A stretch of DNA of 63,056 nt, the filler included, from Anaerolineae bacterium (GTDB taxonomy: Bacteria; Chloroflexota; Anaerolineae; B4-G1; DUEL01), in NCBI GenBank assembly GCA_041082215.1. It is 15 parts of 15 records of this genome, joined end to end, with 100 filler letters (N's around TTAATTAATTAA, not from the genome) between each part and the next. Parts side by side here need not be neighbours in the genome. Positions count along the whole stretch, not along the records: positions 27,633 to 29,151 come from JBDOIF010000155.1; 14 more parts are not named here. One strand, 5' to 3'. Below the pieces are notes generated by a model that saw nothing but the letters and a program-made list of their open reading frames with translations, had not been told where the DNA came from and ran no database searches. This document shows positions 1-63,056 of the stretch, piece after piece. The position numbers were made by a program, and so were the translations under genes. How positions within the stretch are numbered: position 1 is the stretch's first letter; each line of letters opens with the position of its first letter.

Positions 1-182
1 TCAAGCCCGGCGCGGGGGTCGTCACTACCCGTAACCACGTCCATTTCGTGGTGACGGAGTACGGGGTGGCCGATCTGTACGGGAAGACGATCCGGCAGCG
101 GGCGCAGGCGCTCATCCGCATCGCCCACCCCGGGTTCCGGGACGAGCTGACGAAGGCGGCGAAAGAGCTGCATTATATCTAG
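1..182 (+). CDS. Acetyl-CoA hydrolase/transferase, C-terminal fragment
   Basis: Frame 3 reads KPGAGVVTTRNHVHFVVTEYGVADLYGKTIRQRAQALIRIAHP...; stop TAG at 180-182; 5'-truncated. Confidence 0.85.
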   Translation, partial: KPGAGVVTTRNHVHFVVTEYGVADLYGKTIRQRAQALIRIAHPGFRDELTKAAKELHYI

Positions 183-188
183 AGCTAT

Positions 189-238
189 GTAGCGCAGGCT
201 GTTAGCCTGCGTGAAACAGGCCTGGCGGCCTGTGCTAC
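189..238. repeat. GTAG-family REP/REPIN-like palindrome
   Basis: GTAG-CGCAGGCT-gtt-AGCCTGCG ... caggcctggcggcctgtg-CTAC; related copies at 313-335 and 59305-59329. Confidence 0.65.
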
Positions 239-312
239 GGGGACTGGTCATCACCACCTGGTTTCGCACAATTCACGTTATTTGCCCGATTCGTGGGATG
301 CGTGATTGAGGT

Positions 313-335
313 GTAGCGCAAGATTTATCTTGCGC
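313..335. repeat. GTAG-family REP-like palindrome
   Basis: GTAGCGCAAGAT-tt-ATCTTGCGC; near-identical to 59305-59329. Confidence 0.65.
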
Positions 336-369
336 AAAGGGGTCGGGCTTCGGAGTGTGGAGGGGAGCG

Positions 370-1200
370 ATGACGCGGAAGCAGTGGCTGGTGATCCTTC
401 TTCTGGGAGTGGCCGACCTGGTAGTGCTGGGCGGGCTGGTCGGCGTGATGGTGCTGGCCCCTCGTCTGGCAGCGAGCCGCGCCCCGTCCCCCACCGCCAC
501 GCCCACGGGGAGGGAAGTGGGGAAGACCTCGCTGGAGCCTACCTGGACCCCCACCCTTCCGCCTACGCTGCCCCCCACGCCGACGCCCGCTCCTACGGCA
601 ACGCGCTCCCCCTCCCCCACACCGCTGACGCTCACCCCCACGCCAACCCCCACCCCCGGGCCGGTCCCTCTGGTGAACGGTGACTTCGAGGATATCCTGC
701 CGGATAGCGTGCCTGGCTGGGAGGTGGCGGCGGAGGTCAACTGGAGGCCGGGCGACGCTTTTAATCCGGACACTTCCTACGGCCGCCCGGAGTTCAAACC
801 CGCCGACGACTCCCGTCGGGTCATCAACGGCTCCACGCTCCAGATACAGACTTACCAGTGGGTGAAGTTCAAAGTGATCCTCTATCAGACCGTGGAGATG
901 GAGCCGGGGAGCCGGGTGTGGTTCGAGGCGAAGGCGCGGGGGTATTCCAGCGGCGGGGGCATCTTGATGCGGGTGGGGATTGACCCCCACGGCGGGGAGG
1001 CCTGCGAGTACGGGGAATGGAGTGAGACGCAGGTCGTTGACCAGGCGATGGGAGTGGTCACCCTCCGCTCGCCGCAGATGATGGTTGCTGTAGGAGGGCG
1101 GGTGACGGTTTGCCTCTATGCCGAGCCAAAGTATGCCCAGATCCACAACGCCGCCTTCTTCGACGACGCGCAACTGTGGGCATCCCCCCCAGGCCGGTAG
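370..1200 (+). CDS. Membrane-anchored protein with Pro/Thr linker and carbohydrate-binding-like domain
   Basis: N-terminal TM helix, PT-rich linker, domain starting LVNGDFE and ending FFDDAQL. Confidence 0.7.
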   Translation: MTRKQWLVILLLGVADLVVLGGLVGVMVLAPRLAASRAPSPTATPTGREVGKTSLEPTWTPTLPPTLPPTPTPAPTATRSPSPTPLTLTPTPTPTPGPVPLVNGDFEDILPDSVPGWEVAAEVNWRPGDAFNPDTSYGRPEFKPADDSRRVINGSTLQIQTYQWVKFKVILYQTVEMEPGSRVWFEAKARGYSSGGGILMRVGIDPHGGEACEYGEWSETQVVDQAMGVVTLRSPQMMVAVGGRVTVCLYAEPKYAQIHNAAFFDDAQLWASPPGR

Positions 1201-1211
1201 CGCTGCTTGGT

Positions 1212-1304
1212 ATGAGGTGTATTTCAGTCTGAGGGCGAGATGTCCCTGGCCCGAGCCGGACCTGGGGAAACACGAATGGCGTGAATGGAAACGAATATCG
1301 CGAA
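1212..1304. repeat. 93-bp dispersed intergenic repeat, copy 1
   Basis: Aligns without gaps to 37609-37701 (atgaggtgtatttc...ggacctggggaaacacgaatggcg...cgaa). Confidence 0.85.
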
Positions 1305-1422
1305 TGGAGCAGGTATAGCTCCTGTTCGCTGTACTCGGGCCATTCGTGGGATTCGCGATCCATCGGCGGGCGAGAGGACCACTCGCCCCGAAATTGAAAT
1401 ATGCCTGTTTGTATGACCGCTG

Positions 1423-1451
1423 TTGACTTGCTGGCTAAGAGCGGGTATAAT
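1423..1451 (+). promoter_or_regulatory. Sigma70-type promoter
   Basis: TTGACT-17 bp-TATAAT upstream of the DUF4388 gene. Confidence 0.7.
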
Positions 1452-1503
1452 TTCTGGTAAATCTGGGATACTCATCCCCGCTAGCTGCAAAGGTAGGCAG
1501 CCT

Positions 1504-2343
1504 ATGGCATTGAAAGGGAATCTGCGGGATTTCAGCACCACCCAACTGCTGAACCTCATCAGTCTGGCACGCAAGACAGGCACTCTCAGCCTCGAAGGCC
1601 GCCAGGATAAGGTGTGGATGTGCTTCAAGGAGGGGAAGCTCATCTACGCCTCTATGGACGGCCAGAACGACCGGCTGGTGGACATCCTGTTGTGGGCGGG
1701 GAAGATCAACGAGGAACAGGCGCGCACCATCCGCGCCCGCGCTGATATTCAGGACGACCGGGAGCTCGGGCTGCTTTTGATCAACGCTGGCTACGTCTCC
1801 CAGCAGGATATCGTGGATAGCGTGCGCAACCATACACTGGACGTCGTCTACAAAGTGTTTACCTGGTCCGACGGCGCCTTCCGCTTCGATGCAACGCTTC
1901 TCCCCGTCAAGGGGCGGATCACCGTCCCCATTGATCTGGAAAGTGTGATTATGGAAGGAAGCCGCCGCCTGAAGGAATGGGAGCGGCTTCAAGAGGAACT
2001 CCCCGACCTGGATATGGCTCTCCGTTTCACGGATCGCCCGAACGCACGGCTGCGGACCATCAACCTCACCGTCGAGGAATGGCGTGTCGTCTCTTTCATC
2101 AATCCCCGCAACACGATCCGCCAGATCGCCCAGTATAACAACATGAGCGACTTCCAGATCCGTCGGATCGTCTACGGCCTCCTCCAGGCCGGGCTGGTGG
2201 AACTGGTCCGGCCCGAAGGGATGGAGGCCAGGCCCACTCCTGCGGTGTCCGGTGCGCCTGCTGGCGTGCCGCTGACCCGACGCCGCCCGGCCGTTAAACG
2301 AAGCGTCATCGAGCGATTGATAGACCGTATCCGGGAGTTGTAG
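1504..2343 (+). CDS. DUF4388 (PatA-N-like) domain protein
   Basis: MALKGNLRDFSTTQLLNLISLARKTGTL... and W-x-x-G-x-F-x-F motif, followed by a winged-helix-like C-terminus. Confidence 0.85.
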   Translation: MALKGNLRDFSTTQLLNLISLARKTGTLSLEGRQDKVWMCFKEGKLIYASMDGQNDRLVDILLWAGKINEEQARTIRARADIQDDRELGLLLINAGYVSQQDIVDSVRNHTLDVVYKVFTWSDGAFRFDATLLPVKGRITVPIDLESVIMEGSRRLKEWERLQEELPDLDMALRFTDRPNARLRTINLTVEEWRVVSFINPRNTIRQIAQYNNMSDFQIRRIVYGLLQAGLVELVRPEGMEARPTPAVSGAPAGVPLTRRRPAVKRSVIERLIDRIREL

Positions 2344-2347
2344 TTCA

Positions 2348-2887
2348 ATGCAGACTGTCAAAATGGTGGTGACCGGCCCCTTTGCAGCGGGGAAGACCCA
2401 GTTTATTCAGACCATCAGTGAAATTGACGTCGTCGCCACGGAGGCCAAGCTTACCCGCTCCGAGGAGCGGATCAAGGATCAGACAACGGTGGCGATGGAT
2501 TTCGGGCGCATCACCATAGATGAGGACCTGGTCCTTTACCTCTTCGGCACGCCCGGCCAGCGCCGCTTCGATTTTATGTGGGAAATCCTCTCCGAAGGGA
2601 TGCTCGGCTTTGTCGTCCTGGTGGATAGCGTCCGGCCGGAGACGTTCCGGGAAGCCCGCAGTATCCTGGATACCTTCCGCTCCTATGCGCCCACGCCCTA
2701 CGTGGTGGCAGCAAACAAGCAGGATATGCCGGACGCCTGGACCCCCGAGGACCTGCGTATCGCTCTCCGGATAGACCCGGATGTGAAGGTGCTCCCGTGC
2801 GTCGCCACAGATAAAGAAAGTGTGAAGGCTGTCCTGCTTGAGCTCCTGTACTCCATTCTGGAACTGATGGACGAGGAGGGAGAGTAG
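2348..2887 (+). CDS. MglA/conservon-type small GTPase
   Basis: GPFAAGKT P-loop, TTVAMDFG, LFGTPGQRRF, ANKQD. Confidence 0.9.
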   Translation: MQTVKMVVTGPFAAGKTQFIQTISEIDVVATEAKLTRSEERIKDQTTVAMDFGRITIDEDLVLYLFGTPGQRRFDFMWEILSEGMLGFVVLVDSVRPETFREARSILDTFRSYAPTPYVVAANKQDMPDAWTPEDLRIALRIDPDVKVLPCVATDKESVKAVLLELLYSILELMDEEGE

Positions 2888-2982
2888 AACGCTGTGCCGA
2901 TAGCCCAGGGAGGCGGACGCCCGGTGCCCGTCGGCCGACGGGGTCCGTGCGTCCGCCTTTCAGTGAGTGAATGAGGTGGCCT

Positions 2983-4638
2983 GTGGCAGAGACTCCTTTC
3001 TCTCTCGTTTGCGCCCGACCCTTCTCGGCCGCCGCGCGGCAGGAGAATCTGGACCGGCTATCCGCTGAGGTCTTCGACCTGCTGGTTATCGGCGGGGGGA
3101 TCACCGGCGTCTGGGTGGCGCGGGATGCAGCCTTGCGCGGCTTCCGCACCGCGCTGGTGGAAAAGGAGGACTTCGGTACAGGAACCAGCAGCCGCTCCTC
3201 CCGGATGATCCACGGCGGACTCCGGTATCTGGAAAACTACCAGCTCGGCCTGGTCTTTCAGTGCTGTAACGAGCGGCGGATCCTGCGCCGGATAGCGCCC
3301 CGCCTGGTGCGTCCCCTCCCCTTCCTCTACCCCCTCTACCGGGGGCAGAAACCGGCTCCCTGGAAGCTTCGCATGGGGCTTACCCTCTACGATGCCCTGG
3401 GGCTTTTCCAGAACGTCCAGCCTCACCGCTGGCTGGACCCGGCGGAGGTGGCCCGGCGGGAGCCGCTCCTGGGAGGGCGAGGCCTTCTGGGGGCGGCCCG
3501 CTTCTACGATGCCCGCGTGGACGATGCCCGGCTGACGATGCTCGTCGCCCGCGCCGCCCACGCCGAAGGAGCCGTCGTCGCCAACTACGCTGAGGTGGTG
3601 GGCCTGCTGAGGGCGGACGGCCGGGTTCGGGGGGCGGTGGTGCGGGACCGGATCGGCGGGAAGGAGCTGGAGGTGCAGGCCCGCGTGGTGGTCAACGCCA
3701 CCGGCGTCTGGGTGGACACAATCCGGCAGCAGGATGCCCACTTCAAGGGCCGCACCGTCCGCCCCACGAAAGGCATCCACCTGATCCTCCCCCGCCAGCG
3801 GCTCTTCACCCAGCACGCCGTCGCCTTCGACTCCCCCCGCGATGGCCGCCATATCTTCCTCTTCCCCTGGGGACAGCACGCCCTCGTCGGCACCACCGAT
3901 ACCGACTATGATGGGGACCTGGACCGACCGGCGGCGGCGAGGGAGGATGTGGAGTACCTGCTGGAGGCCCTGGCCTACGTCTTTCCCGGCGCCCAGGTCG
4001 GCCCCGGAGACATCGTCAGCACCTATGCCGGGCTGCGCCCCCTGATCTACGCCGAGGGAGGCACGTATGCTCTCTCCAGGGAGCACCAGGTGCTGGAAAG
4101 CCCCTCCGGGCTGATCACTGTGGCGGGGGGCAAACTGACCACCGGCCGGTTGATGGCGGAGCAGATTGTGGACCGGGTGGAGCGACGGCTGGGAGAGGAG
4201 TTCGGCGTCCACGCTGCGCAATCCTGCCGTACACGGGAGCCTCTGCCGGGGGCCGGGCCGGTATATGCCGCCGCCGCAGCGGAGGATGAGGAAGCTCACG
4301 CCTACCTGACCAGCACCTACGGAGCCGATGCCGCCTGGGTGCTGGCCTACGCCGAGGAAAACCCGGTCCTGGGGAAGCGGATCGTGCCAGAGCTGCCTTA
4401 TCTGATGGCAGAGCCGCTGTACGCGGTCCAGCATGAGATGGCGCTGACCCTGAACGACGTCCTTATCCGCCGCACCCATGTCATCTATGAGGTACGGGGT
4501 GGGGGGCTGGACCGGGCGCGGGCAGTGGCAGAGGTGATGGCCCCCCGCCTCGGATGGGACGAGGCCGAGATCGGACGGCAGGTGGAGGCATATGCCGACC
4601 AGGTGGCGCTGACCCAGGCCTGGCGGGAGGAGGGGTAG
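2983..4638 (+). CDS. glpD: FAD-dependent glycerol-3-phosphate dehydrogenase/oxidase
   Basis: IGGGITG, GTSSRSSRMIHGGLRYLE, GTTD, AGLRPL, GGKLTT. Confidence 0.9.
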   Translation: MAETPFSLVCARPFSAAARQENLDRLSAEVFDLLVIGGGITGVWVARDAALRGFRTALVEKEDFGTGTSSRSSRMIHGGLRYLENYQLGLVFQCCNERRILRRIAPRLVRPLPFLYPLYRGQKPAPWKLRMGLTLYDALGLFQNVQPHRWLDPAEVARREPLLGGRGLLGAARFYDARVDDARLTMLVARAAHAEGAVVANYAEVVGLLRADGRVRGAVVRDRIGGKELEVQARVVVNATGVWVDTIRQQDAHFKGRTVRPTKGIHLILPRQRLFTQHAVAFDSPRDGRHIFLFPWGQHALVGTTDTDYDGDLDRPAAAREDVEYLLEALAYVFPGAQVGPGDIVSTYAGLRPLIYAEGGTYALSREHQVLESPSGLITVAGGKLTTGRLMAEQIVDRVERRLGEEFGVHAAQSCRTREPLPGAGPVYAAAAAEDEEAHAYLTSTYGADAAWVLAYAEENPVLGKRIVPELPYLMAEPLYAVQHEMALTLNDVLIRRTHVIYEVRGGGLDRARAVAEVMAPRLGWDEAEIGRQVEAYADQVALTQAWREEG

Positions 4639-4648
4639 GTTTGAAACG

Positions 4649-4995
4649 ATGCGGCTGACGAAGCGGCAGTGGGCCGTTGTTCAGGGGCTGTCCGTGACCT
4701 CATTCCTGGTGCTCTGGCTGCTGGGGCTGGGGGCACTGGGGATCACCTTCGCCACGGCGGGCCGGCTCTCCCCCTCCCCCACCGTCCAGGCCGCTGCCCT
4801 TCAGCCTTCCCCGTCCCCCACAGCCACCTCATCCCCCACCGCCCCCCTCCCCCCTGCCCCCACACCGACCCCTCGGCCAACCCGCACTCCCCTCCCCACC
4901 CGCACCCCCAGGCCAACCCGCACCCCCTGGCCCACCCCTACCCCCCTCCCCACCCCCACCCCCGCGCCTACCCCCCTGCCCACTTCTACATCTCT
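4649..4995 (+). CDS. Membrane-anchored Pro/Thr-rich protein, 3'-truncated
   Basis: TM helix then PT repeats running into the gap. Confidence 0.6.
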
Positions 4996-5095
4996 NNNNN
5001 NNNNNNNNNNNNNNNNNNNNNNNNNNNNNNNNNNNNNNNTTAATTAATTAANNNNNNNNNNNNNNNNNNNNNNNNNNNNNNNNNNNNNNNNNNNN
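4996..5095. other. Artificial contig linker (first of 14)
   Basis: N-run, TTAATTAATTAA (stops in all frames), N-run; repeated at every contig junction. Confidence 0.98.
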
Positions 5096-5096
5096 C

Positions 5097-5324
5097 GGGT
5101 GGGCTCCCCTGCTGGTGGCCGCCGGGGCGCTGGTCACCGAGATCGGCGGCACGCTCTCCCACGGGGCGATCATCGCCCGGGAGTACGGCCTGCCCGCCGT
5201 CCTCAACGTCCCCGATGCAACCCGCCGCATCCGCACCGGCCAACTTGTCCTTGTGGATGGCTCTACCGGCATTGTCCGCTTGCTGGAAAGGAAAGCCGAC
5301 GCCAGAAAGGGGCGGGGACAATGA
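5097..5324 (+). CDS. PEP-utilising enzyme mobile (phospho-His) domain, C-terminal fragment
   Basis: GWAPLL...TEIGGTLSHGAIIAREYGLPAV...VDGSTGIV. Confidence 0.85.
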   Translation, partial: GWAPLLVAAGALVTEIGGTLSHGAIIAREYGLPAVLNVPDATRRIRTGQLVLVDGSTGIVRLLERKADARKGRGQ

Positions 5325-8300
5325 GAAAAGCAACCTGCTGGACCGTGGCGCTGATTCTTCTCGCGGGTCTCCTGCTGCCGTCCGTCGCCTCGTCGCCCCG
5401 GTCGGACGCACCCCTTGACGACCTGACGCCGAATGAGTACACATTCGTCGGTCGGCGGGGCAGGACCTATACCGCCGCCTGGGATGTGGATACCTACGAG
5501 ATCCGCATCAGCACCCCCGACGGCACATTCCCGTGGGACTGGATGTCTTTCGTCGGGCCGGACGGTGTCATCTCCCTGGGAGGCCTGAGTGACATCGGCA
5601 ACATCTTTACCTTCTCCGACCCATCCAGCCTTTCCGGCTCCAGGCCTGGCGATCTCATCCGGGTCAAAGGGCGGGACATCCATAACCTGGCTCATCTGAC
5701 CAAGATCGGCCTCGTGATCGGTTCCGGCTCGTCAGCGCAACGCGCCTGGTTTTCGGATGGAACGATCACGACCTACTACCTGGCCCCTCACTTCATCGGC
5801 TACGAAGCACGTGTTCTCGGCCGTACCGTCACCGTTCGCCTTTCCCACCTGGCCCCAGCGCCGTTTCAGCCTGTGGGGGTCATCGAAGTGGCGATAGACG
5901 ATCCGACCAACGCACGGCTGGTCCTTGCTACAGACCTGGAACCAGCCCTCAGTTACCTCTATGCGGTCGAGTTTCGGGATACACCGGACACGGTGCTGAG
6001 TTTCGATGCCGGTGCGCAGGCCATTGTCGGGTCGGCGGTGCTGGACACCGAAGACGAGCGTTTTTACGGAAGCCCAGTACGGGCCTACGTCTACAGCAGC
6101 TCTCCACTCCACTCCTGGAGTGCGGCCAACCTTTCGTTTGGAAGCTACCTGAGCGCCGATACGCTGGACAGGCGGATCGCCGCCGGGAGCAACGACGGTC
6201 GTGTGGCCATCTCCGTTGTCGCCCAACCCCTCCAGCGCTTCTACATCGGTGCGACAGTTCTCGACAGCAGCCTTCGCGCCGACCCCTCCGGTCCGATCAA
6301 CGCCCTGCGCGATGCCCGCCTGGCAGCGCTGGGGCAACTGCCGGTGATTGAAGCTACCGACCTGCCAGCCTTTCAATTCGTCAACGTTGTCTCCAATCTG
6401 CTCAACGCCTACCTGATCAACCCCGGTGGCAGGGTTTACGCAGTGGACAAGGCCGTCATATATGCGCCAGATACCATGACCCCACCAACAGTGATCCCCC
6501 ATCTGCTCCCCGACGGCTGGACCGTTGCGTTCCAGGATATGCTCGTCGAGTTCGCCCGCTATCAGTACACTGCCGGGGGGCAGGGCAAGTACTGGTGGAA
6601 AGCCGACCAGAGCGGTTACCCACCAACACCCGGGTGGTATGCCGGCAATATCGTTGATACTTTCCATTTTGTGCCCGATGGACGTGTTGCCGCCCTCTGG
6701 CAGTTTTCCGACCTTTATTCCACAGCCGAGTTCATCAGTTCACTGGCCGGCCTGTATCGGGTCACGGGCGATCTGGGGTACGTGCGTTCTCTGGAAGGGG
6801 CCTTCAACGCGGCCCTTGCTGCCCTGCGGACATTCGACAGCGCCTATGACGCCGAGTTCGGTCAGGACGGCGACCTCTTTCCCAATCTTCTCTACCCGAT
6901 GGCAGACCTGAGCCGTATCCAGGGGGAGTACCCCGCGGAGACCGGACAGGCGATCCGGGCCTACGAGGATGCAGCCGACCTTCTGGATGCCCTGGGCCGC
7001 TCCGCCGAGGCCCAGAGCCTGCGGCAGGACCTAGTTGAGCCGATGCGGGCCTCCTTCGACAACGCGTTCTGGAACAGCAGCCTGGGTTACTACGCGCCCG
7101 TCGCCGATGCCCGTTCGCAGACCAAGTCCAATGGCGCTTTCTACCTGGATAAGTGGTGCCAGACCCTGCTCCCGCTCTTGAAAGGGGTGGTCGGTGAGGG
7201 CCGTCTGGAGACGATGCTGACAACGTACACTGCGGGCGGTTTCTATGAGCCTACCAACGACGTCCACTGGCTCTCTACCGATTCGGAAAACTTCGCCTGG
7301 CGCGGACGGTGGGGGCTGAGTTCCGTATGGACCAACGGCTTTGTAATGCAGGGGGGGTTCTTCGACGGCATCCCGCCGGTGCTGCCGCCCATCGGCTACT
7401 ATCGCCTCGGGTTGACCTCCTCTGGGGACTGGTATACCAATATCTATCTCAACCGCTGGGCCAACCTGGGGCCATATGAGTCTATGATGGAATACAACTT
7501 CCAGCTCCCCGGCCGCTACCAGGAGTCAGCGATCTACATCGAACCGACAATGGCTACGCTCTGGCTGTTCTGGGAGGCGATGGGGCTGAGCGTGGAAGGG
7601 ACCACTGTCACCGTGCAGCCCCGGTTGGGTGGGCCGTTCGTGGCGCGGAATGTGCGGATCACCGCTAATGGGCTCTCGGTAGTGTTCAATTACACCCGCG
7701 ATGCCTACGGGCAGGAGTGCATCGAGATCCTCAGCAATGAGGGGCTGACGGTCCTGGCGCTGAATTCCTCATGTCCGCCGACGCCGACACGCACACCGAC
7801 CTATACCCCCACCTCAACGGCAACGCCCACCCGCACGCCCACCTCAACCCCCACCCCGACGCCGACTCATACGCCTACCTCCACACCGACCCACACCCCC
7901 ACGCCAACCAGCACCCATACCCCGACGCCCACCCGCACGCCGACTCCGACCCCCACGCCCACCTCCACTTCGACCCCGACGCCCACGCCCACCCGCACGC
8001 CGACCCGCACCCCGACACCTACCCGCACCCGCACGCCGACGCCTACCCGCACGCCCACCCTTGAGCCCTCCCAAACGCCGGTGATCTTCTCCCATTTCGT
8101 CTGGCTGCCGATCGTCTCAGCGGGATCAGCCCCTGCCCCGCTCCTCTGTCCCCCCAGCCCAAGCCTTACGGCAGCGCGCGAGGAGTCCACCCTCCTCGGC
8201 CTCCTCGCCCGCGTCCGGGTCGAAGTGACGGTGCTGGATTCAGCCCAGCAGCCGGTCGCCGGGGCGGTGATCCAGGGCCGCTGGGGAACGGGGAGAAGCC

Positions 8301-8452
8301 ATACCGTAGCCGTCACCAATGCCGAAGGGGTCGCTGCGTTCCGCTCCCCCTGGGTCTGGAAACGCGGGAACCTGACCCTCTATCTGGAAGAGATCACCAT
8401 CGCAGGCTGCCCACAAAATCAGCAGGAGGTGCGATATACGATCCGCTGGTGA
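5321..8452 (+). CDS. Large secreted protein, putative six-hairpin glycoside hydrolase-like, with PT repeats
   Basis: Signal peptide MRKATCW..; '[13 protein letters not shown]' and '[13 protein letters not shown]' typical of (alpha/alpha)6 glycosidases; long PT run; FVWLPIV motif. Confidence 0.6.
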
Positions 8453-8465
8453 ACCTGGAGGAGGT

Positions 8466-9563
8466 ATGGGACGCTACCCACCCGAAGCCTACCAGCAGCT
8501 TTTCCCTCCCGGACAGGGAGTAAGGGGACGGCCACTGCTCCTGGAGGAGAACGCCGACCACTACCGTGCGGAGCCCCACTTCTTTGAATGGTGGTACTTC
8601 GACGTCGCCTTTCCCGACGGCGGGTGGCTCGTCGCCATCTTCCACTCGGCCCTTTTCAACATGGGGGACCACCGTCCCACCCTCGACCTGCGCTATTATC
8701 CCCCTGGCGGCCCCCCCACCGTCGCCATCGGCCGCTTCTCTCGCCAGGCATACAGGACCGATCCATCTCACTTCCGGATTCATATCGGGGATTCCTGGGT
8801 GATCGAGAAGGAGGGCGCCTACCACCTCCATCTTTCCCAGCCCCCCCTGGAGGCCGAGCTGACTTTTTTCCCCCGGCTGCCCGGCTGGCGGGTGGGGACC
8901 GGGCATCTCTTCGCCGACCTCTCCAGCGGGCAGTTCTTCGACTGGGTAGTGCCAGTGCCCCACGCCCGTGTGAAGGGATGGCTACGGGTGGACGGAACGA
9001 GCAGGCAGGTGACCGGCATGGGCTATCACGATCACAACTGGGGGAATCTCTACCTCCCCTCCGCCTTCCAAGGCTGGCTTTGGGGACGGGTCTGGGGCAA
9101 TAAATGGACGGTGATCTTCGGCGACCTGGTCGCACCTGACGGCAGGGGACGGGTCACTCCTCTCCTGATCGGATGCCACAACCAGGTATGGGAAATGCGG
9201 CAGGGATTCTGGCTCCGAGATGAAGGCGATGGGGCGCCTCACCTGATATTGGAGATGGCCGGAGGGACCGGCCCCACCCTCTCCCTGAGCCTCGCCCGAC
9301 CAATGGAATCGGTCCGTTTCGCCGCCCTGCGGCCCTGGTTGGTCCCTATGCGGCGTTGGGCCGAACCTCTCTTCTACCTGAGCCAGCCCGTCCCTGGCCT
9401 GGGCCGGGTGGCGGGAGCATTGCTCGGTGATGGGGACTACCGTCGCTGGCCTGCACGGGGAACGCTCCGCATCGCCGGCAAGAGCGTCACGGTGCAGGGG
9501 GTGGTGGAACGGATGGCGTTCAGTGCGGAAGACCGGTGGTGGGTCCATTCCCTTCGGGATTGA
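8466..9563 (+). CDS. CrtC/AttH-like lipocalin-fold hydratase family protein
   Basis: FEWWYFD and GMGYHDHNWG motifs. Confidence 0.75.
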   Translation: MGRYPPEAYQQLFPPGQGVRGRPLLLEENADHYRAEPHFFEWWYFDVAFPDGGWLVAIFHSALFNMGDHRPTLDLRYYPPGGPPTVAIGRFSRQAYRTDPSHFRIHIGDSWVIEKEGAYHLHLSQPPLEAELTFFPRLPGWRVGTGHLFADLSSGQFFDWVVPVPHARVKGWLRVDGTSRQVTGMGYHDHNWGNLYLPSAFQGWLWGRVWGNKWTVIFGDLVAPDGRGRVTPLLIGCHNQVWEMRQGFWLRDEGDGAPHLILEMAGGTGPTLSLSLARPMESVRFAALRPWLVPMRRWAEPLFYLSQPVPGLGRVAGALLGDGDYRRWPARGTLRIAGKSVTVQGVVERMAFSAEDRWWVHSLRD

Positions 9564-9587
9564 ACTGCACCCTGGGAAGGAGAGAAG

Positions 9588-9680
9588 ATGAGAACAGGGG
9601 GCAAAGAAGCAAGACGCATCCTCTTCTTCCCCAGCTACCGCGGAGGCGGCTTCGGCCACATCGGGCGCTGTCTGGCGCTG
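9588..9680 (+). CDS. Glycosyltransferase (GT-B) N-terminal fragment
   Basis: RILFFPSYRGGGFGHIGRCLAL, truncated by the gap. Confidence 0.6.
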
Positions 9681-9782
9681 NNNNNNNNNNNNNNNNNNNN
9701 NNNNNNNNNNNNNNNNNNNNNNNNTTAATTAATTAANNNNNNNNNNNNNNNNNNNNNNNNNNNNNNNNNNNNNNNNNNNNTC

Positions 9783-10079
9783 GCCGCCATCCGGGAGGCG
9801 ATCAAGGACGCGCTGGACGGCGGCGGGCCTCAGGCGCTCGACTGGCTGTTCGAACAAGAGCCCCAGGCAGCCCTGGCGCTACTACTGGGGCTGGATGCAG
9901 AGCGGACCTGGCTGGCTACGGAGCGAACTGTGAAACGTTTGAAGCAGGTGATTGCCACCGGCCAGGGCCACCAGCTGCGGCGGTGCGTGGCGCTCAATGC
10001 CTTCGAGCAGGTGGAGAGGATTCTGGGGTTTGCAGAAAGGGGAAACGGAAATGGCAAAGATCAGACCGTTCGATGCTGA
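9783..10079 (+). CDS. Hypothetical protein, 5'-truncated
   Basis: Open frame from the contig start to TGA overlapping the next gene (AAIREAIKDALDGG...QTVRC). Confidence 0.55.
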   Translation, partial: AAIREAIKDALDGGGPQALDWLFEQEPQAALALLLGLDAERTWLATERTVKRLKQVIATGQGHQLRRCVALNAFEQVERILGFAERGNGNGKDQTVRC

Positions 10080-10875
10080 AGGATGGTTCCCCATCCACAA
10101 TGCCGTCTTCGATACGATTATGCCTGCCCTCTCGCCCAGCGCCTGGAAGGTGCTGTGCGTCGCCATCCGGCAGACCTGGGGATGGGCAACAGCCGATGGC
10201 CAGCGGCGCGGGCAGGACCGCATCAGCTACTCTCAGTTTGAGACCAGGGCAGGACTCTCCCGCCGAACAGTCCGGGATGCCCTGAAAGAATGCCTGGACA
10301 AGGGCATCCTCCTTCGGGAACAGGTCGGCACGGTCCGGGGCAAGCCAGTCTATGCCTACCGGTTGAATCGGGACTACGAAGTGGACCTGGAAGAACAGGA
10401 GGCAAAATTTGCCCCAGTCGCTGAGGCGACTGGTAGAGAAATTAAACCAGTCACTGGTAGAGAAAGTAAACCAGTGACTGGTAGAGAAATTAAACTAACA
10501 AAACAAAAACAAACAAACAACCAAATGGATGGTGGTGGTGATCCAATGGCAATTTTTGCCAGTATTCAGGCGCTGACCGACCTCGGCGTTGCGCCTGACG
10601 TGGCGGGCCGGCTGGCAGCCGAATGCGACCCCGAGCAGGTGCGTCGCTGGGTTGAGTATGCGCGTCTGGGGCAGGGGATTCGGGACCCCGCCGCCCTTGT
10701 CGTCGCCCGGCTTCAGGCCGGCATCCCCGCCCCTGACAGGCCATCGAAGGGCCGCCACACTGCAGCAGTGAAGACGGTGACCTGTCCGGGTTGCTGGCAG
10801 GTGTTTCCGGCAGAATCCGTCTGCCCTCGCTGTGGCCGGTGCAACGACTGCTGCATATGTGCTACGGAGGAGTGA
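10051..10875 (+). CDS. Replication initiator, lambda O/DnaD-like, with C-terminal Cys-rich finger
   Basis: N-terminal 'IMPALSPSAWKVLCVAIRQTWGW...DRISYSQFETRAGLSRRTVRDAL' wHTH; central repeats; DnaD-like 'IRDPAALVVARL'; CxxC...CxxCxxCxxCCxC. Confidence 0.75.
   Translation: MAKIRPFDAEGWFPIHNAVFDTIMPALSPSAWKVLCVAIRQTWGWATADGQRRGQDRISYSQFETRAGLSRRTVRDALKECLDKGILLREQVGTVRGKPVYAYRLNRDYEVDLEEQEAKFAPVAEATGREIKPVTGRESKPVTGREIKLTKQKQTNNQMDGGGDPMAIFASIQALTDLGVAPDVAGRLAAECDPEQVRRWVEYARLGQGIRDPAALVVARLQAGIPAPDRPSKGRHTAAVKTVTCPGCWQVFPAESVCPRCGRCNDCCICATEE
10429..10526. repeat. Iteron array (3 x 24 bp) plus A-rich tract; putative replication origin
   Basis: ACTGGTAGAGAAA(T/G)TAAACCAGT at 10429 and 10453, third copy at 10477 with a degenerate right arm; then aaacaaaaacaaacaaacaaccaaat. 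Confidence 0.75.
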
Positions 10876-10880
10876 ACCGG

Positions 10881-11291
10881 ATGAGTTCCAACTACGTCAT
10901 CCTCAGCGGGCGGGTCTCCCGCCCACCCCAGCGGGTGCGGATCGGCGGCGAAGGGTCCCCCTGGGGCTACGCCATCACCCTGGCCGTGCGCTCCACCAAC
11001 GGCCTGGTCTTCCCCACCGTCGTGGTCCAGGGCAACCTGCCCCCCTTCGTCACCTACGACCCCAATGCCCCCCTCCACCAGCAACCCCTGATCACCGTCG
11101 TGGGGCAGGTCCGCACCCGCAACCTGACCCTCGACCTGGCCACCGAAGTGGTCCGGCTGGCCCGACGGGCCGGGGCCGACCAGGCAACAGTCGAGCGCCT
11201 GGCTGCCGCTCTGAACGGGTCGGGCCTGGTCTCCCGCCGCGTCGTCACTGACGTGCTGGCCGACCAGATTCTGGAAGGAGGTTCCTGGTAA
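10881..11291 (+). CDS. SSB-like OB-fold protein 1
   Basis: NYVILSGRVSRPP ... ITVVGQVRTRN ... VTDVLADQI pattern of SSB beta-strands. Confidence 0.65.
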   Translation: MSSNYVILSGRVSRPPQRVRIGGEGSPWGYAITLAVRSTNGLVFPTVVVQGNLPPFVTYDPNAPLHQQPLITVVGQVRTRNLTLDLATEVVRLARRAGADQATVERLAAALNGSGLVSRRVVTDVLADQILEGGSW

Positions 11292-11896
11292 TGAGTTCAG
11301 ACATCCCGGAAGACAACGAGCTGTCTCTTCCCGGCGTCACGCTCAATGCCGTCACCGTTGTGGGCCGGCTGGTGGGTGATGCGGAGTTCTTCTCCACCCG
11401 CTCCGGCAGGCCCAAGATTACCTTCCGCATCGCCATCCCCCGCGCCCCCGACCTGCCGCGCAAGAAACCGGCCTCCCACGACTTCTACTCCGTCATCGCC
11501 TACGGCGAGCGCTTCATCCCCCTGCTGGAACACCTGGTCGAGGGCCGCCAGGTGGTGGTGTCCGGCTGGGCGCAGAGCCGCGACGTGGAAACCCCCAACG
11601 GAAACCGCACGGTCAACGAGATCGGGGCCAGAGCCATCATCCCCGTCCTGGACCCGGCTTTCCTGCCCTCCCTGGACCGGCTGGTGGCCGGCGTCCTGGA
11701 AGCGTTGTCCCCCGAGGAACGGCAGGAGCTTCGGGCCGCGATGGAAAACCCGGAGTGGCAGCGGCCTGAAGCGCCGTGGGCAGAGCGGGTAGAGGTGCTG
11801 TTCGGTCCTAACGGCTCAATCCACCCCGAGGTCCGCCTGGCCGTCGAGCGGGTGCTGGCCCGGATGCAACCCCAGGAGGAGAGCGGTGGAAATTGA
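11291..11896 (+). CDS. SSB-like OB-fold protein 2
   Basis: LNAVTVVGRLVGDAEF...FRIAIPR...DFYSVIAYG...GRQVVVSGWAQSR. Confidence 0.75.
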   Translation: MSSDIPEDNELSLPGVTLNAVTVVGRLVGDAEFFSTRSGRPKITFRIAIPRAPDLPRKKPASHDFYSVIAYGERFIPLLEHLVEGRQVVVSGWAQSRDVETPNGNRTVNEIGARAIIPVLDPAFLPSLDRLVAGVLEALSPEERQELRAAMENPEWQRPEAPWAERVEVLFGPNGSIHPEVRLAVERVLARMQPQEESGGN

Positions 11897-12425
11897 GTTC
11901 CCCCGCCGGCTGCTGGTCATCGTGGCTTCTGCCCTGGCCGTGCTGGCGCTGATCCTGGTGGGCCTGGCCGTCAGCCCACGGGACGCCGACGGCCATCCCC
12001 TGCTCCTCTCCCCCCAGCGACGGGCCATCCTGCACTACCTGAAGTGGTGCGGGGATTGGACCGACCGGCTGGCCGACCTGGAAGGCCGCCTGGACGGGCT
12101 GATGCCGGCCAGGGCCAATCCCCAGCCAGCCCCATCCCCCGGCGACCTGTACCGCCGGGCGCAGCAGGCTGAAGAGGCGCTACGAACGGCCACCGCGCTG
12201 CAACTGGAGGCAGAGCGGGCCGCCGTCCCCCCGCCGATGGTCGGGGTCCACAACCTGGTCACCGCCGCAGCCCAGGCCCACACCGCCTGGGCCGAGGCGG
12301 TCGTGGCTTACGTCGGAGCCCCATCGCCGGAGGGGGCCACTGCGCTGACCGACCTGCGCCAGGCCGCCGTGGATGCACTGACCCGATTGCAGGAAGTGCT
12401 GAATGACGACGGAAATGCGGATTAA
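11886..12425 (+). CDS. Membrane-anchored helical protein
   Basis: N-terminal TM helix, 'VSPRDADGHPLLLSP', helical body; overlaps both neighbours. Confidence 0.6.
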   Translation: MEIEFPRRLLVIVASALAVLALILVGLAVSPRDADGHPLLLSPQRRAILHYLKWCGDWTDRLADLEGRLDGLMPARANPQPAPSPGDLYRRAQQAEEALRTATALQLEAERAAVPPPMVGVHNLVTAAAQAHTAWAEAVVAYVGAPSPEGATALTDLRQAAVDALTRLQEVLNDDGNAD

Positions 12426-13701
12426 CTTCCTGGAGGCCCAACTGGGCCAGGCCCGCTCCGCACTGGAGGCGATGCAGCGGCTCAAGGAAGCCGCCGAAAC
12501 GCAGCGGGCACAGGCAGTCGAGCAGCTCAGGGCCATCGCCGCCGCGCTCCTGGCCCCGGAGTGGAACGACCTCAAGCGGGACCACCCGGAGGCGGTGGAC
12601 TGGCCACCGGAGCAGTTGGGGGCCTGGATCGTCGAGGCCGGCGTCCGCAAGCTCAACCGCCTGGAACTCCTCTGCGCCGGCGGCGACGTGGAGGCCCTCC
12701 TGGAAGCCTGTACCCAGGAGCGGGACCGCTGGCAGGAAGAGGCGCTGGAGCTGCGGCGGGAGGCGGAGCGGCTGGCGACGGAACTGGCCGGGGCCAGGAC
12801 CCGCATCCAGGCGCTGGAGCAAGAGGCGTGGCAGTTGCGCGAAGAAGCTTCCCGGCTGCGGCTGCGGGTGGCGGAGCTGGCCGTCCCCACCCAGGTCGGA
12901 TTGCTGGAGCAGGCGCAGCCCAGGGAACCTGAAGCAGCAGCAGAGACCCCGGAGGCAGGGTTGGACCCGACCTGGCTGGCGGCCTGGCGAGCTTCGCCGG
13001 ACTACGCCCAGGACGCCGAAGCATTGCGGGTCATCGGCCTCCACGGTTACGTGCTGCGGGAGTCAGTCGTCAGGGCGGTGGGAGCAGAGTATCCAAGCGG
13101 GACAACGTCCCGGCTCTTTGAGCGTCTGCGAGAACAGGGCCTGATCGAAGAGAAATCGGGCAAGGCAGATACGCCGGGCCGCCCGCCCAAACTGCTGCGT
13201 CTGACCGACCGGGGCCAGGCCGTGTATCGCCTTCTCTTCGGCCAGGAGCCAGCAGAGCCGGAGGATGAGCGACTGCTGCGCCGTCACAAGTCCGAAGAGC
13301 AGGTGATGCTGGCTCTCCAGGCCCGGCTGGTCCTGGAAATGGCCGGGGCAGAACACATTGACCTCTTCCCCGACCCGCTACCCCTCCCCGGCGGTGGGAA
13401 GTTCGAGATTGACCTGGTGGCCGTCCTGGAAGGTCAGCGCCTCTACATCGAGCTGGAGCGGGCCTCAAGCCGCGGCCAGAAGCGGCTGGACAAGTGGAGC
13501 CGGTATGCCCAGGCCACCAAAGCCTTCTACTTCTTCGTCCCCAACCGGGATGCGCTGAACCGGCTGATGACCGAACTGAACTACTGGGCCTACCGGCAGG
13601 CGCAGGACGCCGCCGGGGTCGTCGTCCATATCTGCCAGCTCACAGGGGGCAAGGAAGGGGAGCTGTGGCACCTGATCAGGCCGCTGGCCGGTTCGCGCTG
13701 A
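12403..13701 (+). CDS. Coiled-coil, wHTH and PD-(D/E)XK nuclease protein (Replic_Relax-like)
   Basis: Long coiled coil; 'SRLFERLREQGLIEE...GRPPKLLRLTDRG'; 'EIDLVAV...LYIELERA...LDKWSRY'. Confidence 0.6.
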   Translation: MTTEMRINFLEAQLGQARSALEAMQRLKEAAETQRAQAVEQLRAIAAALLAPEWNDLKRDHPEAVDWPPEQLGAWIVEAGVRKLNRLELLCAGGDVEALLEACTQERDRWQEEALELRREAERLATELAGARTRIQALEQEAWQLREEASRLRLRVAELAVPTQVGLLEQAQPREPEAAAETPEAGLDPTWLAAWRASPDYAQDAEALRVIGLHGYVLRESVVRAVGAEYPSGTTSRLFERLREQGLIEEKSGKADTPGRPPKLLRLTDRGQAVYRLLFGQEPAEPEDERLLRRHKSEEQVMLALQARLVLEMAGAEHIDLFPDPLPLPGGGKFEIDLVAVLEGQRLYIELERASSRGQKRLDKWSRYAQATKAFYFFVPNRDALNRLMTELNYWAYRQAQDAAGVVVHICQLTGGKEGELWHLIRPLAGSR

Positions 13702-13781
13702 ACGATATGACCCAATGCAGCTCAATTTTTTCCTTGCATTGCTTCAAAATTGGACCAAAATCACCATGGCGCGGTGTCTAT

Positions 13782-13820
13782 TTTGATCCAGGAGTTTGAT
13801 CCAGGAATTTGATCCAGACT
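13782..13820. repeat. Three tandem 13-bp direct repeats
   Basis: TTTGATCCAGGAG / TTTGATCCAGGAA / TTTGATCCAGACT. Confidence 0.8.
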
Positions 13821-14019
13821 TGAGACAGGAGTATCCAGGATGACCAGCCGCAAACCTATCGAATTTGCCGGGACCGAAGAGGAGCAAACAGAACGCCTTG
13901 GTCAGTCCCGGCGATTGTTACCTGGGACGAGTTCGTGGCAGCGCAGAATCAACGGGTTCGGCTGGCCACCAGGAATCCAAACGCGCTATGGGAATGTCCC
14001 CTGGGAGGGAGCGCCCGAC

Positions 14020-14048
14020 TTGCAAGAATCGTGAAAATGGGGTAAAAT
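14020..14048 (+). promoter_or_regulatory. Sigma70-type promoter (near-leaderless LysM gene)
   Basis: TTGCAA-17 bp-TAAAAT, 10 bp before ATG 14059. Confidence 0.55.
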
Positions 14049-14058
14049 ACGCAGTACT

Positions 14059-14946
14059 ATGCGAAGGGGAATCACGCTCATACTGCTGATACTGGCAACG
14101 GCAATAGTGGTCTGGTCACGGCAGCCCGGCTCGGCGATTGGGACGCTGGGCAGCACGTACACGGTGCGGCCCGGTGACAGCCTGAGCCGGATCGCCGCCG
14201 AGCACAACACCACCGTGGCGGAACTGGTGGAGCTGAACGCCGACCGGTATCCTTCGCTTGCCGTCAATCCGGGCCTCATCGAGCCGGGCTGGGTGCTGAC
14301 GCTGCCCGGCAGGGCAGGGAACGAGGGGACGCTGTGGGAACAGGCGACGACCTGGCTGAAGGGGCGTGTGGCTCCGACGGTCAGGGCTGCCGGGGAGAAG
14401 CTGGCATCGCTGCCCGCGACTCCGGCTTCTGGCTCCGGGGGGACCGCGACTTCCGGTGGGGCAGCCGTGCCTGCGTCCGGCGAAATCGTGGTGGGCGACG
14501 AGGCGGCGGAGAACGCCATCCTGGAGGCCATCAACCAGGAGCGGGCACGGCTGGGTGTGGGGCCGCTGGTGATGGACGAGGGACTGCGGGCCAGCGCCCG
14601 CGAGCGCAGCCGGGATATGCTGGCAAGGGGGTATTCCTCGCATTATGACCCGGAGACAGGTGCTCCGCTGAACAATGGCACCTGGGAGGTAATAGCGGGG
14701 GCCAGAGGGATAGCTTCCCACGCGCTATCATTTGCTTGGCCGGGATGGAAAAACAGTCCTGGTCACTATGCTGTTCTTATTGACGGCAACCTGCACCGCA
14801 TCGGCATCGGAATAGCCCGATATGGCTCGCAAGTTATTGCAACCGGCCAGCTTCTTCCCCGACCCCCCTTGACACGCGCTGTAGGACGTGGTAATATATC
14901 GGACAAACGGGTAACCCCTACCGTAACAACCTGGGGACCAACGTGA
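14059..14946 (+). CDS. Secreted LysM and CAP (SCP-like) domain protein
   Basis: Signal/TM; YTVRPGDSLSRIA...LIEPGWVLTLP (LysM); INQERARLG...WKNSPGH...IGIG (CAP). Confidence 0.85.
   Translation: MRRGITLILLILATAIVVWSRQPGSAIGTLGSTYTVRPGDSLSRIAAEHNTTVAELVELNADRYPSLAVNPGLIEPGWVLTLPGRAGNEGTLWEQATTWLKGRVAPTVRAAGEKLASLPATPASGSGGTATSGGAAVPASGEIVVGDEAAENAILEAINQERARLGVGPLVMDEGLRASARERSRDMLARGYSSHYDPETGAPLNNGTWEVIAGARGIASHALSFAWPGWKNSPGHYAVLIDGNLHRIGIGIARYGSQVIATGQLLPRPPLTRAVGRGNISDKRVTPTVTTWGPT
14869..14897 (+). promoter_or_regulatory. Sigma70-type promoter driving a structured leader
   Basis: TTGACA-17 bp-TAATAT; downstream hairpin CGCTTCCTGA/TCAGGAAGCG at 14991-15028. Confidence 0.55.
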
Positions 14947-15156
14947 CGCGGGGCCTGAGTAGCCCCAAAAAAACCTGGTGACGCCCCGAACGCTTCCTGA
15001 GGGCGGGAAGATCAACGGTCAGGAAGCGGGAGGGATAGGAGACGCTCTTTGAACGGNNNNNNNNNNNNNNNNNNNNNNNNNNNNNNNNNNNNNNNNNNNN
15101 TTAATTAATTAANNNNNNNNNNNNNNNNNNNNNNNNNNNNNNNNNNNNNNNNNNNN

Positions 15157-15885
15157 CACCATCTCCGCCAGCGCCTGGTGCAGGTCACGAATCTCCTGTA
15201 CGCCCCCTACGGGTCGGGCGATGGCGGAGTCGTCCCCCCAGGAAACCTGTTCGGCCGCCTGAGCCAGGGAGCGGAGAGGGCGGACGATGGTTGTCCAGCC
15301 GAATGTGAGAACCAGAAGGGAAAGGAGCCCTGCCCCCATAGCCACCGCAGGAGCCAGCGCGGGCAGACGCAGGATGGGCCCCAGAAGGTCCTCCACCGGC
15401 TCTTCCACCACCACCGTCCAGGGCGCTCCCCGGACCGGGGAGAAGGCGCTCAGTACCGGCCCCTCCTCCCGTTGAGAAAGAATGACCCCCTCCGTACCGG
15501 AGAGGGCCGCAGTCCAGTCGGCAACGCCAGAGAGGTCAGCACCGACCAGGGTGGGGTCAGAGTGGAAAAGGACATGGGCCTGCTCGTCCATCACGAACAG
15601 GCGCGCTGGCTCTGTCCCGCCGCTGAGGATGGGGGGAAGCCAGATGGTCAGCCCGCTTCCGTCGGGCCCGATGGTCCCGTGGGCCAGGCCGTCCTCCACG
15701 ATGCGCGCCGCCAGCCGGGCCAGCGCCAGGTCCCGTCCGGCGACGAAATCCCGCATGGCTCGCTGATGGGCGTAAACTCCGGTGAAGGCGACGGCCAGGA
15801 GGGCAAAGGTGAGAGGGAGGACCGCCCAGAGGAACAGTTGGGCCTGGAGGGTACGAAACCAGCGACGCACCGGACACTCCCTCAC
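15157..15885 (-). CDS. Sensor histidine kinase (Cache/HAMP), 3'-truncated
   Basis: Two TM helices and HAMP; near-identical to the HisKA_3 kinase at 48267-49442. Confidence 0.85.
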
Positions 15886-16538
15886 TCAATCACAATCCAG
15901 CCCCGGCGGATGGCCTCGGTGACCGCTTCGGTACGGCTGCTGACGCCCAGTTTGCTGTAGATACTGGCCAGGTATCCCTGGACGGTGCGGTGGCTGATGC
16001 CCAGTTCGTGGCCGATGGCCCGGTTGGTCAGGCCGCGGGCGGCCAGCCGCAGCACATCCAGTTCGCGCGGCGTGAGCGGTTCCACCTGTTCAGCAGCCGT
16101 GGCCGGCTTGCCGGTGACCGTCTGCTGCACCACTTTGGTGGCGACTTCCGGGCTGAGGGCCGATTGCCCCCGATAGACCGCCCGTACCGCCTGGATCAGT
16201 TCGTCGCCGCTGGCCGTCTTAAGGACGTAGCCGTCGGCCCCGGCCCGAAGCAGGGCAAAGATGTAGGGGTCGTCATCGTAGGCGGTGAGGATGAGGACCC
16301 TGACCTCCGTGAATCGCTCTTTGATCCGGCGGGTTGCCTCCACGCCGGTCATTTCTGGCATCCGGATGTCCAGGACAGCCACATCGGGCCGGTGCTCCCG
16401 CACTTTTTCCAGCGCTTCCCGGCCGTCTCCAGCCTCAGCCACCACCTCAATGTCGTCGGCCTCCTCCAGAAAGCGGCGGATTCCCTGCCGGACCACGGCG
16501 TGGTCATCGGCCAGAAGGACGCGAATTTTCCCGGTCAC
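15882..16538 (-). CDS. NarL/LuxR-family response regulator
   Basis: IRVLLADDHAVVR, DIRMP, GYVLK, LTPRELDVL...HTH. Confidence 0.92.
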   Translation of the reverse strand: MTGKIRVLLADDHAVVRQGIRRFLEEADDIEVVAEAGDGREALEKVREHRPDVAVLDIRMPEMTGVEATRRIKERFTEVRVLILTAYDDDPYIFALLRAGADGYVLKTASGDELIQAVRAVYRGQSALSPEVATKVVQQTVTGKPATAAEQVEPLTPRELDVLRLAARGLTNRAIGHELGISHRTVQGYLASIYSKLGVSSRTEAVTEAIRRGWIVIE

Positions 16539-16560
16539 CGTCTCTCCACGGCCTCGCGCC

Positions 16561-16797
16561 CTACCTGAGGCCCAAAACCTGTTCCAGGCGGTTTCTATCA
16601 AAGCCCACAACCGCTTCGCTGCCCACCAGGACCACCGGTGTGGTGAAGAGCCCCAACCCCTCGGTCAACTCTCGCAGGGCCTCCGGATCGGAGATGTCGC
16701 GTTCCCTGAAGTCAATCCCCTTTTGGGAAAGAAACTCTTTCACCCGGTCGCAGAAGACTCAGCCATGTTGGGTATAGACGATGACCTCCTGCGGCAT
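16561..16797 (-). CDS. Glutaredoxin/NrdH-like selenoprotein (UxxC)
   Basis: MPQEVIVYTQHG-UGA-VFCDRVKEFLSQKGIDF...TTPVVLVG...VVGFD; UGA at 16759-16761 sits at the first Cys of CxxC; SD GGAGG. Confidence 0.85.
16725..16745 (-). promoter_or_regulatory. Putative bacterial SECIS hairpin
   Basis: GG(U)GAAAGA-GUU-UCUUUCCC; bulged U; G-containing loop 23 nt after the UGA. Confidence 0.55.
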
Positions 16798-16831
16798 CGC
16801 TGGATTGCCTCCTGCCACACTTCTGGTATGG

Positions 16832-19243
16832 CTAATGATGAGGGTGCTTGGCTTTCCCTTCGCCTTCGGCCCGCACGTACTTTTCGGGGTCCCTGTCAAA
16901 GGCCTTTTTGCAGCCCTGGGAGCAGAAGTAGTACGTTTTCCCTCTGTATTCCGATTGGGCTGCCGCGTGTTTTTCATCAACCATCATTCCACAGACAGGG
17001 TCTTTAACCATTTTACCTTCCTCCTTTTCAAATGCAAGTGGAATCTCAGGAACTGGGCTGGCGGCGGATGCCCCCATGGTGCGCGTCCTGATTCTCCACG
17101 ACCGCCTCTTCGCTTCGCTTTTTGTGCCCCTTACGGTTTCCGTACCTTCCCAATCCATACGCCGCAGGAGCTGAGCATTAACCGCCACAATCATCGTGCT
17201 CAGCGACATCAGAAGCGCCCCGATGGCCGGCGAGAGGAGGAATCCCACTGGAGCCAGCACCCCTGCCGCCAGCGGCAGGGCTACGGTGTTATAGCCGGTG
17301 GCCCAGATCAGGTTCTGGATCATCTTCTTATAGGTGGCACGGCTCAGGGCGAAGACCTTGACCACGTCTCGTGGATCACTGCGCACCAGGATGATGCCCG
17401 CCGACTCAATGGCGACGTCGGTCCCGCTGCCAATGGCGATCCCGATGTCGGCGCGGGTGAGCGCGGGGGCGTCGTTCACCCCGTCGCCGACCATAGCCAC
17501 CCGCTTCCCTTGCTGCTGTAGTTCGACGATCTTCTGGTCCTTGTGCTCCGGCAACACCTCGGCGAAGACGGTCCGGATGCCCAGTTCGTCAGCCACCGCC
17601 TGGGCGACGGCCTGGCTATCGCCGGTGAGCATGGCCACCTCAATGCCCATCTTCAGCAGCCGGTCCACCGTTGCGCGGCTCTCTGGACGAATCGTATCGG
17701 CCAGGGCGAAGGCCGCCACCGGCCGCTTTTCCACCACCAGATAGACGACCGACCGGCCCTTCCGCCCCATCTCCCCGGTGAAGCGCGCCAGTTCGTCTGG
17801 CAGGGTCGCATCCAGCATCTCCAGCAACTGTGGCCCACCGACGTAGACTGTCTTCTTATCGTAGATCGCGCGAATACCACGCCCTTTGATTGCCTCAAAG
17901 TCGGTCACCCGGGGCAACGCCGGTCCATACTCCTCCACTTTGCGGCGGACGGCGCGGGCGATGAGATGCTCCGAGTCTCCCTCCACTGCTGCCGCCAGTG
18001 CCAGAGCCTGGACCTCGTCCCAGCCGTTCACCGTCGCCATGGCGACCACGCCGAACTCCCCCGTGGTCAACGTGCCGGTCTTGTCAAAGATGACCACGTC
18101 AACCTCACGGGCCTCCTCCAGTGCCAGCCGGTCGCGTACCAGGATGCCGTTGGCCGCGCCCATGGAGGTGCTGATAGCGACCACCAGCGGGACCGCCAGT
18201 CCCAGTGCATGGGGGCAGGCGATGACCAGCACCGTTACCACCCGCTCCAGCACGTCCAGATTGAAGCCGGTCGCTAATGTCCAGAGCACTGCCGTGATAG
18301 CCGCCACCCCCAGGGCGATGTAGAAGAGCCACCCGGCAGCCCGGTCGGCCAGGAGCTGCGTCCTGGATTTGGATTGCTGAGCCTGAGCGACCAGGCGCAT
18401 AATCCCCGCCAGGGCTGTCGCCTCGCCAGTAGCAGCGACCTGCACCCGCAGGCTGCCGTCACCGTTGATGGTGCCGGCGATGACCTTATTGCCCGGCCCC
18501 TTTGGGACCGGCCGCGATTCCCCGGTGAGCATCGCCTGGTTGACGTCCGATTTCCCTTCTACCACGACGCCATCTGCAGGGATACTGGTGCCGGGACGAA
18601 CCAGAACCAGGTCGCCTTCTTTCAGGGAACTGGAGGGCACAACCTCAGTGGTGCCGTCGGGCAAAAGCCGCTCAGCGGTGTCCGGCATCAATTGGGCCAG
18701 TTCCTTCAACGCGCCGGAGGCCTGGCGGACGCTCCTCATCTCAATCCAGTGGCCCAGAAGCATAATATCAATCAGGGTCGCCATCTCCCAGAAGAAGCCC
18801 GTGCCGGGGATGCCGATCAGGGCGAAGAGGCTGTAGGTAAAGGCGACGGAAATGGCAAGAGAGATAAGGGTCATCATCCCGGGACGACGGTTGCGCAGTT
18901 CGGGGATGGCCATCCGGATGAATGGGGTGCCACCGTAGAAGAAGATGGCAAAAGCAAGAGCCGGGCCAACCCAGCGGCTACCGGGGAACTCCGGGATGCT
19001 GAACCCCAACCGTTCCTGCAGCAAAGGGCTGAAGAGGAGCACAGGAACGGTGAGGACCAGGCTCACCCAGAACCGCTTACGGAACATCTCTTCGTGGCCG
19101 GTGTGGTCTACATGGGCGGCGTGGCCGACATGTTGAGCATGGGCGGTATGGCTGGTATGTTCGGCATGGGATTCGTGGGCAATGTGCGCCGCGTGGCTCC
19201 CCACTTCAGTGTGTACGTTCATCCTGTGAGACTTTTCCCTCAT
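16832..19243 (-). CDS. copB: Copper-translocating P1B-3 ATPase (CopB-type), in frame with a C-terminal YHS domain
   Basis: His-rich N-terminus, TGES, CPH, DKTGTLT, GDGVND; tail KDPVCGM...YYFCSQGC. Confidence 0.9.
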
Positions 19244-19429
19244 CCTGCCCCCGCAAAGCCATTGTGCAATAGACCGCGAACTGTGTAAGCCTAACACCCG
19301 ATAGGTTCGGAAGACAATTCAAATTACCGCAGAAGCGCGAGGGAAGCGGAGGTTCTTGGTACCTCGCTATCCATCGCGCCCCACGGTGAGAGGAGTACTG
19401 CTTGCGCAGGTCATAAACCGGGAGAGGCT

Positions 19430-19705
19430 TCAGGAGCGAAGCCGGTTCCGGATTTCCTCAAACTCGGCGGTTGTGATTTCTCCTGCTGCCAGCCGTCGGC
19501 GGGCAATCTCCAGCGGGTCGGGCCCGGCGCTACCGGCGGGCGCATGGCCCAGCCGTCGGACCAGCCAGGCGATGCCGAGCCCCAGCAGGGCCAGGAAGCC
19601 CAGGAAGAGCAGCAGGTTCAGGATGAGGCCGACGATGCCCAGGGTGCTCCCCCAGGGCCCCCAGCCCCATCCGCCGTTCCACCAGATACCGCACATCGGA
19701 CACAT
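19430..19705 (-). CDS. SHOCT-domain membrane protein
   Basis: TM helix plus PLEIARRRLAAGEITTAEFEE. Confidence 0.8.
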   Translation of the reverse strand: MCPMCGIWWNGGWGWGPWGSTLGIVGLILNLLLFLGFLALLGLGIAWLVRRLGHAPAGSAGPDPLEIARRRLAAGEITTAEFEEIRNRLRS

Positions 19706-19820
19706 CGTTCACCTCCTTTTTTTATCTCCTTCACAGTTGACTGCTTGGATGATACCCCAATATCGGTTGCTCCGAAAGAGGCATCTGGCCTGATAAGCCT
19801 CCCGCTATTTGGCGGGTATT

Positions 19821-20414
19821 TCATCGCTGCACGTCGGCGGTGATCCGGACCTCCACCCAGGGCTGGGTCGGGTCGTTGGTGGCAAACCACACCAGCCGGG
19901 TGACCGGCCCCCTGACCGGATGGAAGTCGGCATCAAAAGTCACTGTCAGGTCGGCCCGATGGCCGGGCGGGATGACCGTACTGGAGAGTTCCGCCGTCGT
20001 GCAACTGCAGGAGGTCACCAAATTGGTGATGACCAGATCAGCCGTGCCGGTATTCTGGACGGCGAAGATGTGGGAGACGGTCCACCGGGCGTATATTCGG
20101 CCGAAGTCGTGCTCCCGCTCCGGCATATCCAGACGGGACACCGGCTGACCGACCGGGGCGGGCTGCGGAGCAGGCGGGCGCTCCGGGATCAGCGCCGGGT
20201 CATGGCCTCCCCGCAGCGGAGGACCGGCCTGGGTCAGAGGGAGCAGCGTCGCCGGATCACCGCTGCGGGATGGGGGTGGTGGGCTGGCAAAGGCCCCTGT
20301 CCGCCACAGATTCAGCAACACCAGCCCGAAGACCCCAATGACTCCGAGCACAACCCATGTCCACGACCGATTTCTGGACCGCTGGAGCCCCGAATTGCGT
20401 CTCTTTTTGGTCAT
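19821..20414 (-). CDS. DUF1573-domain membrane protein
   Basis: DFG...FAVQNTGTADLVI...TSCSCTTA...IPPG. Confidence 0.8.
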   Translation of the reverse strand: MTKKRRNSGLQRSRNRSWTWVVLGVIGVFGLVLLNLWRTGAFASPPPPSRSGDPATLLPLTQAGPPLRGGHDPALIPERPPAPQPAPVGQPVSRLDMPEREHDFGRIYARWTVSHIFAVQNTGTADLVITNLVTSCSCTTAELSSTVIPPGHRADLTVTFDADFHPVRGPVTRLVWFATNDPTQPWVEVRITADVQR

Positions 20415-20424
20415 ATTTTCCTCC

Positions 20425-21400
20425 TTACACGAACCAGATGAGAATCACCGCGCCGATGGCAATCATCGCCAGACCAGTAGCCAGGCGAATCCAGCGACGG
20501 CTGGATTGCTCCACCAGGCGGATGCGGTGCATCACCCGACGGTTGCCCACTCCGGCCAGGATGAGCAGCAGGGGCGACACAAACATCAGGTTATACAGCC
20601 CCAGGTAACCCACTCCCTGCCAGTAGGTGGTCCTGGCCGTCAGCAGGCCGACAATGGCGACGTAGATGCCGCCAGAGCAGGGAAAAGTGCAGAGCCCCAC
20701 CAGGAAACCGCCCACGGCCGCCGCCGGGAACGTCGCCCGCCGGAGCCAGTCCTGAATTGTCCCATGGGCAATGGTGGGAATCCGCAGATGGATGGGCAGT
20801 TGTGGGAAAAAGTAGTCTTTGAGGTTAATCAGCCCCAGGACGATGACCAGCCAGGAGCCGATGCGGGCCATGAGGTGATGCTCCCCGGCAAACGTCACCG
20901 CCTGCATCAGCCCCAGGCCGATGAGGAAGTACGCCAGGCATATGGCGGCAACGTAGATCAGGCCCATGGCCCAGATAGCGGAAGCCGTGCGGCGAATGGA
21001 GAAAAGGAAAGCAATAAAGAAGAGCAGGACGGCAAACGCGCACGGATTGAGGCCGTCCAGGAAACCGGAGGTCAGCACCAGTGGCAGGAGAGAACGGCGG
21101 CTATCCGGGGCAGCGGCGGCCTCCAGGTGTTCCGTGTGGGCCTGCAGATAGGCCAGGTACTCACCAACTGGCGTGTCTATCGGATAGGTCTGCGGTTTCC
21201 CACGGAATGCCCAGACCGTGTATTCCGTCGCTCCGCTCATCCGGTCCTGATAGACGACGACGCGCTCAAAGGCGTCGGGGGGCGCGGCCAGGAGGTCGGC
21301 GACGATATGCTCTGGAACGTGGCCCTCCAGGATGATGCGGTTGTTGATAAAGACGGTCAGGTGGGATTGGAGGTCAGGGGGCACGCCGAGTTCATCGCTG
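20425..21400 (-). CDS. CcdA/DsbD-like cytochrome c biogenesis membrane protein, 5'-truncated
   Basis: DGLNPCAF and FPCSGGIY transmembrane cysteines, YNLMFVSPL. Confidence 0.75.
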
Positions 21401-21500
21401 NNNNNNNNNNNNNNNNNNNNNNNNNNNNNNNNNNNNNNNNNNNNTTAATTAATTAANNNNNNNNNNNNNNNNNNNNNNNNNNNNNNNNNNNNNNNNNNNN

Positions 21501-21728
21501 TACTGAAAGTTGCGGCGACCCATGACTCGTTGCCGCGTGCATAGAGCTTGCAACCAGAGTCGATCCGCAGGGGATACTGAAAGACGTGAAGTGCTTCAGT
21601 AACCTTACCAGATGCCGGCCTTGCAACCAGAGTCGATCCGCAGGGATACTGAAAGGTATATCGTTTCAAGCGAACTTGACTTTCGACAAGTGTCTTGCAA
21701 CCAGAGTCGATCCGCAGGGGATTGAAAG
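21501..21728 (+). CRISPR. CRISPR array trailer end: 1 partial and 3 repeats, 3 spacers
   Basis: Repeat CTTGCAACCAGAGTCGATCCGCAGGGGATACTGAAAG (37 bp) at 21547-21583; variants at 21620-21655 and 21694-21728; partial at 21501-21509; unique spacers of 37, 36 and 38 bp. Confidence 0.93.
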
Positions 21729-22153
21729 TGGCCGGCCGGCACACTCTGGAGGTAGCGGTTCGGGTGAGCGTGACCGGCCACCTGCCCGACGGTCTGATCC
21801 TGTGGCGTGTGTGACCCCCCGCGGGGGCGGTGCTGCGGGTATCAGGGAACGCCTTCACAGCCAGCCTGGATCTGTTCCTGGTTTCCAGGGAGAACCTCCT
21901 TCTCGCGGCGGTAGGGGTGCCATCCTGTGCGGGCAGCTGCGCGGTACGGAACGATACGGTGTGGGTAGCGGCATAAGCAGGTGGGGACACAGCGGGGTAG
22001 CAGCAGTCCGCCTATCCTTCTGGAAAACGTCACTCCGACGCGGGGGTGACGGCCTGGCCCACGCTGGCTCCCAGTCCCACGCCCACCCGGTGAGGCCCGG
22101 GTGGTGGGTGATCGATCAAGATGTGGTTGAAGAGAGAAAAAGAGGAGGAAGCG

Positions 22154-23741
22154 ATGGAAGAGCGGAAGCAGATGCCACGCTTTGAGCGGAGGGTTCCCTG
22201 GTGGGCTCGCCTTTCGGTGATGATCGCGGCGGGGGCCCTTTTTCTGGTGATCGCCGCGGTGCTGGTAGGGCTGAGCCTGGGGGGCAAGTGGAGCAAGCGG
22301 GCGGTTTCCGTGCAGGTGAACTCGCTGGATCCGGCCCGGGGTGTGCAGGTGGAGGTTGTGCCGGCGGAGGGGGGATCCCCTGCGGGGGGAGACGCCCTGG
22401 CAGGTGGAGCTGGCGCCGGGGGAATACCGCTACACAGCGGCGGCGCCGGGGTACCGGTCCGTTTCCGGGAGCATCACCGTTCCGCGGGGTGTTTCCACGC
22501 TGGAGGTGCGGGTGCCCGCCCTGGAGCGTGAGGAGGGGCGGATTCTGGTACGTTCCACGGCTGCGGTGACGGTGACGGTCGATGGGGTGGTGGCTGGTCG
22601 GGCCGGTCTGGACCCCTCTTCGTGGGCCTCTTTTGGTCCCTATGCGGTGGGGTCTCATGTGGTAGGGGCCTCGTGTGCGCTGGGGGTTCAGGAGAAGGCG
22701 GTGGAGCTGGTTTCCGATGGGCAGGAGGCCAGGGTGGAGTTTGAGTGGGGGAGCCGGCTGGTGGTGGTGGTGTCGCCGACCGGCATTCCCTCGCTGACGC
22801 TGATGGTGGATGGTCAGGCGTACACCTCCCCGGTGGACTATTCTGCGGAGGAGGTGCGCAGCGGGCGCCGGGTGCGGGTGGAGGCCTCTGCGCCGGGGTA
22901 TGTTTCCTGGAGCGAGGAGGTTGCGCTGCGGCGGGGGAGGTGGTGACCGTTACGGTAGAGCTTCCGACCGTGGAGGAGAAGATCCTGGCCGACTACCGGA
23001 ACTTCTGGCAGGTGTGGACGGAAGCGGGGAAGCGGATGGATGTGAGCCTGCTGGAGCAGGTGATGAGCGGGTTCTGGCTGGAGCAGTTCCAGGTGGTGAT
23101 GCCCACCGAGCCCGAGCATGGGATCGTCTCCGACTATTTCCATACCGTCCCGCATGAACCGAAGGAGGTGCGGTGGGAGGGGACGGAAGCGGAGGTGGTG
23201 GTTTCCGAGCTGTTTGTGACGCAGACGACGGTGTTTCAGGACGGCAGGTTGGAGGAGACGCGCTACCTGGTGGACGGCAGCTTTCTGATGGCGTGTGGTG
23301 CGGATGGGAACTGGCGGGTGCACGATTTCGAGGGGTACTGGGAGGAATGGGTTCCCCCGGCCCCGGGTGGAGGTGGCGGGGGAGGGGGAGGTGGAGGTGG
23401 GGTGAAGCCGGCCGACCCGAATCTGGTGATCCAGATCCTGCTGGAGAACATCAACTGTCGGCGGGCGGAGGCCGGTCTTCCCCCGGTGGTGTACGATCCG
23501 GAGCTGGCGCCGATCCTGCAGCCCCTGGTGGACAGGGCCACGGAGAACAAGCATGCGCAGGGGTGGATTGGGCCGTACTCTCCGGATGCTTTTGAGGTGA
23601 ATGCGGTGCTTGCCCCCTACGGGGCACAGGTGCTGATGGAGGATGTGATGGTGCTGAGTTTCATGCCCTCTGCGGCGGCCACGGGCGATTTTGCCTACGA
23701 CTGGGAGAACTACGATGGTGATCCCAATCCGCCCTGTGCGG
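22154..23741 (+). pseudogene. Membrane-anchored PEGA-like/NTF2-like/CAP-like protein with two frameshifts, 3'-truncated
   Basis: Coding sense moves between ORFs 22121, 22341 and 22745 at G-runs near 22370 and 22935; likely homopolymer errors or decay. Confidence 0.55.
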
Positions 23742-23842
23742 NNNNNNNNNNNNNNNNNNNNNNNNNNNNNNNNNNNNNNNNNNNNTTAATTAATTAANNN
23801 NNNNNNNNNNNNNNNNNNNNNNNNNNNNNNNNNNNNNNNNNA

Positions 23843-24664
23843 CAACTTCGACCCCAGGGCCAGGTCGGGCCGCTCCGACCCCAGACATCGGCCCAGCCGC
23901 AGCTTCAGCGGCTTCAGTCTCCAGCCCAGCCCCCCCGGCCTCAGACCCCGCCCCGGTGGGCGCAGCGAGAATACCAGCACGGTGACGAGCTGCTCCCCAG
24001 CTATCCCTTCATCCAGTGGGTCAACCGGGGTGATATGCTGGAGCCGCGCCAGGCGCGAGGTGGCTTTGCCTGCCCGCTGAGCCAGAAACTGCCCATCCCC
24101 GACAGCATCTATGCCGTGCTCCATCACCCCGAAGGCAACACGACCGACGTGTACTACACCGACCACCTGACCGTCGCGGTGCTGCGGACGCGGGACGCTT
24201 GGGTGGATCCCAAGACGCGCATGCGCTTGCCGGGCTATATGCCCGATGCGCGCAAAAAGCTCCAGGTCCTGTGCTACCTCAAGACCGATGAGGGCGCCCA
24301 CGGCCTGATCATGCTGACCTTCATCGGCTTGGCCGGTAGCCGTTTCAAGGCCGCTCGCCAGGACTTTATCAACGCCGTCCGCAAGGCCACGAACGGCAAA
24401 GCCCCGGGCTATGCCTTCTGGATGACCGTCCTCGCCAGCGATCCCGAACTTGTCGGCAAGGGCAACAACAAGTCGCCTATCACTCCGGTAACGTGGGATG
24501 GTGACTTCGACCCCGACCGGGACTACATCGGCGACGAGGCCCTGGACGGCATTGACTGGGCAGAGGTAGAACGCTGGGCCAATGCCTGGAAGACCCCCGG
24601 CCCCAACGGGGAAGGGGAGGTAGAAACCGGGCCAGAGCCGGAAGAGGAAGAGATCCCCTTCTAG
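23843..24664 (+). CDS. Hypothetical mobile-element protein with an SSB-like acidic tail, 5'-truncated
   Basis: Frame open from the contig start (P/Q-rich, then YPFIQWVNRG...GGFA); ends EPEEEEIPF. Confidence 0.65.
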   Translation, partial: QLRPQGQVGPLRPQTSAQPQLQRLQSPAQPPRPQTPPRWAQREYQHGDELLPSYPFIQWVNRGDMLEPRQARGGFACPLSQKLPIPDSIYAVLHHPEGNTTDVYYTDHLTVAVLRTRDAWVDPKTRMRLPGYMPDARKKLQVLCYLKTDEGAHGLIMLTFIGLAGSRFKAARQDFINAVRKATNGKAPGYAFWMTVLASDPELVGKGNNKSPITPVTWDGDFDPDRDYIGDEALDGIDWAEVERWANAWKTPGPNGEGEVETGPEPEEEEIPF

Positions 24665-24677
24665 CCAGACCACAGTT

Positions 24678-24716
24678 GAGGAGGCAGGGGTGCAGATCAC
24701 TGCACCCCTCCTCCTC
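24678..24716. other. 17-bp stem-loop
   Basis: GAGGAGG(c)AGGGGTGCAG-atca-CTGCACCCCTCCTCCTC, no U-tract. Confidence 0.6.
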
Positions 24717-24748
24717 CTGACAAGGATGCTGAAGAAATACAAGCAGAC

Positions 24749-24825
24749 ATACCCCCGACAGGGGGGACAAAACGCCCCCCATCGGGGGTATTTTTGTCCT
24801 CCCTGCCTTCAGGAGGACGGAAATG
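24749..24825 (+). promoter_or_regulatory. Putative two-state translational switch upstream of radC
   Basis: Hairpin 24749-24791 plus anti-SD 24792-24802 pairing with SD 24812-24822, versus alternative helix 24759-24772/24792-24805. Confidence 0.55.
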
Positions 24826-25536
24826 AAACCCAGACAACTCTCATACCTCGACCTTGAAGAACCCCTCCTCCATCGCCTCCCCCTCCGGGAGCAGCCGGTC
24901 CAGCGGATCGAGCGGCTGGGCGAGTGTGCCGTGGCAACAACGGAGGTCCTGGCCGTTCTTATCGGAGGGCGACGCCAGATGGAGACTTCCGTGAAGCTGC
25001 TGGAGACTTTTGGCAGTCTCCCGGCCCTTGCCCGGGCCAGCTTCCACGAACTGCAAGAGGCCGGGCTGGGCAAGGTTGCTGTTGCCCGGTTGAAAGCGGG
25101 ACTGGAGCTGGGCCGGCGACTGAGCCAGTACCAGAAGGACGATAAACCCCAGATCACCACTCCCGCTGACGTGTGGGACCTGCTCTGGGCAGAGATGGGG
25201 ATGACTCTGCCAGAGCAGGAACAGTTGTGGATCATCCTCCTCAACACCCGGAACCGGGTGATTGGCCTCCAAATGCTCTATCAAGGGAGCCTTAACCAAT
25301 CCCAGGTCCGGGTGGGGGAGGTCTTCCGCGAGGCGGTACGGCGCAACTGCGCTGCAATCGTTGTCGCCCACACCCATCCGTCCGGCGATCCTTCCCCCAG
25401 CCCGGAGGATGTGGCGGTGACACGGGACCTGGTGGCAGCAGGAAAGCTCCTGGGAATCGAGGTGCTGGACCACCTGATTATCGGCCAGGGACGATGGGTA
25501 AGCCTGCGGGAGCGGGGATTGGGGTTCGCAACCTGA
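24823..25536 (+). CDS. radC: RadC-family JAB-domain protein
   Basis: PVQRIERLG..EVLAVLI, EQL..ILLNTRN, HTHPSGDPSPSPED, VLDHLIIG. Confidence 0.92.
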   Translation: MKPRQLSYLDLEEPLLHRLPLREQPVQRIERLGECAVATTEVLAVLIGGRRQMETSVKLLETFGSLPALARASFHELQEAGLGKVAVARLKAGLELGRRLSQYQKDDKPQITTPADVWDLLWAEMGMTLPEQEQLWIILLNTRNRVIGLQMLYQGSLNQSQVRVGEVFREAVRRNCAAIVVAHTHPSGDPSPSPEDVAVTRDLVAAGKLLGIEVLDHLIIGQGRWVSLRERGLGFAT

Positions 25537-25741
25537 TAGACAGAAANNNNNNNNNNNNNNNNNNNNNNNNNNNNNNNNNNNNNNNNNNNNTTAATTAATT
25601 AANNNNNNNNNNNNNNNNNNNNNNNNNNNNNNNNNNNNNNNNNNNNCTCGCTCACGACAAAACATCGGCGCTACTGCGCAGGCAAACCGCCTGGTTGCGT
25701 CTGTCAAAGAACCGGATCAGAATACCTGACACCCGCACATT

Positions 25742-25770
25742 ATTGTAACAGAAGACGGTCGCTTTGTCAA
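25742..25770 (-). promoter_or_regulatory. Sigma70-type promoter pointing away from the IS
   Basis: Minus strand TTGACA-17 bp-TACAAT. Confidence 0.6.
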
Positions 25771-25775
25771 GACCC

Positions 25776-27210
25776 CGCATTCACTCATGTAAAATGTTAC
25801 CGAGATGGTATCATTCCCTCAAATGATAATGTTACCGAGGGAACGATGTCCATCGAAGAGAAGATGTCCATTGATGAACGACGGAAGTACCTGCGCATGA
25901 TGCAGAAGCGCTATCTTGGGGCCAATCGCCGGGAACGAGGTCGGCTCCTGGACGAGATGGAAGCGGTGACCGAACTGCACCGCAAGAGTCTCATTCGGTT
26001 GATGCACCACGATTTGGAACGCCGTCCCCGCCGTCGGCAGCGAGGTCGGAGCTACGGGCCGGAGGTGGACGATGCGCTGCGGGTCATCGCCGAGAGCAGC
26101 GACTTTATCTGCGCCGAGCGGTTGACCCCCAACTTGCCTTGGCTGGCCCGGCACCTGGCGGCCCACGGCGAACTGGAGGCCTCTCCTGGGTTGCTGGAAC
26201 AACTGGAACGGATCAGTGTATCCACTGTGAGGCGGATCCTGACCCGCATCCGGCAAGATGAACCCCGCCTGAGGCGTCGCCGGCCCCGTCCGGCTCACCC
26301 CCTCATCCGTCAGGTGCCGATGAAGCGTATCTCCTGGCAAGAGCAAGAAGTGGGCCATTTCGAGACCGATCTGGTCCACCACGGGGGACCGAGTGCCTCC
26401 GGGGAGTATGTCTGTACCATCCAGATGGTCGATGTCGCTACCGGCTGGAGCGAACGGGTGGCCGTGTTGGGCCGAAGTTATCTGGTCATGGCTGATGGAT
26501 TCCAGCGCATTCTGGCCCGTCTCCCCTTCCCTGTCCGTGAGATCCACCCCGACAACGGCAGTGAGTTCTTCAATCATCACCTGCTGCGCTTCTGGAACAG
26601 CCTCGAGCCGAAGGTGCTCATCTCCCGCAGCCGACCATACCACAAGAACGACAACCGCTTTGTCGAACAGAAGAACTCTACCCTGGTCCGCGCCTACCTG
26701 GGCTATGACCGCTACGATACCGTCGCCCAGACATTGGCTATCAACCTCCTCTACGACAAGATGTGGCTCTACTACAACCTCTTCCAGCCGGTGATGCACC
26801 TGTCCGACAAGAGCTGGGGGCAGCCCGAAGGTCATCCTGCGCACCTGAAGCGTCGCTACGACCGGGCCCGCACCCCCTTCGACCGTCTGTGCGACAGCGA
26901 GGCCATCTCTCCCGCCCAACGGCAACGACTGGAGGCCCTGCGGAACCAGACCAACCCTCGCCAACTGCGGCGGGAGATCTACGACTTGATCGACTATATC
27001 TCCTCCCTGCCCGGCGCTGCCCCTGGGACGACCGAGGATGTCCGACTCACCTTGATGTCTGCCGCCAGCTCGCTCGATAGCGATGACCACCTGCCATCTC
27101 CGGTGGTCGTCCCTTCACGCAAAACGGAAGAAAGGAGAACGACACGTCCGGTAACATTATCATTTGACTGAACAACTCCTCTCGGTAACATTATCATTTG
27201 ATTTGACACG
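25776..27210 (+). mobile_element. Insertion sequence with DDE (rve) transposase and doubled subterminal inverted repeats
   Basis: Left tcatgtaaaatgttaccgag and tcaaatgataatgttaccgag; right cggtaacattatcatttga twice (27149, 27183); exact tips uncertain. Confidence 0.75.
25846..27171 (+). CDS. Integrase-core (rve) DDE transposase
   Basis: ETDLVHHGG, DVATGW, HPDNGSEF, RSRPYHKNDNRFVEQKN. Confidence 0.9.
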   Translation: MSIEEKMSIDERRKYLRMMQKRYLGANRRERGRLLDEMEAVTELHRKSLIRLMHHDLERRPRRRQRGRSYGPEVDDALRVIAESSDFICAERLTPNLPWLARHLAAHGELEASPGLLEQLERISVSTVRRILTRIRQDEPRLRRRRPRPAHPLIRQVPMKRISWQEQEVGHFETDLVHHGGPSASGEYVCTIQMVDVATGWSERVAVLGRSYLVMADGFQRILARLPFPVREIHPDNGSEFFNHHLLRFWNSLEPKVLISRSRPYHKNDNRFVEQKNSTLVRAYLGYDRYDTVAQTLAINLLYDKMWLYYNLFQPVMHLSDKSWGQPEGHPAHLKRRYDRARTPFDRLCDSEAISPAQRQRLEALRNQTNPRQLRREIYDLIDYISSLPGAAPGTTEDVRLTLMSAASSLDSDDHLPSPVVVPSRKTEERRTTRPVTLSFD

Positions 27211-27288
27211 GCAGTTTGCCCTCTTGAAGGGCTGTGTGCGACACGCAAGACTAGGCGCGCCTGCCGTAGCAAGCCCCTCGCTGACGGA

Positions 27289-27532
27289 TCATCCGCCCCA
27301 GAACATGACCACCATCGCCCCCAGGACCAGGAAAGGACCGTACGGAATCGCGGTAAAGAGGGAATAGCGTCGCAGAATGACCGCCCGCACCAACCAATAG
27401 ATCGAACCGAACAGACCCCCTGTCAGAACGGTAATAAACAGCGCCGTCAACACTGCCGGGAATCCCAGGATCAGGCCGATAAATCCTCCCAGCCGGACAT
27501 CCCCAAAGCCAAACGCCACTGCATGGAGCGGC
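27289..27532 (-). CDS. Prepilin peptidase (A24), C-terminal fragment
   Basis: GFGDVRLGGFIG ... IPYGPFL. Confidence 0.8.
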
Positions 27533-27888
27533 NNNNNNNNNNNNNNNNNNNNNNNNNNNNNNNNNNNNNNNNNNNNTTAATTAATTAANNNNNNNNNNNN
27601 NNNNNNNNNNNNNNNNNNNNNNNNNNNNNNNNCATCCAGGCTCTGTTTGACAACAACCGCATTTATTCTGGTTTTTGACCCCCATTCTCACTGCCGGCGT
27701 TATTGCCGGAACGAGAGGCCCCACACCGTGACGCCTCACGTATGACCTGTGACGTAATGGGGCAACGTGATGACAAATCCCAATCCCAGGGAGGTGATGC
27801 TATTACAACTGAACAAAGCCGTGTCCCCGGGCTGACGGGGACGACCGCCGGGCGTAACCCGGCCCAGACACTATAGAGAGAGGTGAAA

Positions 27889-28971
27889 ATGACAGACATG
27901 CAACTGCTCTACGAGGACTACCGGGCAGAAGAACTCCAGTGGCTGCCCACGGCCCTGGAGCGGCTGGGGACCATCATCTGCAACCCCAGCAACCCTATCC
28001 CCGGCCTTCCCTGCCTTCCAGGGGGCCCAATAGACCGGGAATGGGCAAACAACCGACTCCTGGTCAAAACCCCCTGGGGACTTGCAGAACCGTTGTGGGG
28101 AGCCGATACGGATGGCCTCTGGCCCTTCGCTCCCCTCTACCGCCTGGTCATTCCTGACAACACCCCCCTGCCAGAACCGCAAATCCCCCAGACCGGCTAT
28201 GCCGTCTGGGACACCGTTACCGGCCTGGTGACCCTCCACGCCGACGACGGAGGCGAACCGGTGCATCTCCGTCCGACCCTGGACGAAGCGCGAAACGGGT
28301 CACAGATAATGGACTGCATCCGCGCGGACCTGGCCCGGCAGGGAATCCCCATCTTCCCGACCAGGCTTTATCGGCGCGACTCCCTTCCCTATCCCTGGGA
28401 AAATGTGTTCAAGACGGCGCGGGTCAACAACCGGGAGGTGAGCGTCCCCCTGGTCGGCTATGCCCTGGATAGGGGGGAAGTAGTCTACCTCCACATCGTG
28501 GGCAACAAGTCGGCCATCCGCTCCATCTGGGCCACGCTGCACCAGGGAGGCGGCAGGAAGCCGGTCTACATCGAAGGCGAAAGTTTCCTGACCGGCGTCC
28601 CGACCGGCAACTATGTCTCTTACTCCACCCCCGTCCTGGCCGACACCGGGGACTACCGGATGGTCATCCTCGACCGCCGGGCCATCAACGCCGGGGGCGA
28701 GGATGTCGCATACCTGGTGGTCCCCGGGACTCACCTGAAACAGACAGATGACCTGCTGGCCGCATTCGCCCACCGCCTGGACAGCGTGCTCCCTATCCCG
28801 GTGCTCCCGGAGTGGGGAGCAGTGCTGTACCGGAAAGGAGTCGAGCAAAGGCTGATCCGCCATCTGACTTATGGCGGAGATATAGCCGCCGGCCATGCCA
28901 TCGTCAACGACCCGCGATGGATCGAACTGGTGCAGAGCCTGATCCAGTCCGGGGAGATCGAAACCATCTAG
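27889..28971 (+). CDS. Hypothetical mobile-element protein
   Basis: Long ORF with SD GAGGTG; 'YLHIVGNKSAIRSIWATL', 'LPIPVLPEWGAVLY'; precedes the DUF6094-like gene. Confidence 0.7.
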   Translation: MTDMQLLYEDYRAEELQWLPTALERLGTIICNPSNPIPGLPCLPGGPIDREWANNRLLVKTPWGLAEPLWGADTDGLWPFAPLYRLVIPDNTPLPEPQIPQTGYAVWDTVTGLVTLHADDGGEPVHLRPTLDEARNGSQIMDCIRADLARQGIPIFPTRLYRRDSLPYPWENVFKTARVNNREVSVPLVGYALDRGEVVYLHIVGNKSAIRSIWATLHQGGGRKPVYIEGESFLTGVPTGNYVSYSTPVLADTGDYRMVILDRRAINAGGEDVAYLVVPGTHLKQTDDLLAAFAHRLDSVLPIPVLPEWGAVLYRKGVEQRLIRHLTYGGDIAAGHAIVNDPRWIELVQSLIQSGEIETI

Positions 28972-28987
28972 ACAACTCTCAGAAACA

Positions 28988-29071
28988 CCCCGGTGGGGGT
29001 ACGTCTGCTGCCCCCGCCGGGGGCGCATTCTGTACCTCCGCCGGGCCAGACACAGGAGGTACAGAATGCGT
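28988..29071 (+). promoter_or_regulatory. Putative two-state translational switch upstream of the DUF6094-like gene
   Basis: Hairpin 28988-29022 plus perfect 16-bp CGCATTCTGTACCTCC/GGAGGTACAGAATGCG covering SD and ATG, versus alternative helix 28989-29002/29032-29045. Confidence 0.6.
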
Positions 29072-29151
29072 ATCGCAGCCATCGAGAAACTGGGGTACTA
29101 CCCCACCCCACCCCTGGTCACCGACCTGATCGCCCGCTGGCTGACCCTGCC
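29066..29151 (+). CDS. DUF6094-like SAM-dependent methyltransferase, N-terminal fragment
   Basis: MRIAAIEKLGYYPTPPLVTDLIARWL; the GYYPTP motif. Confidence 0.65.
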
Positions 29152-29252
29152 NNNNNNNNNNNNNNNNNNNNNNNNNNNNNNNNNNNNNNNNNNNNTTAAT
29201 TAATTAANNNNNNNNNNNNNNNNNNNNNNNNNNNNNNNNNNNNNNNNNNNNG

Positions 29253-30026
29253 AATGTCCTCATCTACACCGCCGGGGTCTGGTACCTGCTCATCCCGCTG
29301 CTGGTGGGCCGGCGGCTCTACGGCGAGTCGGTGGTGCGGACGGTCATTATGGTGGACCTTCTGGTCTCCCTGGGCGTGTGGAGCCACCACCTGCTGGGTG
29401 ACCAGGTGCAGCCGTTCTGGATGCGGCTCCTTTCGGGCCAGATCATCACCTGGGGCGAGTTCTTCACCATGGGGCTGACGGTCTTCGCCTCGCTGATGAC
29501 CATCTGGAAGGCCCGACCGGTGAAAATCACGCCGCCGCTGCTGTTCATCCTGGGCTCCATCTTCGGTTTCATTATCGGCGGCGCGGCGGGGCTGACGCAG
29601 GCCAACGTCGGCCTCAACGTGGTGCTTCACAACACCCAGTGGGTCATCATGACCCACGCCCACACGATGCTGCTGACGGGCCTGAGCATGCTCCTCTTCG
29701 CCGTCATCTACGCGCTGGTGCCGATGCTGACGGGGAAGGAAATCCGCAGCCGGGCCCTCACCCTGGCCCACTTCTGGCTCTGGACCGTCGGTTCGGTGCT
29801 GATGACCTACGTGATGGGGATGGCAGGCTCCCAGGGGATGCTGCGGCGGATGCTCTACCCGCAACCCAATCCCTACCAGCCGTTCCTGAACGTCGCCTGG
29901 GTGGGCGGCGTCCTGATGGCCCTGGGCTTCCTGGCCTTCCTGGTCAACGTCATCGCCACCCTGGGCTGGGAGAACGTCCTGGGGCTGGTGGTGGAGCGCC
30001 GGCGCCCCGCAACGGCCGCAGTATAG
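29253..30026 (+). CDS. Heme-copper oxidase superfamily subunit I, C-terminal half (B-family-derived, possibly NO reductase)
   Basis: VWSHHLL, HNTQWVIMTHAH, GMLRR; multiple TM helices. Confidence 0.75.
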   Translation, partial: NVLIYTAGVWYLLIPLLVGRRLYGESVVRTVIMVDLLVSLGVWSHHLLGDQVQPFWMRLLSGQIITWGEFFTMGLTVFASLMTIWKARPVKITPPLLFILGSIFGFIIGGAAGLTQANVGLNVVLHNTQWVIMTHAHTMLLTGLSMLLFAVIYALVPMLTGKEIRSRALTLAHFWLWTVGSVLMTYVMGMAGSQGMLRRMLYPQPNPYQPFLNVAWVGGVLMALGFLAFLVNVIATLGWENVLGLVVERRRPATAAV

Positions 30027-30147
30027 TGAAACGTGAAGCGTGAAACGTGAAACGTGAAACGTGAGCAGGTGTCCGGCCCCGGCTCAACGCAATACGCAAC
30101 ACGCAATACGCAACACGCAACACGAAATACGCAACACGGAGCACGCT
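30027..30147. repeat. Two heptamer tandem arrays, (GTGAAAC)n and (ACGCAAY)n
   Basis: About 6 units at 30027-30067 and about 8 units at 30087-30147. Confidence 0.85.
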
Positions 30148-30666
30148 ATGGAATGGTTTCGCTTTTCCCACCTGCGGCGCGACCAGCCTGCGCCGGGCTT
30201 CCGGCTCCCTTCCGCTCAGGGAGGGCTGGTCGACCCTTCCGATTACCACGGGCGCCAGAACCTGGTGCTCCTCTTCCTTCCCGGCCTGGACTGTCCCGAA
30301 TGCCGGGCGGCGCTGGAAAACTTCGTCGCCCACCGGCGGGAGTACGAGGAGCAGGCCGCACAGGTGCTGGTCATTCTCACCGGCCCGGACGCAGAGGCCG
30401 TCTTGGAGCAGGCGAAGGAACTCCCTTTCCCCGTTCTGGCCGACCCGGAGGGCGCCGTCCGGCAGTCCTACGCCGCGCTCCTGCCCGCTCCGGTCGGGAA
30501 GGAACCGCTGGTCTTCGTCCTGGACCGCTACCGGGGCCCTCAGGTTGCCCTGGCTGGCCGCGACCTGGACGACCCGTCCCTGCACCGGGAAATCCTGAAG
30601 TGGCTGACCTTCTTTGAAATCCAGTGTCCCGAATGCGGGGCACCCGAATGGCCAGTAGACGTGTAG
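30148..30666 (+). CDS. AhpC/TSA-family redoxin
   Basis: APGFRLPS, DYHGRQNLVLLF, CPEC, LPFPVLADPEG, FVLDR. Confidence 0.8.
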   Translation: MEWFRFSHLRRDQPAPGFRLPSAQGGLVDPSDYHGRQNLVLLFLPGLDCPECRAALENFVAHRREYEEQAAQVLVILTGPDAEAVLEQAKELPFPVLADPEGAVRQSYAALLPAPVGKEPLVFVLDRYRGPQVALAGRDLDDPSLHREILKWLTFFEIQCPECGAPEWPVDV

Positions 30667-30787
30667 AACGAAATACGCAATATGGAGNNNNNNNNNNNNN
30701 NNNNNNNNNNNNNNNNNNNNNNNNNNNNNNNTTAATTAATTAANNNNNNNNNNNNNNNNNNNNNNNNNNNNNNNNNNNNNNNNNNNN

Positions 30788-30933
30788 TTCATTCCTGAGG
30801 ACGTCAACGACCTGCACCGCGCGGTCACCACTTCGCTAGAGGGCACACGTAAGCAGACACAGCTGCTGCACGCGTTCTTCCAATATACCGGACTGGAATT
30901 GTAATTGTTCCTTTTAATTAACGAAACTCAATA
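30788..30933 (+). mobile_element. Right end of an IS630-like element (transposase C-terminus 30788-30904)
   Basis: FIPEDVNDLHRAVTTSL...LLHAFFQYTGLEL* followed by ...ctcaa|TA end. Confidence 0.5.
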
Positions 30934-33048
30934 ATAATGGCTCATAACCGCCGGCAGGTGGATGCTGGCGACGTGGGGGAACAACCCCACACCATCCAGC
31001 CATATCTCCTGCGTTCCCTCCCCCGCTTCGACGTGAACCGACCGTCGCGCGGGCAACCACCCCGGAGGCGGGGAGTACCAGCCCTCAGGCGTCACGATCA
31101 GGGTGTAGTCGCCCGCCGCCAGAGTGGCAGTGAACGTCCACGAAACTCCCGTGGTTGGGGTGACCACATCCATCCCTGCTCCGTCCACCAGCCGGAGATG
31201 GGAGGTCACCGTCACCTCTCCGGTGCCCTGCACCCCATCCTCATCCCCGTCTCCGAAGATCGGCCCCGTCTCCAGGTAGACCTGCCGGGTCAGGGCAATA
31301 GTGGTGCATTGTGCCCCATCTGACCATCCCCCGATGTTCCCCGCCCGGTCCCACGCCCGCGCCCGGAAGCAGTAGCTCCGACCATGCTCCGCGCCGGTGA
31401 ACCGGATCGGCGAGGATTGGATGCCGGGCTGCGTGCTCCAGTTGCTGCTCCCCTCTTCCCGGACCTGCAGTTGATACCCCCAGATCCCCGTCTCTCCGTC
31501 GGTGGCGGTGGCGGTGATGAGGACGGTGTAGGAGTAAGTGATGGTGGGAAGGGGCTGAACCGTGGCTGTGGTCGGCGGAGTCGTGTCCGCCTCGATCACC
31601 AGATACGGCTCCCCGCCGATGATGTAGTCATTGGGGTCTTTAACCAGATTGGCGGTAGCCCCCGGCAGGGTAAGGGTATAGACGCCGTTCGTTGCGGTGA
31701 TGGTCCGGGTGACCCCCCACCGGTCCACCAGCGTGGCGGTGGGAAGGATCGCCGGGTAGCCGAAGGTCAGGGTGGACGGGGTGGTGTTCCACAGCACGCT
31801 GAGCTTCCCGCGCGGCGTTCCCCACAGCGTCACCCGCCGCGTGCCGTTCGTATAAGTTACGCGGGTCGCCATTGTCGGAGATACCATATATGTGGTCGCC
31901 ACCTGGTAGGCGACGTAGGCGGGGCGGAAGGAGAGGTTGTTGCGGATCAGGCCGAAGTACTCGGACATATCGGCGTCGTTGGTGCGGAAGAAGAAATACC
32001 GCTCCACACCGGAGGCCCAAGCCTCGGCATAGGATTGGATCACGTAGGCAGCGGCTTCTTCCTGCGTGGCAGCATAGTCATACCTGGTGGGGTCAGGGTC
32101 CACTGAGCTGTCGTTCCATACCGGCACGCCGGTCTCCGTGAGCCAGATGGGGTGGTCGGGGACGAACTCCCGCATTCCGGAGCGGATGGTATTGACGATA
32201 TCGTACGCATTGGAAGAGCGACTGTAGAGGTGGACCGACATGACATCGAAGTAGTAATTGTTCGCGGGCGCGTTCGGGTCGCTCTTGAGGGTGTTCAGGA
32301 CCCAGCGGTAGAAGCTGGGGTTGGCCCAGTAATGCAACCCCCCGAAAAGGACGGTGCAATTGGGGCAGGCTGCTTTGGTGGCCTGGTAGCCCACCTTGAG
32401 GAGCTGGGCGTAATCGGTCGAGGTGCCGGTCCAGAAATAGTTCCACTCCGGCTCATTCCACATCTCCCAGTGGGTCACGCGGTCCTTGTAACGGGAGACA
32501 ACGGTGTAGACATAGTTCCCCCAGAAGTTGCCCGGATCGTTCCAGGGCAGGTACAGCCCCTGGGGCGGGGAGGACCAGGCGCTGACGGCTGCTTCTCCCA
32601 TCGTGACGGAGCGGGGGACGGGCGCGTACCAGCCCGGGGGGCGTTGCTGGAGGTCGGGCAGGGAGAGGGCAGCCATCCCCTTTGTGGCGGCCCAGTCGGG
32701 GGTCCAGAGGAGGATGCCGACGATGTTCATCCCGGCGCCGTGCAGGTCGTTCACCAGCGCGTCGTAGGCGGAAAAGTTCCACTGGTCGTTCTTGGGTTCG
32801 ATGTTGGGCCAGATAAAGTCGAAGCGGTCCCAGCGGGAGCCGGCGTTGAGGACAAGGGGGAGATAGGGGTGAGGGTCGGGCGGTGTGTTGGGGTAGTAGG
32901 AGAAGCAGGCCCCTGCCCGCCCGTCGGGGTTCTGGACCGGGGGGAGGGGGGTGATCTGGGCAGATTCGGCGGCGGTGGGGGTGGAGGAAGCAACCATCAG
33001 GGCCACCAGACCCAGTGCGGAAAGGATGGGGAGAGAGAGATGTCTCAT
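30928..33048 (-). CDS. Secreted clan GH-A glycoside hydrolase with FN3-like domain
   Basis: Signal peptide; WEMWNEPE acid/base and IWLTETG nucleophile motifs; YCFRARAWDRAGN; IHLPAV tail. Confidence 0.8.
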   Translation of the reverse strand: MRHLSLPILSALGLVALMVASSTPTAAESAQITPLPPVQNPDGRAGACFSYYPNTPPDPHPYLPLVLNAGSRWDRFDFIWPNIEPKNDQWNFSAYDALVNDLHGAGMNIVGILLWTPDWAATKGMAALSLPDLQQRPPGWYAPVPRSVTMGEAAVSAWSSPPQGLYLPWNDPGNFWGNYVYTVVSRYKDRVTHWEMWNEPEWNYFWTGTSTDYAQLLKVGYQATKAACPNCTVLFGGLHYWANPSFYRWVLNTLKSDPNAPANNYYFDVMSVHLYSRSSNAYDIVNTIRSGMREFVPDHPIWLTETGVPVWNDSSVDPDPTRYDYAATQEEAAAYVIQSYAEAWASGVERYFFFRTNDADMSEYFGLIRNNLSFRPAYVAYQVATTYMVSPTMATRVTYTNGTRRVTLWGTPRGKLSVLWNTTPSTLTFGYPAILPTATLVDRWGVTRTITATNGVYTLTLPGATANLVKDPNDYIIGGEPYLVIEADTTPPTTATVQPLPTITYSYTVLITATATDGETGIWGYQLQVREEGSSNWSTQPGIQSSPIRFTGAEHGRSYCFRARAWDRAGNIGGWSDGAQCTTIALTRQVYLETGPIFGDGDEDGVQGTGEVTVTSHLRLVDGAGMDVVTPTTGVSWTFTATLAAGDYTLIVTPEGWYSPPPGWLPARRSVHVEAGEGTQEIWLDGVGLFPHVASIHLPAVMSHYY

Positions 33049-33253
33049 CGGATTTTCCTCATTTCATCACATAGGACTTGCGCGGCTGGATTTTTCTCAA
33101 ATTTCAGTATACCCGAAACATTCTCCCTGTGTCAACAAGGGTTGGGAAATTGCAATAAAATTGTAACAGATTTGCAACCATAGATCAGGATCGCCTGACG
33201 CCTGACGTTTGACGTTTGACGTTTGGCGTTTCAGGTGGACAGCCGCTGTAGTC

Positions 33254-33991
33254 CTATCGGCGGAGGAGGACCAGGAGGGCGTAGTGGGGCAGGACAAGCT
33301 GGCGTCGCCAGCGCCAGGGCTGGCGGAGCAGCCGATAGAGCCATTCGAAGCCGATGCGTCGGACCCAGGCGGGGGCACGGGGGACGACGCCGGCGATGTA
33401 GTCGAAGGCCCCGCCGACGCCGACGCCTACTGCCGCGCCGGTGCGGGCCAGGTTGCGGGCCAGCCACAACTCCTGCGCTGGCGCGCCGTAGGCCACCAGC
33501 AGAACGTCCGTCCGGGCTGTCCGCACCCGCCGGGCGATTCCCTCCGCTTCCTCCGGTGCGGGGCTTCCGGCATAGGTGCCGCAGACCACCAGGCCGGGGT
33601 TGCGGGCCTGCAGCTCCGCAGCCGCCCGCTCCGCTACGCCTGGGCCGGCTCCCAGGAGGAAGAGTCGCCACCCTTCCCGCGCCGCCCGCGCCGCCACGGC
33701 CTCCACCAGGTCCGCCCCCGCCACCCGCTCCCGCAGCGGTCGGCCCAGGTAGCGGGCGGCCAGGGTGATCCCCACCCCGTCCGGCAGGCAGAGGTCTGCC
33801 CGCTCCAGCACCGCCCGGAAGGCCGGGTCGCGGCGGGCGGCCATCACGAACTCCGGGTTGATGGTGGCGGCCTGGTGAGAGCCTCCCTCCGCGATCCAGC
33901 GGGCCATCCAATCCAGCGCCTCTTCACAGGTGACATCGTGGATCGGCACCCCCAGAATATGAAGGGCGGGCAGAATACGGTCCGCGCACAT
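33254..33991 (-). CDS. WecB/TagA/CpsF glycosyltransferase
   Basis: TINPEF, PDGVG, GAPAQE, GVGGAFD, EWLYRL. Confidence 0.9.
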   Translation of the reverse strand: MCADRILPALHILGVPIHDVTCEEALDWMARWIAEGGSHQAATINPEFVMAARRDPAFRAVLERADLCLPDGVGITLAARYLGRPLRERVAGADLVEAVAARAAREGWRLFLLGAGPGVAERAAAELQARNPGLVVCGTYAGSPAPEEAEGIARRVRTARTDVLLVAYGAPAQELWLARNLARTGAAVGVGVGGAFDYIAGVVPRAPAWVRRIGFEWLYRLLRQPWRWRRQLVLPHYALLVLLRR

Positions 33992-34019
33992 CGGTCAGTG
34001 CTTTCACCTCATCAGAGTT

Positions 34020-35126
34020 TCAGTGTTCCAGCAACCGCTCGAAGACCCCCAGGACGGTACGGGCGCACGCTTCCCAGGAAAACCGCTTCAGGTTGGCGAA
34101 ACCCCGCTCCACCAGGGAAGCCCTGAGGGCGGGATCGTCGGCCAGGCGGGCCATCGCCGCCGCCAGCCCTGCCGTGTCGGTCGGTTCGATCAGGAGCGCC
34201 CCATCCCCGGCCACCTCCGGCAGGCTGGAGGTGCTGGAGCAGATGACAGGGCAGCCGCAGGCCTGGGCTTCCAGCACTGGCAGGCCGAACCCTTCGTAGA
34301 GGGAGGGAAAGACGAAGGCCAGCGCACCGCTGAGAAGGCACGCCTTTTCCTCGTCCGGGATGTAGCCGGGGAAGAGGACCCGGTCCTCCAGCCCCAGCCG
34401 CCGGACCTGGGCGAAGAGCTCGTCGTAGAGCCAGCCCCGGCGGCCAGCGAGGACCAGTTGGGCTGCGGGTTTCAGGGTTTCGGGCTTCAGGCTGGCAAAG
34501 GCGGCGACCAGGCGGGAAAGGTTTTTGCGGGGTTGAAGGGTCCCCAGATACAGGAAATAGTCGCCGGTGATGCCGTAGCGGGCCTTGACCACAGCGATGG
34601 CGGCGGAGTCGCGCACAGGGGCCAGGCTTTCGTCGTAGCCCGGGTAGGCAACGGTGACCTTCTCCGGGGGGACGTTGTAGCGGGCGACCAGGTCGGCCTT
34701 CGTCGCCCCCGAATCGGCCAGCAGGTGGGCGGCGGCCCGGCTGTTCCAGCGGGTCGTGAGGTCCAGATAGAGCCGCTGGAGCAGGGGGTGGGTTTGGGGA
34801 AAGTGGAGGTAGCCCAGGTCGTGGACGGTCACCAGGCTGAGGGAGGGATGGACGGGTGGGAGGACGTGGGCGGGGACGAAGAGGAGATCGGGCGTACGGC
34901 GTGCCATCTCCCAGGAGAGCCGCAGGTGGGTCCAGAGGCGCGGCATGGGGATGACGCGCAGCTCTGCGCCGGGGAAGGAGCCAGGAGGGGGTGGGGTGCG
35001 GAAGTAGAGGCGGAACCGATGGGGGGGGTGGAGGGCCAGGAGGGCCTCGATCAGCCGCCGGGAGTAGGTCTCCGTCCCGGTGGGGTGGGGAGAGACCGCA
35101 CGGCTGGCGTCTATGCCGATGAGCAC
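34020..35126 (-). CDS. GT4 glycosyltransferase
   Basis: TVHDL, GTLQPRKN, FPSLYEGFGLPVLEA. Confidence 0.9.
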   Translation of the reverse strand: MLIGIDASRAVSPHPTGTETYSRRLIEALLALHPPHRFRLYFRTPPPPGSFPGAELRVIPMPRLWTHLRLSWEMARRTPDLLFVPAHVLPPVHPSLSLVTVHDLGYLHFPQTHPLLQRLYLDLTTRWNSRAAAHLLADSGATKADLVARYNVPPEKVTVAYPGYDESLAPVRDSAAIAVVKARYGITGDYFLYLGTLQPRKNLSRLVAAFASLKPETLKPAAQLVLAGRRGWLYDELFAQVRRLGLEDRVLFPGYIPDEEKACLLSGALAFVFPSLYEGFGLPVLEAQACGCPVICSSTSSLPEVAGDGALLIEPTDTAGLAAAMARLADDPALRASLVERGFANLKRFSWEACARTVLGVFERLLEH

Positions 35127-35131
35127 CGGAC

Positions 35132-35656
35132 CTACTGCCTGGGTTTTGGCTTGCCCTGAAGCCCGTGTATGAGGAGGACCAGGCCGACCAGGATGAGCAG
35201 GGCGGGCCAGAGATGGCCCAATTCCCGGGCGGTGTCTGGCCCCAGGAGCTGGAGGTTGATCGCCAGGGCGGTGGCTCCAGAGGCCAGCCCGACGACGGCC
35301 AGGAAGAGGGCGCCCCGATCCTTCAGCCCTTCAGACAGCCACAGCGCGAGGAAGGAGATGCCAGCGATGGCGACGAACACCGGCCACCAGATGTGAAGCA
35401 CCGTGTAGTCCTGCCGGCCCAGCGTGATCAGGAAGAGGAAAAGGCCGGAGAGGGTGAGGCCGGTTCCCCAGAAGACGTTCCCGTGGTCCTGACGCCCTCC
35501 CCGGATATAGCTCCATAGCAGCGCGATTCCGCCGCCAAAGGGAAAAATGGGCCACAGGCGGTCCAGGCTGGGCACCGATAACCCCAGCTCCGGGAGGAGG
35601 GCGTAGATGCCAGCCAGGATCAGGACCAGAGCCAGGAGGATCGTTCCTTTACGCAT
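35132..35656 (-). CDS. LiaF/DUF5668-like membrane protein
   Basis: Repeated (L/W)WP-xxx motifs between TM helices. Confidence 0.65.
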   Translation of the reverse strand: MRKGTILLALVLILAGIYALLPELGLSVPSLDRLWPIFPFGGGIALLWSYIRGGRQDHGNVFWGTGLTLSGLFLFLITLGRQDYTVLHIWWPVFVAIAGISFLALWLSEGLKDRGALFLAVVGLASGATALAINLQLLGPDTARELGHLWPALLILVGLVLLIHGLQGKPKPRQ

Positions 35657-36101
35657 GGAGCTCCTCCTTCTCCATCGCTTGGATCTTGTTCACCCGCCGT
35701 GCATGCCGCCCGCCAGTGAACTGGCTTTCCAGGAAAGTTCGGACGATCTCCAGCGCAGTTCCTATCCCCAGCACTCTACCACCCAGGCAGAGGATGTTGG
35801 CGTTGTTGTGTTCGCGGGCCATGCGGGCCATGTAGCAGTCGGTAGCGAGGGCGGCATAAGCTCCTGGCACCTTGTTGGCAGCGATGCTCATGCCGATGCC
35901 GGTGCCACAGATGAGGATCCCCAGGTCTGCTTTCCCCAACGCCACGGCCCGTGCGACGGGTAAGGCGTAGTCCGGGTAATCGGCGGATGTCTCGTCGTGG
36001 GTTCCGAGGTCTTCTACCTCGTGGCCGGCTTCCACGAGGAAGCGGACGATTTCCTGCTTCAGGTGGTATCCGCCGTGGTCAGCGCCGATCGCGATATGCA
36101 T
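35649..36101 (-). CDS. rpiB: Ribose-5-phosphate isomerase B
   Basis: GADHGG, DYPD, CGTGIG, HNNAN, GGRH. Confidence 0.95.
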   Translation of the reverse strand: MHIAIGADHGGYHLKQEIVRFLVEAGHEVEDLGTHDETSADYPDYALPVARAVALGKADLGILICGTGIGMSIAANKVPGAYAALATDCYMARMAREHNNANILCLGGRVLGIGTALEIVRTFLESQFTGGRHARRVNKIQAMEKEELHA

Positions 36102-36181
36102 GGGTCAAATCCTGCTGGAGCAAAAAAACAGACAGGCTCCCAAACTCTGGTGAGCCTATCCGCCTCTTGAAAGGTACTTCA

Positions 36182-36277
36182 CTACTTGGCACGTCGCTGC
36201 CACCGCGTCCGCTTCAACAGCTTTCGGTGCTTATGTTTGGCCATCTTCTTCTTTCGCCATTTCCGGTCCGACGGCAT
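36182..36277 (-). CDS. bS22 / AURKAIP1-COX24-like small ribosomal protein (31 aa)
   Basis: MPSDRKWRKKKMAKHKHRKLLKRTRWQRRAK with SD GGAGG; below the ORF-track cutoff. Confidence 0.85.
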   Translation of the reverse strand: MPSDRKWRKKKMAKHKHRKLLKRTRWQRRAK

Positions 36278-36348
36278 ATCGGCAACCTCCTTCGTGCAGG
36301 CGTGGGGGCGCGCTTACCGCACCTCTATAGCGGGGTTCGATGGTCTTT

Positions 36349-36699
36349 TCAGGCTGCTCCCTTTGCCTTCTCTGCGATCAGGCCGAAAGTCTCCGGGTCC
36401 CGCACAGCAATGTCGGCCAGGACCTTGCGATCCAGCTCCACTCCGCTCTGCTTCAGGCCGTGGACGAAGCGGCTGTAGGAGAGGCCGCTTCTCCGGGCCG
36501 CTGCGTTGATGCGGGCGATCCAGAGCCGCCTGAGATCGCGCCGACGGTTCCGCCGATCCCGGTAGGCGTACCATTGAGCCTTCATCCAGGCTTCGTTGGC
36601 TCGCCGCCAGAGGCGATGGCGTGTGCCGTAATAGCCCTCCGTCTGCCGGATGATCTTCTTGTGGCGATACCGCGTCCGGGTTCCTCCTTTGACTCTCAC
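36349..36699 (-). CDS. rplT: 50S ribosomal protein L20
   Basis: RVKGG...YAYRDRR...LWIARINAA...LDRKVLA. Confidence 0.97.
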
Positions 36700-36702
36700 G
36701 GC

Positions 36703-36924
36703 TTACTTCCCCTTCTCTCTCAAATATGGGGCCAGTCGGCTTACCTGCCGCTTCGCTCCCTTCGACTCGACCGGGATCATTTCGTCGTAAAGCCGCCTGG
36801 CCCGCGCGCTCTTTTTGCGTCGCAGGTGAGACTTGCCCTGCTTGGTCCGCATCAGCAAGCCCTTCCCGCCCCTCGTCAGGCGGAAGCGCTTTGATGTAGC
36901 TTTATGGGTCTTGATCTTCGGCAC
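36703..36924 (-). CDS. rpmI: 50S ribosomal protein L35
   Basis: PKIKTHKATSKRF...SHLRRKKS. Confidence 0.93.
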   Translation of the reverse strand: MPKIKTHKATSKRFRLTRGGKGLLMRTKQGKSHLRRKKSARARRLYDEMIPVESKGAKRQVSRLAPYLREKGK

Positions 36925-36947
36925 TTTCCTTCTCCTGATCAAACGCC

Positions 36948-37496
36948 CTATTTCTTTTTGGGCGCCAGAATCATCAACATCGTGCGCCCTTCCATATCCG
37001 GCTCCTGCTCCATCACCGCCACGTCGGCCAGGTCGTCAGCCACTTCCTTCAACTGTTCCCGCGCCAGCTCCGGATAGGTGATCTCCCGCCCGCGGAAGCG
37101 AATACGGACCTTAACTTTGTGGCCCTCCTCCAGCCAGCTCCGGGCCTGCTCGACCTTGATGCCACGGTGGTGTTCATTGGTTTTGGGCCGCAGCCGGATC
37201 TCTTTGACCTCGACCTGCTTTTGGGTTTTGCGTGCCTCTCGTTCTTTCTTCGCCTGCTCGTAAATGAACTTGCCGTAGTCCATGATACGGACCACAGGTG
37301 GCTCAGCACTGGGGGAGACCTCCACCAGATCCAGGTTTGCCTCCTCCGCCCGTAACAGCGCCTCGCGCAGGGGCACAATACCCAGATGCTCCCGATTGGG
37401 GCCGATCAGCCGGACTTCAGAAGCCCGTATCTGATGGTTGATCCGGTAAGAGGCCCGCAGGTCTTTTCTGAATTTTTTTGGATTTCTTCTTCTGAT
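36948..37496 (-). CDS. infC: Translation initiation factor IF-3, probable ATC start
   Basis: RINHQIRASEVRLIG...DLVEV...MDYGKF...KEIRLRP; frame extends to ATC at 37496 after SD GAGGT. Confidence 0.93.
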   Translation of the reverse strand: MRRRNPKKFRKDLRASYRINHQIRASEVRLIGPNREHLGIVPLREALLRAEEANLDLVEVSPSAEPPVVRIMDYGKFIYEQAKKEREARKTQKQVEVKEIRLRPKTNEHHRGIKVEQARSWLEEGHKVKVRIRFRGREITYPELAREQLKEVADDLADVAVMEQEPDMEGRTMLMILAPKKK

Positions 37497-37567
37497 TTCT
37501 ACTTAACCTCGTTCTTTGAATGGCAGGCTCGAACGAAAGCACACGCCTTTCAGGCGCGTGTGGCGTA

Positions 37568-37596
37568 ATGATAACACAACTGGGGCTAGGTGTCAA
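37568..37596 (-). promoter_or_regulatory. Promoter of the infC operon
   Basis: TTGACA-17 bp-TATCAT on the minus strand. Confidence 0.7.
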
Positions 37597-37608
37597 ATGG
37601 TCTTGGCA

Positions 37609-37701
37609 ATGAGGTGTATTTCGGTTTGGGGGCGAGATGTCCCTGGCCTGGGCCGGACCTGGGGAAACACGAATGGCGCAAATGGAAACGAATACCGCGA
37701 A
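37609..37701. repeat. 93-bp dispersed intergenic repeat, copy 2
   Basis: Matches 1212-1304. Confidence 0.85.
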
Positions 37702-37769
37702 ATGTACTCCATCGAACAGGCCTTGTCTTCCCCCCACAGCGTGTTATACTCTGCGGAGGGAGGAAAAGG

Positions 37770-38165
37770 ATGGAACAGATCGAGGTCAGAACCCATAGCC
37801 GCCAGGAATTCTGTGACATCACCCCCCAGGTGCAGGCGGCAGTGGAGGCCAGCGGGGTCAGCGAGGGGGTCTGTTATCTCTTCTGCCCCCACACCACCGC
37901 CGGGCTGACCCTCAACGAGAACTGGGACCCCAGCGTCCGCCACGATCTGGAGCTGGTTTTCGATGGCCTTGTGCCTCGCCGGCCCGACTTTCGTCACAGC
38001 GAGGGGAACTCCCCAGCCCACGCCAAAGCCAGCCTGGTCGGCAGCACCCTCACCCTCTTCGTTAGCGGCGGACGGCTGGTGCTGGGCTCCTGGCAGGGGG
38101 TGTACCTGGCCGAATTCGACGGCCCCCGCCAGCGACGGGTGCTGGTCAAGGTGATGGCAGGGTAG
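37770..38165 (+). CDS. yjbQ: YjbQ/UPF0047 family protein
   Basis: PHTTAGLTLNEN, HSEGNSPAH, LGSWQG, EFDGPR. Confidence 0.9.
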   Translation: MEQIEVRTHSRQEFCDITPQVQAAVEASGVSEGVCYLFCPHTTAGLTLNENWDPSVRHDLELVFDGLVPRRPDFRHSEGNSPAHAKASLVGSTLTLFVSGGRLVLGSWQGVYLAEFDGPRQRRVLVKVMAG

Positions 38166-38253
38166 GGATACCACAGAGAACGCGGAGTTTCCACAGAGAG
38201 AATCAGGATTTCTCGCCGTTTCTCCGTGCCCTCTGTGCTCCGTGGTTCTTCAG

Positions 38254-40113
38254 ATGGAGCGTCGCTTGGAAAAACTGGAACGGATACTCCTGCGGGTCCA
38301 GCGCCCCGGCCGGTATGTCGGCGGAGAGGTGAACGCCGTCCATAAAGACTGGGAGGCCACCCCCCTCCGCGTCTGCCTGGCCTTCCCCGACGCCTACGAG
38401 CTGGGGATGTCCAACCTGGGCATCCAGGTCCTCTACGACATCCTCAACCGGATGGAAGGGGTGCTGGCGGAACGGACCTACACTCCCTGGCCCGATATGG
38501 CGTCGGCGATGCGCGGGGCGGGGATCTCCCTCTATAGCCTGGAGTCTTTCCACCCCCTCGCGGACTTCGACATCCTGGGTTTCAGCCTCCCCTACGAGGT
38601 GCTCTACACCAACCTGCTGGAGATGCTGGACCTGGCGGGGTTGCCCCTGCTGAGCGCGGAGCGGGACGGTCGGCATCCGCTGGTCATTGCCGGGGGGCAC
38701 GCCACCTTCAATCCGGAGCCGGTGGCCGATTTTGTGGACGCCTTCGTCATCGGCGACGGGGAGGAGGCGATCATCGAGGTGGTGGAGGCGTACCGGCGGA
38801 CCCGCAGCGCGGACCGGGAGACGCAACTGCGGGCGCTGGCGCAGGTGCCGGGGGTCTATGTGCCCCGCTTCTACGACGTGGCCTACAATCCGGATGGCAC
38901 GGTGGCGCAGGTGACGCCCAACCGGCCCGAGGCTGCCTCTCCCGTCCGACGGCGGATCGTCCCGGTCCTCCCGCCACCCCCCACCCGCCAGCTCGTCCCC
39001 AACATCTCCGTGGCCCACGACCGGGGAGTGGTCGAGATCCAGCGGGGATGCGGCCGGGGCTGCCGTTTCTGTCATGCCGGGATGGTCACCCGACCGGTGC
39101 GGGAACGGCCCCTGGAGGAGGTCCTGGAGGCCGTGGAGGGCATCCTGGCCGGGACCGGCTACGAAGAGATCGCCCTGCTCTCCCTCTCCTCCGCCGACTA
39201 CTCCCACATCGGCGAGCTGGTGAAAGCGCTGGTGGAACGGTACGGCGACCGCCATCTCTCTATCTCCCTGCCCAGCCTGCGCATCGAGTCCTTCTCTGTG
39301 GAGCTGGCGGATGGGGTGAGCCGGGGGCGGCGTACCGGCTTCACGTTTGCCCCGGAGGCCGGCACCGAACGGTTGCGCTCCGTCATCAACAAGCCGATCC
39401 CCACCGACCAGATGGTAGAGGTGGCACGGGAGGTCTTTGTCCGGGGCTGGCGGACGATCAAGCTGTATTTTATGATCGGCCTGCCCGGGGAGCGGGAGGA
39501 GGACGTGGCGGCCATCGCCGATCTGGTCCGGGCGGTGCGGACGGAGGGCCGCCGGGTCCACGGGCGGAAGGCGCAGGTGAACGTGAGCGTGAGCACCTTT
39601 GTCCCCAAGCCCCACACCCCCTTCCAGTGGGCCCCCCTGCTCCCCCTGGAGGCGATCCGGGCCAGGCAGCAGCTCCTGCAGGAAAGGCTGCGGGGCGGAG
39701 GGGTGAAAGTGAGCTGGAACGACCCCCGTATGACGCTCTTGGAGGCGGTCCTCTCCCGTGGGGACCGACGGCTGGGGAGGGTGATCCGGCGGGCCTGGGA
39801 GCATGGCGCCCGCTTCGACGGCTGGGACGAGTGGTTCGACTGGGGAGCCTGGTCGGCGGCGTTCGCCCAGGAGGGGCTGGACCCCGCCTTCTATGCCCAT
39901 CGGGAGCGGGGGCGGGAGGAGACGCTGCCGTGGGACCACATCGCCACGGGGGTGCGCAGGGCATATCTCTGGCGGGAGTGGGAGCTGAGCCAGGAAGCCC
40001 GGACGCGGCCCGACTGCCGCGCTCAGTGCGCTGGCTGCGGCATTATGGCTGCCTTCGGCGAACTGTGGGCGCCGGAGTGGGTCTGCCCGCCTGCAAATGC
40101 AGAGACGGGGTGA
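38254..40113 (+). CDS. TIGR03960-family B12-binding radical SAM protein
   Basis: PGRYVGGE, FPDAYELGMS, RGCGRGCRFC, APEAGTERLR, PKPHTPFQW. Confidence 0.88.
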   Translation: MERRLEKLERILLRVQRPGRYVGGEVNAVHKDWEATPLRVCLAFPDAYELGMSNLGIQVLYDILNRMEGVLAERTYTPWPDMASAMRGAGISLYSLESFHPLADFDILGFSLPYEVLYTNLLEMLDLAGLPLLSAERDGRHPLVIAGGHATFNPEPVADFVDAFVIGDGEEAIIEVVEAYRRTRSADRETQLRALAQVPGVYVPRFYDVAYNPDGTVAQVTPNRPEAASPVRRRIVPVLPPPPTRQLVPNISVAHDRGVVEIQRGCGRGCRFCHAGMVTRPVRERPLEEVLEAVEGILAGTGYEEIALLSLSSADYSHIGELVKALVERYGDRHLSISLPSLRIESFSVELADGVSRGRRTGFTFAPEAGTERLRSVINKPIPTDQMVEVAREVFVRGWRTIKLYFMIGLPGEREEDVAAIADLVRAVRTEGRRVHGRKAQVNVSVSTFVPKPHTPFQWAPLLPLEAIRARQQLLQERLRGGGVKVSWNDPRMTLLEAVLSRGDRRLGRVIRRAWEHGARFDGWDEWFDWGAWSAAFAQEGLDPAFYAHRERGREETLPWDHIATGVRRAYLWREWELSQEARTRPDCRAQCAGCGIMAAFGELWAPEWVCPPANAETG

Positions 40114-40150
40114 ATGTTCCCGCGTCTCCGCGTCGCAACAGAGGACGGAT

Positions 40151-40798
40151 GTGAAACAGCGGCTGCGAGTGACCTACAGTGTGGACGGCCCCCTGCGGTA
40201 CGTCTCCCACCTGGAGCAGATGAAGGTATGGGAACGGGCGGCGCGGCGGGCGGGGCTGCCGCTGGCCTATTCCGGCGGCTTCACCCCTCGTCCCCGTATT
40301 CAGGTGGCCGCTGCGTTGCCGGTGGGCTTCGCCGCCGGGGAGGAGCTGCTTGACCTTTGGATGGAGCGGCCGATGGACCCGGAAGAGGTGAGCCGGTCGC
40401 TGGCCGGGGCGCTGCCAGAAGGGATGGCCGTCCTCAGGGTGGAGGAGGCCGACCCGACCGAACCGCCCCTCCCCGCCCGTGTGGAGGCAGCCGAATACCG
40501 GGTCTCTGTGGAGATGGAACGGTCGGCTGAGGAGGTGCGCCGCCGGGTGGACGCGCTGCTGGCTGCTCCCAGCCTCCCCCGCCAGCGGCGTGGCCGCTCC
40601 TACGACCTGCGCCCGTTGATCCGGTTGCTGGAGGTGGAGGAGTCGCCGCCGGGCCAGGTCGTCTTGCGGATGGTGCTGACGGCCCGCGAGGGGGCCACGG
40701 GGCGGCCGGAGGAGGTGCTGGACGCGCTGGGATGGGCAGGGGGATTCTTCCGCATCCAGCGCAGACGGCTGCTGCTTTCCCCTTTGGCAGGGCGTTAG
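40151..40798 (+). CDS. TIGR03936/DUF2344 radical-SAM-associated protein
   Basis: RYVSHL...RAARRAGLPLAYSGGFTPRP. Confidence 0.88.
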   Translation: MKQRLRVTYSVDGPLRYVSHLEQMKVWERAARRAGLPLAYSGGFTPRPRIQVAAALPVGFAAGEELLDLWMERPMDPEEVSRSLAGALPEGMAVLRVEEADPTEPPLPARVEAAEYRVSVEMERSAEEVRRRVDALLAAPSLPRQRRGRSYDLRPLIRLLEVEESPPGQVVLRMVLTAREGATGRPEEVLDALGWAGGFFRIQRRRLLLSPLAGR

Positions 40799-41667
40799 GG
40801 ACGGCGCTCCACCGCGATCACCGACGGCACCGGTACCAGCGAGTCCACCCGGACCCGCGGCTCCCCCACCGAAAGATACAGCCCGGTGGACTGCCCGCCG
40901 TCCAGGTTGAGGGCCACCTCCAGCTCCAGGTCCGACTCCACCAGCCAGCGGGCCAGCCCGGAGAGGGTGAGATACCCCCGGGGGGCAACGAGGAACAGGA
41001 CCCGTCCCGCCCGGTCCTGTGCCACGACGGTGCGGCGGGCCGGACGGCCGTCGTCGGCGTCGGGAGGAAAGCCCAGGACCCCGCCCGGCTTGACCAGGAC
41101 AGGGAAGGACTGGATAGCCTCCAGGAGCATCTCCCCCGGGTCGTAAGGCTGGGTGCCGAGCCACCGCACCTGGACCCGTCCGCCGGGCAGCACGGCGAAC
41201 ATCCCCGCAAAGCCTCCGTAGGTGGAGCCGTAGGCCTGCCCCCCACTGACCAGAAGGCCAGTGGCCTGGTATTCAGGAGTGAAGTACCCGCCGTTGACCG
41301 TCAGCAGGGGCTCCTGTCCTATCTGCTCCTCCAGCGCCGCCATCCATTCCGACACCTTCCGGCCGCTACCAGGTGTGTAGAACACCCGGAAACGGAAGCG
41401 GGAGGGGTCGAGGCGGACGATCACCAGCCGCTCCGTCACGTCGCCGGTGGGGATCAGGATCAGGCGCTGCTCGACGCCCGGTTCCAGGGGCAGCCAGCCG
41501 GTGTCGGCAGGTTCCGGCGTGGGGGTGGGTGGCAGGGTGGGGGTAGGCGTGGGCGTGGGGGGCGGCGCGTTACAGGCCAGCGTCGCTGCAACTGCGGCCA
41601 CGACGGCAAGGAGAACGTAGCGGGATCGGCCCCTCCAGATGGGGGAGAGGTGTGACAGGTGGTTCAT
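40795..41667 (-). CDS. Phosphodiester glycosidase (NAGPA) family lipoprotein
   Basis: Lipobox LAC; VNGGYF; ALNLDGGQST. Confidence 0.85.
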   Translation of the reverse strand: MNHLSHLSPIWRGRSRYVLLAVVAAVAATLACNAPPPTPTPTPTLPPTPTPEPADTGWLPLEPGVEQRLILIPTGDVTERLVIVRLDPSRFRFRVFYTPGSGRKVSEWMAALEEQIGQEPLLTVNGGYFTPEYQATGLLVSGGQAYGSTYGGFAGMFAVLPGGRVQVRWLGTQPYDPGEMLLEAIQSFPVLVKPGGVLGFPPDADDGRPARRTVVAQDRAGRVLFLVAPRGYLTLSGLARWLVESDLELEVALNLDGGQSTGLYLSVGEPRVRVDSLVPVPSVIAVERRP

Positions 41668-41725
41668 AAGCGGTCCCTATGATACTTCAACCTGTCCGGA
41701 GGGGCAAGCTTCTGGTTAGGAGGTG

Positions 41726-41914
41726 TTACCGACGACGCAGGGCGGCATTCCAGGCCGCCCCTGCCAGTGGAACCACGCCTCCGGCTAGGAGGAGGACGAC
41801 CCATCCACTGCCCGCCGGGGAGCTTTCCCCCGCCGAGAGCAGGATGGCGACCACCACCACCGCGATCGCCGCGCCGGAGAGCAGGTATCCGGGGAAAGAG
41901 GGGTTGATCCTCAC
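41726..41914 (-). CDS. Small membrane protein
   Basis: Two hydrophobic helices. Confidence 0.45.
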   Translation of the reverse strand: MRINPSFPGYLLSGAAIAVVVVAILLSAGESSPAGSGWVVLLLAGGVVPLAGAAWNAALRRR

Positions 41915-41924
41915 CGCTTTGCTC

Positions 41925-42266
41925 CTATCGCCCCCCGCCGTTGCCCAGCACCAGGCCGAGCCACCCGATGGCCAGGCAGGCCGGGATCAGCCCCAACAGG
42001 ATGGATGCCAGGCCGCGCCGGGCCACTTCCGGATTCCGCCCCCCGACGGAGAGGCTCACCAGTCCGGTTACGAAGGCGCTTGCCCCGGTGACCACGGGCA
42101 TCCAGAACAGCAGGAAGCTGGCCAGCGCTCCCCGCGGCGTGGTCGGAGAGGGGGGCAGGGAGGGACCGTGGGGGTCGGTCAGGAGCAGCGTCACACCGCC
42201 CCATATGGCGAGGAAAGTGACCACCGCCAGCAACAGGCTCAACCCGCTGATCCTTTGTTCCGCCAT
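41925..42266 (-). CDS. Hypothetical membrane protein
   Basis: SD GGAGGG then MAEQRISG; three TM segments. Confidence 0.55.
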   Translation of the reverse strand: MAEQRISGLSLLLAVVTFLAIWGGVTLLLTDPHGPSLPPSPTTPRGALASFLLFWMPVVTGASAFVTGLVSLSVGGRNPEVARRGLASILLGLIPACLAIGWLGLVLGNGGGR

Positions 42267-42552
42267 CGTACCCTCCGTTGCGGGTAATTGACGGGAGGAA
42301 GCCCGGGCGGGGGTTTCAGGGCGGCTGCGCCTTCCGTCCCTGCCTGCCAGGCCACGCCCACGCCGCCCTGCGCCCGGGCCCGGCGCTGGGTGCGGCCTGG
42401 GGCCCGGTCTGTACCGGCAGATACAGCATAGCACAGAGCAGCGGGGAGTGCTGGACGGGGGGCAACCATCCCCCAGACGGCCAGATGACGAAACCCCGAC
42501 GGCCGTGCGGTGGAAGCTCTACGGGGCCGTCAGGCAGGGGCAGGAGGAGTCC

Positions 42553-43332
42553 TCAGCCTCTCTTACCAGCTCCTGCGGGCAGGTGATCCACAATGAAGTG
42601 ATAGGTCCGTTCCGCCACGAACTCCCATTCTGTGTCCACCGTAATGCAGTGGCCGGAGTTGTGCAGGGTGACCAGCTCCTTGTCCTTCGAACCGGCCCGC
42701 TGGTAAGTGTAGGCGGCACTCCGGGGATGGATGGCCTGGTCGCGGGTGCTGTGGAGGATGAGCAGGGGGCAGGTCACCCGGGGCAGGAGTCGGCGAACCC
42801 TGAGGAGCAGTTTCAGCAGCTCGTGGGCGGCGAAGACAGGATTCTCCTCGTAGCTCCAGAGGCGGAGTTGGGCCTGGGGATCGGTCAGGTCGCTGTCGTC
42901 GGACTTGGGCCGGGTGGGGATCAGGTACTTGAGGAAGGGGGTCAGGTAGATCAGCCGGTCGGCCACGATGACGGCAGGGGAGTAAAGGACCGCACCGGGT
43001 AGCTCCGGATGGTGGGCAGCCAGGTAGAGGGTGAGCAGCGACCCCATCGAGAGCCCGCCCACGAAGACCGTCTCGCAGCGGTCCTTCAGCTCGGCCAGAG
43101 CCTGCTCTGCATGGCCGGTCCAGTCGGTCCATCGGCACCGGTTCATCTCCTCGACGGTCGCTCCGTGGCCGGGCAGGAGCGGCCCGGAGACGGTGAACCC
43201 CTGCCTGTGGAGGTAGTCCCCGATCAGGCGCATCTCCGGCGGGGAGCCGGTGAAACCGTGGATCAGCAGCACGCCGACAGGGCCGCCCTCCAGAAAGAAG
43301 GGGGAAGGGTCCAGATGGGGGTGTCGGGTCAT
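42553..43332 (-). CDS. Carboxylesterase (alpha/beta hydrolase)
   Basis: HGFTGS, GLSMG, D...SGH. Confidence 0.9.
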   Translation of the reverse strand: MTRHPHLDPSPFFLEGGPVGVLLIHGFTGSPPEMRLIGDYLHRQGFTVSGPLLPGHGATVEEMNRCRWTDWTGHAEQALAELKDRCETVFVGGLSMGSLLTLYLAAHHPELPGAVLYSPAVIVADRLIYLTPFLKYLIPTRPKSDDSDLTDPQAQLRLWSYEENPVFAAHELLKLLLRVRRLLPRVTCPLLILHSTRDQAIHPRSAAYTYQRAGSKDKELVTLHNSGHCITVDTEWEFVAERTYHFIVDHLPAGAGKRG

Positions 43333-43937
43333 TTCTCATTCCTCCGTAGATCGCTCTCGCTGGTTGTTGCCGTCAGGAAAGGCTCGCAGCGGAGGAGGGC
43401 CAGGGCACTGTGGCCGTCCACGATCTCGCCGCTGCGGGCCATCCGCAGGGCGCGGGGGATGGGCACGGGATGGACCTCGATGAGCTCTCCCGGCTCCCGA
43501 CAGGGCTCCCCGTCCAGCCGGACGTCGCGGGCCAGGACGATGTGGCAGACCTCATCGAAGAGGCTGACGCCGGAGCGGAAGAAGCCCACGTAGAGCCAGT
43601 CGTCGCTGGAACCGCCCACTTCCTCCTCCAGCTCCCGCCTGGCCAGGGCGATGGCGCTGCCAGAGAAGTCGTGGAAGCCGCCGGCAGGGACCTCCCAGGA
43701 CCAGTCGTCCAGCACATAGCGGAACTGGCGGATGAGGACGATCTGCCGGTCCGCCGTTACCGGCACGACCCAGACCGCGCCGCAGGTCTGGATATAGGTG
43801 TAGGGGCGGACCTGTCCATCCGGCCAGCGCACCCGGTCCTCCCGCACGCGGAACATCCGGTGGGTGAGGGGGTAGGTGGTCTGCAGCCGCTCCCAGCCGA
43901 CGGCGCGGCCGTTGGGCTTATCTTCGGGTGAGTTCAT
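43329..43937 (-). CDS. NUDIX hydrolase
   Basis: WEVPAGG...ARRELEEEVG. Confidence 0.88.
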   Translation of the reverse strand: MNSPEDKPNGRAVGWERLQTTYPLTHRMFRVREDRVRWPDGQVRPYTYIQTCGAVWVVPVTADRQIVLIRQFRYVLDDWSWEVPAGGFHDFSGSAIALARRELEEEVGGSSDDWLYVGFFRSGVSLFDEVCHIVLARDVRLDGEPCREPGELIEVHPVPIPRALRMARSGEIVDGHSALALLRCEPFLTATTSESDLRRNEK

Positions 43938-43948
43938 TCGGTTCCCCT

Positions 43949-45550
43949 CTACCACAACAGCGCCACACCCAGCCACACCGCCAGCGCGACGAAGATCACC
44001 GCCGTCCCCAGTTTGACTGTGGCTGTGTGCCGTTTCAGAAAGAGGCCCAGTTGGAGAGAAGTAGTGCCGAAGTAGGACAGCGCGAAGACCACCACCAGTG
44101 GCAGGATGAAGAGCAGGTTGTAGAGCAACAGATAGCCGATGGCGCGGGCCCGCATCTCGGGGATGCTGACGACGAATACGATCGTCGGCAGGTAGATCTG
44201 TCCGGTGCAGGCCAGCTCCAGCAGCGAAACGAGGAGGCCCGTAAAGAAGGTGGCGGCGATATAGGCTCCTGAGCGCTGTCCCTTACGGACGACGGCCCTC
44301 GCCCGCCTCTTCAGAGCCTCCGGCAGGCTTAAGCTCATCTCCTCAATTTGCCCTCGCCGGGCTTTCAGGAAGTCCAGAAAGCTGAGGACCGCCAGCGCGA
44401 CGCACAGCAGGGCTGTCAGACCGTAGACCCAACGGCCCAGCACGGTCAGCCATCTGCCCAGGAGCTCCAGCATCCTGTAGAAGCCCAACCCTACAGCCAG
44501 GTAGGCCAGGAAAACCCCCAGGGTAAAGGATGTGCCTGCTGCCAGAATCTCCCGTCCCTTCCGGCCGCTGGCGGCGAGGTATGCGATGAAGAAGATCAGC
44601 GTGGCGAAGGCGCACGGGTTCAATCCGTCCACCAGGCCAGCCAGGACCACGGTCAGCGGGCCCAGGGAGCGGAACCGCTCGATCATCCTCTCGACGGCGG
44701 TCCTCCGGTCGAATTCCCCCCAGACTTTGGCTGCCCCCGTCGTCGCATATTTCTCGACCAGGGCCTCCAGGTTCTGGGGGGTGATTTCCGCCTCTCCGAT
44801 CAGCGCGTCGTCGCCGATGAAAAGGGCCGGGGTGTGCAGGTCCCTCCCGCGCCCCGTCCGTTCGGCCAGCCATTCGGCCAGGGGCAGGTTTTCATAGATA
44901 TTGAACTCCTCGATGATCAGTTGGGGATAGCGGCTGCGGATATAGCGGATGTCCGCCTCGGCCCGGCTGCATTCCTGGCATCCGACCTGGTAGAAGTAGG
45001 CGGCCCATATGGGTGCTTCGCTCTCGCAGGCCGCCGGGCTGGCCTGCACGCAGGGCTCGATCTCGGCTGCGCCGCCTTCTATCCCCGGGCCGACCAGCGG
45101 GCTTCCCTGGCCTGTCTGCAGGGCCTCCTCCAGGCCGGGGATCGGGGGCCAGGCCGTCCCGCCAGCAGCCAGACAGCTCTCCAGAAGGCAGGGAAGCTCC
45201 TGCCGGATCTGGTCCTCGCCGATCAGGACCTGATTGTCAATGACCAGCGTCGGCAGCCCTCGCTCCTGGGGGGCGAGGTTGAAAAACTCCTCGGTGCGGA
45301 CCAGCAGCTCGTAATTTGCCGGCTGGCCGATCTCCAGCATCCGCAGGTCCAGCCGGTCCCCATACTGTTCCTGCAGCGGCCGCAGGACTTCCTGTTCGAC
45401 CGTCTGGCAGTGGGGGCAATCCACAGAGTAGAAGTAGAGGATATGGACAACCCCTCCTTGAGGAGGCGGCTCCTGGGCACAGGCCCAGGCCATCGGACCC
45501 AGTATGAGCAGGAGCGCTGTCAGCGCAGCGACTGGTAATCTACGCACCAT
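43949..45550 (-). CDS. Two thioredoxin-like domains plus CcdA-like membrane domain
   Basis: CPHC, CQEC, DGLNPCAF, ELACTGQIY. Confidence 0.8.
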   Translation of the reverse strand: MVRRLPVAALTALLLILGPMAWACAQEPPPQGGVVHILYFYSVDCPHCQTVEQEVLRPLQEQYGDRLDLRMLEIGQPANYELLVRTEEFFNLAPQERGLPTLVIDNQVLIGEDQIRQELPCLLESCLAAGGTAWPPIPGLEEALQTGQGSPLVGPGIEGGAAEIEPCVQASPAACESEAPIWAAYFYQVGCQECSRAEADIRYIRSRYPQLIIEEFNIYENLPLAEWLAERTGRGRDLHTPALFIGDDALIGEAEITPQNLEALVEKYATTGAAKVWGEFDRRTAVERMIERFRSLGPLTVVLAGLVDGLNPCAFATLIFFIAYLAASGRKGREILAAGTSFTLGVFLAYLAVGLGFYRMLELLGRWLTVLGRWVYGLTALLCVALAVLSFLDFLKARRGQIEEMSLSLPEALKRRARAVVRKGQRSGAYIAATFFTGLLVSLLELACTGQIYLPTIVFVVSIPEMRARAIGYLLLYNLLFILPLVVVFALSYFGTTSLQLGLFLKRHTATVKLGTAVIFVALAVWLGVALLW

Positions 45551-45679
45551 CCCGTTTCCCTTCCCTCCAGGGTTTTCTGTCCGCGTCTATTTGTTGCCAG
45601 AGTGAGTAGTTAAAAAGGATACCACAGTTTAAACATAAGCGCCAACGGGCATATCTGAAATGCACCCCGGCGGGCGGAT

Positions 45680-45712
45680 ATTGTTGACAAAAATACTCAA
45701 CTATGTTACAAT
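45680..45712 (+). promoter_or_regulatory. Promoter with overlapping IscR-type operator
   Basis: TTGACA-17 bp-TACAAT; 25-bp dyad ATTGTTGACAAAAATACTCAACTAT at 45680-45704. Confidence 0.7.
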
Positions 45713-45720
45713 GACAGGCA

Positions 45721-46149
45721 ATGAGACTATCTACTCGAAGCCGATACGCAGTACGGGCTATGGTGGACCTGGCCCTCCACGCTGGGGAAGGGCCTGTCCC
45801 CCGGGCGGAGATCGCCCGCAGGCAGGGTATCTCACCAGCCTACATCGCCCAGTTGTTCCGCAGGCTGGAACAGGCCGGGCTGGTCCAGGGCGTGAAGGGG
45901 CCTTCCGGCGGATACCTTCTCAGGCAGCCTCCGGCGAATATCGCTGTGGGTGAAATCGTCCGGGTGGTGGAGGGGCCTATCGCCCTGGTTGGGTGTGTGG
46001 CGCCGGGCGGCGAGAAACGCTGCCCCCGGGCCAGCGGCTGCCTGACCCGCTGCCTCTGGCAGAAGGCGTCAGCGGCTATCGCCGACGTGCTGGATAGCGT
46101 GACCCTTCAGGACGTGTGTGCCCAGGCGACCGGGGTCACTGGTTCTTGA
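45721..46149 (+). CDS. Rrf2-family regulator (IscR/CymR-like, Cys-rich)
   Basis: [29 protein letters not shown], Cx8Cx5C. Confidence 0.9.
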
Positions 46150-46217
46150 GACTGACATATTCGGCGTCTGCAGGGCAACTGCTTGCAGTTGCCCTGCGAG
46201 CCGGTAAGGAGGCATCC

Positions 46218-47177
46218 ATGGCTCGCATCTATAGCGACATCACCAAAACCATCGGCGACACCCCCTTAGTCCGCCTGAACCGCCTCACCGCCGGGCTGGC
46301 CGCGACGGTGCTGGTCAAACTGGAATGTTTCAACCCCCTGGCCAGCGTCAAGGACCGCATCGGCGTCAGTATGATTGAGGCGGCAGAGCGGGAGGGGAAA
46401 ATCGGCCCCGATACCATCCTGATAGAGCCTACCAGCGGCAATACGGGCATCGCCCTGGCCTTCGTCTGCGCGGCGCGGGGCTACCGGCTGGTGCTGACAA
46501 TGCCGGAGACGATGAGCGTGGAGCGGCGCCAGCTCCTGCGCGCGCTGGGAGCCGAACTGATCCTCACCCCCGGCGCGGAGGGGATGAAGGGCGCGGTGCG
46601 AAAAGCCGAGGAACTGGCTGCCCAGGACCACCGCTACCTGCTCCTGAATCAGTTTGGCAACCCGGCAAACCCCGACATCCATCGCCGCACCACCGCGATG
46701 GAAATCTGGCGGGATACCGACGGCGCGGTGGACATCGTGGTGGCCGGAGTCGGCACAGGGGGGACGATTACCGGCGTTTCGGAGGCGCTGAAGCCGCTGA
46801 AGCCCTCGCTGCGGGCGGTGGCGGTGGAACCGGCCGCCTCGCCCGTCCTCTCCGGCGGGCAACCGGGCCGCCACAAAATCCAGGGTATCGGCGCGGGGTT
46901 CATCCCCGAGGTGCTCCGGCTGGACCTGGTGGACGAAATCATCCCGGTGACGGACGACGACGCCATCCGGACGGCCCGGCAGCTGGCCCGGGAGGAGGGC
47001 ATCCTGGTGGGGATTTCCTCCGGCGCGGTGGCCTGGGCAGCATTGCAGGTGGCAGCTCGCCCGGAGAACGCCGGGAAACTGATCGTCGCCATTCTGCCCG
47101 ATACTGGCGAGCGCTATCTCAGCACCGACCTTTTCGCCGACGAGGAGGCTGGCCTGACCGTCGCCGGATGCCTGTAG
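46218..47177 (+). CDS. cysK: Cysteine synthase A
   Basis: [34 protein letters not shown]. Confidence 0.95.
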
Positions 47178-47242
47178 CGGCCATCCCACCCTCGGCGGTC
47201 CCCCGACGGTGCGGGAGGAGGCCCTTCGGGGAAGAGAAGCCT

Positions 47243-48166
47243 ATGGCTCAACAACTTCAAACCGTAGAGATCCCCATCAAGGGCATGGACTGCGCCGAGT
47301 GCGCCGTGCATGTTCAGCAGGCCATTGCCGGGCTGCCCGGCGTGGAGTCGGCCACCGTGCTGCTGGCGGCGGAAAAGGCCGTCGTCCGGTTTGACCCCGG
47401 GCGGGTAGATTTGTCCGCTATCCGCCGGGCCGTCGCCGCCGCTGGCGACTATTCCGTGCCCGAAACTGCGCCGTCCGCCCGCCCGACCGGCGACCTGAGC
47501 CGCCGCCCACTGACGCTCCTGGGGATCGTGTTCGGTACGGTGCTGGCCGCCGTCGTCGCTGGTGAGTGGTTGGGTTTGTTCCGGGTCATCAACGAACGGG
47601 TACCTCTGCCGGTGGGCATCCTTCTGGTCGCCGCTGGCGGTTGGCCCGTCTTCCGCAACGTGGTCCGCGCGACGCTCCGGGGGCAAATCATTTCCCATAC
47701 GCTGATGACCCTGGGCGTGATCGCCGCCCTGGCGGTGGGCGAATGGGTCACCGCCGCACTCCTCGTCCTCTTTATGCGCATCGGTGACTATGTGGAAAAC
47801 GCCACCACCGCAGGGGCTCGCCAGGCGGTCCGGGAACTGATGGCCCTGGCCCCACAGACCGCCCGGGTAGAGCGCGACGGCGTGGAAGTAGAGGTACCGG
47901 TCACGGAGGTCCGGGTCGGCGAAACGGTGATTATCCGCCCCGGGGAGCGAATCCCGGTGGACGGCGAGGTGATCGCCGGTCAGGCCACGGTGGACCAGGC
48001 GGCCATTACCGGCGAGTCTATGCCGGTGGAGGTGGCTGCCGGCGCGCGCGTGTTCGCCGCCACGATTGCCCAACTGGGCAGTCTGCGGGTGCGGGCGCTG
48101 CGGGTCGGCGCAGATACCACCTTCGGTCGGGTGATCCGGATGGTGGAGGAGGCGGAGACCCACCGG
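47243..48166 (+). CDS. Heavy-metal P1B-type ATPase with HMA domain, 3'-truncated
   Basis: GMDCAEC, PGERIPVDG, TGESMPV. Confidence 0.88.
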
Positions 48167-48266
48167 NNNNNNNNNNNNNNNNNNNNNNNNNNNNNNNNNN
48201 NNNNNNNNNNTTAATTAATTAANNNNNNNNNNNNNNNNNNNNNNNNNNNNNNNNNNNNNNNNNNNN

Positions 48267-49442
48267 GTGTCGGAGGGCATTGTTCAGGGCCTCCTGAGCG
48301 ATGCGGTAGGCGGCCAGTTCCACATCCGGACTGCAACGGCGAATTTCTCCCTCAGTAACCAGGCGGACCGTAGCCTCTGTGGTCTCTGCCGCCTGCCGGA
48401 CCAGCATCTCCAGCGCGGGCAGGAGGCCCAGGTCCTCTATGTAGGGGGGCCGCAGTGCGGCGATCAGCCGCCGGAGTTCCTCTATGACCCGGCGTGCCGC
48501 CTGCTGGAGTTGCTCCAGTTGCGTCCGGGCAGGTTCTACCTCCCCCCGGGCGATGAGGCGGTGAGCCATTTCCGCCTGCTGGGCCAGGGCGATCAGGTCC
48601 TGGACGGGCCCGTCGTGCAGTTCGCGGGCCAGCCGGGCCCGTTCCGCCTCCTGTCCGCTGGTCACGGCGCCCAGGTAGTCCCGGATCCCGGCCTCGTAGC
48701 CGCGCAGGCGGCTCACCATCTCCGCCAGCGCCTGGTGCAGGTCACGAATCTCCTGCACGCCCCCTACGGGTCGGGCGATGGCGGAGTCGTCCCCCCAGGA
48801 AACCTGTTCGGCCGCCTGAGCCAGGGAGCGGAGAGGACGGACAATAGTTGTCCAGCCGAATGTGAGAACCAGAAGGGAAAGGAGCCCTGCCCCCATAGCC
48901 ACCACAGGGGCCAGCGCAGGCAGGCGCAGGATGGGTCCCAGAAGTTCCTCTACCGGCTCTTCCACCACCACCGTCCAGGGCGTTCCTCGGACCGGGGAGA
49001 AGGCGCTCAGTACCCGCCCTTCTTCCCGTTGGGAGAGAATGACCCCCTCCGCACCGGAGAGGGCCGCAGTCCAGTCGGCGACATCGGAGAGGTTGGCACC
49101 GATCAGAGTGGGATCGGAGTGGAAAAGCACATGGGCCCGCTCGTCCATCACGAACAGGCGCGCTGGCTCTGTCCCGCCGCTGAGGATGGGGGGAAGCCAG
49201 ACAGTCAGCTCTCTGCCGTCGGGTCCGATGGTCCCGTGGGCCAGGCCGTCCTCCACGATGCGCGCCGCCAGCCGGGCCAGGGCCAGGTCCCGTTCGGCGA
49301 CGAAATCCCGCATGGCTCGCTGGTGAGCGTAAACTCCGGTGAAGGCGACGGCCAGGAGGGCAAAGGTGAGGGGGAGGACCGCCCAGAGGAACAGTTGGGC
49401 CTGCAGAGTGCGAAACCAGCGACGCACCGGATACTCCTTCAC
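48267..49442 (-). CDS. HisKA_3 sensor histidine kinase, 3'-truncated
   Basis: EAERARLARELHDG, LRPPYIEDLGL, YRIAQEALNNALRH. Confidence 0.9.
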
Positions 49443-49482
49443 TCAATCACAATCCAGCCCCGGCGGATAGCCTCGGTGACCG
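49439..49482 (-). CDS. Response regulator C-terminal fragment
   Basis: VTEAIRRGWIVIE*, same as the end of 15882-16538. Confidence 0.7.
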
Positions 49483-49638
49483 NNNNNNNNNNNNNNNNNN
49501 NNNNNNNNNNNNNNNNNNNNNNNNNNTTAATTAATTAANNNNNNNNNNNNNNNNNNNNNNNNNNNNNNNNNNNNNNNNNNNNCCCGCGCGGCGGGGGAGG
49601 GGAGGGGGTAGGGGGAGGGGTGAGGGCCGCCGGGCCTC

Positions 49639-49667
49639 TTGCCACGCCGCCATCTATGTGGTATAAT
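49639..49667 (+). promoter_or_regulatory. Promoter of the nrdR operon
   Basis: TTGCCA-17 bp-TATAAT. Confidence 0.75.
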
Positions 49668-49675
49668 AGAGCTAC

Positions 49676-49722
49676 CCCCCAGATGTGGGGTCTCAACTTG
49701 CCATAATCCCCACATCTGGCGT
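49676..49722. promoter_or_regulatory. Tandem NrdR boxes
   Basis: cccCCAgATgTGGggt (49676) and tccCCAcATcTGGcgt (49707), 31 bp apart. Confidence 0.8.
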
Positions 49723-49755
49723 TTTTCTCTCCCTTGCAAAAGGAGGTTGGGCAAG

Positions 49756-50205
49756 ATGGAATGTCCCTACTGCGGTGCCAGGCGCACGTGGGTTATCGCC
49801 ACTGACCACGACGCCCGCGGCATCCGGCGGCGGCGGGAATGCCGCTCCTGCGGGCAACGGTTTACCACCCTGGAACGGGCGATCCTCACCACCCCCCTCG
49901 TCGTGAAGCGGGATGGACGGAGGGAGGAGTTCAGCCGGGAGAAGATCCTTTCCGGCCTGCGGATCGCCTGCGCCAGGCGGCCGATCTCCGCCGACGAGCT
50001 GGAACGGCTGGTGGATCGGGTTGAGGAGCACGTGCGACAGATGGGCCGGGCGGAGGTCCCCAGCCGGGTGATCGGGGACGCCGTTATCGCCGAGCTGCGG
50101 GAGCTGGACCCCGTCTCCTACATCCGGTACGCCATCGTCTATCTGGGGCTGGAAAACCTGAACGCGGTGCGGGCAGAGATCAATCGGTTGCTGGAAGGAG
50201 AATAG
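49756..50205 (+). CDS. nrdR: Transcriptional repressor NrdR
   Basis: CPYC...RRRRECRSCGQRFTTLE, ATP-cone VVKRDGRREEF. Confidence 0.95.
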   Translation: MECPYCGARRTWVIATDHDARGIRRRRECRSCGQRFTTLERAILTTPLVVKRDGRREEFSREKILSGLRIACARRPISADELERLVDRVEEHVRQMGRAEVPSRVIGDAVIAELRELDPVSYIRYAIVYLGLENLNAVRAEINRLLEGE

Positions 50206-50207
50206 AG

Positions 50208-50501
50208 ATGGCAGAAGAACCCAGACCTGAAAACACAGAGTATACCGTTGTGGCACGGGTGATCCGCCAGGAGGGCCACTGCGCCGCCGGGCACAAGGTT
50301 GGGGATGAGGTGGTCTTCGACGGGCTGACGGTCCGCGGCCAGATCTGTATCAGCGCCCTGTACAGCATCCTCCCCAAAGTGTTCGCCATGCGGTACGGGG
50401 CACAGTTCCCGTGGCTGGAGGACCCCGACGTGGCAACCCACGCCTGTCCGGACGCCTGGAATCCGGTGGTGTTCGAAATCCGGCGAGTTCGGGAGGAATA
50501 G
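50208..50501 (+). CDS. TIGR04076-family protein
   Basis: GHCAAGHKVGD, ICISAL, ACPD...VVFEI. Confidence 0.8.
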   Translation: MAEEPRPENTEYTVVARVIRQEGHCAAGHKVGDEVVFDGLTVRGQICISALYSILPKVFAMRYGAQFPWLEDPDVATHACPDAWNPVVFEIRRVREE

Positions 50502-50503
50502 GA

Positions 50504-51049
50504 GTGGAAGAGGAGCTGATCCCGTCCTACTGGCTGGAGGTTACTCTCTCCACCCACAGCGCAGAGGAGTTCGAGTATGAGGCGATTGCCCACCTGCCGG
50601 TGGACATCCGCGACGCGCTGCCCTACCTCAACGCCGTCCTCGACCGGGCGATCTACCTCCCCGACGGCCCGGCGCTTGCCTGGCGGCAGGAGGAGCACAA
50701 CATCGGCTTCTGGCCCGACCGCATCGCGGTGGACCATCTCCATAGCCGGGGGGAAGCCCGGCAGGCGGTTGAGGAGCTGATCGGGCTGGTCAACCGGGTG
50801 TGGGCCCGGCGGGGGGAGATCGAGCCGGATGCGAGAACGCACACGCCCCTCAAGCCGCTGGAGGTGTACCGGCTCCTGCCGCAGACCAACTGTGGCCTCT
50901 GCGGCGAAGCCACCTGTTTCACCTTCGCCCTGAAGGTGGCGGCCCGGCAGGCAAAAGCCGAAGAATGCCGTCCTCTGTACGAGGAAGCGGCCTGCGCCGA
51001 CCAGCGGGCACGCCTGGAAGCACTGCTTGCCCCCAGGGGAACCGGCTGA
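50504..51049 (+). CDS. (Fe-S)-binding protein
   Basis: LPYLNAVL; LPQTNCGLCGEATCFTFA...C. Confidence 0.8.
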   Translation: MEEELIPSYWLEVTLSTHSAEEFEYEAIAHLPVDIRDALPYLNAVLDRAIYLPDGPALAWRQEEHNIGFWPDRIAVDHLHSRGEARQAVEELIGLVNRVWARRGEIEPDARTHTPLKPLEVYRLLPQTNCGLCGEATCFTFALKVAARQAKAEECRPLYEEAACADQRARLEALLAPRGTG

Positions 51050-51070
51050 AAGTCAGGAGCTGAAGAAAAT

Positions 51071-51727
51071 ATGGCCAAGCACTTCGTCCTGGTCGCCGGC
51101 AACATCGGGGTGGGAAAGACCTCGCTCACCGAACGGGTCGGCTCCCGGCTGGGGTGGCGCACCGCCTTCGAGTCGGTGGCTGATAACCCCTACCTGGCCG
51201 ACTTCTACGCCGATATGCGCCAGTGGTCCTTCCACCTCCAGGTCTTCTTCCTCGGCCACCGCGCCCGCCAGCACCGGGCCCTGGCCGAGTGCCCGGAATC
51301 GGCGATCGCCGACCGGAGCATCTACGAGGACGCCCACATCTTCGCCCGCGCCCTGCACCACCTGGGCAACCTGAGCGAGCGGGACTACCAGGCATACCGG
51401 ACGGTCTTCGACCTGGTGGTGGAAGGACTCCCCCGGCCCGACCTGCTGCTCTACCTGAAGGCGCCGGTCCCGGTGCTGATGGACCGAATCCGCAGGCGAG
51501 GACGGGACATCGAAAAGGGGATCTCGGCTGAGTACCTCTCCCTGCTGGATATGTTCTACGAGGAATGGCTCCAGACATTCGACCTGTGCCCTGTGCTGAC
51601 CATCCGCACCGACGACCTGGACTTCGTGCACCGGCCGAAGCATCTGGACATCGTCGTGGAGCGCATACGGGAGAGGCTGACCGGGAAGGAGGAAGTCGTA
51701 TTCCCGGAAAACGGACCTGGAGAATGA
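51071..51727 (+). CDS. Deoxynucleoside kinase
   Basis: GNIGVGKT, DRSIYED, RIRRRGR. Confidence 0.92.
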   Translation: MAKHFVLVAGNIGVGKTSLTERVGSRLGWRTAFESVADNPYLADFYADMRQWSFHLQVFFLGHRARQHRALAECPESAIADRSIYEDAHIFARALHHLGNLSERDYQAYRTVFDLVVEGLPRPDLLLYLKAPVPVLMDRIRRRGRDIEKGISAEYLSLLDMFYEEWLQTFDLCPVLTIRTDDLDFVHRPKHLDIVVERIRERLTGKEEVVFPENGPGE

Positions 51728-51758
51728 GCTGGCGGGAAATCACGGGGAGGTCTGAGAG

Positions 51759-54700
51759 ATGGTTCAGGAAGTGTTGATAGAAGAGGAAGCCCACGGAGAG
51801 GCATCCGTGACGGCGCGGCTTTCGCCCAACGCGCTGGAGGTGCTCCGGCGACGGTACCTGCGAAGGGGGCCGGACGGGAAGCCAGCGGAGACAGTGGAGC
51901 AGATGTTCCGCCGGGTGGCCCACCACGTGGCCGTCGCTGAAGCGACGTGGAACGGGAATGTGGGAACGGTGGAGGAACGGTTTTACGACCTGCTCACCCA
52001 CCTCCGTTTCTTCCCCAACTCCCCCACCTTCACCGGAGCCGGAACCCCGCTGGGCCAGCTCGCGGCCTGCTTTGTGCTCCCCATCTCCGACGATATGGGG
52101 CGGGAGCCGGACGGCATCTTCCAGACCCTCCGCAACATGGCGCTGATCCAGCAGACCGGAGGGGGGACCGGCTTCTCCTTCTCCCGTCTGCGGCCCAAAG
52201 GGGCGATCGTCCACTCCAGCGGCGGCCGGGCCACCGGGCCGGTGGGCTTTATGCGGGTCTTCGACACGGCCAGCGAGATCGTGAGCCAGGGCGGGGCACG
52301 CCGGGGGGCCAATATGGCCGTGTTGCGGGTGGACCACCCCGACATCGAGGAGTTCATCACCTGCAAGACAAACGAGGGAGCCATCACCAACTTCAACATC
52401 TCTGTCGGAGTGACCGACGCCTTTATGCGCGCCGTCGAAGAGGACGGGATTCTGGAGCTGGTCAACCCCCAGGACAACACGGTGTGGCGACGGGTACGGG
52501 CACGACAGGTCTTCGATAAGATCGTCGCTGGGGCCCACCGGAACGGGGAGCCGGGGATGCTCTTCCTGGACACCGCCAACCGGGAGAACCCCTGCCCCCA
52601 CCTGGGACAGTACGAGGCAACCAACCCCTGTCTCCTGGGAGATACCTGGGTAGTGACCGACGAAGGCCCCGTCCAGGTCGAAAAGTTGGTGGGGAAATCC
52701 ACCTGCCTGCTGGTCAACGGTCGGTTCTATCCCACAACGGAGGAGGGTTTCTTCCCCACAGGGGAACGGGAAGTTCTGGAGATCCGTACTCGCCGGGGCT
52801 ACCGTATCTCCATCACACCCGAACATCCCCTCCGGGTCGTGACCCGGATGACCCGCTATGCGCTGGAATCCGATTGGCGAAGGGCCGGGGATCTGAAGCC
52901 CGGCGATTGGATCCTCCTGGGCGACAATCGGGAGGCCGTCTGGGGGGGGCGAGGTTCGTGGGAGGAGGGATATCTGCTGGGATTGCTGGTGGGTGACGGG
53001 ACGATCACCAATGGTAAGGCGGTCCTCCCTGTCTGGGGAGACGGGGAGGGGGCGAAAGCCATCCGCCGCCAACTGGAGCGCCTTGCTGCGGAGCTGCCCC
53101 ACCGAGCCGATTTTCGGGGCTTTACACGGGTCCCAAATCGAAAGGAAACGCGGCTGACATTGAAGGCTCTCTACGACTTGGCTGGCACCTATGGCCTCTC
53201 GGAAACGTTCAAAGGCGTCTCGGTGGAGATCGAGCAGACCAGCAGCGCGTTTCATGAGGGGTTCTTGCGTGGCCTCTTCGATACGGATGGTACGGTGGTG
53301 GGAGATCAATCAAAAGGGATCTCCGTGCGCCTGGCTCAGTCCGACATCGCGCTCCTGGAGGCTGTTCAGCGGATGCTGCATCGGCTGGGTATCGTCTCCT
53401 CGTTATACACGGAACGGCGCGTAGCAGGCACGCGCCCTCTGCCTGACGGCCGCGGAGGGATGCGAGAGTACGACATCAAGGTGCAACATGAGCTGGTCAT
53501 CAGTCGAGAAAACCTGGTATGGTTTGCAGACCGGATCGGCTTCACCGATACGGAGAAGGCGGCACGCCTGAACGGACGGCTCCGCGCGTACCGCCGGGAG
53601 ATCAACGGGGAGCGGTTTGTGGATGAGATTATCGCCATCGAATCGCGTGGTGTGGCTCCCGTTTACGACGCACAGGTGCCAGGAGTTCACGCTTTCGACG
53701 CCAACGGCTTCTACGTTCACAATTGCGGCGAACAGTTCCTCCTCCCCTACGAGAACTGCTGCCTGGGCTCGATCAACCTGGCCCGCCACGTGCGGACGGA
53801 CGACGGGGGCAGGGCCGCCATAGACTGGGAGAAATTGCAGGAAACGGTCGAGCTGGCGGTCCGTTTCCTGGACGACGTGGTGGAAGCCAATGGCTACGTC
53901 CCGGCAGTGCCCCAGCTCAGGGAGGCGGCCCAGCGCACCCGCCGCATCGGCCTGGGCATCATGGGCCTGGGGGACGTGATGTACCTTCTGGGGGTCCGCT
54001 ACGGGAGCGAGGAAGGGCTGGAGCTGGCCGCGCAACTGATGGAGTTCATCCGCTACCATGCGATGCTCTACAGCGTCCGGCTGGCCCGGGAACGGGGCCC
54101 CTTCCCCGCCATCGAGGGGAGCGTCTACGATCCCCAGGACCTCCGCTGGACCCCGCCCCACCCCCTCACCCCCTACCGACAACTGGAAAGATGGGGACGG
54201 CCCCCGCTGGACTGGGGGAAGGTGCTGGAAGGAATCCGGCAGCACGGGATCCGCAACGCAGCCCAGACCACCATCGCCCCCACCGGGACCATCGGCACGA
54301 TCGCCGGCTGCGAGGCATACGGCTGCGAACCGGTCTTCGCCCTGGCCTACGTGCGCCACGTGAACGACAACGGGCAGGACCTGGAGCTCCGCTACACCAG
54401 CCCCCTCTTCCTGCGTGCCCTGGAGCAGGCCGGGCTGGACGAGGCGACGCGGGAGCGGATTGTCCAGCAGGTGGTCCTCACTGGAAGCTGCCAGGAGGTC
54501 GAAGAGGTGCCGCCGCCTATCCGGGAGGTCTTCGTCGTGGCGGGGGACATCTCCGCCGAGGAGCACGTGCATATGCAGGCGGCACTCCAGGCATTTGTGG
54601 ACGCCTCCATCAGCAAGACGATCAACTTCCCCGCCGACGCCACCCGTGAGGATGTGGCGCGGGCCTTCCAGCTCGCCTGGAAGCTGGGCTGCAAGGGGCT

Positions 54701-55283
54701 GACGGTCTACGTGACCGGCTCCCGGGAACGGGCAGTGCTGGAGACAGAGCAGGTCCGGCGGGAGAAGGAGGCGAAGAAAGTCGAGGTTCCCACCCGCGTC
54801 CGGCCGCGCCCCCACGTCCTGGAGGGCCGCACCTACCGGCTGGGCACACCGCTGGGCACCGCCTACATCACCGTCAACCAGAACGGGGACGGGGAGCCGT
54901 TCGAGGTCTTCCTCAACGTTGGCAAGGCAGGGTCGGACACGGCAGCGGTGGCGGAGGCCATCGGGCGGCTGATCTCCCTGCTCCTCCGCATCCCCTCCCC
55001 CCTTTCCGCCACCCGCCGGCTGCAACAGGTGGTCCGCCAGCTCAAGGGGATCGGCGGCGGCCGCCCCCTGGGCTTTGGACGGGACCGGGTGCAGTCCCTT
55101 CCCGACGGGGTGGCCCAGGTACTGGCAGAGCATCTGGGGCTGGTGGAGCCGACGCTCCAGAAGGCGGGGGAACAGCTCCCCCTCTTCCCCGCAGGCGACC
55201 TCTGTCCCGAATGTGGCCACGCCGCGCTGATCAACGAGGAAGGGTGCCGCCACTGCTACGCCTGCGGGTACAGCGAATGCTGA
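51759..55283 (+). CDS. nrdJ: Class II (B12-dependent) ribonucleotide reductase with intein and TSCPD domain
   Basis: PNSPT, ACFV, GGGTG, RRGANM, TNP|CGEQ, TIAPTGT, SKTIN, C-terminal CPECG...EGC. Confidence 0.93.
52629..53723 (+). mobile_element. Intein (365 aa) with LAGLIDADG homing endonuclease in nrdJ
   Basis: Starts CLLGDT, TPEHP block [11 protein letters not shown] and [10 protein letters not shown], ends FYVHN before CGEQ. Confidence 0.93.
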
Positions 55284-55404
55284 ACGAATAACGGATGCCA
55301 GGGGAAGGAATCCCTGCCACAGGGGCACGAGGAACACGGAGGAACACCGCGAGGCTCTGTGTCCTTCGTGTCTTTGTGGTTTTTAGCGCTGTGGGGGAGA
55401 AGAA

Positions 55405-56082
55405 ATGACGCGGGCAGGGCCGTTGCGCTGGGCCACCGGAGCCGGATGGCTGATCCTGGTGGGAGGAGCGGCGGGGCCGGAGGGAATCGCGCCAGAGGTG
55501 GACGAACGGCTGCTGGCGCTGGCCGACTTCTCCCGCCCCCTCGCCTTCCTCCCCACTGCCAGCGGCTCTCTGGAAGCGGGGGAGCCGCTCCTCGACCTGT
55601 ACGCCAGCCTGGGCGGCCCCCGTGGCTATGTGGTCCCCATCCTCAGCCCGGTGGATGCCCTGGATGAGGAGAACGGGGAGATGCTGGCCGAGGCGGGGGT
55701 GATCCTCCTGGGGGACGGGGACGGGCTGGCCCTGGCGCGGGCGCTGCGGAACAGTCTGGCGCTGGAAAGGATGGCCGAAGCATTTGTCCGCGGCGCGTTG
55801 ATCGTGGGGATCGGGGCAGGCGCCGCGCCGCTGGGGACCTGGACCGTGGCGGCTGGAGCGCCCACCGGGGGGGAAGAGGGCTGGGGCTGGATCGCCAACG
55901 CCGTGGTGGTCCCCCGCTTCGCCGGCTCTGCCCAGGCGCAGGACCTTCAGGCCGCGCTGCGGATGCGGCCGGGCCTGGTGGGGATCGGCATCCCCGAAGG
56001 GGTTGCCCTCGCCCTGGGGCCGGAGGGGCAGGTGGAGACCTGGGGACAGGGGGAGGTCACCGTCGTCGTCGCCCGCCCGTAG
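55405..56082 (+). CDS. Peptidase S51/cyanophycinase-like (GATase fold) protein
   Basis: LILVGG, FLPTAS, GIGAGA, GIGIPEGVAL...GQGEV. Confidence 0.65.
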   Translation: MTRAGPLRWATGAGWLILVGGAAGPEGIAPEVDERLLALADFSRPLAFLPTASGSLEAGEPLLDLYASLGGPRGYVVPILSPVDALDEENGEMLAEAGVILLGDGDGLALARALRNSLALERMAEAFVRGALIVGIGAGAAPLGTWTVAAGAPTGGEEGWGWIANAVVVPRFAGSAQAQDLQAALRMRPGLVGIGIPEGVALALGPEGQVETWGQGEVTVVVARP

Positions 56083-56093
56083 ATGCGCCGGGC

Positions 56094-57575
56094 CTACGGG
56101 GTCGGGTTGAAGAAATTGTAGGTGGCAGTGGCGATCTTCCCGATAAGCGGGTTGGAGACCTCCCACTCCAGCCATTCGGGGCGGTAGAGGAAGACCACCA
56201 GCACGAAATCACCGCCGGGGCTGAAGACGAGAGCGGCGTCGGCGTGGGTATCCCCGATCCAGCCGTGTTTGTGGGCCACCTGTGTCCCCGGCGGCAGCCC
56301 CGCCTCGATCAGGCTGTCTATCCGGTTCTGGGACATCATCTCCACCATCTGCTGGCACTCCTCCGGAGTGAAGGCCCCGGGGTAGGCGACCATCAGCGCC
56401 CCACCCCCTTTGCTGCACTGATAGATCATCTCCAGCAGAAGCCCCATGTCCCGCGCCGTCGTCTGCATGTACGGATCGGGCCGGGTGTTCAGGTCGGTCC
56501 GGGAGTTGGCCGGCGTGACGATGGTGGGGGGAACGACCTCCTCATCGTAGGGGGTTGCCATAAAGGTGTTGATCAGCCCCAGATAATGCATCGAGGCGGT
56601 CACGTTTTCGACCCCCTGGTAGCCGTCTCCGTTGCCGATGACATCCCGCAGGAGCAGGTTGGCGGTGAAATTACCGCTCAGCGTCATCGTCTCCGTGAGC
56701 AGCTTGGTCTCCTCCGCGCTGAGGGTGTGATCCAGCGCCCGGTACGCTTCGACCATCACCGCGATCTTGACCACGCTCATCCCAGCATAGGCAACGTCCG
56801 GATTGACCTCCAGCTCGGCCCCGGTCTGCAGGTCCTTGACGAAAATGCTGGGGATGCCGTCGAAATCGGCCAGGAGGGCGTCGAGCATTTCTTTCAGTTG
56901 AGCCATCTGGAGCGGCGGGGCTTCCTCTACCCGGACGACCAGCTCCGCCTGACGGTTCACCGCGGAGAGGAGGGCTGCGGTCACCCGCTGCCGGGAGGCC
57001 TCCAGGTCCAGCTCATACCCAGGCCGGCCAGCGCGGAAGGTGAGGGCGTCGGGCAGGGGGACAGGGGGCTGAGGGGGGCGGTCGTACTGCTGGGCGACGC
57101 GGTTGAGGAAGCCGTCCAGCCGGTCAGGGGAGTAGGTCACCATCGGATGGACCTCCAGCGGCTCCGGCTCCCGTCGGAGAAGGTAGGAAAGGAAGCCATC
57201 CAGGCTCCTGCGGGGGGCAACGGCCTGCTCGATGGCGGCCCGCGTCCCTTCGGGATCGAACTGAAGGGCGATGCTTTCGGGATTGAGCACCAGAGCCTGG
57301 TCCTGATAGGTGAGCTGGACCGGCTGGGCAAAGGCGCTCTCCAGAGCGCTCAGCACCTGGTCCGGCGTCATCCCCTCGACCTCCAGGCCAGCCACCGTCA
57401 TGCCGGCGGGCATCGTCCTCAGGCTGGCCTGATAGCCGATGAACTGCCAGACCAGGAAGGCCAGGAGAATGCCCACCAGGACAAGAAACCAGATCCCTCC
57501 CCTGCGTCGTCTTCGCACAGCGTACCTCCCGTACTGCGGTGAACGGAGTGAGTAACTGCCTACGTCGGAGGCCAA
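56094..57575 (-). CDS. Membrane-anchored class A beta-lactamase-like serine hydrolase with peptidoglycan-binding region
   Basis: SVVK, SGN, AHKHGW, HADAALV. Confidence 0.8.
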   Translation of the reverse strand: MASDVGSYSLRSPQYGRYAVRRRRRGGIWFLVLVGILLAFLVWQFIGYQASLRTMPAGMTVAGLEVEGMTPDQVLSALESAFAQPVQLTYQDQALVLNPESIALQFDPEGTRAAIEQAVAPRRSLDGFLSYLLRREPEPLEVHPMVTYSPDRLDGFLNRVAQQYDRPPQPPVPLPDALTFRAGRPGYELDLEASRQRVTAALLSAVNRQAELVVRVEEAPPLQMAQLKEMLDALLADFDGIPSIFVKDLQTGAELEVNPDVAYAGMSVVKIAVMVEAYRALDHTLSAEETKLLTETMTLSGNFTANLLLRDVIGNGDGYQGVENVTASMHYLGLINTFMATPYDEEVVPPTIVTPANSRTDLNTRPDPYMQTTARDMGLLLEMIYQCSKGGGALMVAYPGAFTPEECQQMVEMMSQNRIDSLIEAGLPPGTQVAHKHGWIGDTHADAALVFSPGGDFVLVVFLYRPEWLEWEVSNPLIGKIATATYNFFNPTP

Positions 57576-57589
57576 TTGCTCCGCCCGGT

Positions 57590-57746
57590 CTCACCTCACC
57601 CCCGCCCGCCTGCGGGGGGCAGCCCTCACCTCACCCCCGCCCGCCTGCGGGGGGCAGCCCTCACCTCACCCCCGCCCGCCTGCGGCGGGCACCCCCTCCC
57701 CTCTCCCGCCACGCGGGGGGCAGCCCTCACCTCACCCCCGCCCGCC
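57590..57746. repeat. 35-bp tandem REP-like repeats
   Basis: ctcacctcacccccgcccgcctgcggggggcagcc at 57590 and 57625, partial at 57660 and 57726. Confidence 0.8.
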
Positions 57747-57847
57747 NNNNNNNNNNNNNNNNNNNNNNNNNNNNNNNNNNNNNNNNNNNNTTAATTAATT
57801 AANNNNNNNNNNNNNNNNNNNNNNNNNNNNNNNNNNNNNNNNNNNNT

Positions 57848-58036
57848 CTGGGCGACCTGGTCGCCCGGCTGGCGATGCCCTTCAACGTCCTGGTGGCCCA
57901 TCAGGACCGGCGGGTGGTGCAGACGCAGCGCCCCAGGCCCAGCGCGCTGCGGATAGATGAGCAACTCGTCCAGGGCGACCGGCCCATCGTGGAGTACCGC
58001 CGACGGCGGGAGGAGTTGAAGGTGACAGTCACCTGA
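57848..58036 (+). CDS. Rieske oxygenase-like C-terminal fragment
   Basis: HQDRRVVQTQRP...EQLVQGDRPIVEYRR. Confidence 0.5.
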   Translation: MGDLVARLAMPFNVLVAHQDRRVVQTQRPRPSALRIDEQLVQGDRPIVEYRRRREELKVTVT

Positions 58037-58052
58037 AAGGTGACTGTCACCT
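58020..58052. repeat. Palindromic element
   Basis: aggtgacagtcacct-gaa-aggtgactgtcacct. Confidence 0.7.
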
Positions 58053-58072
58053 GCTCGGACTTGGAGGTGCCG

Positions 58073-59293
58073 ATGCCAAACAACCGACGTGTACTGAGTC
58101 TTCTTTTCCTCTTCGTCTTTGTGGACGTGCTGGGCTTCAGCCTCATCCTGCCGCTGCTCCCTTACTACGCGGCCACCTTCGGCGCAACGGCGGAGATGGT
58201 GGGGCTCCTGCTGGGGGCCAACGCGCTGACGCAACTCCTGGGGGCACCGGTCCTGGGTCGCCTGTCCGACCGGTACGGCCGCAAGCCGATGCTTCTTTTG
58301 AGCCTTGCCGGGACGGTGGTGGGCTTCCTGATGCTGGGGCTGGCCCGGTCGCTGGCGATGCTGTTTGCCAGCCGGGTGGTGGACGGCTTCCTGGGCGGCA
58401 ACATATCGCTGGCCCAGGCCTACATCAGCGACGTGACCGACGGGAAAGAGCGGACGAAGGGATTCGGCCTGATCGGCGCGGCCTTCGGCCTGGGCTTCAT
58501 CTTCGGGCCTGCGCTGGGCGGCGCGCTGGCCGGAGGCGGCAACTACGCGCTCCCCGCGCTGGTCGCCGCGGGACTTGCGCTCCTCAACCTGCTGGGGGTG
58601 CTGGTCTGGCTTCCGGAGTCGCTCCCCCGCGAGGAGCGGGAGCGGCGGGCCCGGGAGCCGCGCGCGGCCTTTTCCCTGCGCGTCCTCTGGGAGGCGCTGA
58701 GCCTGCCCTGCGTGGGTCCGCTCCTGCAGACCCAGCTCTTCTACAGCCTGGCCTTCACCATCTTTGAGACCGTCTTCTCCCTCTTCGCGCTGGAGCGGCT
58801 GGGGCTGGACGCCCGCACCACCAGTTTCGTCCTCACCTACGTGGGGATTCTGGTGGTGCTGGTCCAGGGGGTGGGCATCCGGCTGCTGGTCCGCCGCTTT
58901 ACCGATAAGCAACTGGTCTTCGGGGGCAGCGCCCTGCTGGCCCTCTCCCTGCTGGCCTGGGCCATCACACCGTCGCTTCCGGTGCTGCTGGTGGTGCTGG
59001 CCCCGCTGGCCCTGGCCTCCGGCGTCCTGCGGGTCTCCGTCAACACCGCGCTCACCCGCTCCGTCTGGCCGGAGGAGGTGGGCGGGACGCTGGGGCTTTC
59101 GGCGGCGCTGGGGAGCATCACCCGCGTCGTCGCTCCGACAATCGGCGGCTTCCTCCTGGGCCAGGTAGGAGCGCCCGCCCCGGGGGTGCTGGGGGCGCTG
59201 TTGATGGCGTGGCTTGTCTACTACACCTGGAAGCGGATGCTCTTTGTGCCGGACCTGGCCTGCCCGGCGCCGAGGGGCGCCAGCGGAATGTAG
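58073..59293 (+). CDS. MFS transporter (TetA/DHA1-like)
   Basis: GRLSDRYGRKP, AQAYISD, GFIFGPALGG. Confidence 0.9.
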   Translation: MPNNRRVLSLLFLFVFVDVLGFSLILPLLPYYAATFGATAEMVGLLLGANALTQLLGAPVLGRLSDRYGRKPMLLLSLAGTVVGFLMLGLARSLAMLFASRVVDGFLGGNISLAQAYISDVTDGKERTKGFGLIGAAFGLGFIFGPALGGALAGGGNYALPALVAAGLALLNLLGVLVWLPESLPREERERRAREPRAAFSLRVLWEALSLPCVGPLLQTQLFYSLAFTIFETVFSLFALERLGLDARTTSFVLTYVGILVVLVQGVGIRLLVRRFTDKQLVFGGSALLALSLLAWAITPSLPVLLVVLAPLALASGVLRVSVNTALTRSVWPEEVGGTLGLSAALGSITRVVAPTIGGFLLGQVGAPAPGVLGALLMAWLVYYTWKRMLFVPDLACPAPRGASGM

Positions 59294-59304
59294 CGCAGGC
59301 GGAT

Positions 59305-59329
59305 GTAGCGCAAGATTCAATCTTGCGCT
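59305..59329. repeat. GTAG-family REP-like palindrome
   Basis: GTAGCGCAAGATT-c-AATCTTGCGCT. Confidence 0.65.
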
Positions 59330-59364
59330 CCGGGCCGATTCCTAATCGGCGCACAGGAGGCGCT

Positions 59365-60321
59365 ATGTCCCAACCCCGTCTCGTCGTCAGCAAATGTCTG
59401 GGATTTGACCGCTGCCGCTATGACGGCAGCGTCATCCCCGACCCGGTGGTGGACTCCCTGCGGGCGTGGGTGGAGTTACTCCCCGTCTGCCCGGAGGTGG
59501 AGTTGGGCCTGGGCGCGCCCCGCCCGCCGGTCCGGCTGGTCCAGGTTGGTGGGGAGGTCCGGCTCCTGCAGCCCGCCACTGGCCGGGACCTGACGGAGGC
59601 TATGCGGGCCTTCGCCGCGTCGTTCCTGGAGGGGCTTCCGCCGGTGGACGGCTTCATCCTCAAGAACCGCTCCCCCTCCTGCGGGATCAGGGACGCGAAG
59701 CTCTACGCCGCGCCGGAGAAGGCGCCGTCGGTGGGGATGGGGCCGGGGATGTTCGGCGGGGCCGTCCGGGCCCGTTTCCCCGACCTCCCCGTGGAGGACG
59801 AAGGGCGGCTCACCAACCGGGCCATCCGGGAGCATTTCTTCACCGTCATTTTCGCGCTGGCCCGGCTGCGGGAAGTGGTGGATACGGGCCAGATGGGGGC
59901 GCTGGTGGACTTTCACACCCGTCACAAACTCCTGCTGATGGCCTACAACCAGGCCCGCATGCGGGAGCTGGGCCGGGTCGTCGCCAACCTCCAGCGGCGG
60001 CCCGTCGGCGAGGTGATGGCCGCCTACGTCGCCGGGTTCCGGGCCGCGCTGGCCCGCCCGCCCCGCCGCCCCGCCGTCGTCAACGTCCTCATGCACGCCC
60101 TGGGCTACCTCTCCGACCGGCTTACCCCGGCAGAGAAGGGGTACTTCCTGGACCTGCTGACAGCGTATCGGGAGGGGCGGCAACCGCTGAGCACGCTGGT
60201 GGCGGTGCTGCGGGCCTGGATCCTCCGCTTTGAGGAGCCGTACCTTGCGGCGCAGACCTTCTTCTCGCCGTTCCCGGAAGGGCTGGTCTCCCTCAGCGAT
60301 TCGGGAAGGGGAGGGGACTGA
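59365..60321 (+). CDS. DUF523 plus DUF1722 (YbgA) protein
   Basis: SKCLG...RYDG, CPEVELGLG, SPSCG, EDEGRL, FHTRHKLLLMA. Confidence 0.88.
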   Translation: MSQPRLVVSKCLGFDRCRYDGSVIPDPVVDSLRAWVELLPVCPEVELGLGAPRPPVRLVQVGGEVRLLQPATGRDLTEAMRAFAASFLEGLPPVDGFILKNRSPSCGIRDAKLYAAPEKAPSVGMGPGMFGGAVRARFPDLPVEDEGRLTNRAIREHFFTVIFALARLREVVDTGQMGALVDFHTRHKLLLMAYNQARMRELGRVVANLQRRPVGEVMAAYVAGFRAALARPPRRPAVVNVLMHALGYLSDRLTPAEKGYFLDLLTAYREGRQPLSTLVAVLRAWILRFEEPYLAAQTFFSPFPEGLVSLSDSGRGGD

Positions 60322-60552
60322 GTGCGCGTCGGCTACCCCTGCATTAACCTCTCCCTGGACTGCCGCCCCAGCCGCACCTTCCGGCTGGCCAACCTCACCT
60401 GGGAGCGGCTGCGGGAGACGGTGGTCGGAAACCTGGCCTGTCTGGAGCGCATCCTGCGCTGGAACGCCGAGCGGGGCCTGTTCTTCTTCCGCATCACCTC
60501 CGACCTGGTGCCGCTGGCCTCCCACCCGGCCAACCACTTCCCCTGGGACGAG
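60322..60552 (+). CDS. uvsE: UV damage endonuclease, N-terminal fragment
   Basis: RVGYPCIN...FFRITSDLVPLASHP. Confidence 0.85.
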
Positions 60553-60652
60553 NNNNNNNNNNNNNNNNNNNNNNNNNNNNNNNNNNNNNNNNNNNNTTAA
60601 TTAATTAANNNNNNNNNNNNNNNNNNNNNNNNNNNNNNNNNNNNNNNNNNNN

Positions 60653-61886
60653 TCGCCGCAGATGGCATAGACCGGTCGGTCGGGTCGGGCCAGCTTGGCG
60701 CCGATGGCGTAGGGGAGGCCGGTCCCCAGGTGGCCCGAATCGGCGGCCCAGAGGAAGGTGCGGGGCTCGTAGACCCGGTTCAGGTAGTGGGCCCAGAGGT
60801 TAGTGTTGCCGCCGTCCAGGATACAGATGGCGTTGCGGGGGAAGAACTCGCGCACCTCCCGCATCAGCCGCAGGGGATGGACCGGCTTCTGGTCGGAGAG
60901 GGCGCCGGCCTGGAACTGGGCCAGCCACGCCTCCTGGGCGGCCCGGTACTCCGCCATTTCGGGACGCTCCGGGATCGGCCCCGTCCGCCGCTTCACCGCC
61001 TCGATCAGGGCGCGGAGGGTGGCCCTGGCATCCCCGACCAGTGCCAGGTCCACCGGCCGGTTCAGCCCGATGTTCTCCGGCTCGATGTCAATCTGGATCA
61101 GCTTCTGCTGCTCCGGCTCTCCCCAGAAGGGAGGCTGCCCCCAGAAATCCACATCTCCCAACCGTCCGCCCACCAGGAGGACCAGGTCGGCCGTCGCCTG
61201 GGCCCCCAGCGCGCCGTAGCCTGCGGCGACCAGGCAGAGGGGGTGGTCCTCCGGCAGCACGCCGCTGGCCCCCACGCTGGTGGTGACGGGGGCGGAGAGG
61301 TACTCCGCCAGCTCGCGGACCTCCTCCCAGGCCCCGGCGCGGAGGACGCCGGAGCCGGGATGGATGAGGGGACGCTGGGCCTCCACCAGCATCCGGGCCG
61401 CCTCTTCGATCAGTTCGGCCGGCGCGACGGGGCCCTGCTGAGGCCGGTACCGCTCCGGAGGAAGGGGGCGGAAGGTGAGGGAGGATTCATCTCCGGTGGC
61501 CATCAGCACGTCCACGTGGAGGTCGAGGTGGACCGGGCGGGGGCGGCCGGAGAGGGCGATCCGGAAGGCCCGCTGGACCAGTTCCGGGATGCGCTGCCAG
61601 TGAGTCACCCGCGCCTGCCACTTCGTGATCGGCCGGAAGAGGTCCACCTGATCCAGCGACTGCATCGAGCCCCGCTCCGGATAGCTCTTCCAGGTCTGGG
61701 TCTGGGCCGTGAGCACCACCAGCGGGATGGAATCGGCCCAGGCGGCGTAGACGCCGGGCACCAGGTCGGCTGCCCCTGGCCCCACCGTGCCCATACAGAC
61801 GCCGGGCTGCCCCGTGACCCGGGCGTAGGCGTCCGCCATATGGGCAGCGGCCTGCTCGTGGCGGGTCATAATGAAATCCAGCCCCG
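60653..61886 (-). CDS. Thiamine-pyrophosphate enzyme (acetolactate synthase-like), internal fragment
   Basis: RHEQAAAHMADAYARVTG, GPG, LGTGLPYAIGAKLA. Confidence 0.88.
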
Positions 61887-61986
61887 NNNNNNNNNNNNNN
61901 NNNNNNNNNNNNNNNNNNNNNNNNNNNNNNTTAATTAATTAANNNNNNNNNNNNNNNNNNNNNNNNNNNNNNNNNNNNNNNNNNNN

Positions 61987-63056
61987 CGCCAGAACTTCAG
62001 GCGCTTCCTGACCAACTCTGGCGACCCGACCACCCTCTCCCATCCCGAGGTCCGGGCCTTCTGCGAGTCCCGCTCCGGCCTGGTCTGGGTCGGCACTGAC
62101 GGCGGCGGGATAAATGTCTTTGATCGCAGCCAGCTGCGCGTCCTTCATTTTCGCCACGACCCGTCGAATCCCGCCTCGCTTTCCAGCGACCGGGTCTTTT
62201 CCATAGTTGAGGACCACGACGGGGCGATCTGGGTCGGCACCTACGGCGGCGGCCTCAACCGTCTCAACCCCGATACCGTGGCCCAGCCAACCCCCTCCGC
62301 CGCCTTCACCCATTACCGGCAGAACCCGCGCCGCTATGGTTCACTCCCCGACGACCGCATTCGCACCCTCTTCGTCGACAGCCAGAACCGCCTCTGGGTC
62401 GGCACCGACGGCAGCGGACTGGTCCGCCTTGACCGCCAGACTGGCCGGTTCTTAAGACCTAAAATTTCCAGGATCATCTCCGCTGATGAAATCTCGGCGG
62501 GCTTCTCTGCTCGGCCGGCGCCAGCTTCTGCCGGCGCAGCCCCGGTCCCGGCACTTCCTGCCCCCCCTCTGTTCGCGGGAGCTCTCCTGACCGCGCCCTT
62601 CAACGCACCCGTATCAACTCCCGCACCTGCGCCCGGGCCAGACGATTCAAGGCCTGACTTCTCCGTTCCTGACCCCTTCACCATTGATCCCTCTGCTGCT
62701 CTCTCTGCCACCGGCTCTTCCGACCCCTCCGCCCCCGACTCTTCCGCTCCCGCACTCCCTCAAACCTCCCGCCCTCCGCTCGGCCCCCCATCCGCCCCGC
62801 TCCTTTCCGGCCGCGTCTTTTACATAACCGAGGACCGGACCGGCCACCTCTGGATCGGCTGTTACGGCCACGGCCTTGTCCGCTATAACCCCGAAACCGG
62901 CGAAGCCCTCCACCTTGTCCACGACCCGCTCAACCCCCGCTCCCTCAGCAGCAACTCGGTCATTAACGTCTTTGTCGACCGCGACGGGTTTGTCTGGGCC
63001 GGCACCAACGGCGGCGGCCTCAACCGCCTTGACCCGGCCACCCTGACCTTCACCCG
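61987..63056 (+). CDS. Two-component regulator propeller (Reg_prop) repeat protein, internal fragment
   Basis: Repeats of D..G.(L/I)WVGT.GGGL(N) in one open frame with no start codon in the contig. Confidence 0.85.

Follow-up and report, generated by a model that had tools for sequence, protein, structure and literature searches.

The leader of a radC gene in an Anaerolineae genome (Chloroflexota) can be folded in two mutually exclusive ways, one of which masks the ribosome-binding site (RBS), and the question raised by this locus is whether the leader acts as a translational switch or whether its pairing serves another role. The original prediction, made from the sequence alone, was of a two-state switch over the radC RBS. 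After following it up computationally, we consider the leader to be a bistable, kinetically controlled RBS-masking element and one copy of a new, repeated family of cis-acting mRNA structures, a reading to which we give a probability of roughly 0.55. The host of the element is a mobile-element gene module of hot-spring Anaerolineae, and translation initiation on radC, as on every other gene with such a leader, is probably governed by the element.

The window, i.e. the whole stretch of 63,056 nucleotides that was analysed, is a chain of MAG contigs with N spacers between them, and the finding sits on a contig of 1,705 bp (window positions 23842-25546). The genes alongside it in the window are therefore not neighbours of the contig carrying the radC leader. 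Coordinates are given in Table 1.

Table 1. Features of the radC leader, its contig and the second copy of the element (window coordinates)
Feature	Position	Strand	Basis	Details
ORF-A, 3' part of upstream gene	23843..24667	+	translation; open at contig 5' end	stop TAG 24665-24667; acidic C-terminal tail ...EEEIPF
H0, near-perfect GC-rich hairpin	24678..24716	+	fold of 24660-24850	directly 3' of ORF-A stop; GGAGG in 5' arm, CCUCC in 3' arm; no U tract after it
A/U-richer unpaired linker 5' of element	24717..24748	+	folds	
H1, nested hairpin of four runs	24749..24791	+	RNAfold, terminator scan	C1 24752-24756, G1 24761-24766, C2 24775-24780, G2 24784-24788; ATACCCCCGA 24749-24758; TCGGGGGTAT 24782-24791
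Segment A (S1), SD mimic, G1 plus H1 loop	24759..24772	+	5' arm of ON helix	GGGGGG 24761-24766
Segment B, H1 3' arm	24774..24789	+	C2:G2 mini-hairpin in ON fold (constrained fold)	CCCCCC 24775-24780
Segment C (S2), anti-SD	24792..24805	+	partner of A (ON) or D (OFF)	TTTTGTCCTCC 24792-24802
Segment D (S3), SD, 6-nt spacer, AUG	24810..24825	+	3' arm of H2	SD GGAGG 24812-24816; GGAGGACGGAA 24812-24822; AUG (ATG) 24823-24825
radC	24823..25536	+	full length; HhH N-domain + JAB domain; PF04002, NF000642	PF04002 at 5.6e-40; NF000642 at 188.8 bits
p362, gene of unassigned family	27883..28971	+	upstream of second element copy	query for finding related modules
Second element copy, contig C73	28988..29071	+	H1 28988-29022, H2 29023-29071, AUG 29066	

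Two exclusive folds over the radC start site

All the segments from which the two folds had been built are present where they were placed, and RNAfold of 24745-24830 returned exactly the proposed OFF fold: the MFE structure (-47.6 kcal/mol) is made of H1 and the SD-masking hairpin H2 (24792-24822). This fold has a z-score of -5.98, was equalled in stability by none of 200 dinucleotide shuffles and holds in a 191-nt context (-89.2, z -7.06). H2 contains two G-U pairs and reaches 6 bp past the SD core. The ON helix joins A and C by 14 contiguous pairs, one of them G-U; stacking in the ON fold amounts to 14 + 6 bp in the radC leader and, in relatives, to 15-17 + 5-7 bp. As had been claimed, the fold made of H1 and H2 and the ON fold exclude each other, and the former masks the radC SD.

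The arrangement is rare in the genome. The complete assembly of 3.5 Mb contains 13,420 SD-plus-start sites with ORFs of at least 100 codons. We screened them for an ungapped helix of at least 11 bp over the SD whose 5' arm also takes part in an ungapped helix of at least 14 bp with an upstream segment, and found the radC leader alone; seven sites qualify when the lengths are relaxed to 9 and 11 bp. A relaxed C/G-run quartet occurs at two loci in the 3.5 Mb, on contigs C71 and C73, and in both it is followed by an anti-SD, an SD and an ATG. The masking energy by itself is unremarkable, since the cost of opening the RBS, 11.9 kcal/mol, lies at the 84th percentile among 500 GGAGG-ATG sites of this GC-rich genome.

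Taken by itself, this copy could also suggest that H1 and the U run after it are the intrinsic terminator of ORF-A, that H2 is an incidental SD hairpin and that the alternative pairing has no biological meaning. H1 is a 16-pair GC-rich stem followed by seven U in nine bases (U run 24791-24795), and a terminator scan places terminator-like sites at 24774-24789, with ATTTTTGTCC behind them. However, the scan also calls the minus strand and returns four sites against 1.7 in shuffles, 10 of the 11 aligned leaders (all but this one) have no U run behind H1 but the complement of their own loop tail in its place, and the same element is found inside operon-like gene rows. We thus regard a terminator as unlikely.

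In this copy the ON fold is not an equilibrium partner of the OFF fold

The predicted ON helix does exist and is worth -21.2 kcal/mol alone, but at equilibrium it is negligible, with a pair probability of about 1.7e-6 in the radC leader at 37 °C. The best fold that contains it (-40.0) lies 7.6 kcal/mol above the MFE and the ON fold with SD and AUG free (-35.7) lies 11.9 kcal/mol above it, all these energies being 37 °C values whereas the organism comes from hot springs. Barriers computed with findpath, which are upper bounds and consider direct paths only, came to about 20 kcal/mol from ON to OFF, 31.6 from OFF to ON and 27.5 from the nested H1 to ON. With estimated barriers of about 20-30 kcal/mol and an ON state 7.6-11.9 kcal/mol worse, the leader cannot be a freely equilibrating two-state switch. 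Given the much greater stability of OFF and the height of the estimated barriers, the state in this copy would have to be set kinetically or by an active input rather than by equilibrium.

In the computed landscape, the order of synthesis offers such a low-barrier kinetic route. When the RNA is truncated just 5' of the SD, ON is the MFE in 10 of the 11 G-run leaders, and 10 of the 11 have to cross 0-2.8 kcal/mol to get from the state with two small hairpins to ON, against 11.5-19.3 kcal/mol to reach the nested H1. In the radC leader the early kinetic branch that leads from C1:G1 to G1:C2 costs only 6.6 kcal/mol to cross, so that the nested H1, and hence OFF, may well prevail during transcription.

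The equilibrium also differs between copies. In the 34 model matches that end in an SD and a start codon, a few of which (as in the 72-match and 26-leader sets below) are reverse-strand matches of the same palindromic loci, the equilibrium probability of A:C is at least 0.7 in nine, at most 0.11 in 23 and in between in two.

The element is repeated within a mobile gene module

The radC gene downstream of the leader is the second copy in this genome and is 62% identical to the resident radC on contig C155. Searches for related loci with RadC found nothing above about 60% identity among the best 80 loci of each collection, and a single viral locus; none of the 198 loci obtained had similarity to ORF-A or to the leader. 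These searches were unproductive because the loci that they find carry the resident type of radC. ORF-A itself had no match in Pfam, PHROG or NCBIfam and none by tblastn in phage and plasmid collections. We found seven homologues, of which the full-length ones measure 441-475 aa and two have a SWIM zinc finger.

In relatives, radC stands in a module with Prim-Pol, clamp, methylase-helicase and DUF6573 genes, which fits a mobile-element setting; that radC is an establishment gene, as originally inferred, or that the element is conjugative would be conjecture. Some of these modules also hold an RNase III-like gene (PF14622 at 6.9e-24 in relatives of family f3); on the element fragments of this genome none was found, the only copy being that of the host on contig C24.

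The second copy of the element in the genome precedes an N-terminal gene fragment (MRIAAIEKLGYYPTP...) that runs off contig C73, and its H2 covers the AUG. Leaders orthologous to it were found at 18 loci, and at L283 the gene 3' of such a leader encodes a DUF6094 methylase-helicase. Indeed, homologous leaders in Anaerolineae genomes precede radC, DUF6094 methylase-helicase, beta clamp, DUF3307 and other genes of one module, with several copies per module, each ahead of a different gene, in gene rows that look like operons. A scan of whole genomes with a model of the element gave matches in 10 of the 145 genomes of the order, and in our own genome none beyond C71 and C73. Five new copies on which the model had not been trained (three within 1.3 kb in genome G504, plus those in G485 and G032) all have the A:C hairpin ahead of SD and AUG. 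In four of the five the SD is free in the MFE, which suggests that the masked state may not be general; nor is the SD predicted to be masked in many of the relatives.

The H1 pattern alone is unspecific as a search term, as the anti-SD/SD part was present in none of 22 viral loci. Matches to it in family f3 (L248-L252) proved to be a different, REP-like palindrome, and class-level matches were mostly G/C low complexity.

Both helices are kept copy by copy on the sense strand

Both helices exist and are kept copy by copy across relatives. In an ungapped test asking for A:B, A:C and C:D helices of at least 7 bp each, 15 of the 29 module leaders pass, compared with 67 of the 13,420 background sites, and a triple-helix score of at least 30 is reached by 13 of the 29 and by two of the 13,420. 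B is the most conserved piece of the family and forms helix 2 of the model. The covariation among homologous leaders that had been put forward as a check is found: the RNAalifold consensus of 11 leaders aligned with MAFFT is the ON fold, with two-sided changes at 5 of 16 pairs. In the model alignment of 72 matches, which was fitted to the ON structure and whose copies are related by descent, 92.5% of cells pair (74.7% in shuffles), two-sided changes occur at 15 of the 16 pairs and the covariation score is 0.470 against 0.196 in shuffles; none of 500 shuffles reaches 0.470, and the slid controls give at most 0.14. The alternative helix is energetically negligible at equilibrium in this copy, yet conserved in relatives.

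The changes are matched in three places, with the loop tail, the 5' part of the anti-SD and the spacer varying together between leaders. The triplet is ACAAAA/UUUUGU/ACGGAA in our radC leader, ACAGAG/CUCUGU/ACAGAG at L213 and UGCGCA/UGCGCA/UGCGCA at L255.

The strand on which the structure forms can be told from its wobble pairs. An A-C mismatch is the antisense strand's counterpart of a sense G-U wobble. With Watson-Crick pairs only, five of the 29 leaders pass the helix test; allowing G-U raises this to 15 and allowing A-C only to six. The structure therefore lies on the sense strand, and the view that its G-U pairs favour an RNA-level structure is borne out. MFE comparison does not discriminate between the strands, sense being more stable in 15 of the 29.

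These wobble pairs also bear on the idea that the hairpins work in single-stranded DNA rather than in RNA, where they would give a transferred strand an Frpo/ssi-like promoter or a priming signal. According to the accessible parts of two papers (PMC11541004; PMC13478746), hairpin promoters precede such genes in the leading regions of conjugative elements, and the radC, methylase-helicase, SSB-like-tail protein and Prim-Pol genes found here resemble these regions, as do repeated hairpins ahead of early genes of a transferable element. As far as the accessible part of PMC11541004 goes, the stem of Frpo contains its -35 and -10 boxes and forms in the strand being transcribed, whereas our element, which is GC-rich and about 80 nt long, has no -35 or -10 boxes and places its wobble on the sense strand. 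Furthermore, the scan of 23800-25900 found no promoter-like hexamers on the + strand, and the 3' arm of H2 is itself the SD, spacer and AUG and covaries with them. We therefore consider a role in single-stranded DNA very unlikely.

A plain conserved processing or stability hairpin is the serious rival to our reading. Here the long hairpin alone would be functional, i.e. A:C with the B mini-hairpin as its cap, stacking to about 20 bp, and serving as an intercistronic RNase III-type processing site, a 5'/3' stabiliser or an insulator, with the SD-masking H1 and H2 a by-product of G/C runs and of a CCUCC in the stem. An RNase III site spans some two turns of double-stranded RNA. Support comes from the ON fold, which is the consensus, covaries best of all structures and dominates at equilibrium in nine of the 34 matches, and also from the free SD in most untrained copies, the placement of copies ahead of each of several genes in a module and the RNase III-like gene in the modules of f3 relatives; besides, any stem bearing CCUCC is trivially complementary to GGAGG. 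However, the preference of C for its own D goes beyond the shared SD core. In 26 dereplicated leaders, cognate C:D duplexes come to -16.0 kcal/mol against -11.6 for non-cognate ones (permutation p <= 2e-4), even if the leader's own D ranks first in its row for only five of the 26; the corresponding values for A:C are -26.7 and -16.4. A also resembles the D of its own leader more than that of others (8.58 vs 7.69, n = 26, p 0.003). Moreover, the masking helix extends past the SD core in the radC leader and over the AUG in the C73 copy, and the RNase III-like gene was not found on the element fragments of this genome. The processing hairpin is in our view quite possible but not the probable explanation.

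We left out two MAFFT alignments (A1 and A2) that were out of register, as well as two generic scanners that were too permissive: an MFE-based one, which flagged 28 of 4,943 sites up to contig C77 and missed C71 in a 135-nt context, and a duplex-based one, which flagged 538 of 846.

Comparison with known regulatory RNAs

The element is absent from Rfam 15. At the radC leader the Rfam scan returned nothing credible at E <= 10, in agreement with the statement that no riboswitch aptamer is recognisable, and in nine related loci nothing matched at the gathering threshold. Term searches of the open-access literature found no description of it, which is not proof of absence.

In its layout the element comes closest to the expression platforms of translational riboswitches such as thiM TPP, with the same competition between anti-anti-SD, anti-SD and SD and the same exclusive helices. 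The anti-SD can pair with the SD or, exclusively, with an upstream SD-like segment, a three-part layout kept across copies. A classical switch that senses a ligand, temperature, an sRNA or a protein would share this layout, which is what the original inference was built on. Unlike the riboswitch platforms, the element has no aptamer or conserved ligand pocket, its upstream competitor is itself locked in a hairpin by a fourth segment, B, and copies of it precede many unrelated genes of a single mobile element. The Rfam results given above speak against such a switch as well, and loops and tails differ in every copy, which leaves no conserved ligand pocket. In silico, H1 and H2 both stay folded from 15 to 85 °C and the ON probability, 1e-3 at 65 °C, does not exceed 0.035 over this range. 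An RNA thermometer was dismissed because H2 does not melt in the physiological range, its computed probability being 0.9 at 37 °C, 0.76 at 65 °C and 0.59 at 85 °C. We give little credence to a classical sensing switch.

A second comparison is with RF01754, which also precedes methylase, anti-restriction and integrase genes and for which we know of no assigned function. Both are cis-regulatory candidates in the leaders of mobile-element genes, of radC and of others with DNA-related roles. RF01754, with 149 positions, four successive hairpins and conserved single-stranded stretches, differs from our A-B-C-D element of about 80 nt. In the accessible part of its description, the radC motif is listed for Proteobacteria under this number (Weinberg et al. 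2010, PMC2864571). The model had no match at E <= 10 in 24300-25200, and its best score in the whole genome, on another contig, was 14.2 bits against a cut-off of 40.

Masking of an RBS by alternative pairing is a known principle. In the MS2 maturation gene and in hok mRNA, the RBS is open only in a transient nascent fold, which high barriers separate from the stable fold that masks it. Each of these is a single gene whose pairings are long-range, whereas the present element is a compact module of 80 nt before many genes, and its likeness to them lies in a kinetic route that was computed, not observed. The lambda cIII mRNA has two alternative folds, one of which exposes the RBS, and translation of the lambda N leader, T7 0.3 and adhE is activated by RNase III. 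Our element resembles these systems in its alternative mRNA folds, and RNase III may act on the hairpins between early genes of the mobile element; related modules contain an RNase III-like gene, which was not found with the copy in this genome. What is unusual here is that a compact, aptamer-less module of four segments is copied before many different genes of one mobile element, with its variable parts re-matched in three places per copy.

A model for the leader

Overall, the original interpretation is partly supported. Returning to the bistable RBS-masking leader, we propose that four consecutive segments compete: A, an SD mimic made of a G run and a variable tail; B, its first partner; C, the anti-SD; and D, which holds SD, spacer and AUG. 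Pairing of A with B and of C with D would give the OFF state, with the radC RBS masked, and pairing of A with C, together with the B mini-hairpin, would give the ON state and free the RBS.

Of the specific routes, the most likely, though it must be called tentative, is that ON forms first during transcription and the masked H1 and H2 follow later. Local hairpins C1:G1 and C2:G2 would leave the variable tail single-stranded, and C could dock on this tail and zip into A:C before D is synthesised. The nascent mRNA would then be translatable and would later relax, or be driven, into the masked fold. Somewhat less likely, in our opinion, is the reverse order, in which masking is the default state of the leader, to be lifted by a factor acting on B or cleaving the long ON hairpin. 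Melting of H1 by a ribosome halting at the upstream stop was rejected, as the distance to that stop is 82 nt in this copy and mostly 16-40 nt in relatives.

A bolder, and doubtful, version would have one reusable, ligand-free RNA toggle of four segments (SD mimic, its keeper, anti-SD and SD) gating nearly all replication and anti-defence genes of the module in a mobile element of thermophilic Anaerolineae. Its state would be written in transcription and frozen by barriers of 20 kcal/mol, the mRNA would be translatable only when nascent or after a reset by an element-encoded RNase III-like factor, and the element would be the functional Chloroflexota counterpart of the orphan proteobacterial radC motif. 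If this were true, it would hint at what that motif does.

Should the leader be a true switch, it would represent a simple, portable and sequence-programmable translational gate from thermophiles. It would also make testable how the early genes of mobile elements are timed, including the link, long without explanation, between structured leaders and radC and methylase genes. Should it be only a processing hairpin, it would still be a new family of structured RNA with dozens of members and clear covariation.

Flanking features and sequence variants

A hairpin comparable to H0, and perfect, also stands 3' of the ORF-A homologue at L213, and most members of the family have an A/U-rich 5' flank, as read from the first 8 columns of alignment A4. 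The idea of a promoter in the interval from H0 to H1 was dismissed, as the scan called none. In run X8, which is labelled metatranscriptomic and is 'probably DNA', a contig of 221 nt spans 24718-24938; since contigs cannot reveal the end of a transcript, it carries no inference. Run X4 holds a variant of the leader with three differences (24781 A>T, a T inserted after 24790 and 24806 C>T), all at positions that are unpaired in both the ON and the OFF fold.

The radC leader is predicted to fold in two ways

Folding of the radC leader with RNAfold (24745-24830) gave a structure of -47.6 kcal/mol (z -5.98), equalled by none of 200 shuffles, and this structure is the OFF fold of the original prediction, with every named segment at the place assigned to it. 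In hairpin H1, a mimic of the Shine-Dalgarno sequence (SD; segment A) pairs with its first partner, or keeper (B); in H2, UUUUGUCCUCC, containing the anti-SD (C), is paired with GGAGGACGGAA (D: SD, spacer and AUG), reaching the AUG (see table). The predicted ON helix, A paired with C, was also recovered, with 14 contiguous pairs including one G-U (-21.2 kcal/mol). When we searched for an ungapped SD helix of at least 11 bp whose 5' arm also lies in an ungapped upstream helix of at least 14 bp, the radC leader was the sole qualifier among 13,420 sites in the assembly that combine an SD with a start codon. A natural variant (run X4; a single contig, depth 13) carries three changes in the leader (24781, after 24790, 24806), none of them at a place that pairs in either fold.

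Features of the radC leader, its surroundings and related sites
Feature	Position	Details
Contig spacers (examples)	23742-23841; 25547-25646	N44-TTAATTAATTAA-N44
Contig C71	23842-25546	1,705 bp; carries the leader
ORF-A, 3' part	23843-24667	contig C71
H0	24678-24716	hairpin after ORF-A stop
Spacer ORF-A/radC		155 nt
H1	24749-24791	OFF fold
H2	24792-24822	OFF fold
ON helix	24759-24772 / 24792-24805	
Pair in H1	24758:24782	A-U here; G-C in G024:C439
H1 loop tail		ACAAAA here; ACAGAG in G024:C439
Anti-SD 5' part		UUUUGU here; CUCUGU in G024:C439
Spacer		ACGGAA here; ACAGAG in G024:C439
radC, full length	24823-25536	PF04002 5.6e-40; NF000642 188.8 bits
radC 3'-terminal 314 nt	25213-25526	aligns with G000:C155:32655-32968
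Transposase contig	25647-27532	1.9 kb, separate
rve-type transposase	25846-27171	PF00665 30.5 bits, slightly below cut-off
Promoter-like sites	25770-25742; 25852-25823	minus strand
Element copy on C73	28988-29071	
H2 of C73 copy	29023-29071	

The ON fold is thermodynamically negligible in the radC leader: the best structure containing it reaches -40.0 kcal/mol (-35.7 with SD and AUG free), and the pair probability of its helix, ~1.7e-6 at 37 C, is no higher than 1e-3 at 65 C. Of the switch originally proposed, the architecture and its conservation were borne out, whereas switching at equilibrium was not. Opening the ribosome-binding site (RBS) would cost 11.9 kcal/mol, only the 84th percentile among 500 comparable sites of this GC-rich genome.

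The leader shares its working layout (anti-anti-SD, anti-SD, SD) with the expression platforms of translational riboswitches, but lacks an aptamer and has the keeper as a fourth segment. A riboswitch or thermometer is unlikely, as no Rfam family matched and temperature did not flip the leader in silico. Its gene context also occurs in the gene list of the proteobacterial radC motif RF01754; however, the model of that motif gave no match, and its four serial hairpins over 149 nt are unlike the architecture seen here. The motif is tabulated for Proteobacteria as RF01754 in a table of a 2010 paper (PMC2864571). In the literature searched on the radC motif, leading regions and anti-anti-SDs, we found no description of the element.

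A third hairpin, H0, is near-perfect, GC-rich and without a U tract; a hairpin of the same description follows the ORF-A stop in genome G024 (locus L213, ~4560-4520, minus strand). The 5' arm of H0 carries GGAGG 4 nt ahead of a GTG opening a 55-codon frame, which crosses the entire leader and ends at 24857.

Related copies and conservation of the helices

Among the matches listed in searches by radC, all belonged to the resident type, with ~50-60% identity, and none of their loci showed similarity to ORF-A or the leader. A DNA search of the order yielded one contig with both an ORF-A homologue and radC, G024:C439, in whose radC leader the layout is unchanged and the letters differ; a second copy of the element lies 100 nt upstream. 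A plain terminator, for which a hairpin followed by a U run might be taken, is unlikely, as the U run lacks conservation; it is gone after H1 in G024:C439. A pattern search of our own assembly revealed a further copy on contig C73, ahead of a gene starting MRIAAIEKLGYYPTP, and there is another in G462; a relaxed quartet of C/G runs occurs only on C71 and C73 in the 3.5-Mb assembly. Owing to the symmetry of H2 in the C73 copy, its minus strand likewise reads GGAGGTACAGAATG, which is why the covariance model described below also matches the reverse strand (30.7 bits).

Homologues of p362, the gene upstream of the C73 copy, were found at 18 loci in 14 other genomes among 145 of the order. Nearly all have the element layout downstream, ahead of an orthologous gene, in widely different sequences (at locus L255 the three segments read GGGGG-UGCGCA / UGCGCA-CCUCC / GGAGG-UGCGCA-AUG), and the radC genes of these modules are likewise preceded by the element. 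A strict test for three ungapped helices of at least 7 bp (A:B, A:C and C:D over the SD) was passed by 15 of 29 module leaders compared with 67 of 13,420 background sites, and scores of at least 30 were reached by 13 and 2 of them, respectively. The radC leader passes the dedicated 11/14-bp test but fails the strict one, because its G1:C2 helix (between two of the C/G runs of H1) has only 6 bp and its outer H1 helix overlaps A by less than 6 nt. With Watson-Crick pairs only, 5 of the 29 leaders passed; allowing G-U raised this to 15 (62 wobble pairs), allowing A-C instead only to 6, indicating structure on the sense strand, as RNA would have, and upholding the earlier argument from G-U pairs. 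A Frpo-like DNA promoter is unlikely, since the strand is wrong and the boxes are missing.

The RNAalifold consensus of 11 leaders (MAFFT alignment) is the ON fold, a 12-bp A:C helix with the 4-bp C2:G2 mini-hairpin, with changes on both sides in five pairs. A covariance model from this alignment had 72 matches (E <= 1) across the 283 kb of related loci, where single modules contain several. In the alignment of these matches, which was fitted to the ON structure and comprises related rows, some from the reverse strand, 92.5% of cells pair (shuffles, 74.7%), 15 of 16 pairs changed on both sides, and the covariation score is 0.470 compared with 0.196 in shuffles, none of 500 attaining it, and at most 0.14 in slid controls. 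The alternative helix is thus conserved and covarying, as the original prediction needed. Among 26 dereplicated leaders, A:C is more stable with own than with foreign partners (-26.7 vs -16.4 kcal/mol), as is C:D (-16.0 vs -11.6 kcal/mol, p <= 2e-4), and A resembles its own D more than foreign ones (8.58 vs 7.69, p 0.003); the masking helix too is therefore matched copy by copy, even though C:D is best in its row for only five leaders.

Scanning whole genomes, the model matched in 10 of the 145, and in our own genome nowhere beyond C71 and C73. The copies outside the training set, in G504 (three within 1.3 kb), G485 and G032, all have an A:C hairpin ahead of SD and AUG (5/5), with the SD free in the minimum free energy (MFE) structure in four. 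The element is a conserved, repeated, sense-strand leader with the ON helix as its core, and the radC leader thereby represents a structured-RNA family, so far undescribed, that belongs to a mobile element. At L248-L252 (G473, G475, G511, G522; family f3) there is another palindromic repeat, longer than the element and not part of it (…CCCCCCCTCTAACTCC-hairpin-GGATTAAGGGGGGG…), which looks like a REP-like intergenic repeat.

Which state is populated

For 34 model matches ending in SD and start, the equilibrium probability of A:C was at most 0.11 in 23, at least 0.7 in nine and intermediate in two; the competing fold masks the RBS in the radC leader and several other copies. Direct-path barriers in the radC leader, all upper bounds, are 19.7 (ON to OFF), 31.6 (OFF to ON) and 27.5 kcal/mol (nested H1 to ON). 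As the chain grows, its MFE structure passes from C1:G1 through G1:C2, nested H1 and ON to OFF, with ON at 63-72 nt, when the SD is not yet out. Once C1:G1 and C2:G2 have formed as small hairpins, the chain faces a barrier of 1.4-2.8 kcal/mol to ON and of ~13 to nested H1, the former being low because the anti-SD docks on a free loop tail; this route likewise favours ON in 10 of 11 G-run leaders. The early branch deciding access to the two-hairpin state has a modelled barrier of 0.9-9.8 kcal/mol, 6.6 in the radC leader.

We infer that a bistable leader controls translation initiation, its state being set kinetically or by active input, and put the probability of a real translational switch at about 0.55. 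Tentatively, the RBS might be open while the RNA is nascent and then masked; a little less probably, it would be masked by default and then opened by a factor or cleavage. Analogues are the MS2 maturation gene, hok, lambda cIII and N, T7 RNase III sites and Mu com/mom. We consider less probable the main rival, in which the long hairpin is the only functional part and serves in processing, stability or insulation; it is strengthened by an RNase III-like gene in related modules.

The RNase III-like protein (PF14622 6.9e-24) is encoded beside Prim-Pol in related f3 modules, namely L283 (10929-11708, minus strand), L277, L281, L285, L286, L287 and L278, with the match in two pieces in L278 and L286. 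The contigs of this genome yielded just the host copy, on C24.

Genomic context

The window consists of ~15 contigs of a metagenome-assembled genome linked by artificial spacers, so genes flanking a spacer are not genomic neighbours. In the modules, the order is ORF-A ... radC, p362, methylase-like gene, which makes it probable that C71 and C73 are neighbours in the real genome. The L283 module encodes RNase III-like, Prim-Pol, RadC, DUF3307, beta clamp, p362, DUF6094 methylase-helicase fusion and DUF6573 proteins, and at L199 an ORF whose translation reads as tyrosine-recombinase-like adjoins the ORF-A homologue; this gene content suggests that the module is mobile, or accessory at the least. 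Near-identical DNA is present in hot-spring metagenome runs, where loose contig ends show alternative continuations beyond radC.

A second radC, on C155, is 62% identical and of the type found in relatives. The 3' ends of both genes share 86% DNA identity (proteins, 62% overall), which could reflect recombination or gene conversion; the shared stretch could also underlie the assembly break 10 nt past the radC stop.

ORF-A had no Pfam, PHROG or NCBIfam match. It and its few homologues (P0001-P0006) end in an acidic tail and IPF (…EEEIPF, …EEIPF, …GDIPF), which we take to be the signature of the bacterial SSB C-terminal tip. Full-length relatives measure 441-475 aa and begin with a SWIM zinc finger, seen in two of the seven homologues; in L200 the finger is encoded by a small ORF of its own. 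SSB-client mimicry or DNA binding would be possible roles of ORF-A in the mobile element.

In G024, the interval from ORF-A to radC (L213, ~4505-3980, minus strand) contains small ORFs, one of ~36 codons, whose products have zinc ribbons of the CxxC...CxxC type; they resemble Mu Com and similar small activators of translation that bind RNA. On a module contig of G427, RF00029 (a domain of group II introns) matches with 45.4 bits (L276, 6399-6477, minus strand), and the two promoter-like sites on the transposase contig are strong.

Follow-up and report, generated by a model that had tools for sequence, protein, structure and literature searches.

A putative four-segment translation gate upstream of a DUF6094-type methyltransferase gene in Chloroflexota

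Competing mRNA folds are a well-known means of translation control. To our knowledge, nearly all of the catalogued bacterial controls of this kind have a sensor, be it a ligand pocket, a leader peptide, an antisense RNA or a heat-melting helix. The expression platform of the thiM TPP translational riboswitch consists of an anti-anti-Shine-Dalgarno (anti-anti-SD), an anti-SD and an SD sequence. In ermC/cat attenuation the active state is a 2:3 pairing that arises when a ribosome stalls over segment 1 while translating a leader peptide, and the hok/sok system contains a type I toxin mRNA that is metastable and refolds. In aapA3 of Helicobacter pylori, nascent-chain hairpins close the SD sequence, which 3′ processing opens later (PMC6733600). 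In the maturation (A-protein) leader of MS2-like RNA phages, the equilibrium fold pairs the SD sequence with an upstream complement. A transient hairpin briefly holds this complement, such that only young, non-equilibrated chains are translated and the protein dose is low; the transient fold and the final one exclude each other, and conservation extends to both (PMC4615214). At the DNA level, Frpo and ssi elements are repeated intergenic hairpins before early DNA-protecting genes, including methyltransferases, and the Frpo elements act as DNA, with −35 and −10 boxes in the stem (PMC11541004).

Here we describe a conserved, covarying leader of four segments that has no visible sensor, is absent from Rfam and precedes several genes of integrative elements in thermophilic Chloroflexota. 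We consider it highly probable that this leader is an RNA-level gate on translation initiation, made up of a decoy, a lock, an anti-SD and the SD sequence. To a fuller model we give roughly even chances: the leader would be an aptamer-less translation gate whose predicted ground state is OFF, whose ON state can be reached co-transcriptionally, and whose nearest counterpart is the MS2 maturation-gene leader.

Architecture and genomic setting of the leader

The window, meaning the whole stretch of DNA that was analysed (63,056 nucleotides), consists of 15 contigs of a draft genome (G000) placed end to end and joined by 14 N44-TTAATTAATTAA-N44 linkers (28 N-runs of 44 bases). The genome comprises 3.53 Mb in 174 contigs and is 96% complete. 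The leader is on contig C73 (positions 27633–29151 of the window, 1519 bp), where all features lie on the plus strand. An upstream gene taken from the ORF list (27883–28971) encodes a 362-aa protein without known family, which had no Pfam, PHROG or Protein Atlas match. The downstream ORF (29066–29151) is cut by the contig end after 28 codons, and the remainder of the gene was not found in the binned genome. Its N-terminus resembles DUF6094 proteins and matches a protein from a related Thermoflexia MAG (G001) that has a DUF6094 domain (4.7e-32 for the first 514 aa and 1.7e-31 for the full 1145-aa sequence) in addition to helicase domains.

The upstream stop codon (TAG, 28969–28971) is followed by an A/C-rich, G-poor spacer (28972–28987) before segment 1 begins, which confirmed the 16-nt distance given in the preliminary description of this locus. 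Segment 1 (28988–29002), the SD decoy or anti-anti-SD, consists, in order, of a C-run, GG, a G5 run and a short tail in which the bases downstream of the true SD sequence are repeated. Its possible partners are segment 2, segment 3 and segment 1 itself. Segment 2 (29009–29022), the lock, is paired with segment 1 over 14 bp in the predicted ground state; within the 1:3 hairpin, it is folded on itself instead. Segment 3 (29023–29045) is the anti-SD; nucleotides 29023–29039 pair with segment 4, while 29032–29045 pair with segment 1. Segment 4 (29055–29071) contains the SD sequence GGAGG (29055–29059), a 6-nt spacer, the ATG start codon (29066–29068) and the next three nucleotides, all of which are paired in the ground state. 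Segments 1, 2 and 3 each contain a C4-N4-G4 near-palindrome, and these are about 23 bp apart.

The preliminary description had reported a 14-bp hairpin at 28988–29022 with an adjoining hairpin that contains GGAGG and the ATG, and both were found. Hairpin 1:2 is formed by 28988–29001 with 29009–29022, and it directly abuts hairpin 3:4. The perfect 16-bp helix originally assigned to 3:4 (29024–29039 with 29055–29070) is extended by one G–U pair to 17 bp (29023–29039 with 29055–29071). The alternative 1:3 pairing, 28989–29002 with 29032–29045, has exactly the 14 bp first described, two of which are G–U pairs. Formation of the 1:3 and 3:4 helices is mutually exclusive. A sister leader precedes radC on contig C71 of the same MAG (24751–24825, plus strand; covariance model score of 52.8 bits), where the gene product has a RadC family match. 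This leader contains the same three helices in a different sequence, and the earlier proposal that the two leaders share a logic in which 1:2 plus 3:4 is OFF and 1:3 is ON was borne out. The radC leader also contains a T-run after segment 2, with a terminator-like site at 24774–24789.

In G001, the corresponding gene order is a small ORF, radC, a gene for a 395-aa protein with 42% identity to the 362-aa protein, the 1145-aa DUF6094 plus helicase gene, a HicA-family gene with a small partner, and a tyrosine integrase gene. This order identifies the setting of the leader as an integrative mobile element. Elements of this type, with RadC, an uncharacterised 360-aa protein and a DUF6094-helicase fusion, are little known. 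Homologues of the 362-aa gene were always directly upstream of a DUF6094 gene, and more distant DUF6094 genes had weaker relatives of the 362-aa protein upstream.

The source organism is probably a moderate thermophile, as judged from the G+C content of 48 host tRNAs (mean of 64.8%) and a rough proteome index corresponding to a growth optimum of about 55 °C. Eight public sequencing runs containing part of the stretch were all DNA, and those holding the contig were labelled as hot-spring metagenomes. Contigs from four of these DNA runs were strain variants with breaks at 29010 and 29039, and they yielded no usable paired changes.

Distribution and covariation of the three helices

Contig C127 of G001 was the sole real relative in a DNA search of 61 related genomes. 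The leader and first codons were 75% identical between the two (query 1356–1477, E 9.8e-15), as compared with 42% for the flanking upstream proteins. Two full leaders are present in G001, before radC and before the DUF6094 gene, along with a lone 1:2 hairpin before the small ORF. A metagenome scan that used an alignment of the two upstream proteins as the query returned 10 loci, 8 of which had the leader directly before the DUF6094 gene (covariance model, E≤1e-3). In locus L050 there was a long hairpin that is related to the leader but lacks an anti-SD (28.1 bits), and the sequence of locus L046 ended inside segment 1. Additional copies were found before other genes (L048:39, L055:495, L052:122 and L030). 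Five more genomes of the class carry the leader, in one case before a gene for a 1349-aa SNF2-type helicase, and the class sample gave a leader match in 7 of 151 genomes, with G000 counted. A phylum-wide sample searched with the RNA model gave 1 of 151 genomes, which was G000 itself, and its own 3.5 Mb contained only two copies. In the survey of DUF6094 upstream regions suggested by the preliminary description, the pairing pattern recurred in the metagenome loci. Among 28 upstream regions of more distant DUF6094 genes, the leader was found only in the window and G001, the others carrying different hairpins. It is thus a property of one lineage of elements and not of the DUF6094 gene family as such.

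A search of Rfam 15 with the two window contigs and 20 kb of G001 (cmscan, E≤1) gave no true match; two spurious matches, one to a miRNA model (E 0.063) and one to a lncRNA model (E 0.62), were both elsewhere in L044. A distant DNA search of a plasmid collection with the whole contig gave no match, and a search of genome contigs with the G001 protein returned only its own record and one unrelated weak match. Among viral contigs, the upstream protein found no match and the strict leader pattern was not found. A loose hairpin-1:2 pattern identified 37 viral stretches that scored at most 30.3 bits with the model, among which no leader was found; the three that were inspected were plain G+C palindromes and not leaders. 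None of the titles and abstracts listed by the literature searches describes this leader. A lone 1:2 hairpin followed by a free SD sequence is present at L047:3831-3896, and hairpin 1:2 may therefore serve a separate function.

The family set contains 19 leader copies, including those from G001, from the metagenome loci and from before radC and other genes. Segment 1 of the family consists of a C-run, GG, one variable base, a G5 run and the tail, and segment 2 is the reverse complement of the first part of segment 1. Segment 3 consists of the complement of the tail, CCUCC, and a further stretch complementary to the start of segment 1. In segment 4, GGAGG is followed by a repeat of the segment-1 tail and the start codon, with an SD-to-start spacing of 5–9 nt in 18 of the 19 leaders. 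The tail is three bases long in the window leader, six in G001 and seven in the radC leader, and it changes in step across segments 1, 3 and 4, leader by leader. Similarly, changes in the variable base of segment 1 and its neighbours are matched in segments 2 and 3. In all 12 aligned leaders, the C and G runs of segment 1 were invariant, which would be explained by their service in three pairings, where no single compensating change works. The tail, which takes part in two pairings, covaries, and the runs, which take part in three alternative pairings, appear as invariant columns. The 1:2 loop varies in both sequence and length (about 7–17 nt in 15 aligned copies).

Covariation was counted in a model-based alignment of 15 copies (14 distinct rows), a small and partly related set that was fitted to 1:2 and 3:4 and not to 1:3. 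For 1:2 together with 3:4, 76.6% of the cells were paired and 16 pairs had changed on both sides, giving a covariation score of 0.251 that was reached in 0 of 500 shuffles (best slid control 0.139). Even though the alignment was not fitted to it, 1:3 had 77.8% of its cells paired, 6 of 14 pairs changed on both sides and a score of 0.291, again with 0 of 500 shuffles as high (best slid control 0.21). The 1:2 helix alone had 85.6% of cells paired and 4 pairs with changes on both sides. When partners were swapped between leaders (RNAduplex), the energy went from −29.2 to −26.6 kcal/mol for 1:2, from −27.4 to −21.4 for 1:3 and from −21.2 to −16.0 for 3:4, and 2, 0 and 0 of 10000 permutations, respectively, were as good as the natural partners; these figures are not clean probabilities, as the rows are partly related, and near-duplicates make the swap test conservative. 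We conclude that the 1:2, 1:3 and 3:4 helices all covary. The recurrence of the pairings with compensatory changes, including three-way covariation in related elements, favours a switch, as does the shuffling comparison below; both comparisons had been named in the preliminary description.

The sense strand was the more stable one for 1:3 in 13 of 14 leaders, for 3:4 in 13 of 14 and for 1:2 in 8 of 14. As 1:3 and 3:4 fold better on the sense strand, they are read as RNA, or at least as the sense strand, and not as duplex DNA sites.

The leader is not due to chance. The predicted fold of 28972–29090 had an energy of −67.0 kcal/mol, as compared with a mean of −40.4 (sd 3.7) for 200 dinucleotide shuffles (z = −7.15), none of which reached the stability of the natural sequence. 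The 1:3 duplex of the window leader has a predicted energy of −30.4 kcal/mol, and 14 of 20000 random 28-nt windows from the same genome paired with segment 1 as well; for the 1:3 duplex of the radC leader, 148 of 20000 random windows of the same length were as good. When the entire 3.5-Mb genome was scanned with exact words for the arrangement of decoy, anti-SD and SD, eight places were identified, of which only the window leader was plausible, the rest being of low complexity on reading of their sequences.

Predicted folding path and the trigger of the switch

All energies were calculated with a nearest-neighbour model without pseudoknots, and the barriers are direct-path estimates. For the window leader, the closed state was predicted to be more stable than the best SD-free fold, with a margin of 15.5 kcal/mol at 37 °C and of 11.5 kcal/mol at 60 °C. 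Among the 13 leaders for which this margin was measured, it ranged from 0.9 to 16 kcal/mol at 37 °C and, outside the window, from 0 to 9.6 kcal/mol at 60 °C. The window leader is near the most OFF-biased of this set, with one other leader reaching 16.0 kcal/mol. In L048:39, L055:495, L049 and L050 the long 1:3 hairpin was the minimum free energy (MFE) structure or close to it. In the near-identical natural pair L060 and L061, a U to C change in the anti-SD flips the predicted MFE structure from closed to open. An RNA thermometer of the ROSE or fourU type, whose SD helix is weak and imperfect and melts within the growth range, was rejected on account of the 17-bp 3:4 helix and the closed-state margins at 60 °C.

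The growing chain was predicted to take a different course from the full-length RNA. Segments 1 and 2 fold on themselves in all 16 leaders, with energies of −7.8 to −12.2 and −6.2 to −15.1 kcal/mol, respectively, and in all 17 leaders in which the chain was cut just before the SD sequence the MFE structure was the long 1:3 hairpin, within which segment 2 forms its own hairpin. As the chain was lengthened, the MFE structure passed from the segment-1 self-hairpin to 1:2 (29–36 nt), then to 1:3 (46–62 nt) and finally to 1:2 plus 3:4 (69–107 nt) in 14 of 16 leaders; the two exceptions stay open. For the window leader, these switches occur at 31, 57 and 79 nt, corresponding to positions 29015, 29041 and 29063. 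The self-folding of segments 1 and 2 and the preference of the nascent chain for 1:3 had not been part of the preliminary description, and together they point to a kinetic, co-transcriptional trigger instead of the ribosome coupling considered there.

Starting from both self-hairpins, the predicted barrier was 0–3.8 kcal/mol to 1:3 as opposed to 12–21 kcal/mol to 1:2. Conversion of 1:2 to 1:3 had a barrier of 17–29 kcal/mol in 14 of 16 leaders. For the full-length RNA, passage from open to closed along the nested path had a barrier of 18–35 kcal/mol in 14 of 16 leaders and of 3–5 kcal/mol in the other two. Invasion of the segment-1 self-hairpin by the emerging first half of segment 2 had a barrier of 6.6–13.8 kcal/mol, and given this value some chains may go straight to the OFF state. 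The competing barriers imply that two routes, one closed and one open, would compete in the first tenths of a second, and either fold, once entered, is predicted to be long-lived. At face value, the ON to OFF barrier of 18–35 kcal/mol would keep an ON chain open indefinitely, so that pseudoknotted intermediates would be required for a timer.

According to the model that we favour, a cis-acting leader on the operon mRNA of the mobile element would gate initiation of the following gene without a ligand pocket. At equilibrium, 1:2 and 3:4 would form and the ribosome binding site would be buried. During transcription, segments 1 and 2 would each snap into a small hairpin of their own, and emerging segment 3 would capture segment 1 almost without a barrier, generating the long 1:3 hairpin that encloses the segment-2 hairpin. 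The SD sequence would then emerge unpaired, allowing ribosomes to load on the young transcript. Later, or in chains in which 1:2 formed first, the leader would be found in the closed state. The outcome would be a small protein dose tied to transcription for the methyltransferase-helicase, RadC and a few other proteins. That the ON fold is populated and that it decays are inferred, and the ON/OFF split would be set by elongation speed, temperature or a factor. Taken on its own, kinetic partition during transcription is a tentative choice of trigger for these predicted folds, and one that may well prove wrong.

A trans-acting factor ranks next as the trigger, although we think it rather improbable. 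A protein or small RNA of the element or its host would hold segment 2 (or its self-hairpin) or melt 1:2, thereby freeing segment 1 for the anti-SD. Such an outside push is called for by the strongly favoured closed state (0.9–16 kcal/mol at 37 °C in the 13 leaders), and near-identical copies before several genes of one element, such as the two full and one partial copies in G001, resemble a regulon. The logic is also that of riboswitch expression platforms, in which a ligand decides whether the anti-anti-SD is free. However, no candidate factor was found, the conserved neighbour protein having no recognisable RNA-binding family, and the 1:2 loop, which is short and differs between leaders in both sequence and length, presents neither a pocket nor a conserved loop for a factor to bind. 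That the 1:2 stem is invariant in sequence and not just in pairing would fit a recognition site, but the triple pairing duty of the runs accounts for their invariance as well.

We give still less credence to a leader without any switch, in which 1:2 would be an intercistronic terminator or an mRNA-stabilising hairpin, 3:4 a static brake and 1:3 a by-product of diverged segment copies. Segments 2 and 3 are indeed alike, as are segments 1 and 4. Against a by-product, 1:3 covaries in its own right, extends into the 3:4 loop where 3:4 does not need it, is strand-specific in 13 of 14 leaders and is the MFE structure of the nascent chain in 17 of 17. The radC leader, with its T-run after segment 2, scores as terminator-like, but it is the only one of the 19 leaders with a T-rich tail after 1:2. 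No terminator-like site was found on the window contig, and the window leader has 4 T residues within 10 nt after hairpin 1:2; an intrinsic terminator at the window leader is thus not supported. The lone 1:2 hairpin before a free SD sequence and the variants L049 and L050, which have the long hairpin only with little or no SD occlusion, are the remaining observations that accord with a static leader.

Translational coupling, in which ribosomes finishing the upstream gene would open the leader such that the methyltransferase is made only with upstream translation, was raised in the preliminary description and is very unlikely. The leader occupies an intercistronic position in every case and has the orientation of the upstream gene, and 7 of the 12 leaders measured have the stop codon 16–19 nt ahead of segment 1. 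The footprint of a terminating ribosome extends about 10 nt beyond the stop codon, by which measure even 16 nt exceeds its reach. Moreover, among the 12 of 20 leaders in which the upstream ORF end could be placed, the distance from stop codon to segment 1 varies between 12 and 92 nt, the anti-SD is in the spacer outside of the upstream ORF, unlike in classic coupled pairs, and no frame is conserved through the leader. A leader peptide was also rejected, as the decoy motif is in differing frames relative to the start codon and no peptide is common to the leaders.

Least credible of all is an element that acts as DNA (tandem near-palindromic operator boxes for a repressor, an ssDNA transfer hairpin of the Frpo or ssi type, or a small inverted-repeat mobile insert): the C4-N4-G4 near-palindromes in segments 1, 2 and 3, the several copies per element, the target-duplication-like similarity of the 5′ flanks of segments 1 and 4 in G001 and the window, and the assembly graphs that break inside the leader would suit it, but the strand asymmetry of 1:3 and 3:4 depends on G–U pairs, the SD sequence and start codon are inside a helix whose sequence tracks each gene's own spacer, no −35/−10 match is present, the flank similarity is absent from most other leaders on reading of their sequences, and the whole 3.5-Mb genome has two copies only. 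A target-site duplication or MITE-like insert was rejected because the flanks are alike only in G001 and, weakly, in the window, with two copies in the own genome, and a consensus scan identified no promoter inside or before the leader.

Returning to kinetic partition, a confirmed trigger of this kind would make the leader a compact natural folding-path control on a cellular mRNA and a part for thermophile synthetic biology; if the static reading were true, the leader would be merely an unusually elaborate brake on the ribosome site. A stronger version of the kinetic model is doubtful: the leaders would be self-timing gates that keep the transcripts of establishment genes (RadC, the methyltransferase-helicase and a few of unassigned function) translatable only while young. 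It is similarly questionable whether two conserved mini-hairpins funnel the nascent chain to the decoy:anti-SD fold, which would then collapse to a doubly locked silent fold. If the leaders were self-timing gates, output would follow transcription bursts, such as on entry into a new host, and not mRNA abundance, and single-base changes would tune the ON/OFF split gene by gene. Such gates would also be a modular counterpart, encoded in DNA and at work in cells, of a mechanism known to date from an RNA phage. The presence of the leader suggests that the genes of this element type need tight dosing.

Comparison with known systems

With respect to pairing, the leader has the logic of the thiM TPP platform, in which 1:2 plus 3:4 closes and 1:3 opens the SD sequence. 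Unlike that riboswitch, it has no aptamer and no Rfam family match, and 1:2 is a plain hairpin with a variable loop of about 7–17 nt. It shares with ermC/cat a four-segment layout in which 1:2 and 3:4 are silent and the SD sequence of the gene is in segment 4, but the active state here would be 1:3 and no conserved leader peptide is present.

The leader resembles Frpo and ssi elements in being a repeated, hairpin-forming intergenic sequence before early genes of a mobile element that protect DNA, methyltransferase genes included. It differs in that no −35/−10 boxes were found, the SD sequence and ATG are inside a helix, and the mRNA-sense strand gives the more stable 1:3 and 3:4 helices (13 of 14 leaders for each). 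Successive, mutually exclusive hairpins around the SD sequence during transcription, before genes that are costly if mistimed, are a likeness to hok/sok and to aapA3. In contrast to these systems, the predicted order is reversed, with the leader open first and closed at rest, and no antisense RNA is known here.

Like the MS2 maturation leader, the window leader has a predicted equilibrium fold that pairs the SD sequence with an upstream complement. The nascent fold predicted here, 1:3, sequesters the anti-SD in 17 of 17 leaders, and a competing direct path to 1:2 has an estimated barrier of 6.6–13.8 kcal/mol. In contrast to the phage leader, the leader described here is part of a polycistronic bacterial mRNA encoded in DNA, and copies of it precede several genes. 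Furthermore, its decoy has a lock of its own in segment 2, and two predicted self-hairpins appear to steer the path.

Natural variation and flanking motif of the leader

In the leader preceding the DUF6094-type methyltransferase gene, the decoy (segment 1) and the ribosome site (segment 4, which holds the SD sequence and start codon) have a short AGACA-type motif on their 5′ sides. One copy lies directly 5′ of segment 1 (28969–28986), and the other occupies the loop directly 5′ of the SD sequence (29046–29054). The motif was also found at both corresponding positions in four other leader-bearing loci (L048, L052, L054 and L055), whereas in G001, a Thermoflexia MAG with an orthologous DUF6094-helicase gene, CATTCCAA replaces it at both positions. 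Because the same motif precedes segment 1 and the SD sequence, the resemblance of the decoy to the ribosome site extends to the 5′ flank.

Two near-identical leaders, both at 1501–1590 of their loci (L060 in genome G538 and L061 in G500), differ by a U to C change in the anti-SD sequence (CCUCC versus CCCCC). This change switched the predicted MFE structure from one in which the SD sequence is paired to the long hairpin between segments 1 and 3. On the basis of this folding prediction, the CCCCC variant, which precedes a gene for a 1349-aa SNF2-type helicase, would be a natural ‘ON’ allele.

Genes accompanying the leader

The DUF6094-helicase gene is always directly preceded by a gene for a 360–395-aa protein (27883–28971 in the window; 1062–2249 in L044, a G001 locus). 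No match to this protein was found in Pfam, PHROG or Atlas. Distant DUF6094 genes (L013–L017) have weak relatives of it, with 24–26% identity, in the same upstream position. A DnaN-like sliding-clamp gene with two DNA_pol3_beta domains is present inside the related element of L048 (2790–4019), and the G001-type element of L047 contains a gene for a TadE-like pilus protein (450–866).

Assembly breaks at the leader

The window consists of 15 separate MAG contigs, several of them fragments of 1–2 kb, joined by N44-TTAATTAATTAA-N44 linkers (e.g. 29152–29251); genes on either side of a linker are not physically linked. Public-run contigs break inside the leader at 29010 and 29039, and strain variants differ by small indels at positions 29002, 29050 and 29064. 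In the assembly graphs, the leader forms a repeat or variable node. A small contig (C72) placed between the radC and methyltransferase contigs carries a 441-aa ORF (25846–27171) with a weak integrase-core (rve) match, which is probably an insertion sequence and one reason for the assembly break.

Other hairpins near radC and at related loci

An additional hairpin is located 5′ of the radC leader (24677–24716), with an SD-like 5′ arm (GAGGAGG) and a CCUCC repeat as its 3′ arm. A frame of about 57 codons with a GTG start runs from this hairpin across the entire radC leader. The hairpin with its frame may represent either a degenerate copy of the leader or an ORF upstream of it. In L047 (3831–3896, equivalent to the start of G001 contig C127), a lone hairpin of the type formed by segments 1 and 2, without an anti-SD segment, is directly followed by a free SD sequence and then a 91-aa ORF.

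Upstream of distant DUF6094 genes in genomes G153 and G333 (L031 and L032), a separate design follows the same theme as the leader. There, an SD-like word and an anti-SD sequence form the two arms of a strong hairpin, with the true SD sequence immediately 3′; this pairing is predicted to keep the anti-SD sequence off the true SD sequence.
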